Shown: positions 1 through 20,000 of the stretch, piece after piece
Layout of the letters: every line of letters starts with the position of its first letter
Position numbering within the stretch: the stretch's first letter is position 1
Virus record (IMG/VR): IMGVR_UViG_3300027969_000088
Direction: 5' to 3' (one strand)
Length of the DNA stretch: 20,000 bases
Origin: an uncultured virus (IMG/VR IMGVR_UViG_3300027969_000088)
Taxonomy: Duplodnaviria; Heunggongvirae; Uroviricota; Caudoviricetes
The notes under the pieces: model-generated
Database searches by the model: none
What the model saw: the letters and a program-made list of their open reading frames with translations, nothing else
Told to the model about the DNA's origin: nothing
Position numbers and translations under genes: made by a program

Positions 1-26
1 CCCATCAAAAAGTATGAACTGCGGTG

Positions 27-58
27 CAATATTAGAATAAATATTTTTAATTGTCAAG
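27..58 (-). promoter_or_regulatory. Putative Bacteroidota-type sigma promoter reading out of the window
   Basis: Minus strand CTTG (58-55), 20-nt spacer, TAATATTG (34-27), a variant of TTTG-N19-21-TAnnTTTG. Confidence 0.4.
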
Positions 59-439
59 CAAAATATGTCTTGGTTGATATTTTTTTATGTAGAACTCAAT
101 GAATTCAGCACCTTTGGCAACTAAATTTTTTTCTACGATTAATCTGAAGATATATTTATCATTGAAATTATACTTCTTCTGGAGAATATCTAAGAATGGT
201 TTTACAACATTATCTGCATCGGCAGCAATATTACTTACTCCAACTATTAATGAAATCTCTAAATAGTCTTTAGTTTGCTTTAAATCATACGGTTGTAAAC
301 GTAGCAACATCTCTTTCTCATATGAAACGTATTCTTTTGTTTTGAATCGTTTACCTTGCCAACATTGATTAACAGACAAGGGTTTAATGTCTACCCTATT
401 TGAGAAAAGAAGGATAGAATTTTTTAAGTGTTTCGACAT
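47..439 (-). CDS. rusA: RusA-like Holliday junction resolvase
   Basis: KPLSVNQCWQGKRFKT N-terminal motif; acidic D-x-D-N-x-x-K-x-x-x-D (ADADNVVKPFLD) and FND motifs typical of RusA. Confidence 0.8.
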   Translation of the reverse strand: MSKHLKNSILLFSNRVDIKPLSVNQCWQGKRFKTKEYVSYEKEMLLRLQPYDLKQTKDYLEISLIVGVSNIAADADNVVKPFLDILQKKYNFNDKYIFRLIVEKNLVAKGAEFIEFYIKKYQPRHILLDN

Positions 440-797
440 TAGTTTTTAAATCTTGAAAAAGCAATAGTTCTACAGGTATTCCATAAAATTCTGAAATAGC
501 TATAGCAATTTTAAGTGAGTTTATATTTTGGTCATTATAAAGAAATTTAGTTAGACTATTTTCTACATCGATACCCATAAACTCTTTTAGTTTATTAACT
601 GAAATAAACTCTTTGTATTGTTGAGAAAGAAAAATAATATTTTCTCTAAAGCGATTACTAATACTCTTTTGTTTGTTAAAAATTACTTCGGAGTAATATT
701 CACCTCGAACTTGAGCAATTAACTCATTTTCAAGCAAGATGTTCATACCTCGCTTTTTAATGCTAATTATTTTTTTGTCTAATTCATCGATGGTCAT
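396..797 (-). CDS. Putative XRE-like HTH transcriptional regulator
   Basis: C-terminal SLKIAIAISEFYGIPVELLL resembles the last helices of XRE/cI-like domains; ATGA overlap with the upstream gene. Confidence 0.5.
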   Translation of the reverse strand: MTIDELDKKIISIKKRGMNILLENELIAQVRGEYYSEVIFNKQKSISNRFRENIIFLSQQYKEFISVNKLKEFMGIDVENSLTKFLYNDQNINSLKIAIAISEFYGIPVELLLFQDLKTNVETLKKFYPSFLK

Positions 798-1039
798 ATA
801 TCAGAAATCTTCATCTCAAATTCTTTAAGATATCTTTCATTTTCATCAATACATTTTTTAACCTCTTTCATTACAATGATTAATTTTTGTTGGTCAACTA
901 AAGACTTACCATTCAAGATGTTATACACATCGTATTTTTGAATACCCAGTCTAGTTGTTCTGTCTACAATACGGGCCATATCGCCACGTTTTAACTTGTT
1001 TTTTAATTCAAGCACTTTTTCTTTTAGTTCGTTATTCAT
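794..1039 (-). CDS. Small putative HTH DNA-binding protein
   Basis: ORF track 794..1051 begins at TTG inside the promoter element, so ATG 1039 (MNNELK) is preferred; GDMARIV...YDVYNILNG is HTH-like. Confidence 0.5.
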   Translation of the reverse strand: MNNELKEKVLELKNKLKRGDMARIVDRTTRLGIQKYDVYNILNGKSLVDQQKLIIVMKEVKKCIDENERYLKEFEMKISDI

Positions 1040-1047
1040 AATATTAT

Positions 1048-1096
1048 ACAATTTTACAAAAAATATTTGAAATTACAAAATATTATATTATATTCG
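1048..1096. promoter_or_regulatory. Overlapping divergent Bacteroidota-type promoters
   Basis: Plus: TTTG 1066-1069, N19, TATATTCG 1089-1096. Minus: TTTG 1079-1076, N20, TAAAATTG 1055-1048. Lies between divergent operons. Confidence 0.65.
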
Positions 1097-1117
1097 CAGC
1101 ACTAATAGTAAAAAAAC

Positions 1118-1738
1118 ATGGGACTTAAAAATGGATTAGGTAAGAGAACTTACCTTGGAATTAGAGAAGGCAAGATTGCCAAAAACATCGGTGACAAGAA
1201 GTATGAATTGTATGATTCTTTCGAAGGAACAATTGTAGGGATTAGCACCAGAGATGGAATGTACGGACAAGAACTTTGTTTAGATTTAAGAGATGGAGGA
1301 GAACTTTACCAACTTCAACTCCGTATCAAAGGTGAAGACAAACCAGGTCAATTGGCCAAGCAAACATCTCACTTTATTGCATTTGCACATTGTTGCCCGA
1401 TTATTGACCCAACTAAACCAATCGAGTTTATTCCAAGCTTGAAAATAGTTGATGAAAAGAAGAGAGCTGCTTTGTTCTTAAAGCAAAATGGTGAAACATT
1501 AAAATGGGCATTTAAAAAAGGAGAAGGTATGCCTGATCCTGAAGAAGTGTTCAACAAAAAAGGAGAACTTGTTTCTATTGATTGGTCTGAAGTGGAAACT
1601 TTCAGAATGAACAAAGTAAATGAGTTTTCTGCGAAAGTTAGGGAAGCAGCAAGTTTTAACAACATGATGACTTCTGAAGTTGTAGAAGAATCAAGTGAGG
1701 ATTTGACTCCACTTGAGGATGATGACTTACCGTTCTAA
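1118..1738 (+). CDS. Putative single-stranded DNA-binding protein
   Basis: Acidic tail ending EDDDLPF; first gene of the operon containing YqaJ exonuclease. Confidence 0.65.
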   Translation: MGLKNGLGKRTYLGIREGKIAKNIGDKKYELYDSFEGTIVGISTRDGMYGQELCLDLRDGGELYQLQLRIKGEDKPGQLAKQTSHFIAFAHCCPIIDPTKPIEFIPSLKIVDEKKRAALFLKQNGETLKWAFKKGEGMPDPEEVFNKKGELVSIDWSEVETFRMNKVNEFSAKVREAASFNNMMTSEVVEESSEDLTPLEDDDLPF

Positions 1739-1740
1739 TT

Positions 1741-2007
1741 ATGCCTAGAGGAGTTAACAACACAGAACTCGCTGGAAAAATCGGAAAAAAAGTTGCACAG
1801 CCTGTCCATATGAAACACTATGGGCAGGAGCAACTCTCGATTATCCGCCAATCAAGTTTAAAATCATCAGTATCTTTTGTGGAAGCACTATTACCACGTT
1901 TACAAATAGAATTTTCAGTAAACGATGTAAGAATGTTGACATTAGAAACTGCTGAGATGTTTGAAAAATGGGTCTTGAGAGATGAAACTGGAACTAGTCA
2001 GGATTAA
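1741..2007 (+). CDS. Hypothetical phage protein (IxRQSSLK motif)
   Basis: Tightly packed ORF with TAATT-ATG start; IIRQSSLKSS motif. Confidence 0.6.
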   Translation: MPRGVNNTELAGKIGKKVAQPVHMKHYGQEQLSIIRQSSLKSSVSFVEALLPRLQIEFSVNDVRMLTLETAEMFEKWVLRDETGTSQD

Positions 2008-2965
2008 CAAAGACGAGCAATACCAGGAATGGTTAGACTTTCGTGAAAGAGGCTTAGGTGCTTCTGAGATTGGCACTCTTATGGGTGTCAATTCTTGGAA
2101 GTCCCCAGCCGAATTGTATTATCAAAAGATAGGATTGATTCCTCAGAAGCAAGTGCAGAATATGCCTATGTTTATGGGAACTATTCTTGAGCAAACTGTT
2201 GCAGATATTTTTGAACATTGGGAGAACGATGAGGCTACAATGATTAAGAACTTTGGTGAAGGTAAGAAGGTTAGACAATTGTATGAACCAGTAGGTTACA
2301 TTATCAATCCTTTGTACCCACATCTATTCTTTTCTCCGGATAGACTAATTACAACAAAAGAAATCAGAGTCCGAAACTCAGCGATTAACCTTGAGAATGT
2401 TGAGGCTATTGCTGAAATCAAAACCATTAATGGTTGGTCTGCTAAGCAATGGGAAGGTGGAATACCTCCATCCTACTATTTACAATTGCAAACCTACTTA
2501 ATGGGTCTCGGAGTTCAAAAAGGTTACCTTGTTGTCCTAAAAGACGGAAGAGACTTTACTGTACATGAGTATGAGGCCGATGAAGATATCATCAGTTCTA
2601 TTATAAACATTACTACAGACTTTTGGGAAAGAGTTCAACTAGGTAGAGAAGCACTTAAGAACGGAGGAGACTATGATCAGTATGCTCCACCACCAGATGG
2701 TACAGAAGCATTTGCTGAATATCTTACTGAAAGGTATGCTAATCCAGAGGATAAGAGTATAGCTTCGAATGTAGAGATTGATGAGTACATAACTCATTAC
2801 TTAAAACTTGGTGGAAAAATTGCTGAAATGGAAGATGAGAAAAGAGAAGCTTCGAATATGATTAAGAACCATATGGGTAACTATGCTTTGTTAAACTCTG
2901 ATATAGCAAAGGTTACGTGGAGACCTAACAAAAATGGTTCACGTGTATTTAGGGTAAATGGCTAA
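1982..2965 (+). CDS. YqaJ/lambda-exonuclease-like viral recombinase nuclease
   Basis: WLDFRERGLGASEIG, MGTILE, SPDR, EIKT and YYLQLQTYL motifs. Confidence 0.92.
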   Translation: MKLELVRINKDEQYQEWLDFRERGLGASEIGTLMGVNSWKSPAELYYQKIGLIPQKQVQNMPMFMGTILEQTVADIFEHWENDEATMIKNFGEGKKVRQLYEPVGYIINPLYPHLFFSPDRLITTKEIRVRNSAINLENVEAIAEIKTINGWSAKQWEGGIPPSYYLQLQTYLMGLGVQKGYLVVLKDGRDFTVHEYEADEDIISSIINITTDFWERVQLGREALKNGGDYDQYAPPPDGTEAFAEYLTERYANPEDKSIASNVEIDEYITHYLKLGGKIAEMEDEKREASNMIKNHMGNYALLNSDIAKVTWRPNKNGSRVFRVNG

Positions 2966-3242
2966 GGGGGATAAGGAATGGTATTTAAATATGTGGCAAA
3001 CGAGACAGACGCACCAGTGCGAGGAATGTGGTTTACATCTTCCACACTTCTCTCCGATGTTCATATCGCATATCATAACAAAAGGAAGTTATCCGAGTCT
3101 GAGGCAACATCCCGAAAACTGGATGCTATATTGTATGCATTGTCATCAGACATGGGAGTTTGGCAAGAGGAAGGAGATGAAGACTTACCAGAGAGCCATG
3201 GAGATTGCTGAAAAATTAAAAAGGGAGTATCATTCAAAATAA
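2958..3242 (+). CDS. Small Zn-binding HNH/NinG-like nuclease
   Basis: CEECG ... SHIITKG ... LRQHPEN ... CMHCH. Confidence 0.7.
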   Translation: MAKGDKEWYLNMWQTRQTHQCEECGLHLPHFSPMFISHIITKGSYPSLRQHPENWMLYCMHCHQTWEFGKRKEMKTYQRAMEIAEKLKREYHSK

Positions 3243-3244
3243 AG

Positions 3245-3276
3245 TTTGCATATGTAAACCTTTTATTTTATCTTTG
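3245..3276 (+). promoter_or_regulatory. Bacteroidota consensus promoter for the HNH gene
   Basis: TTTG 3245-3248, 20 nt, TATCTTTG 3269-3276; ATG at 3281. Confidence 0.75.
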
Positions 3277-3280
3277 TAAT

Positions 3281-3703
3281 ATGTCTAGGAAAAGAGATAG
3301 TAAATATGACGATGCCTACCAACTTTATTTAGATGGTATGTCATTACAGCAAGTTGCTAGTTCTATTAGTGTTACGAGACAATGTGTTTTCAAAGCATTT
3401 AAAAAAAGAAATTTTATTCTGAGAACTCCTAATTTTCAACCTCATCAGTATTTTGATGGTCATAAATTTTCTCTTAGAAATCATGGTTATTACGAAAAAA
3501 CTACCGGTAATAGAGAATTGATGCATCGTTATGTTTGGGAAAAACACAATGGTCCAATTCTTGAAAAACATGACATACATCACAAGAATCATGATAGAAG
3601 TGATAATAGAATTGAAAATTTAGAAATGCTTGGCCATAAAGAACACGCTAAAAAATACGCAACAGGAAATAACCAATATACAAAGAAAAATGATTCACTT
3701 TAG
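3281..3703 (+). CDS. HNH homing endonuclease with N-terminal HTH
   Basis: MHRYVWEKHNGPI...IHHKNHDRSDNRIENLE (HNH_3-like); N-terminal GMSLQQVASSISVTRQCV HTH. Confidence 0.9.
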   Translation: MSRKRDSKYDDAYQLYLDGMSLQQVASSISVTRQCVFKAFKKRNFILRTPNFQPHQYFDGHKFSLRNHGYYEKTTGNRELMHRYVWEKHNGPILEKHDIHHKNHDRSDNRIENLEMLGHKEHAKKYATGNNQYTKKNDSL

Positions 3704-4757
3704 TTTATTTTCTGGCATAGGAGGATTTGATCTTGCTTCTGAGTGGATGGGATGGAAAAACTATTTAAGTTGTGACATCAATCCATTTAGTAAAAAAATC
3801 TGTGAATTCTATTGGCCAGAGGCTTATCATCATGATAATATTAAAACATTAAATTATGAAACAATTAACATTGAACTTTCAAGGAGATTCGGAAGCCACT
3901 GGAGAAATGAGGACATTATCCTCACCGGTGGCTTCCCGTGACCATGTCAACCCTTCAGTACCGCTGGAAAAAGGATGGGAAAAGAAGATGATCGCCATCT
4001 TTGGCCCTATATGCTCCAAGCAATCAAAGACATTAGACCAAGATATGTCGTGGGGGAAAATGTTCGTGGACTCCTTAGTTGGTCGGACGGATTGGTTCTC
4101 GAAGAGGTCTACGCTGATTTGGAAGGTGAGGGATACGAAATCCAAACGTTTGTACTTCCAGCTGTCGGCATCAATGCACCACACAAACGGGACAGGGTCT
4201 GGATTATTGCTAAAAACACCAGCAGCGATGGACGGGTACAGCGAGAACTTAACGAAGAAGGAACAAGTATTCGGAAATTCGGGGACACTGGCTCAAGAAG
4301 TAGCAACGGGGTTCATATACAAGAGGGGGATGATACCAACACCAATAGCCGGGGATTGGAAGGGTCAATTGAGATCGGACGGAACAGCGAATATGTTGAG
4401 CGGAAAAGCGACATTGGGATTACTGCCGACACCGAACAGTTACGATTGGAACACAGCAGCGAAGCCTGGGACGTATTTGGCTCGATCACAGAGGCACAAG
4501 GACAAGAACGTAAATCTCCAAATGAGTCTAAGACAGATGACAATGTTTATACCGAACAAGGTGGACCATCCGAAGCTTGGGACTGCTTCCCAATTAAATC
4601 CCCACTTTGTAGCGGAGATGATGGGCTTCCCAACGAATTGGACGGACTTACCTTTCCTAAGTGGAGAAAAGAAAGTATAATGGGATATGGCAACGCCATT
4701 GTTCCTCAGATTGCTTACCGTATATTTGCAACCATAAATGAACTCGAAAATAGATAA
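3690..4757 (+). CDS. DNA (cytosine-5) methyltransferase, large (alpha) chain, with in-frame TGA at 3939-3941
   Basis: One frame from ATG 3690: motif I SLFSGIGG, motif IV GGFP*PCQPFS, VI ENV, VIII APHKRDRVW, X GNAIVPQ. ORFs 3630..3941 and 3975..4757 share this frame and are separated by a single TGA. Confidence 0.85.
3856..4680 (+). CDS. Methyltransferase beta chain (target-recognition region plus motif IX) nested in the +1 frame
   Basis: 274-aa open frame inside the alpha gene; AATT-ATG start as in other genes here; repeated (L)PTP units; motif IX-like LNPHFVAEMMGFPTNWT, which the alpha frame lacks. Confidence 0.8.
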   Translation: MKQLTLNFQGDSEATGEMRTLSSPVASRDHVNPSVPLEKGWEKKMIAIFGPICSKQSKTLDQDMSWGKMFVDSLVGRTDWFSKRSTLIWKVRDTKSKRLYFQLSASMHHTNGTGSGLLLKTPAAMDGYSENLTKKEQVFGNSGTLAQEVATGFIYKRGMIPTPIAGDWKGQLRSDGTANMLSGKATLGLLPTPNSYDWNTAAKPGTYLARSQRHKDKNVNLQMSLRQMTMFIPNKVDHPKLGTASQLNPHFVAEMMGFPTNWTDLPFLSGEKKV

Positions 4758-5049
4758 GAAGCAGTATCTCAGATACATGAAGACATTTGTCTGGGCTATT
4801 AAGAAAGATACTGTTTCTTTGGCCGATGCAGCTGAGAAGAGAGTAATGATTAACTATCCAGTGGATGCAACTACGGTAGAAGATGCCATTAACTTTGTAG
4901 AAACGGGTGAGGGCCTCAGAGATACCAATGTCTCCACCACAGACCTATATGCTATGATGGAAGCAATGAAACATTTACAAATTAAGGAAGAACCTAAAGT
5001 AGAAGAAAAACCAAAAAGAAAAAGAATTAAGAAAAATGACAGCAAATAA
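4738..5049 (+). CDS. Hypothetical protein
   Basis: Operonic ORF overlapping both neighbours; basic C-terminus. Confidence 0.65.
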   Translation: MNSKIDKKQYLRYMKTFVWAIKKDTVSLADAAEKRVMINYPVDATTVEDAINFVETGEGLRDTNVSTTDLYAMMEAMKHLQIKEEPKVEEKPKRKRIKKNDSK

Positions 5050-5377
5050 ATTTATTGGGTTACTATTACATAGTAGAGATGCGATGCATTTAGCCCATTG
5101 GAACACAAAATCTTTTTCAGAGCATGATGCATTGAATAAGTACTACGATGGTATACTTGAATTAACAGACGAGTTTACTGAAGTATTGTTTGGTCAAAAA
5201 GGACGTTTAGATATTTCTGTACCAGAAGTAGAAATAGAAGAACCTGTAGAGCACCTTACAGACTTTAGAGATATTGTTGAAAATGAAAGAGATAATTATT
5301 CTACTAATCTTCAGAATACTCTAGACGAAGTACTTTCTTTAATTGACCAAACACTATACAGACTAACACTTAAATAA
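5036..5377 (+). CDS. Ferritin/Dps-like four-helix phage protein
   Basis: HLAHWNTKSFSEHDALNKYYD...DEFTE...G and LQN..DE...LI..T.Y.L patterns. Confidence 0.7.
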   Translation: MTANKFIGLLLHSRDAMHLAHWNTKSFSEHDALNKYYDGILELTDEFTEVLFGQKGRLDISVPEVEIEEPVEHLTDFRDIVENERDNYSTNLQNTLDEVLSLIDQTLYRLTLK

Positions 5378-5378
5378 T

Positions 5379-5672
5379 ATGGAAAGTAATTATAAAGTAA
5401 GGGGTCTCAGAGTTCTATTAACTCCACCCCTAATTGTAAAATCTGCTATACAACTAGATGCAAAACTAGAGGAGCAGATAATGGATGAGCAAATGAAAAA
5501 ATGGGGCTCACTAGAAGTATTTGCTGTAGGTGATGAAGTAAATGATATTTCAGCAGGGGATAGAGTTTATGTCAATCCTATGTTCTTAAGAAATTCTGAA
5601 CACGTGTTAATTGATGGGGAGGATAAGATAATTGTTCGTGCTCCGGATATTGCTGTGATTTGGTATAAATAA
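5379..5672 (+). CDS. groES: GroES-like co-chaperonin
   Basis: RVLL...EVFAVG.EV..I.AGDRVY...IDGE...IVR..DI. Confidence 0.75.
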   Translation: MESNYKVRGLRVLLTPPLIVKSAIQLDAKLEEQIMDEQMKKWGSLEVFAVGDEVNDISAGDRVYVNPMFLRNSEHVLIDGEDKIIVRAPDIAVIWYK

Positions 5673-5685
5673 TTAAAAGAAATTA

Positions 5686-5799
5686 GCCCCGTTGGCCAGG
5701 GGATCGTAAAATACAGATCGGCATTTTAACAATGCCCAAGACATCTGTTCTCATCGTATAGGAGATAGGGTTAGCCTTCCCGACATCGTCTAAAAAGGC
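5686..5799 (+). ncRNA. Multi-hairpin structured RNA of unknown family
   Basis: Consecutive stems CCCC/GGGG, GATC/GATC, GGCATT/AATGCC, CTGTTCTC/GAGATAG and GCCTT/AAGGC; no ORF. Confidence 0.45.
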
Positions 5800-5805
5800 A
5801 AACAT

Positions 5806-5880
5806 AGTCAGGTGGATTAATATGGTAAATCATTCAATGGGAAACTGTTGAAAGATACAGGTTCGAATCCTGTCCGACTA
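5806..5880 (+). ncRNA. tRNA-like RNA 1 (anticodon loop replaced by GAAA tetraloop)
   Basis: Acceptor AGTCAGG/CC-GACT, D arm GATT/AATC with GG loop, stem TTCAATGG-GAAA-CTGTTGAA, T arm ACAGG-TTCGAAT-CCTGT. Confidence 0.75.
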
Positions 5881-6020
5881 CACCGGTAATGGGAAGGAAG
5901 CCCACGTTAAACTAAACCGTTGGAGGCTGTCGAGCCTTATGGATCGGTGTACCTAGATGTAAAATTGGTGCTATTGGTCTCTGAAGAATAGGGAACACGG
6001 GTAACTGCAAGATAAGTTAC
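5880..6020 (+). ncRNA. Structured spacer RNA between tRNA-like elements
   Basis: Closing stem ACACCGGT/ATCGGTGT (5880-5950) encloses TGGG/CCCA and GAGGCT/AGCCTT hairpins; then CTATT/AATAG and GTAACT/AGTTAC hairpins. Confidence 0.45.
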
Positions 6021-6025
6021 AAAAT

Positions 6026-6100
6026 AGGTGCATTGATCGTTTAGCGGTTAAGACATATCGTAAGATAAGACGCAGGTTCGAATCCTGGGTAGGTGCACCT
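6026..6100 (+). ncRNA. tRNA-like RNA 2 (anticodon arm reduced to 4 bp plus GTAA tetraloop)
   Basis: AGGTGCA/TGCACCT terminal stem, D arm GTTT-AGCGGTTA-AGAC, TATC-GTAA-GATA, T arm CAGG-TTCGAAT-CCTG. Confidence 0.7.
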
Positions 6101-6105
6101 TAAAT

Positions 6106-6231
6106 CGGAGAGTGGCGGAAGGTTAGGGGTAACCCTGACGTGTTAGACGCTGCTAGCTAAATATAGCAATTTGGGATTAGCCCTCTAACCATAGAGTGCC
6201 CAAAATACAGGTTAGAGTCCTGTCTCTCTGA
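6106..6231 (+). ncRNA. tRNA-like RNA 3 (expanded, with a hairpin inserted in the D loop)
   Basis: Acceptor CGGAGAG/CTCTCTG; D stem GCG/CGC containing GTTAGGG-GTAA-CCCTGAC; TGCTA/TAGCA arm with an 8-nt loop; long variable arm; T arm ACAGG-TTAGAGT-CCTGT. Confidence 0.65.
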
Positions 6232-6315
6232 CAAACAACAAAGGGGCATCAATGTCCCTCTGTATACATAATATCAGTTCAAACCTGACAAATAAACTAT
6301 GAAAGCAATATTAGA

Positions 6316-6939
6316 ATGATTGGAATTTATAAAATAGTATCTCCAATAGGTAGAGTATATGTAGGACAATCTACAAATATAGAAAAAAGATGGAATCACT
6401 ATAGATCACTAGACTGTAAGGACCAACAAAAAATATATAATTCTTTTGTTAAGTACGGGGTTTGTAGTCATATTTTTTTAATAATTGAAGAGTGTGATGT
6501 TAGCGATTTGAACGAAAGAGAAAGATATTGGCAAGAATATTACGATGTTGTAAAAAAAGGATTAAATTGCAAAATGGTTTTTACAAATGAAAAATCTGGT
6601 TTTTTATGCGAAGAAACAAAGAAAAAAATAAGCAAAGCAAATAAAGGAAGATCTAATAGAAAGAATTATAACCATTCAGAAGAAACAAAGAGAAAAATAA
6701 GTGAAGCCAATAAAGGAAAAAAAGCAACTGGTTTTTTAGGAAATCACTCAGAAGAAACAAAAAGAAAAATAAGTGAAGCCAATAAAGGAAGAATTGTTTC
6801 TGACGAACACAAATTAAAATTATCATTAGCAGCTATTGGAAGGCCAAGCAAGTTAAAAGGTAGAATTTTTACAGAAGAAGAAAGAAAAACAATGTATTCA
6901 ACAAGGAAAAAAATAAAAAATATATGCAAGCTCAATTAA
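6316..6939 (+). CDS. GIY-YIG homing endonuclease with NUMOD3 repeats
   Basis: GIYKI...YVGQS..I..RW..Y; RERYW; repeated HSEETKRKISEANKG. Confidence 0.93.
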   Translation: MIGIYKIVSPIGRVYVGQSTNIEKRWNHYRSLDCKDQQKIYNSFVKYGVCSHIFLIIEECDVSDLNERERYWQEYYDVVKKGLNCKMVFTNEKSGFLCEETKKKISKANKGRSNRKNYNHSEETKRKISEANKGKKATGFLGNHSEETKRKISEANKGRIVSDEHKLKLSLAAIGRPSKLKGRIFTEEERKTMYSTRKKIKNICKLN

Positions 6940-7148
6940 CCTTCAATCTTCCAGAAGACCACACAGATTTTGAAGATGCTGTCAATGGACAGAGATGGTC
7001 TTTAGCAATGTGGGAACTAGATCAACACCTTCGGTCTCAGACTAAACATCCTCCAGAAGGAATGTCAGATGATACATGGAAGGCATTAGATGATACTAGA
7101 GAGAAACTATATGAGATACTAAATGAAAACGCCCTTAAGCTCAGATAG
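6924..7148 (+). CDS. Conserved small phage hypothetical protein (FNLPED family)
   Basis: LTFNLPED..DF..A.NG..W....W.LDQ.LR. Confidence 0.75.
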   Translation: MQAQLTFNLPEDHTDFEDAVNGQRWSLAMWELDQHLRSQTKHPPEGMSDDTWKALDDTREKLYEILNENALKLR

Positions 7149-7168
7149 AGCAAACAAAAGACACTAAA

Positions 7169-7683
7169 GTAAACCTATAGGCTTATGTTTGATTTTTGTG
7201 ATTTTTTCACAATAAAGTGCATTATAAGGAACAAAACAATACATTTAAGGAACTTTTATGACACATTAAGGAAGATTAGTGCTTTTTAAGGCACTTTTCT
7301 TTGTTCACGAAATCGTGTACATAAATGAATAGTGAACAATAAGGTCTCAGACTTATATTGAGTATTTATAAGGTAATGACCTAATATCTGGTATTGCGAT
7401 ATGCGATATTATATCTCCTAGGGTATATATAAAAAGCCTTGACATAAAAATATCTCATATTGCGATATTATACCTTTTAGGGTATAGATAATTTACTCCA
7501 GTATGTTTTTATTACCGATAGGGTATAATTGTGCAATATATCATACATTAACTCGGTTTTTTACCGATAAGGAGTAATATATCATACGTACGATGATTAC
7601 GTACACTTCGTAACGAACTATTCGTAATGATAAAAAAGTTTAGTTTTACTTTAGTCGGTCTCGAAATTTACCGAGGTGAGACC
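7169..7683. repeat. Array of diverse, mostly duplicated imperfect palindromes (operator-like)
   Basis: About 10 motif families, most present in 2-4 adjacent copies; listed in findings. Confidence 0.65.
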
Positions 7684-7695
7684 AAAAAATTTTTA

Positions 7696-7840
7696 GTGGG
7701 GGTTACAAAACTTTACAAATAAATACACGGGGGTTAAAAACAAGCCCCCCCCTTCTGTTAAAACTTGTGCGAGGTGTGAAGGTGATACGTTCCGAAAAGT
7801 CAGGTTGCCACCCAAAAAAAATATCCCCCCCTTTTTCCCT
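7696..7840. other. G/C homopolymer-rich segment, candidate genome terminus or packaging site
   Basis: G5 7698-7702, G5 7729-7733, C8 7745-7752 and A8-TAT-C7-T5 7814-7836 in AT-rich non-coding DNA, upstream of IHF-like sites and the small-gene cluster. Confidence 0.35.
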
Positions 7841-8004
7841 ATCTCGAAGCAAATAACTGATTGATTATCAATAACTTAACAGCCTAAATTGAATTAATTT
7901 GAACACAAAAAACGTATTCGCACTACTTAACTGATTGATATGCAATGAATTAAAATGTTCACACTCGTTCGATTGTGTACACTATCAATAAGTTAACTGC
8001 TCTA

Positions 8005-8404
8005 TTTAGAATTATTCTAAACAAAGCTCTTGCGTACACACGCACACACACACGCCTACACGTGCGCACATACACGCACCCTGGCGCACACACACGCACG
8101 TTATAGGGATTTTTTACCACTTCAGCAAATTTATTTGCTATTTATAATTATTCTAAATTACTTTGAATATTTTTTTATTTGAATTTTTTTGCCTATGCGC
8201 ATACACACGCACTCGCTGGTGCACACACGTACGCACGTTAACGGTTATTTTACTCACAATTGCAAATTTATTTTTTGCTATTTGATATCGATTATTTATT
8301 TTATTTGTTTAAACGAACAAAAATATTTTTAAAATTTATTTAATTGATTATCAATAACTTATAATTTATTTTACATTTTTTTTTAAATTCATAATGATTC
8401 TAAA
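8005..8404. promoter_or_regulatory. Three Fur/PerR-like inverted-repeat boxes
   Basis: TTTAGAATTATTCTAAA 8005-8021 (perfect 8-1-8), TTTATAATTATTCTAAA 8141-8157, TTCATAATGATTCTAAA 8388-8404. Confidence 0.5.
8031..8283. repeat. Alternating purine-pyrimidine (CA/CG) tracts within a degenerate ~80-90 bp direct repeat
   Basis: GCGCA.A.ACACGCAC..CTGG.GCACACAC..CGCACGTTA...GCAAATTTATTT(TTT)GCTATTT at about 8064-8143 and 8197-8283. Confidence 0.8.
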
Positions 8405-8583
8405 TAACATAATTATTTTATTGATTATCAGTAACTTACATTTTACATTTTTTTGCTAACTCATTGATAATCAACTATGTTTACCTATCGTTTCAAAAAA
8501 TTGCCTTGTAACTCATTGACTATCAATACCCTTTTGTTATAACTAATTGTTTATCAGTAACTTACGATTAAATTTTTGTGTTG

Positions 8584-8591
8584 TATGTTTG
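8584..8591 (+). promoter_or_regulatory. Putative early promoter -7 element
   Basis: TATGTTTG fits TAnnTTTG, right after the IHF-like array; no clean -33 TTTG at canonical spacing. Confidence 0.5.
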
Positions 8592-8619
8592 CATCGTTGG
8601 TTTAACACACTAACAACTT

Positions 8620-9051
8620 CAAATCACGTTTGCATAAAGTGTTTACACTACACAACGTGAGATTTATAAAAGCAGTAATAAAAACTGTTTTTTGTGAGAT
8701 GTGGACTCAAAGAAAAAATACCATTGGTGACGTAAAATCTATGTGCAAACGTAGTCCTACCTAAGTGGACGGGCATCCCTCTTGTGACCAAGTCAAAAAT
8801 GAGGGTGTATAATCGTGTAGCGTCCGAGTAATCGGGGAACGCCCGTGTTATATGCTTTCTTGAGGGGACTATAAGAAAACAGAGAGAAAACTGTTTTTGT
8901 GTAAGTGGCGTATAACTACGTCCTATTAGTCTATGATGGTTCAACCACTTCAATGTGAGAAACCTAAAAAATAATGTGCCGTAAAAACTACCTTGTTATA
9001 CATAAAGTTTGACATTGTATGTAGGTAACCTCGTGAGGTTAACAAGGTAGC
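8620..9051 (+). ncRNA. Large structured RNA or leader of unknown family
   Basis: No plus-strand ORF in the track; many nested stems, including 11-bp CTACCTTGTTA/TAACAAGGTAG, ACGGGC/GCCCGT and CCGA-GTAA-TCGG. Confidence 0.55.
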
Positions 9052-9065
9052 AAACTTTTAAACAT

Positions 9066-9455
9066 ATGAAAAACACACAAATCAAAATCGAAAACAACGG
9101 GACGTTCATCAAGTTTGACCTTGACACTAACAACACTAAAGACAACAACAAAGTAAGGCGAGCTTTAGTGTATCGTTTCTTTGACTATTACAACACTATG
9201 CGAGTACTGGGGGCAAAAGGTTTCAAGGGGAACGAGCCTTTTGTAGTCACTATTTTAATTGACGGGCAGTTACAATTTACGTCTGCAAATTTAACGACTC
9301 AAGTACAAACAAGGCTTAAGTTAATTAATAACCCAAAAGGTAGGGAACGTTTCGACTTCGCATTGGATACTATTATCGCAATGGCACAACGTTTCGAGAG
9401 TACAAATGTTGATGCAATTATCAAAGATGTTGCGACTCGTTTGTTAGAAGCATAA
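9066..9455 (+). CDS. Hypothetical protein, first gene of the putative early region
   Basis: 129-aa ORF with A-rich leader, followed by a terminator. Confidence 0.8.
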   Translation: MKNTQIKIENNGTFIKFDLDTNNTKDNNKVRRALVYRFFDYYNTMRVLGAKGFKGNEPFVVTILIDGQLQFTSANLTTQVQTRLKLINNPKGRERFDFALDTIIAMAQRFESTNVDAIIKDVATRLLEA

Positions 9456-9475
9456 TTTATCCTTACTATCTATTC

Positions 9476-9507
9476 ACCCCTATGGTAATTATCATAGGGG
9501 TTTTTTT
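9476..9507 (+). terminator. Rho-independent terminator
   Basis: ACCCCTATGGT-AATT-ATCATAGGGG followed by T7. Confidence 0.85.
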
Positions 9508-9578
9508 ATGTCTATAAATATGGACAGTCAAAAACAATCATCAACACTCACCAGGCTTAGTCTGTATTAGCAAGTCTA

Positions 9579-9630
9579 TGTAAATTCACAAATCGGTGTG
9601 CCGTACGTTCGAGTCGTACATTTACAGCCA
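9579..9630 (+). ncRNA. 52-nt mini-tRNA lacking the entire anticodon arm, with encoded CCA
   Basis: TGTAAAT/ATTTACA 7-bp acceptor, CAC-AAATCGGT-GTG D arm, CC linker, GTACG-TTCGAGT-CGTAC T arm, G-CCA end. Confidence 0.75.
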
Positions 9631-9654
9631 AAACAAAAATCTAAACATACAATT

Positions 9655-9840
9655 ATGAGTCTAAAAAATCAAAGTCTAATTATGACCTTTTTAGGTCTTG
9701 CACTATCAGTCTTATTGATAGCCGTGTCTTATCACTTTTCCTTACCAAATTGGGTAGAATACTTAGGGGCATTTTGCTTTTTTGTATTTGTAGTCGTGCT
9801 GTGTTTTGAAATGTATATCGATGATACTTATAAAAAATAA
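9655..9840 (+). CDS. Small two-TM membrane protein
   Basis: AATT-ATG start at 9655 (MSLKNQ), because the track's GTG 9598 lies inside the mini-tRNA; two hydrophobic stretches. Confidence 0.7.
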   Translation: MSLKNQSLIMTFLGLALSVLLIAVSYHFSLPNWVEYLGAFCFFVFVVVLCFEMYIDDTYKK

Positions 9841-9844
9841 AACT

Positions 9845-10141
9845 ATGAAACAAATCACACAACAAGCAGTCGGAGCTTTTATGAATGCACAACCATTCAA
9901 AAGAGACAACACACAAGTAAAAGTATTACCAAACGTAACAATCTTGTCACTATTCGGTAATGATATTGCTTACCTATACAACGATCCAGAACGCACTTTA
10001 AGTATCACCAATTGTGGTTGGTTCTCCAAGACAACAAAAGAACGTCTTAATGGTATACCGAATGTAAACATCTCTCAAAAGAAAGGCGAGTGGTATTTAA
10101 ATGGTGTACTATGGAATGGTGGAGTAACTGATATAAAATAA
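9845..10141 (+). CDS. Conserved phage hypothetical protein
   Basis: MKQITQQAV.AF...LFGN.IA...GW.S.TTKERLN; AAACT-ATG start. Confidence 0.8.
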   Translation: MKQITQQAVGAFMNAQPFKRDNTQVKVLPNVTILSLFGNDIAYLYNDPERTLSITNCGWFSKTTKERLNGIPNVNISQKKGEWYLNGVLWNGGVTDIK

Positions 10142-10148
10142 AAAAACT

Positions 10149-10850
10149 ATGAATATAAAAACTTTATTAGCCGATGGCAAGACCAATGCCAAAACCAAAA
10201 AGAACGTGCGTCCTACGGGTATGCTCTATCTACACCCCTCTATAGTAGAGGGTAAAGATATGTGTCCCTTTGCTACTGTCAATTGTCGAGCTGCTTGTCT
10301 TAATACAGCCGGTATGGGTGCTTGGAGCAATACACAATTAGCACGTCTCAATAAGACTAAGTACTACGTATCAGATAGACAAAAGTTCTTGGCTCAACTC
10401 TCTATAGAGATTAATAAGATGGCAAGAAAGTATTCATCTGAGACCCTTGCCATACGTCTCAATGGTACAAGCGACCAACCTTTAGTAGAGCAAATTGTCA
10501 AGGACTTTACAATTGCCGACAACGTAGTGTTCTATGACTACACAAAGAATCACAAAAAGGCTGGAGAACGTACCTTTCTAAGTGGTCACAAGTATGTAGT
10601 CACATATAGCCTACACGAAAATAATATCGAGTCGTTTCAGTATATGCTCGACAACAAACTATGTAATGGTGCTGTAGTATTCAACCTCAAACCTAATCAG
10701 CCTATGATTACTGAATGGCGTGGTTTCCCCGTGGTAGATGGTGACGAGCGTGACGATCTTATGCTCGACATACCCAAGGGTACTATCTTAGGACTCAGAG
10801 CCAAAGGTAAGGCAAGAAAAGATACTTCGGGCTTTGTTATTCATCTATAA
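10149..10850 (+). CDS. Gp88-like (radical-SAM-related) phage protein
   Basis: CPFATVNCRAAC cysteine cluster, IRLNGTSD, FYDYTK, VDGD..D, GLRAKG. Confidence 0.8.
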   Translation: MNIKTLLADGKTNAKTKKNVRPTGMLYLHPSIVEGKDMCPFATVNCRAACLNTAGMGAWSNTQLARLNKTKYYVSDRQKFLAQLSIEINKMARKYSSETLAIRLNGTSDQPLVEQIVKDFTIADNVVFYDYTKNHKKAGERTFLSGHKYVVTYSLHENNIESFQYMLDNKLCNGAVVFNLKPNQPMITEWRGFPVVDGDERDDLMLDIPKGTILGLRAKGKARKDTSGFVIHL

Positions 10851-10869
10851 CCCCCAAAACACTCATCAT

Positions 10870-11052
10870 ATGACTACATCAATTAAATTTGGCGATTTCG
10901 TGAAAATGATTTCGCCTACAGACATTAATCAAGTCTACATCGTTATAGGTGTAGACTCACAACAAGCAACTATAGAAGAACTCTATACCGATGCTATGTA
11001 CCCACAAACACACAATGTACAACTAAACCAAATCTACAAATATGACTTTTAA
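10870..11052 (+). CDS. Small hypothetical protein (SH3/KOW-like)
   Basis: ATG 10870 (MTTSIKFGDFVK) preferred over 10834. Confidence 0.6.
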   Translation: MTTSIKFGDFVKMISPTDINQVYIVIGVDSQQATIEELYTDAMYPQTHNVQLNQIYKYDF

Positions 11053-11218
11053 CGAATTTACAACGTGGTGCAAAGGCAAGATTGTTATGCACCCAGACAA
11101 GAAACAAGACATCATCGAATTCCATTCATTAGCACATAGCGAAATCGCTGATGGTGGTAGTGAACAACACGAAATCGACTTAGCAATGAACGACATAAAC
11201 GACTTAATCAATGGATAA
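11042..11218 (+). CDS. Small acidic hypothetical protein (58 aa, not in ORF track)
   Basis: MTFNEFTTWCKGKIVMHPDKKQDIIEFHSLAHSEIADGGSEQHEIDLAMNDINDLING; fills the gap and overlaps both neighbours. Confidence 0.75.
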   Translation: MTFNEFTTWCKGKIVMHPDKKQDIIEFHSLAHSEIADGGSEQHEIDLAMNDINDLING

Positions 11219-11384
11219 CACTTTATTAAACGCAAAACAATGGTTCGAGTCTATGGGCTACGAAGTTAATATATTTGTAGGTTCACTATACCTACAATTA
11301 GAAAGTTGCTCAGTAGAATTATCTCAACGTGAGATTGAAGGCAGAGCACAACAATGGATTGATGAATTAGATAGAGAAGATTAA
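11211..11384 (+). CDS. Small acidic hypothetical protein (57 aa, not in ORF track)
   Basis: MDNTLLNAKQWFESMGYEV...QQWIDELDRED; ends 2 nt before the next ATG. Confidence 0.7.
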   Translation: MDNTLLNAKQWFESMGYEVNIFVGSLYLQLESCSVELSQREIEGRAQQWIDELDRED

Positions 11385-11386
11385 AT

Positions 11387-12040
11387 ATGAGACCCTTAAA
11401 TATATTAGTTGCTTGTGAGTACTCAGGTGCAGTACGCCAAGCGTTTAGAAAGTTAGGACACAATGCAATATCTTGTGACCTCTTGGAAGCCGAAGACAAT
11501 AGCCCGTATCATCACACGGGCGATGTCTTTCAAATTATCAATGCCAATCCTATGAATGGTCAGCCGTGGGACTTAATGATAGCACACCCACCTTGTACGG
11601 ATCTGGCAGTAAGTGGTAGCCGTTGGTTTCCCGAAAAGATAGCAGATGGTAGGCAAGAACGAGCACTACAATTTGTACGTGACCTTATGGATGCACCCAT
11701 AGAGCATATCCTTATAGAGAATCCTATTAGTGTTATCTCCTCTAAGATTAGAAAGCCTAATCAGATTATTCAACCGTGGCAGTTCGGAGACCCATTCCAA
11801 AAGTCTACTTGTCTATGGCTAAAGAATCTACCATTGTTAGCACACACTAAGATAGTAGACAAAGGAGAATTCAAAGAATGGATTGACAAGAAAACCGGTA
11901 AGACTAAACGCCAAGCAACGTGGTACTATGAAGCTTTCAAACGTGGCAAAGAAGACAGATGGAAAGATCGATCACGTACCTTTCAAGGTATAGCCGATGC
12001 CATAGCCGACCAATATTCTAATTATATTTTAAATAAATAG
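11387..12040 (+). CDS. Compact phage DNA cytosine methyltransferase-like protein
   Basis: ILVACEYSG..R.AF..LGH.A.SCDL, AHPPCT, IENP, QPWQFG, K.TCLWL, RS.TF.GIA.A.A.Q. Confidence 0.85.
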   Translation: MRPLNILVACEYSGAVRQAFRKLGHNAISCDLLEAEDNSPYHHTGDVFQIINANPMNGQPWDLMIAHPPCTDLAVSGSRWFPEKIADGRQERALQFVRDLMDAPIEHILIENPISVISSKIRKPNQIIQPWQFGDPFQKSTCLWLKNLPLLAHTKIVDKGEFKEWIDKKTGKTKRQATWYYEAFKRGKEDRWKDRSRTFQGIADAIADQYSNYILNK

Positions 12041-12068
12041 TAAATTATAATAAATTATAATATATTTG
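12041..12068 (+). promoter_or_regulatory. Putative promoter with tandem TAAATTATAA x2
   Basis: TAAATTATAA repeated at 12041-12060, TATATTTG 12061-12068, ATG 12073. Confidence 0.5.
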
Positions 12069-12072
12069 AACA

Positions 12073-12531
12073 ATGAAACAACAGACTAAATTCAAAGTAG
12101 CAGTAAGAAAATACCCTATAGAGTATTCAAGAGAAGGTACTATAGGTCTGATGCAAGAAAAATGGGAACGATTACGTGACGATAATGGTATCATTCAATA
12201 TCACTACGCTTACCGACCAGAAGAAGGACAAGTATTCTACACTATACAACCTACACTAAAGAAATGTCGTGCACAAAGGAATGAAGTTTTATTGGAAAGA
12301 TTATTAAAGTGTGGTTATGATATAAACAAAGAACATATAATGTTAGCGTTCGGAGAATCTATATGGTGGTATCCACTTAAAACGGGTGGTAGATTCATAT
12401 ACGATTGGAACGAGGCAATTGGTATTGCTATGGCTAATGGTGTTACTGTAAGATTAAAGTTAGGCGATTTAGAATGGGATAACTTAGACGATCCTAATGC
12501 TACTCGCTATTGTATGAGAACAAAAAAATAA
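12073..12531 (+). CDS. Hypothetical protein
   Basis: 152-aa ORF; C-x-x-x-R motif (LKKCRAQRN). Confidence 0.7.
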   Translation: MKQQTKFKVAVRKYPIEYSREGTIGLMQEKWERLRDDNGIIQYHYAYRPEEGQVFYTIQPTLKKCRAQRNEVLLERLLKCGYDINKEHIMLAFGESIWWYPLKTGGRFIYDWNEAIGIAMANGVTVRLKLGDLEWDNLDDPNATRYCMRTKK

Positions 12532-12539
12532 ATATAGAT

Positions 12540-12809
12540 ATGACAAAATTATTAGTAAAAGACGCAATCGAAATCATTAAGAGTAAGAGATTTTTCTCTG
12601 CTGTGTTCACAAAGAAAGATGGTACTACACGCTACATCTATGGTAGGTATGGTGTGAAGAAACATCTGAAACCCAATGCTAAACCCCAAGCCTATAACCC
12701 ATCAGAACGTGGTTACTTGACTATATGGGATATGCAGAAAAAAGAATATAGATTAATAAACACCCAAACACTCACCGTTATAAACCACAAAAAAATATAT
12801 GTTAAATAA
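12540..12809 (+). CDS. SH3/WYL-like small phage protein
   Basis: FFSAVFTKKDGTTR...IWDMQKKEYRLIN; ATG 12540 preferred. Confidence 0.7.
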   Translation: MTKLLVKDAIEIIKSKRFFSAVFTKKDGTTRYIYGRYGVKKHLKPNAKPQAYNPSERGYLTIWDMQKKEYRLINTQTLTVINHKKIYVK

Positions 12810-13050
12810 ATTAATAAACTTTAAAATTGAAGTTGCTTACGCTCTTAAAGAGTATCCGGAAATAACTGAAGAAATCAATAATATACACGACTATTGTATG
12901 TTGTTTATGACTGACGGCTTAGTAATATTTAGCAACGAATTAGATATTGCTCTCAATGATTTAGAAGAGTTAATAGAAAGAAACAAAGAAGTCTCCAGTC
13001 ATACTGATTGGAGTACTGAGTACGAAACAATTTACGAAAGAGACTTATAA
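12799..13050 (+). CDS. Small acidic hypothetical protein, similar to 11042..11218
   Basis: Shared P....I...H......DG.....E.D.A.ND...LI pattern. Confidence 0.7.
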   Translation: MLNKLINFKIEVAYALKEYPEITEEINNIHDYCMLFMTDGLVIFSNELDIALNDLEELIERNKEVSSHTDWSTEYETIYERDL

Positions 13051-13052
13051 TT

Positions 13053-13271
13053 ATGCAAAAAACATTTAGAATCGGAGAATCTGCAATCGGTGGTATTGTA
13101 GTAGTTAAGACACGTCCTAAAAACGTGTATGAAGTTACTTGCTTAGACTGGTATACAAAAGAAAAAGTTCAATGGAGATTTGTATACGGACTCGAAGAAC
13201 TTAAAGATTATTTAACGGACATTAGCACATACTATTGGGCTGATAAAATAACAAAACACTTTAAAAAATGA
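13053..13271 (+). CDS. Hypothetical protein
   Basis: KTFRIGE.A.GGI...T.YWADKI; operonic packing. Confidence 0.75.
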   Translation: MQKTFRIGESAIGGIVVVKTRPKNVYEVTCLDWYTKEKVQWRFVYGLEELKDYLTDISTYYWADKITKHFKK

Positions 13272-13441
13272 AATATACTATAGAACAAATCGATGCAATG
13301 CTGTACGCATTAGACGATGCAATTTATGAATCAGAATTAAAACTGAACATTGAAGACGATAACGAGTTGAGAGATGCTCACATTGAACAATTAAGACAAT
13401 TAGATAACATATTTAACTTATTAAACGATTTAAAATTATGA
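13268..13441 (+). CDS. Small acidic helical protein (57 aa, not in ORF track)
   Basis: MKYTIEQIDAMLYALDDAIYESELKLNIEDDNELRDAHIEQLRQLDNIFNLLNDLKL; ATGA overlaps at both ends. Confidence 0.75.
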   Translation: MKYTIEQIDAMLYALDDAIYESELKLNIEDDNELRDAHIEQLRQLDNIFNLLNDLKL

Positions 13442-13785
13442 AACACACAATTATAACAGAAGTAGAAAATTCCGATATAAACATTGTAATGTTTATCGAA
13501 GACCACGCATTGGTAGGTATTAATTATTGGTTTGGACTCGGAGACCCACTCGGTCCAGAACTAAGTGACTTTTTTGGTAAACCTGATCGAATCTTATTCG
13601 ATTATGTTAAAAGGTATTACAACAATGCAGAATATGACGTTGATTACTTTTTTCCATCGCCAGATTTTGACCATCAAGTAAAAAGATTAGATGGTATTAT
13701 GTCTGCTATGCATCAAGTAAACTTTATCGAGGAGCAGATAAGCGAATTGCAATTAACAATTAAAAACTTAATGGAGAACTTATAA
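13438..13785 (+). CDS. Hypothetical protein
   Basis: Operonic acidic ORF. Confidence 0.7.
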   Translation: MKHTIITEVENSDINIVMFIEDHALVGINYWFGLGDPLGPELSDFFGKPDRILFDYVKRYYNNAEYDVDYFFPSPDFDHQVKRLDGIMSAMHQVNFIEEQISELQLTIKNLMENL

Positions 13786-13787
13786 AT

Positions 13788-14147
13788 ATGGGACGTTATT
13801 ATTCAGGGGACATCGAAGGCAAGTTTTGGTTTGCTGTCCAATCATCAGGTTGTGCTGACCGTTTTGGTAGCATTGGTTATGAACCTTCTTGCATTGAATA
13901 CCATTTTGACTTCGAACATTTGTCGGGAGTAAAAGAAGAGATTCAAAATATAGAAGAAAAGTTAGGAGACAAGAAACAAAAGTTAGATGACTTCTTCGCA
14001 GAAGTAATTAGTTACTCAGACAAATCGATTGCAGATTTAGGAGTTACTAAAGATGACTTATCAGAGTATGCTGATCTACTGATGGGTTATAAAATTAGAG
14101 ATTGTATTGAAGACACGGGAGCGTGTAGTTTTACTGCTGAATTATAA
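13788..14147 (+). CDS. Conserved phage hypothetical protein (MGRYY.GDIEGKFWF family)
   Basis: Distinctive N-terminus and C-terminal LG..I..C....G.C.F.AEL-like motif. Confidence 0.8.
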   Translation: MGRYYSGDIEGKFWFAVQSSGCADRFGSIGYEPSCIEYHFDFEHLSGVKEEIQNIEEKLGDKKQKLDDFFAEVISYSDKSIADLGVTKDDLSEYADLLMGYKIRDCIEDTGACSFTAEL

Positions 14148-14169
14148 TAAACAATTTAAAAATAAACAT

Positions 14170-14415
14170 ATGAGACAAGTAACAATTAAAGTACAACGTA
14201 CTTACACCAAAGAAGCACAGGTAACTATTGAGTTACCTGACAATGTAGTATTAGACTATGTAGATGATTATCTACTTGCAAATCAAGGATTGTATGAGAA
14301 TAGAATTCAATATGCAATGGATAAGCAAGAACATTCTTTTGACGATGAAACAATACGTTATGATGTTACCGAAGAAGTAACAGAACGTAGACATATCTGG
14401 GGAGGTACATTATGA
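14170..14415 (+). CDS. Hypothetical protein
   Basis: ATG 14170 (MRQVTIKV) after an A-rich leader; ends WGGTL. Confidence 0.7.
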   Translation: MRQVTIKVQRTYTKEAQVTIELPDNVVLDYVDDYLLANQGLYENRIQYAMDKQEHSFDDETIRYDVTEEVTERRHIWGGTL

Positions 14416-14969
14416 AAATAGAAACTTATTGCCCACTATTCCCCGGCTTTTATGGTACAATATTCGAGCCGAACGAAGAGAATGAAATCGAATATCACAA
14501 CGATGAGAACGATACTGAATTATCCTATGATGATTTTGAATTTGACTATACTGACTACCAAGAAAGAGTTGCCCGTGCATTTGTAAATTCTTTTGAGGTA
14601 GAGTTTCAAGATGTTATGCCAGTGGAGATTAACTATCAAAGCATATCAAGTCCTCAGTATTATAATTTCTCCAATGATTCAATTAACATTGAGGTTGACC
14701 TTGACTTTGATAAATTTATGCAGATTGTAAATGATAACAAGGACAATCTCAAAAAATACATTCGTGATAACTACACATCTCGTGATGGCTTTAATTCATT
14801 CCATTCTAATGATATCGAAGATTGGTGCGACCCAGAATATGTATTGGAGAATTTATCTCATCGTGTTGGTGCTTTAATGGAAGCTTTGCTCCTAACAATT
14901 GTTAATCAAGATGATATCTACCATTGGGCAGAAAGTGAAATGTTCTACCTTAATTATAAAGTAAAATGA
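14412..14969 (+). CDS. Highly acidic hypothetical protein
   Basis: P.F.GFY.T, SPQYYNFSNDSI and YTSRDGFNSF motifs; D/E- and aromatic-rich. Confidence 0.8.
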   Translation: MKIETYCPLFPGFYGTIFEPNEENEIEYHNDENDTELSYDDFEFDYTDYQERVARAFVNSFEVEFQDVMPVEINYQSISSPQYYNFSNDSINIEVDLDFDKFMQIVNDNKDNLKKYIRDNYTSRDGFNSFHSNDIEDWCDPEYVLENLSHRVGALMEALLLTIVNQDDIYHWAESEMFYLNYKVK

Positions 14970-15235
14970 AAATAGAAGAAATAACAGCAAAACTAAACGA
15001 GAAAGGATATGTATATCCCGATTGTTTACGATGGACTACGGGAGATATCAATCTCCGGTTGTCAGCAATGGATAGACAAGATGACTTAAAGTTTATGACT
15101 GAAGACGATAAGATGATGTTATTAGAAAATTTCTTTGATGCATATGCTGATGACATTATGGAATTCATTAACCAAAAATTAGAACAAGACCTTGAGTCTT
15201 ATACGGATTACCAAGTAACAAAACAACCATTTTAA
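14966..15235 (+). CDS. Acidic hypothetical protein
   Basis: ATGA overlap with the upstream gene. Confidence 0.7.
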   Translation: MKIEEITAKLNEKGYVYPDCLRWTTGDINLRLSAMDRQDDLKFMTEDDKMMLLENFFDAYADDIMEFINQKLEQDLESYTDYQVTKQPF

Positions 15236-15237
15236 TT

Positions 15238-15864
15238 ATGAAAGTATTAGAATTATTCGCAGGTTCACGCAGTATCGGTAAGGTATGCGAAGAGATGGAG
15301 TACAGAGTATTCTCATCGGATTGGACACAATTTGACGGCATAGACTATGCTGTAGACATTAATCAGTTTGATACGGAGAAAGTGCCATTCATTCCAGATG
15401 TTATATGGGCATCTCCTCCTTGTACAACATTCTCTGTTGCTTCTATAGGTAAACATTGGCATCCAAATCGGAGACCCAAATCTAACGATGCATTGATAGG
15501 CTTAGAAATTCTTAAGTCTACTATCAATATTATCAATCAGTATAAGAAACTTAACCCTAACCTTATATGGTACGTTGAGAATCCTCGTGGTATGATGCGC
15601 AAGATGGAGTTATGGAATGATTTATTTCACGTCCGTAATACTGTGACCTATTGTCAGTACGGAGACACACGAATGAAACCTACTGATATATGGACAAACA
15701 ATTTCGATTGGACACCTCGCCCAGCGTGTAAGAATGGTATGCCTTGCCATGTATCTGCACCTCGTGGTAGCACTACTGGTACACAAGGTTTAAAAGGTAG
15801 TTACCTACGATCTCAAGTACCATATGAATTATGTAAGGAAATAATAAATGCTACAAAAATATGA
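15238..15864 (+). CDS. DNA cytosine methyltransferase (compact phage type)
   Basis: VLELFAGS, DVIWASPPCT, VENP, YCQYG...KPTDIWTN. Confidence 0.9.
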   Translation: MKVLELFAGSRSIGKVCEEMEYRVFSSDWTQFDGIDYAVDINQFDTEKVPFIPDVIWASPPCTTFSVASIGKHWHPNRRPKSNDALIGLEILKSTINIINQYKKLNPNLIWYVENPRGMMRKMELWNDLFHVRNTVTYCQYGDTRMKPTDIWTNNFDWTPRPACKNGMPCHVSAPRGSTTGTQGLKGSYLRSQVPYELCKEIINATKI

Positions 15865-16238
15865 CAACTATAATTAATAAACTAAAAGACATGGGTTATA
15901 TAGTATATAACCCTTACAACAATTCATTAGAGAGACCTCGATACATTGTACCTTTAAATGAATTTGACACAGAAGAAATTGATAAACTAACCGTGGAATT
16001 ATATATCGATAGTTTAGAGTTAATCAAAAAAGAATTACCGGATGAATATGGCACGATTAAAAACTTTAAGCAACATTTATTCTTTGACATAAATGCCGAT
16101 GGTTCGTTTTATGAATGGACTTGTGATTTGGCTTATGAGTGTATAGATGATGCGATTGCTGTTGCTCGTGAATTAAACATCGAAGAAATATGGGATTGTG
16201 ACGATGGCACTAATATATATGTAGATGAAACAGATTGA
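15861..16238 (+). CDS. Acidic hypothetical protein
   Basis: Operonic ORF with ATGA overlap. Confidence 0.7.
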   Translation: MTTIINKLKDMGYIVYNPYNNSLERPRYIVPLNEFDTEEIDKLTVELYIDSLELIKKELPDEYGTIKNFKQHLFFDINADGSFYEWTCDLAYECIDDAIAVARELNIEEIWDCDDGTNIYVDETD

Positions 16239-16509
16239 TGCATTTGTACCAAAAGAAATTTATGATGACTTTGTTAAGAAACACAAAACACATAAAGGCG
16301 CATTAGATTATTTATCTATAGCATTAGAACATAGAATTACTGCACAAAGATATTTAATCAATCGTGATTTGATTACGCAAGTAAATCATATTAAAATTAA
16401 TATACCAATCAAAGAACATTTAGTTCCTTATTTGAATGAATATTGTTTGATTAAAGGTATTACTAAACAAGAACTATTAGTTAAAATTATGTTAAAAAGA
16501 AGAGTATGA
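16225..16509 (+). CDS. Hypothetical protein, possible ribbon-helix-helix C-terminus
   Basis: KINIPIKEHLVPYLNEYCLIKGITKQELL; ATGA-coupled to the recombinase. Confidence 0.55.
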   Translation: MKQIDAFVPKEIYDDFVKKHKTHKGALDYLSIALEHRITAQRYLINRDLITQVNHIKINIPIKEHLVPYLNEYCLIKGITKQELLVKIMLKRRV

Positions 16510-17210
16510 AAGCAATAGGATACATTAGAGTAAGTACTGATATGCAAGCTGACAAAGGTACATCACTCGATAACCAAGTAGCAAGAATCAAAGAGTACGC
16601 CCAGCAAAAAGGATTTATACTAGAAAATATTTTCGAAGATGCTGGTTATAGTGGAAAAAATACCAAGAGACCTGGCTTCCAAGCAATGTTTAGTCGACTA
16701 AGACAAGGAGGTATCAATGCTGTCATCGTATGGCATAGCACTCGTTTCGCCCGTAACCTCAAGGATAACATTGTACATATGGCAGAACTTGAGCAAAGAA
16801 AGATTAAGTTCTACTCCATTGAAGAACCTATGATGTCTGGCTCCAGTGGTAAGGCTATGAGAAATCTTATGGCTGTGTTTGCCGAGTATCAATCTGATGT
16901 TACTGGCGAGTATACACGTAGTGTAAAAAGTAACCTTAAGAAAAATCAAAAAGTCTATTGTGCTTATCCTCCCCTTGGTTTTGTTAATCAAGATGGAGTG
17001 ATGATCCGAGACCCAAACGCTTTTAAAATTGTAGATGAAATACAAGTGATGCATTCACAAGGATTATCACTACGTAAAATTGCTCAACACTTTAATACTC
17101 AAGGAATTAAAGGTAACAAAAATGGAAAATTTCATGCAAGTACAATACAAAAAATATTAAACAACAACATTTATGATTTATATAGAAACAAAACAACAGA
17201 CACACAATAA
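16506..17210 (+). CDS. Serine recombinase (resolvase catalytic domain plus short recombinase/HTH domain)
   Basis: GYIRVST (catalytic Ser), D.G.SG...RPG, TRFARN, PLGF, G.SLR.IA..N. Confidence 0.93.
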   Translation: MKAIGYIRVSTDMQADKGTSLDNQVARIKEYAQQKGFILENIFEDAGYSGKNTKRPGFQAMFSRLRQGGINAVIVWHSTRFARNLKDNIVHMAELEQRKIKFYSIEEPMMSGSSGKAMRNLMAVFAEYQSDVTGEYTRSVKSNLKKNQKVYCAYPPLGFVNQDGVMIRDPNAFKIVDEIQVMHSQGLSLRKIAQHFNTQGIKGNKNGKFHASTIQKILNNNIYDLYRNKTTDTQ

Positions 17211-17505
17211 GAATCTAATATTAGAAACTATCGAAGAGGTTATCGGTGTACCTCGTGAACTTTGGGAAATCAAAAGAAGCCGTTCTACTGAAGAAGTATT
17301 TATCAGAGATATCTATATCTATATGCTATACACTTATGCTGATATTACATTTCAAAACATATCACGTATCGTTGGTTTAAAAAATCACGCCAGTGCTGTT
17401 CAATCAGTTAATAAGATAAAGAAATGGTTAGATAATCCTACTGAATACACAATCAAACTTAAATTAATTAATGAAATATTTAAAAGATATGAAGATGCAA
17501 GATAA
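17173..17505 (+). CDS. DnaA C-terminal-like HTH protein
   Basis: RSR..E.V..R.I..Y.......F..I...G..NHASA...V.KI pattern of DnaA domain IV. Confidence 0.7.
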   Translation: MIYIETKQQTHNKNLILETIEEVIGVPRELWEIKRSRSTEEVFIRDIYIYMLYTYADITFQNISRIVGLKNHASAVQSVNKIKKWLDNPTEYTIKLKLINEIFKRYEDAR

Positions 17506-17806
17506 TATAATAAAAGTTTTTATACATATACTGGATAGAGTTGACCCTCTTTGGAAAACTAATACAGAAATTGTCGATTGCTTGAAGGCAATTAAGAAAC
17601 ATACTAATCAAACCTTTACTCCTCCCACATTAGATGATGTGGCTAATGAACTTAAAAAAGAAAAAGTAAGACAGCATCGTGAACAAGCAGAGAAGTTTTG
17701 GAATTTCTATGAATCTAAAAATTGGATGATAGGTAAGAACAAAATGAAAAATTGGAAAGCTGCTATTAAAACTTGGAATTTTGAAAAAAATAATATAATA
17801 TTGTAA
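17471..17806 (+). CDS. Stand-alone domain resembling C-termini of Bacteroidota phage replication proteins
   Basis: FTPPTLDDV...AEKFWNFYESKNWMIGKNKMKNWKAAIKTW; start may be 17489 or 17495. Confidence 0.65.
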   Translation: MKYLKDMKMQDNIIKVFIHILDRVDPLWKTNTEIVDCLKAIKKHTNQTFTPPTLDDVANELKKEKVRQHREQAEKFWNFYESKNWMIGKNKMKNWKAAIKTWNFEKNNIIL

Positions 17807-17814
17807 ACTTTGTT

Positions 17815-17931
17815 ATGAAAAAAATAAAAGATATATTATCAATAACAGCGTATGTTATATATATAATCACTATGTTGTGTGCCTCAGTACTATCGGTTGT
17901 ATACTTTGACATACTATTAACTCAAAAATAA
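17815..17931 (+). CDS. 38-aa single-TM protein (not in ORF track)
   Basis: MKKIKDILSITAYVIYIITMLCASVLSVVYFDILLTQK; fills the gap and ends 2 nt before the next ATG. Confidence 0.6.
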   Translation: MKKIKDILSITAYVIYIITMLCASVLSVVYFDILLTQK

Positions 17932-17933
17932 TT

Positions 17934-18440
17934 ATGAGATACGAAATAGATCCAATCACATTAGAATACAGAAAACTGAAGAAAAGATTTTCAGTCAATG
18001 TTTGGTTAGCCGTTGGCATAATAGTTATAAGTATATTTCTTACCTCTTGGGTGACCAATCTCAACCCAGTTAAAATTATAATGGTCAAGTACATTACAAA
18101 CAAAACGAATGTCAAGGCTGATGTAGAATTAAACGAAGAAAGTTTGACTACAGCATTGCATACACATGGATGTGTTCTACCTAACGTAGCAGTAGCTCAA
18201 GCTAGATTAGAATCTAACTTAGGTAAGAGTGTAGTAGGTAAGAACGCCAAGAATTTATTTGGAATTACCCACCATAGATGTCAGTATGTTACTGGTAAGT
18301 ATGGTGTATATGCCAAGTATAATACTTATGAGGATAACATCAAATGTTATATTCATATCCAAGACCATTACTTGACAAATATAGATGGTCGTTATGCATC
18401 TGATCTGACATACATAACTAAATTAAAACAAATAAAATAA
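17934..18440 (+). CDS. GH73 glucosaminidase (peptidoglycan hydrolase) with N-terminal TM segment
   Basis: AVAQARLES..G.S....AKNLFGI ... YA.D..Y...L; hydrophobic VWLAVGIIVISIFL. Confidence 0.85.
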   Translation: MRYEIDPITLEYRKLKKRFSVNVWLAVGIIVISIFLTSWVTNLNPVKIIMVKYITNKTNVKADVELNEESLTTALHTHGCVLPNVAVAQARLESNLGKSVVGKNAKNLFGITHHRCQYVTGKYGVYAKYNTYEDNIKCYIHIQDHYLTNIDGRYASDLTYITKLKQIK

Positions 18441-18640
18441 TGTTAAGACGAATGTTAAAATTATTTTTTCCCAACCTAATGAAGGTATATGGCATATCGG
18501 TTATTGTTAAACCTATATGTGAGCATGACCCTAAAGCTCAGAGTACAGTGTATCCTGAGACCGAATCAGATTTCAATGAAGTACAATTAAATTTAAAACA
18601 AGAAATTAAAAAACAATATGACTCTAAGAGAAGCAATTAG
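18440..18640 (+). CDS. Hypothetical protein
   Basis: TAATG overlap with the upstream gene. Confidence 0.6.
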   Translation: MLRRMLKLFFPNLMKVYGISVIVKPICEHDPKAQSTVYPETESDFNEVQLNLKQEIKKQYDSKRSN

Positions 18641-18866
18641 TTTTCGTTTCCAGAAGGTTACGATGACTACACAGATGACCGGAGATACATCCGTATTACA
18701 TTATTTCCAAAAGACAATTAACAACGTTCCTTTAATGATTGACGTTGATGACAAGGGGAATTGGTTCGGAACTATATTTGATATGGGCGTTAAGTTTTAT
18801 ACTCCAGGTTTATTTCAAGATATAATCAATGCTGTAGAGAAAGGAGAATGGGATGCTAACGTATAA
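18618..18866 (+). CDS. Hypothetical protein
   Basis: Operonic ORF. Confidence 0.65.
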   Translation: MTLREAISFRFQKVTMTTQMTGDTSVLHYFQKTINNVPLMIDVDDKGNWFGTIFDMGVKFYTPGLFQDIINAVEKGEWDANV

Positions 18867-19260
18867 TTATACTAATCGCTACAATGATGTCATTACATTT
18901 ACTCAGTCTGGAGATTGGACAATCCGAATGATTGGAGGAGATTACTTTAGATATGGTTGGAAGACTGATGACCAAATAAAAAATAAAGAGTATACCATGG
19001 CTGATCCGAGTGGTGGACCGTACATTGCTTCGGGCTCAGATATGGGCAGATTTATGAAGGAATGGAAAGGATTAATAGTTAAACATATCACACCAGATAC
19101 AAATGGTGAGAATGTATTACATTTATTTCAAGGTAGGATGATGAAGGGAACTACCAATGGTGAGGAAGAGTTGAGATGGTATAAGGCCGGGGACTCATCT
19201 GGAGACTACGAAACATACAATGATATGGAACAATTTTTAGTAGCACAAAATGAACGATAA
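18853..19260 (+). CDS. Conserved phage hypothetical protein (DPSGGPYI family)
   Basis: NRY.D.I.F ... MADPSGGPYI..G motif. Confidence 0.75.
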   Translation: MLTYNYTNRYNDVITFTQSGDWTIRMIGGDYFRYGWKTDDQIKNKEYTMADPSGGPYIASGSDMGRFMKEWKGLIVKHITPDTNGENVLHLFQGRMMKGTTNGEEELRWYKAGDSSGDYETYNDMEQFLVAQNER

Positions 19261-19471
19261 ACAACAGACCGCAATAGAGACACTATGGGACATGATTCCA
19301 AAAGACACTCAGAACTACATAATTAAGCAATTCAACGGACTTAAGAAAGCCAAAGAGATGGAGGTAGCAGAAAAAGAAAGTAGCTATGCAGAAGGATACG
19401 CTGAAGGCTATAAGAGAGCATTAGAATTAATTCAATGGATGGTAAAAACTGAAATAAAAAGAAAAAAATGA
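19250..19471 (+). CDS. QTA(V/I)E...AKEME family small protein
   Basis: KQQTAIE...KAKEME, paralogous to the next gene. Confidence 0.75.
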   Translation: MNDKQQTAIETLWDMIPKDTQNYIIKQFNGLKKAKEMEVAEKESSYAEGYAEGYKRALELIQWMVKTEIKRKK

Positions 19472-19728
19472 ACAACGAAACAAAACAAACGGCAGTAGAG
19501 TGGTTTATGGAACAAATAGGAGAAAAACAACCTAATGGGCTTTATGTAATTGATACATTAGAAGATGTGCAAAATGTATTCCAACAAGCCAAAGAAATGG
19601 AAAAGCAGCAGATGATTAAAGCATACGCTTCGGGTTACACAGATGAAGACTTTTTTGAGGATGGTAAAGAATGGATTTATGAAGCACCACAACGATATTA
19701 CAACGAAACATACGGAGGTAACAAATGA
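19468..19728 (+). CDS. QTAVEW...AKEMEK...YYNETY family small protein
   Basis: KQTAVEW...QAKEMEKQQM..AY...YYNETYGGNK. Confidence 0.8.
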   Translation: MNNETKQTAVEWFMEQIGEKQPNGLYVIDTLEDVQNVFQQAKEMEKQQMIKAYASGYTDEDFFEDGKEWIYEAPQRYYNETYGGNK

Positions 19729-20000
19729 AAGAGATAAAATTATTTTATTATAGAGCATTTAAGATTCTTACTGAAAAAGAAGCAATTGAACTTGATTTAA
19801 AATTTATTACAAATATTTATGGTGATTTAATAAATAAATACAATTGTCGGAGTATTTGGGAAGATAAGAAAGGTAGACATTATAGGGTTTATGAATTATT
19901 TAAAGAAGAATATTTAAAAACAAAATATTAAATAGAAGAAAAATACAACGAAACATACGGAGGTAACAAATGAAAGAGATAAAATTATTTTATTATAGAG
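19699..20000 (+). repeat. Exact direct repeat of at least 57 bp, period 245 bp
   Basis: 19699-19755 is identical to 19944-20000; the second copy runs to the window end. Confidence 0.95.
19725..19931 (+). CDS. Hypothetical protein
   Basis: ATGA overlap; an identical start begins again at 19970. Confidence 0.7.
   Translation: MKEIKLFYYRAFKILTEKEAIELDLKFITNIYGDLINKYNCRSIWEDKKGRHYRVYELFKEEYLKTKY

What the first reader, a model, noticed from the sequence alone, without database searches (positions are those of the whole stretch)
5806..6231. Cluster of three tRNA-shaped RNAs without a canonical anticodon loop
Seen: element 1 caps an 8-bp stem with GAAA (5833-5852) and element 2 caps a 4-bp stem with GTAA (6056-6067), both exactly in the anticodon-arm position. 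Element 3 has an 8-nt loop there, a GTAA-capped 7-bp hairpin inserted in the D loop and a long variable arm. All keep acceptor, D and T arms. Two separate GNRA tetraloop replacements look like selection for a stable non-decoding fold rather than decay. Inference: with the mini-tRNA at 9579, a family of phage tRNA mimics that anticodon nucleases could not cut. They may sequester tRNA-binding defence or stress proteins (compare Y RNA tRNA-like domains) or punctuate processing of the RNAs between them.
Basis: partly seen in the sequence, partly recalled or inferred. Interest (0 to 1): 0.82.

Follow-up and report, generated by a model that had tools for sequence, protein, structure and literature searches.

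The report
Anticodon-less tRNA look-alikes in phage RNA array
Three tRNA-shaped RNAs that cannot read codons sit in a phage's non-coding RNA array, and two of them belong to a large, apparently uncatalogued group that lake phages place behind a conserved knotted leader RNA, probably as cutting and stabilising handles for neighbouring RNAs.

Summary
Rfam's tRNA model hits all three elements: 5806-5880 at 41.1 bits, 6106-6231 at 26.4 and 6030-6097 at 23.3. None has a 7-nt anticodon loop.

They are modules of a non-coding array, about 5686-6259. Element 1 is an optional insert between a conserved pseudoknotted leader (5686-5805) and a second structured RNA (5881-6020). In that slot, relatives carry a true tRNA-Gln, other odd tRNA look-alikes, or nothing.

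The leader occurs in 114 distinct phage or metagenome copies, mostly from lakes. Covariation supports its fold, and it matches no Rfam family. A tRNA or tRNA look-alike usually follows it.

- Elements 1 and 3 belong to families that keep the acceptor, D and T arms but put anything in the anticodon position, from 3-nt-loop hairpins to inserts over 100 nt.
- GNRA capping is not conserved.
- Element 2 has no relative and may be decaying.

The closest known are the "tRNA-like stable RNAs" of the phage T5 tRNA cluster and T4 species I and II, whose functions are unknown.

Most likely they are RNase P/RNase Z processing and stabilising handles. This is inferred, not shown. The decoy idea is untested.

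The parts
5686..5805 (+). Conserved leader RNA ('5' module'). Helices: P1 5687-5690/5699-5702; P2 5713-5718/5743-5748 with inner hairpin 5720-5724/5732-5736; hairpin 5749-5752/5762-5765; P3 5768-5770/5779-5781. The P3 loop 5774-5778 pairs with 5795-5799 to form a pseudoknot. An A-rich tail ends right at element 1.
   Evidence: 93 distinct copies aligned. 99.1% of 1859 cells are paired, against 94.4% in shuffles. 8 of 20 pairs changed on both sides (0 of 500 shuffles reach this). Slid controls give 39-58% paired. No Rfam family matches it.
5806..5880 (+). Element 1, a tRNA-shaped RNA. Acceptor AGTCAGG/TCCGACT with an A.C mismatch; D arm GATT..AATC; T arm ACAGG TTCGAAT CCTGT. The anticodon arm is replaced by an 8-bp stem plus GAAA (5833-5852).
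   Evidence: Rfam tRNA 41.1 bits. ARAGORN 'tRNA-???' gaaa. The slot is polymorphic in relatives: tRNA-Gln in L006, an 88-nt look-alike in L016, nothing in L019/L029/L074.
5881..6020 (+). Second structured RNA ('3' module'). Long-range helix 5881-5888/5945-5952; hairpin 5923-5928/5933-5938; terminal hairpin 6000-6005/6014-6019.
   Evidence: 92-99% identical in L006, L016, L019 and L020. Compensatory changes in two hairpins are seen in alignment A1 and in L016. Only a handful of distinct copies were available, so no statistical test was run.
6026..6100 (+). Element 2, a weak tRNA-shaped RNA (Infernal match 6030-6097). The anticodon arm is replaced by a 4-bp stem plus GTAA (6056-6067). The T stem is imperfect and the acceptor register ambiguous.
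   Evidence: Rfam tRNA 23.3 bits, below the cut-off. Folding z-score -3.39. No homologue in any fetched locus.
6106..6231 (+). Element 3, a tRNA-framed RNA with two insert positions. Acceptor CGGAGAG/CTCTCTG; D-loop hairpin 6122-6139; 8-nt loop in the anticodon position; long branched variable arm; T arm 6207-6223.
   Evidence: Rfam tRNA 26.4 bits. An identical copy sits directly behind the leader in L034 (same contig as L091). Copies 95-97% identical occur in L016, L037 and L152. Family covariation.
6242..6259 (+). Conserved hairpin that closes the array. It is not followed by a T run.
   Evidence: The stretch 6232-6300 is 91-96% identical in L034, L054, L016 and L020. No terminator-like site on the + strand.
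6316..6939 (+). GIY-YIG/NUMOD3 homing endonuclease gene. It is inserted after codon 6 of a small gene: remnant at 6299-6319, intact allele at 6924-7148.
   Evidence: PHROG 314 E 4e-30. Pfam GIY-YIG and NUMOD3. Absent from L006, where the small gene is uninterrupted.
9579..9628 (+). Mini tRNA-like element: acceptor stem, T arm and an encoded GCCA, with no D or anticodon arm.
   Evidence: Sequence. A positional counterpart with a different sequence occurs in L007 and L013. Folding z-score only -0.47. No Rfam or ARAGORN call.

Best explanation
The three elements are tRNA-derived RNAs that no longer decode. They are modules of one phage non-coding RNA array, about 5686-6259.

They keep the tRNA 'upper body': the acceptor/T-arm helix and the D/T elbow. 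From established knowledge, that is what RNase P, RNase Z, 3' trimming enzymes and the CCA-adding enzyme recognise. The anticodon-arm position is a free slot.

Most likely the host tRNA-processing enzymes cut the array transcript at each element. This would release and stabilise the RNAs lying between them.
- The pseudoknotted leader's A-rich 3' tail would end exactly at element 1 and be tucked into the pseudoknot.
- The second structured RNA would end in a hairpin just before element 2.
- The downstream message would be separated from the structured RNAs upstream of it.

Shown: the fold families, their conservation and covariation, the modular presence and absence of elements, and the absence of usable anticodon loops.

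Inferred: the cleavage itself, the stability of the products, and what the released RNAs do.

Element 2 may simply be a decaying copy.
For: (1) tRNA-model matches without anticodon loops.

(2) Element 1's slot is modular, while its flanks are nearly identical to the window's in L006 (alignment A1) and, for the 3' module, 92-99% identical across relatives.
- L006 has tRNA-Gln(ttg) there.
- L016 has an 88-nt look-alike with an 8-nt loop.
- L020 has a look-alike with another centre.
- L019/L029/L074 have nothing, so leader and 3' module abut.

(3) The leader is a real structured RNA: 99.1% of cells paired against 94.4% in shuffles, and 8 of 20 pairs changed on both sides.

(4) Of 114 distinct leader copies, 5 were too short downstream and 6 had no end my pattern could find. 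My scanner found a tRNA or look-alike starting within 12 nt of the leader's end in 41, and 13-260 nt downstream in 32.

(5) Across 86 non-canonical look-alikes, the T loop is TTCGAAT, TTCGATT or TTCGAGT in 71, and GG lies in the D region in 80. Meanwhile the region between D and T arms in element 1's family ranges from 6 to 132 nt.

(6) Acceptor stems differ with full compensation between elements that share the same insert: AGTCAGG/CCTGACT against GATTAGG/CCTAATC. In element 3's family, 8 of 22 pairs changed on both sides.

(7) Rfam's tRNA model scores 23 such elements at 29.9-50.4 bits in 20 loci.

(8) True tRNAs occupy the same slot behind the leader in some relatives: Met, Leu, Gln.

(9) Precedent: the phage T5 record annotates RNA1, RNA2 and RNA3 as 'tRNA-like stable RNA' inside its tRNA cluster, beside an HNH homing endonuclease gene. 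T4's roughly 1.75-kb tRNA-cluster transcript is the precursor of 8 tRNAs, species I and II RNAs and segB (PMC2330249, passage read).

(10) Contigs from two lake metatranscriptome libraries carry the leader joined to the 3' module. This is a weak hint of expression in relatives.
Against: - No RNA end was mapped. The RNA-library evidence consists of contigs, which cannot show ends, could be DNA carry-over, and come from relatives that lack element 1.
- One of those contigs runs across the boundary from the 3' module into a look-alike, so it shows either an unprocessed precursor or DNA.
- Processing needs only an acceptor/T minihelix. It does not explain why the acceptor sequence AGTCAGG is nearly invariant in 50 relatives, nor why the D-loop hairpin stem of element 3's family never varies.
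- 9 leader copies are followed directly by a gene with no look-alike, so the leader does not strictly need one.
- Element 1 has an acceptor mismatch and element 3 lacks C56, which could weaken recognition.
- Element 2 has no relatives.
Confidence: 0.5

Rival explanations
1. The look-alikes are themselves the functional products. On this view a constant tRNA-Leu-like frame acts as a natural 'tRNA scaffold': it stabilises and displays swappable inserts (aptamers or regulatory domains) that act on host or phage factors. Elements 1 and 2 would be nearly empty frames.
For: - Inserts fall into recurring, conserved sequence families found in many contigs. One example is a 56-nt insert in at least 12 distinct 105-nt elements.
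- The same insert occurs in frames with different acceptor stems.
- Phage T5 RNA1 has the same build: a Leu-like D arm and a long central insert, scoring 24 bits on the tRNA model.
- An earlier scan note describes a 'two-slot' Leu-tRNA-framed family (e1-6107528).
Against: - Many members, including elements 1 and 2, carry only a short capped hairpin with no room for a functional insert.
- No target was found. The complement of element 3's 8-nt loop occurs twice in the window, itself included, against 1.07 expected.
Confidence: 0.18
2. One reading: the elements are decoys or sponges that bind tRNA-directed defence or stress proteins but cannot be cut in the anticodon loop.
For: - tRNA-cutting defences and phage tRNA countermeasures are established. 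For van den Berg 2023 (PMC10264068) and Azam 2024 (PMC11555353) only the abstracts were seen, in the listing. [quoted passage not shown]
- A GIY-YIG endonuclease gene lies 85 nt after element 3.
- The frame is of the long-variable-arm tRNA type.
Against: - No defence or anti-defence gene was recognised beside the array.
- Nucleases that read the anticodon loop would not recognise an RNA that lacks it.
- The GNRA caps that prompted the idea are not conserved.
- Nothing here tests binding.
Confidence: 0.12
3. The elements are decaying tRNA pseudogenes left by endonuclease-driven turnover of a phage tRNA cluster, with no function of their own.
For: - Element 2 scores below the tRNA cut-off, has stem defects and has no homologue.
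- Element 1 has a 1-nt deletion in its acceptor stem.
- Element 3 has lost C56.
- The region is plastic and flanked by homing endonuclease genes.
Against: - The families of elements 1 and 3 are conserved across many contigs with compensatory changes.
- An identical copy of element 3 occurs in a different context.
- The replacement hairpins are perfectly paired, not eroded.
Confidence: 0.1
4. The elements are leucine-accepting tRNA-like RNAs that are charged but cannot decode. They would feed a tRNA-dependent transferase or perturb sensing of tRNA charging.
For: - The D arm of element 1's family (GCGG AATGGTAGA CGC) resembles that of true tRNA-Leu(TAA) genes in the same kind of locus (L138, L095).
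- The discriminator base is A in 53 of 86 look-alikes.
- From memory: bacterial LeuRS does not read the anticodon.
Against: - The window's own element 1 has a different D arm (GATT..AATC) and an acceptor mismatch.
- No transferase gene was found nearby.
- Purely inferential.
Confidence: 0.05

Closest known systems
Phage T5 RNA1, RNA2 and RNA3. Record NC_005859 annotates RNA1 and RNA2 as 'tRNA-like stable RNA with unknown functions' and RNA3 as 'putative tRNA-like RNA'. The neighbouring RNAI, RNAIII, RNAIV and RNA2H are annotated as stable RNAs.
   Same: - They lie inside a phage tRNA cluster next to a homing endonuclease gene.
- RNA1 (144 nt) has a tRNA-Leu-like D arm, a T arm, paired ends and a long insert where the anticodon and variable arms should be. 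It scores below the cut-off on the tRNA model (24 bits), and ARAGORN does not call it.
- Other stable RNAs sit between the tRNAs, as the leader and 3' module do here.
   Different: - No detectable sequence relationship was found: blastn of the window's locus against the phage collection found nothing.
- T5 has no counterpart of the conserved leader as far as was checked.
- The window's elements 1 and 2 carry minimal capped hairpins rather than inserts.
- The function of the T5 RNAs is itself unknown.
Phage T4 species I and II stable RNAs (rnaC, rnaD) in the tRNA cluster with segB
   Same: They are co-transcribed with 8 tRNAs and a GIY-YIG homing endonuclease gene as one precursor of about 1.75 kb (PMC2330249, passage read). 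A GIY-YIG gene also abuts the array here.
   Different: Their tRNA-like ends and RNase P processing are recalled, not tested.
MALAT1/mascRNA, and the tRNA-linked RNAs (TMERs) of murine gammaherpesvirus 68. Both are recalled from memory.
   Same: The working logic matches. A non-aminoacylated tRNA-like element recruits RNase P or RNase Z to define the end of a neighbouring non-coding RNA. In MALAT1 the A-rich 3' end made by RNase P is protected by a folded structure. Here the leader's A-rich tail is part of a pseudoknot that ends at element 1.
   Different: Those are eukaryotic or animal-virus systems with no homology to this one. Cleavage here is not shown.
Engineered 'tRNA scaffold' for expressing recombinant RNA (recalled)
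   Same: The anticodon arm is replaced by an arbitrary insert, while the acceptor, D and T arms are kept so that the cell processes and stabilises the RNA.
   Different: The scaffold is a laboratory design. This would be a natural analogue.
Phage tRNAs with altered anticodon loops that evade anticodon nucleases (PMC10264068; abstract seen in a search listing only)
   Same: Both are phage-encoded tRNA genes changed in the anticodon loop.
   Different: Those tRNAs still decode. The elements here have no usable anticodon loop.
YrlA / bacterial Y RNA tRNA-like domain (recalled)
   Same: A tRNA-like elbow without a decoding anticodon arm.
   Different: In Y RNAs the ends lie on the Ro-binding stem, not on the acceptor stem. 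No Y RNA or YrlA family was matched.

Membership tests
Canonical tRNA (Rfam RF00005) | Score at or above the curated cut-off of 29 bits | tested here: inconclusive
   Element 1 scores 41.1 bits (met). Element 3 scores 26.4 and element 2 scores 23.3 (not met).
Canonical tRNA (Rfam RF00005) | 5-bp anticodon stem with a 7-nt loop carrying U33 and a purine at 37 | tested here: not met
   Loops are 4 nt (GAAA), 4 nt (GTAA) and 8 nt (GCTAAATA). ARAGORN reports 'tRNA-???' for element 1 and nothing for elements 2 and 3.
Canonical tRNA (Rfam RF00005) | 7-bp acceptor stem, D arm with GG, and T arm with a TTCRANY loop | tested here: inconclusive
   All are present, each with a defect: element 1 has an A.C mismatch, element 2 a T-stem G.G and an ambiguous register, element 3 a TTAGAGT loop.
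Phage tRNA-like stable RNAs (T5 RNA1-3, T4 species I and II) | Encoded within a phage tRNA or homing-endonuclease cluster | tested here: met
   A GIY-YIG gene lies at 6316-6939 and an HNH gene at 3281-3703. True tRNAs occupy the same slot in relatives. T5 layout.
Phage tRNA-like stable RNAs (T5 RNA1-3, T4 species I and II) | tRNA-like paired ends and T arm, but no functional anticodon arm | tested here: met
   for the window. for T5 RNA1.
Phage tRNA-like stable RNAs (T5 RNA1-3, T4 species I and II) | Accumulates as a discrete stable RNA cut from a tRNA precursor | not testable with these tools
   Only contigs from RNA libraries were available, and they cannot show ends.
tmRNA | tRNA-like domain plus a tag reading frame, as detected by ARAGORN | tested here: not met
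   No tmRNA was called in the window.
Known ribozyme, riboswitch or large ornate RNA families (twister, hammerhead, HDV-like, T-box, GOLLD, ROOL, Y RNA), considered for the leader and the 3' module | Match to the Rfam covariance model | tested here: not met
   No such family appears at E up to 10 on 5673-6270 or on a typical leader copy, L143 270-415. Only one weak abiF match (28.5 bits, E 0.44) was seen, on L016.

The most novel reading that the evidence does not exclude
Lake phages run a natural RNA display and processing platform. A conserved pseudoknotted leader heads an array. A constant frame derived from tRNA-Leu is handled by the host's tRNA enzymes. That frame carries swappable inserts that act on host factors, for example as sponges for defence nucleases that cut long-variable-arm tRNAs. 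Elements 1 and 2, with their capped stubs, would then be uncuttable blank versions kept because the frame alone binds the target.
Probability: 0.12. Interest if true: 0.85.

Novelty: new variant of a known kind. Interest (0 to 1): 0.62.

Why it matters
Phage tRNA clusters have long been known to hold 'stable RNAs of unknown function' (T4 species I and II, T5 RNA1-3), and that question has stayed open for decades.

This locus shows the phenomenon is not a quirk of two coliphages. More than a hundred distinct uncultured-phage loci share a covariation-supported leader RNA. It is usually followed by tRNA-framed RNAs that keep the tRNA upper body and treat the anticodon arm as a free slot.

This gives a large comparative data set and precise, testable cleavage sites. 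It also warns annotators that 'undetermined' or 'pseudo' tRNA calls in phages may be a separate RNA class.

If the processing model is right, it would be a bacterial-virus parallel to RNase P-made RNA ends in eukaryotes.

Tried and rejected
- The window's own assembly is not held. The nearest record, G001, is a 13.7-kb fragment of the same virus that starts inside element 3, so it added nothing.
- blastn of 5600-6400 against cultured phage records found no match. tblastn with two window proteins found only distant relatives (29-42% identity) from mixed hosts, so the host stays unknown.
- Relatives found through the DUF5856 gene (L003-L005) had no tRNA-like elements.
- The more distant relatives L007-L014 have a normal tRNA-Thr in front of the small gene and lack the leader.
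- A scan of one genome per prokaryote species for a 19-nt leader motif gave two chance matches without the rest of the leader (L041, L042).
- Parts of the window without cover in the RNA-library contigs say nothing. The 'joints' that skip element 1 match the DNA arrangement of relatives (L019-type), so they are not splicing.
- No sigma-70-like promoter stood out: 4 sites against 8.0 expected. No + strand terminator lies in 5000-7300.
- A long-range helix between the leader's P3 loop and the 3' module was dropped. Most leaders have no 3' module, and P3 with its pseudoknot is supported by covariation.
- My own rule for a 'canonical anticodon arm' was crude. It recognised only 7 of the 15 true tRNAs that ARAGORN typed, so the ARAGORN counts are the ones to use.
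- My element scanner missed the window's elements 1 and 2 and several look-alikes visible by eye, so its counts are lower bounds.
- One row of alignment A4 (labelled L138x) used wrongly guessed coordinates and is unrelated sequence. A4 was used only for viewing.
- The bacterial Schlafen paper (PMC13056530, passages read) reports anticodon-arm cleavage and does not bear on long-variable-arm tRNAs.
- Antisense idea: the complement of element 3's loop is not enriched in the window.
- Fremin et al. 2023 (PMC10690425, passages read) list about 8,500 candidate structured RNAs from IMG/VR, including tRNA-like ones. I did not see their supplementary tables, so this leader or these families may already be in that list.
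- I found no paper describing this leader or these families with searches. That is four keyword searches, not proof of absence.
Full report
**What is there**

The 643-nt gene-free stretch between the small gene ending at 5672 and the start codon at 6299 holds three tRNA-shaped sequences.

- ARAGORN reports only 5805-5881, as 'tRNA-???' with a four-letter 'anticodon' gaaa.
- Rfam's tRNA model matches all three when the stretch is searched alone: 5806-5880 at 41.1 bits (cut-off 29), 6106-6231 at 26.4 bits and 6030-6097 at 23.3 bits. No other family matches at E up to 10.
Element 3 also has an 8-nt loop in the anticodon position and a long branched variable arm.

Each element also has a blemish.
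- Element 1: an A.C mismatch in the acceptor stem.
- Element 2: an ambiguous acceptor register and an imperfect T stem.
- Element 3: A instead of C56 in the T loop.

Folding energies are only moderately better than shuffles, with z-scores of -1.77, -3.39 and -2.77.

**Context in the window**

The window is phage DNA. It encodes a RecE-like exonuclease, an HNH endonuclease, methyltransferases, a serine recombinase and a glucosaminidase.

A GIY-YIG/NUMOD3 homing endonuclease gene (6316-6939) starts 85 nt after element 3. It has split a small gene: the remnant is at 6299-6319 and an intact allele at 6924-7148. The relative L006 lacks the endonuclease and has the small gene whole.

**Relatives change the picture**

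L006 encodes an upstream protein 88% identical to the window's. Its DNA on both sides of element 1 is almost identical to the window's (5686-5805 and 5881-6020). At exactly element 1's place, however, it has a normal tRNA-Gln(ttg), and it lacks elements 2 and 3.

Other arrangements of the same slot:
- L016 has the same flanks around an 88-nt look-alike. It shares element 1's acceptor and T arm but has a different D arm, a 5-bp stem with an 8-nt loop, and a long variable arm. It is followed by a 97%-identical copy of element 3 and a further look-alike.
- L020 has yet another centre.
- In L019/L029/L074 the two flanks abut with nothing between them.
- L034 has the leader followed directly by an identical copy of element 3.

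So element 1 is an optional cassette between two structured RNAs, and the whole region is a modular array.

**The leader**

Motif scans recovered 138 copies of the upstream flank, 116 distinct. Two of the distinct ones are chance matches from bacterial genomes without the rest of the motif, which leaves 114 real copies. Most come from lake and other freshwater metagenomes, with some marine ones.

I aligned 93 distinct copies. Three further copies with a long insertion in P2 were left out.

The alignment supports four helices plus a pseudoknot between the P3 loop and the 3' tail.
- 99.1% of 1859 cells are paired, against 94.4 ± 0.2% in shuffles (0 of 500 reach the observed value).
- 8 of 20 pairs changed on both sides, against a shuffled mean of 5.0 (0 of 500).
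- 91 cells changed on both sides, against 18.7.
- Sliding the partners gives 39-58% paired.

Single-stranded stretches are invariant. No Rfam family matches the leader, even when 146 nt are searched alone.

Of the 114 real distinct copies:
- 5 were too short downstream, and in 6 my pattern found no leader end;
- 41 have a tRNA or look-alike starting within 12 nt of the leader's end;
- 32 have one 13-260 nt downstream, with other conserved RNA modules between;
- 3 have one further away;
- 27 have none by my scanner. By eye, at least 8 of these 27 do hold look-alikes the scanner missed, and 9 run straight into a gene.

**The look-alike families**

My scanner requires a T arm, at least 6 of 7 acceptor pairs, U8 and a D stem. 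It found 101 distinct elements in these loci.

| Group | Number | Typed by ARAGORN |
|---|---|---|
| Ordinary tRNAs (Leu-taa, Arg-acg, Arg-tct, Trp, Met, Gln) | 15 | 15 |
| Element 1's family (acceptor AGTCAGG/CCTGACT or close) | 50 | 6 |
| Element 3's family (D-loop hairpin) | 10 | 1 |
| Other non-canonical elements | 26 | 0 |

Element 1's family:
- Most have a tRNA-Leu-like D arm.
- The region between D and T arms runs from 6 to 132 nt.
- The 6 typed members carry anticodons gta, atg, gac, aaa, tgg and aat. A further 5 are called '???' and 39 are not called.

Element 3's family:
- Acceptor and T stems vary with compensation: 99.1% of 220 cells are paired, and 8 of 22 pairs changed on both sides.
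- The D stem and the D-loop hairpin stem never vary.
- The hairpin's cap is GTAA in 2, ATGT in 5 and ATAT in 3.

Across the 86 non-canonical elements, the T loop is TTCGAAT, TTCGATT or TTCGAGT in 71, and GG is present in the D region of 80.

As a check that does not depend on my scanner, Rfam's tRNA model found 23 matches of 29.9-50.4 bits in 20 of the loci. True tRNAs in related loci score 57-72 bits.

Inserts form recurring sequence families, and the same insert occurs in frames whose acceptor stems differ by fully compensated changes.

Element 1's GAAA hairpin and the whole of element 2 have no homologue in any locus. The cap is therefore not what is conserved. What is conserved is the tRNA upper body, with a free slot below it.

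**Expression**

One search for sequencing runs found three freshwater libraries holding parts of the stretch. Contigs from two metatranscriptome libraries of different studies carry the leader joined to the 3' module without element 1. One of them continues into an L019-type look-alike.

This is the DNA arrangement of relatives, so it is not splicing. Contigs cannot show ends, and DNA carry-over is possible. It is no more than a hint that the array is transcribed.

**How it most likely works**

From established knowledge, the acceptor/T-arm helix and the elbow are the parts of a tRNA recognised by RNase P, RNase Z and the CCA-adding enzyme. The anticodon arm is not needed for that recognition.

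The anatomy fits tRNA-type punctuation.
- The leader's A-rich tail, half of a pseudoknot, ends 0-3 nt before a tRNA or look-alike.
- The 3' module ends in a hairpin 5 nt before element 2.
- Elements 2 and 3 are 5-8 nt apart.
- In several relatives the last look-alike lies some 5-20 nt before a start codon, in an A/T-rich spacer.

I therefore favour processing and stabilising handles, with 0.5 confidence. The cleavage is inferred, not shown.

The model leaves two things unexplained: the near-invariant acceptor sequence of element 1's family and the invariant D-loop hairpin. These keep the rivals open: stable RNAs functional in their own right on a natural 'tRNA scaffold', decoys for tRNA-directed defences, or leucine-accepting non-decoders. 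Element 2 alone could well be a decaying copy.

**Comparison with what is known**

The phage T5 record annotates RNA1 (144 nt) and RNA2 (125 nt) as 'tRNA-like stable RNA with unknown functions' and RNA3 (73 nt) as 'putative tRNA-like RNA'. Four more stable RNAs lie inside its tRNA cluster beside an HNH endonuclease gene. RNA1 has a Leu-like D arm and a long central insert. It scores 24 bits on the tRNA model and is not called by ARAGORN.

T4's tRNA-cluster transcript is the precursor of 8 tRNAs, species I and II RNAs and the GIY-YIG gene segB (PMC2330249, passage read). SegB-type endonucleases are statistically associated with tRNA genes (PMC13096335, abstract and section 10 read).

The window's locus is the same kind of thing, with no detectable sequence relationship. 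It adds a conserved leader and two look-alike families that I did not find described. The supplementary catalogue of PMC10690425 was not seen.

Earlier notes of this scan describe related finds in other lake-phage windows.
- One describes a 'two-slot' Leu-tRNA-framed family.
- One describes a pseudoknotted RNA family beside tRNAs that shares words with this leader.
- One speaks of 'twister-type' ribozymes in an island that shares words with the leader. I could not see which part was meant, and Rfam gives no twister match on the leader.

**Verdict**

- The 'selected non-decoding fold' reading is supported for elements 1 and 3 and open for element 2.
- The GNRA argument fails.
- The decoy mechanism is untested.
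- The punctuation idea fits best.

It is a new variant of an old, still unexplained kind.

Noticed in passing
window 7150-9060: Nearly 2 kb without a convincing gene. It holds repeated 'TTGATTATCAATAACTTA'-type units, C-tracts and runs of CACACGCAC-like repeats. The same kind of region follows the small gene in L007, L013 and L021. It may be a replication origin or a genome-end region.
   Followed up: no
window 6299-6319, 6316-6939, 6924-7148: The GIY-YIG endonuclease gene starts inside the stop codon of a six-codon remnant (MKAILE*) of the small gene. It is followed by a full copy of that gene with a different N-terminus (MQAQLTF...). This looks like the footprint of endonuclease-driven allele replacement.
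   Followed up: partly
L016 1443-1462 and 1722-1741; L006 4815-4834; also L023, L035, L061: A small hairpin with a conserved GAAAGA-type loop and covarying stems (ACGGG/CCCGT, GCTCG/CGAGC, CCTCG/CGAGG). It recurs 3-5 nt before the 5' ends of tRNAs and look-alikes. In L006 it is followed by a T run, like a terminator.
   Followed up: no
L039, L025, L030, L069, L142 and others; L023, L049, L051, L063 and others: Two further conserved RNA modules recur between the leader and the look-alikes. One begins CTATTAGTAAACTTTAGTACCC. The other begins GTGTTGTTCCCTTGAGAAAGGAA and ends in a GAGGACTTCTCATCCTC hairpin. No Rfam family matched them in the loci scanned.
   Followed up: partly
L055 and L155, about 60-130 nt after the leader: A second, shorter unit repeats only the leader's last hairpin and pseudoknot tail (AAGTTAGCCTTCTT...TCTAAAAAGGCA), again ending right at a look-alike. 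This suggests the pseudoknot-plus-A-tail is the part tied to the tRNA-like 5' end.
   Followed up: no
window 9478-9500: A strong terminator-like hairpin with a T run lies after the gene 9066-9455. It gives weak chance-level matches to the PyrR and NsiR1 families.
   Followed up: no
L109, about 565-780 nt after the leader core: A 214-nt tRNA-framed element with a different, longer D-loop insert and a 155-nt centre. It is the largest member seen.
   Followed up: no

Follow-up and report, generated by a model that had tools for sequence, protein, structure and literature searches.

A non-coding array in phage DNA contains motif families that match operators of Bacteroidota toxin-antitoxin operons

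The window (the whole stretch of 20,000 nucleotides that was analysed) is phage DNA, with genes for a recombination exonuclease, HNH and GIY-YIG nucleases, methyltransferases and a serine recombinase. A complete relative of 67.6 kb, G005, has genes for a portal protein, a DNA polymerase, a primase-helicase and a ribonucleotide reductase; its capsid and portal proteins have no match among 50,697 GenBank phage records. We infer that the host is a Bacteroidota species, because of the operator matches described below and because one of the sites (F5) is shared with four Cellulophaga phages. The following features define the locus.

5036..5377, + strand: DUF5856 ferritin-like gene, here 1.8 kb upstream of the array
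6924..7148, + strand: 74-aa ORF that belongs to no recognised family and lies ahead of the array in each of the six phages, used as a context marker
7169..7686, no strand: non-coding operator array, whole element, with homologous arrays in five relatives (L001-L005)

The array at 7169-7686 is real. It contains no ORF of at least 50 aa, and the motifs that a first-pass annotation had listed in it are found where that annotation placed them. A contig from another study (run X3) matches positions 7335-7526 without any difference and, because this independent run covers the stretch identically, the array is not an assembly artefact. The annotation had also proposed that the density of palindrome pairs be compared with that of shuffled sequence, and here the outcome depends on the setting. 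When arms of 6 or longer and a single mismatch are allowed, there are 17 palindromes, as against 8.7 +/- 2.9 in 200 dinucleotide shuffles (one of which reached 17), and 46 near-identical 10-mer pairs within 120 bp, as against 5.9 +/- 3.8 with a maximum of 17 in 100 shuffles. However, at the loosest palindrome setting (arm 7, two mismatches), the excess is not significant (11 versus 8.1, reached by 32 of 200 shuffles). The 515-bp tiles starting at 7726 and 8241 have more direct-repeat pairs than the array (66 and 79), formed by a different repeat. With E values up to 1 allowed, an Rfam scan of 5600-9700 gave no match within the array. Two candidate identities were rejected: an RNA mimic of the Pseudo-ToxI type, given that there is no Rfam match and that the matches are to promoter DNA; and a hip or abiE promoter proper, given that no ORF follows and that no cognate homologue occurs in the window or in five phage records.

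Five of the approximately ten motif families match operators of Bacteroidota toxin-antitoxin operons, and roughly half of all families lack a host counterpart in the sequences searched. We consider the host palindromes to be the putative cognate operators on the basis of their position upstream of the genes. The sites of the five matching families are as follows.

7215..7234, no strand: F3 site 1, matching a tripartite hipB-hipS-hipT subfamily with 60-61-bp spacing; 20.9 bits, the window's best
7277..7296, no strand: F3 site 2, 62 bp after site 1; 19.8 bits
7302..7338, no strand: F4, a sequence match to three of the four AbiEi_2 (PF09952) operator half-sites, at offsets 0, 13 and 30
7384..7409, no strand: F5 site 1, doubled heptamer form; matches PDC-M21A winged-helix operators, mostly before AbiEii-like genes
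7409..7428, no strand: F6 site in the spacer of the F5 pair; 14.5 bits
7450..7468, no strand: F5 site 2, 66 bp after 7384; 25.0 bits
7468..7487, no strand: F6 pair, site 1, matching a tripartite hipB-hipS-hipT operator; 24.3 bits (host median 23.2)
7509..7528, no strand: F6 pair, site 2, 41 bp after 7468; 16.4 bits
7528..7549, no strand: F7 site 1, a weak copy of a bipartite hipBA (about 115 + 435 aa) operator; 12.6 bits (host median 18.1)
7569..7590, no strand: F7 site 2, 41 bp after 7528; 12.9 bits

The site pairs are interleaved, with an F6 site inside the F5 spacer and a degenerate F6 site inside the F7 spacer, and most of the phage copies have one degenerate arm.

Exact F6 matches occur four times in 201 genomes, and two of the four are promoters of operons encoding a helix-turn-helix protein, Couple_hipA and HipA_C. 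This layout is the tripartite layout of hipBST, as set out in the accessible part of PMC8262856. Couple_hipA is present in 91 of the 201 genomes; among the 30 best Couple_hipA loci, 22 have at least two F6 sites, compared with no F6 site in any of 30 coding controls, and 41 of the 43 intervals between host sites are 40-41 bp. A profile derived from the hosts ranks 7468, 7509 and 7409 as the top positions in the 20-kb window. Of the four F6 copies that had been claimed, the fourth (7558) is weak. The 41-bp pair is also present in G005 and G207.

For F7, a site of this type is found in 15 of 18 bipartite hipBA promoters versus none of 18 controls, and seven of the 18 promoters have a pair 40-41 bp apart. 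In the window, both copies fall short of the host median, and a coding site at 9880 scores as high. Pairs at 41 bp nevertheless occur in the window, G005, G006, G207 and G208, with site sequences that differ in the relatives.

Two host loci carry F3 sites before hipB, one with intervals of 61 and 61 bp (L360) and the other with 60 and 60 bp (L391), so that the 62 bp of the window deviates by 1 bp; the argument for F3 has a circular element, because L360 was found by its resemblance to the phage. The F3 consensus had one match in 201 genomes versus two for a reversed control, the F3 tandem pattern had one match in metagenomes, a low-complexity repeat, and the sole yield of a plasmid BLAST search was an F3 match in intergenic Pseudoalteromonas DNA that has no neighbouring regulator gene. 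The first-pass annotation had counted four copies of F3, of which those at 7215 and 7277 score as F3 and the other two do not; the stretch between the two sites aligns with an F7-type module of the relatives. The relatives have at most one copy of F3. By eye, Bacteroidota hip promoters (upstream of L315-L403) show several operator subfamilies with fixed periods of 40-41 or 60-61 bp, and some phage sites resemble hybrids of the half-sites of two hip subfamilies.

A search of 185,579 genomes gave 43 places with a perfect F4 palindrome, near a rough chance estimate of 35. However, 13 of the 43 places have extra half-sites 10-11 bp away, and at 8 of these 13 loci there is an AbiEi_2 gene (six with E <0.001, two with E of 0.001-0.002), whereas none of the seven tested loci that lack extra half-sites has one. 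AbiEi_2 is present in 26 of 201 Bacteroidota genomes, and in 17 of the 26 promoters half-sites follow each other at 12-13 and then 16-17 bp; in the window, the distances are 13 and then 17. The host operator consists of four half-sites at 17, 12-13 and 16-17 bp, and the window lacks the first. F4 sites were also seen outside of arrays, at G208:22398 and G006:36311, where the last half-site lies on the start codon of a small phage gene.

The F5 pattern is found in 31 of 201 genomes, versus 11 for a reversed control. This count is likely inflated by a codon effect, as F5-like matches recur in the coding sequence of similar genes (L090, L095, L096, L097, L099 and L077, the last being ORF6N). The doubled form occurs in 6 of the 30 loci that were read. 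Three of these six lie upstream of a gene for a winged-helix protein that PADLOC places in the candidate defence family PDC-M21A (E 3e-45 or better), and the gene after it is AbiEii-like in two cases and GmrSD/NsnA-like in one; the other three lie before an unknown ORF, before a PDC-S01 ATPase and near a hip locus. In the three PDC-M21A promoters, which are all the host loci on which the spacing rests, F5 pairs are 65-66 bp apart, and the distance is 66 bp in both the window and G207. Within the window's array, the best-scoring F5 spacing is 59 bp, with 66 bp second, because the window's second site has a shorter form; G207 has both sites in full, and G005 has lost the second. When the upstream regions of 28 AbiEii loci were read, they had inverted repeats other than those of the array's families.

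The pair scores at the host spacing for F3, F5, F6 and F7 were each reached by none of 1000 shuffles, F4 scored 29.0 bits compared with a shuffle maximum of 16.8, and pair scores elsewhere in the window are at most 2 bits, as against 12.6-19.8 in the array. It is important to consider that these shuffle tests are lenient, because the seeds of the F5, F6 and F7 profiles were written with the phage in view. The spacings are stronger and independent evidence, because those of F4-F7 were not chosen from the phage. Phage and host spacings compare as 41 versus 40-41 bp for F6, 41 versus 40-41 bp for F7, 66 versus 65-66 bp for F5, 62 versus 60-61 bp for F3 and, between F4 half-sites, 13/17 versus 12-13/16-17 bp. 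The suggestion that the array contains operators of host XRE regulators (HipB) and of antitoxin-type regulators (AbiEi, PDC-M21A) is supported for several families at the level of sequence.

The remaining families, along with a promoter-like box, are listed here.

7170..7185, no strand: F1 palindrome, single copy, kept at the array start in relatives
7185..7192, + strand: match to the consensus of the Bacteroidota -7 promoter box, pointing into the array
7195..7213, no strand: F2 palindrome; a single host copy, located where an AbiLi-like ATPase gene begins (L263)
7340..7384, no strand: F1 pair (7340, 7369), 29 bp apart in all six phages
7585..7627, no strand: F8 (7585) and overlapping F9 (7597, 7611) repeats, kept in G005 and G207
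7656..7684, no strand: F10 inverted repeat with a long spacer, absent from G005, G006, G207 and G208

The box at 7185..7192 is the only one of its kind in the array and is present in L001-L005. The F1 tandem pattern was found in 1 of 151 genomes versus 9 for a control, and an F1 profile run over 150 genomes, with 41 candidates scored in each, gave seven matches, none of them operator-like. In the one genome with the tandem pattern (L169), the F1 sites are separated by 28 bp and lie roughly 200 bp ahead of a hipB gene, with no regulator gene of their own. None of the families was recognised as an operator of a C protein or of a restriction-modification system, but we regard F1 as a candidate C-protein box of restriction-modification systems. 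The genome scan for F2 was at the level of chance (3 of 161 genomes versus 4 for the control), and no F2 site was seen by eye before 20 AAA_21 genes. F9 was found in 5 of 161 genomes versus 4 for the control, always inside ORFs, and nothing closely resembling F8, F9 or F10 was found in 253 host loci (733 kb).

A relative of the 74-aa ORF is present at 22 loci. The five closest (L001-L005, 84-93% identity) carry the array in the same place, while for the remaining 17 loci there is no array among the matches listed. Modules have been gained, lost or exchanged among the arrays of L001-L005, as the first-pass annotation had anticipated for related phages. In L001 (4342-5040), L002 and L004, the array is interrupted by a gene of 232 aa, whose product weakly matches a helix-turn-helix.

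On balance, we lean towards the view that the phage carries a docking array, which would hold antitoxins or toxin-antitoxin complexes and thereby protect the antitoxin from proteolysis, derepress the operons or both, with the toxins neutralised. This would be a form of counter-defence that needs no protein, in which phage DNA copies the autoregulatory operators of several toxin-antitoxin or abortive-infection operons. The proposal starts from the five families that, by sequence comparison, match host operators and keep the geometry from site to site. Given the behaviour described for HipB and AbiEi, host antitoxins, alone or together with toxins, would then bind the array, and this binding would be far more extensive after replication, when many phage copies face one to four host operators per operon. 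Antitoxin bound to DNA may resist Lon, toxin-antitoxin complexes may stay docked on the phage DNA, and titration may free the host promoter to make more antitoxin, so that toxins that block translation would stay neutralised. Many families together could cover the patchy toxin-antitoxin content of different host strains.

Several published observations bear on this proposal. Operator DNA slows the degradation of HipB by Lon, giving a half-life above 200 min (passages of PMC3376134), and HipBST or HipBT is repressive at lower levels than is HipB by itself, according to the available text of PMC10627512. HipA dimerises within promoter complexes with distinct operator spacing, as cited in PMC7029023. 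AbiEi represses abiE via inverted repeats (excerpts of PMC3985639), and one report describes, in its accessible sections, an AbiEi-AbiEii heterodimer whose DNA-binding residues are left exposed, and puts forward a T7 protein that would hold Lon and thereby block a related system (10.64898/2026.01.19.700257). Against docking, S. oneidensis HipB shows no cooperativity between operators in the part of PMC4150777 that is available. The same sections of 10.64898/2026.01.19.700257 report that AbiE of S. agalactiae had no effect against phages when tested in E. coli, and we found no demonstration that HipBA or HipBST stops a phage in those portions of the literature that were accessible.

It might instead be supposed that the array is a sensor or control region, in which bound antitoxins repress a phage promoter, at the 7185-7192 box or at the 3' end of the array, and downstream phage genes switch on when the antitoxins vanish under stress or infection. 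This is the alternative that survives best, although we consider it unlikely. The -7-like box at the array start is conserved, the array ends directly before a DUF5856 ferritin-like gene in four of five relatives, and in G006 and G208 a small phage gene begins within the F4 site, in the manner of host operons. However, the gene after the array differs among relatives, and in the window all five pairs are intact though no gene follows for about 1.4 kb. Moreover, a 500-bp stack of ten families far exceeds the need of one promoter, and any single occupied family would mask the others.

It is distinctly improbable that the array loads host DNA-binding proteins for a structural purpose (as a roadblock, for shielding or for positioning), with toxin control incidental. 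A roadblock could stop read-through into the terminus or the early region, and in the window and G005 the array closes the block of rightward middle genes, with a G/C-tract region and the early genes coming next. This position is not kept in G006, G208 and L003, where further genes come after the array; the proximity to the genome end that the annotation had assumed is thus not conserved. In addition, all five assigned families belong to patchy toxin-antitoxin or candidate defence operons, which would be a poor choice for a general coat.

Titration by the phage could also turn host toxins on, which, at a late stage of infection, might reduce host translation or keep out superinfecting phages. 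The sequestration of AbiEi on viral DNA has been proposed, on a speculative basis and against docking, to activate the AbiEii toxin (sections of 10.64898/2026.01.19.700257), and the array may, judging from gene order, lie in late-entering DNA. We nonetheless consider this very improbable, since toxins of the HipA, HipT and AbiEii types block the translation that the phage needs, and since operator DNA stabilises HipB in vitro (passages of PMC3376134). Still less probable is that the sites are relics, i.e., fragments of host promoters gained by recombination and decaying without function. A captured fragment would bring the host spacing automatically, degeneration is common among the copies and the relatives have gained and lost modules. 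However, the spacers are occupied by sites of other families instead of host spacer DNA, there is no remnant of a cognate gene, 41-bp pairs persist in G006 and G208 with different site sequences, and the unrelated viral contigs L225 and L229 carry an F5 core and an F6 pair (at 41 bp) side by side. Least probable of all is that the sites are operators of the phage's own regulators, an idea that could still apply to F1, F2, F8, F9 and F10: the window encodes possible small DNA-binding proteins (a DnaA_C-like helix-turn-helix protein at 17173-17505 and a weakly RepB-regulator-like one at 16225-16509), but F1, F2, F9 and F10 score best inside the array without strong recurrence elsewhere in three complete relatives and one partial relative, and when 11 host regulator or toxin proteins, HipB, AbiEi and PDC-M21A among the families concerned, were compared with the window and five phage records, no homologue emerged (best E 0.005).

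Returning to operator mimicry, we looked at how far it extends among viral contigs. A perfect F6 site is present at 14 viral loci, 11 of which have a second site at 41 bp, and hip genes lie within 800 bp at one of the 14. Six of the 11 pairs belong to one homologous gene family in which the second site is mostly weak, and four are non-coding with no hip genes within 800 bp. The coding F6 pair (position 801) was seen in L244, L245, L248, L251, L254 and L257, and L244 is a uracil-DNA glycosylase. The F5 core is found at 65 viral loci, 53 of them distinct and 22 overlapping an ORF of at least 120 aa; a second F5 site at 66 bp is found at one of the 53 distinct loci (G207). A search for a combined F5 and F6 pattern returned no viral contigs, and one for a combined F6 and F7 pattern returned G005 only. 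It is quite possible, though we would place it a little short of probable, that phages of Bacteroidota mimic operators widely, as a counter-defence that needs no protein, carrying interleaved toxin-antitoxin operators at native spacing, even in coding sequence, on which complexes would assemble and stay inactive. The F5 core was also observed in intergenic DNA of the cultured Cellulophaga phages phi10:1, phi19:1, phi19:3 and phi46:3 (L066-L069), in phi19:3 twice, within a duplicated promoter-like segment.

The array can be compared with several known systems. The hipBA and hipBST operator regions of E. coli and S. oneidensis likewise have palindromic operators repeated at fixed spacing, bound by XRE-family HipB alone or with the kinase toxin (parts of PMC3376134, PMC4150777, PMC10627512 and PMC8262856). 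The array differs in that it lies on a phage, with no hip genes and no host promoter between the sites, and its sites would come from at least three HipB subfamilies, unlike those of one hip operator region. Similarly, the inverted repeats of the type IV abiE promoter (excerpts of PMC3985639) resemble F4 and F5 in being winged-helix antitoxin sites upstream of AbiEi/AbiEii-like operons, but F4 and F5 belong to other sequence families (PF09952 and PADLOC PDC-M21A), and the phage copy is without one of the four F4 half-sites and without all of the genes. The Pseudo-ToxI repeats of phage phiTE, as described in portions of PMC3475682 and PMC3594212, are also non-coding repeats that copy the nucleic-acid part of a host toxin-antitoxin system. 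However, they mimic an RNA antitoxin of one type III system, whereas the array consists of double-stranded operator DNA related to several type II and IV systems. T4 TifA, ICP1 Gp145, orphan DarG-like antitoxins and T7 Gp4.5 (accessible sections of PMC13728456 and 10.64898/2026.01.19.700257) share with the array the presumed goal of keeping a toxin neutralised. All of these are, by those same accounts, proteins, and an operator DNA mimic is not mentioned there, while the array is operator DNA.

Phage DNA containing true sites for host regulators is already known, e.g., the Spo0A boxes of phi29 and sites for LexA and DtxR. Those sites serve global regulators and nearby phage promoters, in contrast to the array, which relates to autoregulated toxin-antitoxin operons and has no gene after it in the window. 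To our knowledge, phages have so far been found to counter toxin-antitoxin defence with proteins or with mimics of RNA antitoxins, and in the main texts of literature outside subscription journals we found no phage operator decoy against toxin-antitoxin systems. An operator-DNA mimic would therefore be a new route of counter-defence that is invisible to gene-based annotation, and the array would represent a new class if binding and protection were shown. The array also provides indirect evolutionary evidence that HipBA, HipBST, AbiEi_2 and PDC-M21 matter in phage infection of Bacteroidota, and it makes a standing question testable, namely whether these toxins are set off in infected cells by operator DNA being lost or gained. 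If operator mimicry is true, each array would be a readable record of host toxin-antitoxin systems that are active against phages, including HipBA, HipBST and PDC-M21, and F1, F2, F8, F9 and F10 would point to further defence regulators. The Cellulophaga phages that have the F5 site offer a laboratory model.

Some further observations concern the neighbourhood of the array. Tracts of G and C homopolymers at 7690-7850, likewise seen after the array in G005, are a candidate genome end. At 7853-8565, in a gene-free stretch before the early genes, there are at least six copies of a 26-nt palindromic repeat, together with CA-rich repeats at 8032-8243; these are possibly early promoters or sites for phage or host proteins. 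Upstream of the array, a DNA methyltransferase is split over 3630-3941 and 3975-4757, and a 274-aa ORF in another frame (3856-4680) overlaps both parts. A tRNA for which a four-base anticodon was called lies at 5805-5881, with a weak second tRNA-like match at 6030-6097 and more remnants within 5805-6240, and this tRNA region is followed by a GIY-YIG homing endonuclease gene at 6316-6939.
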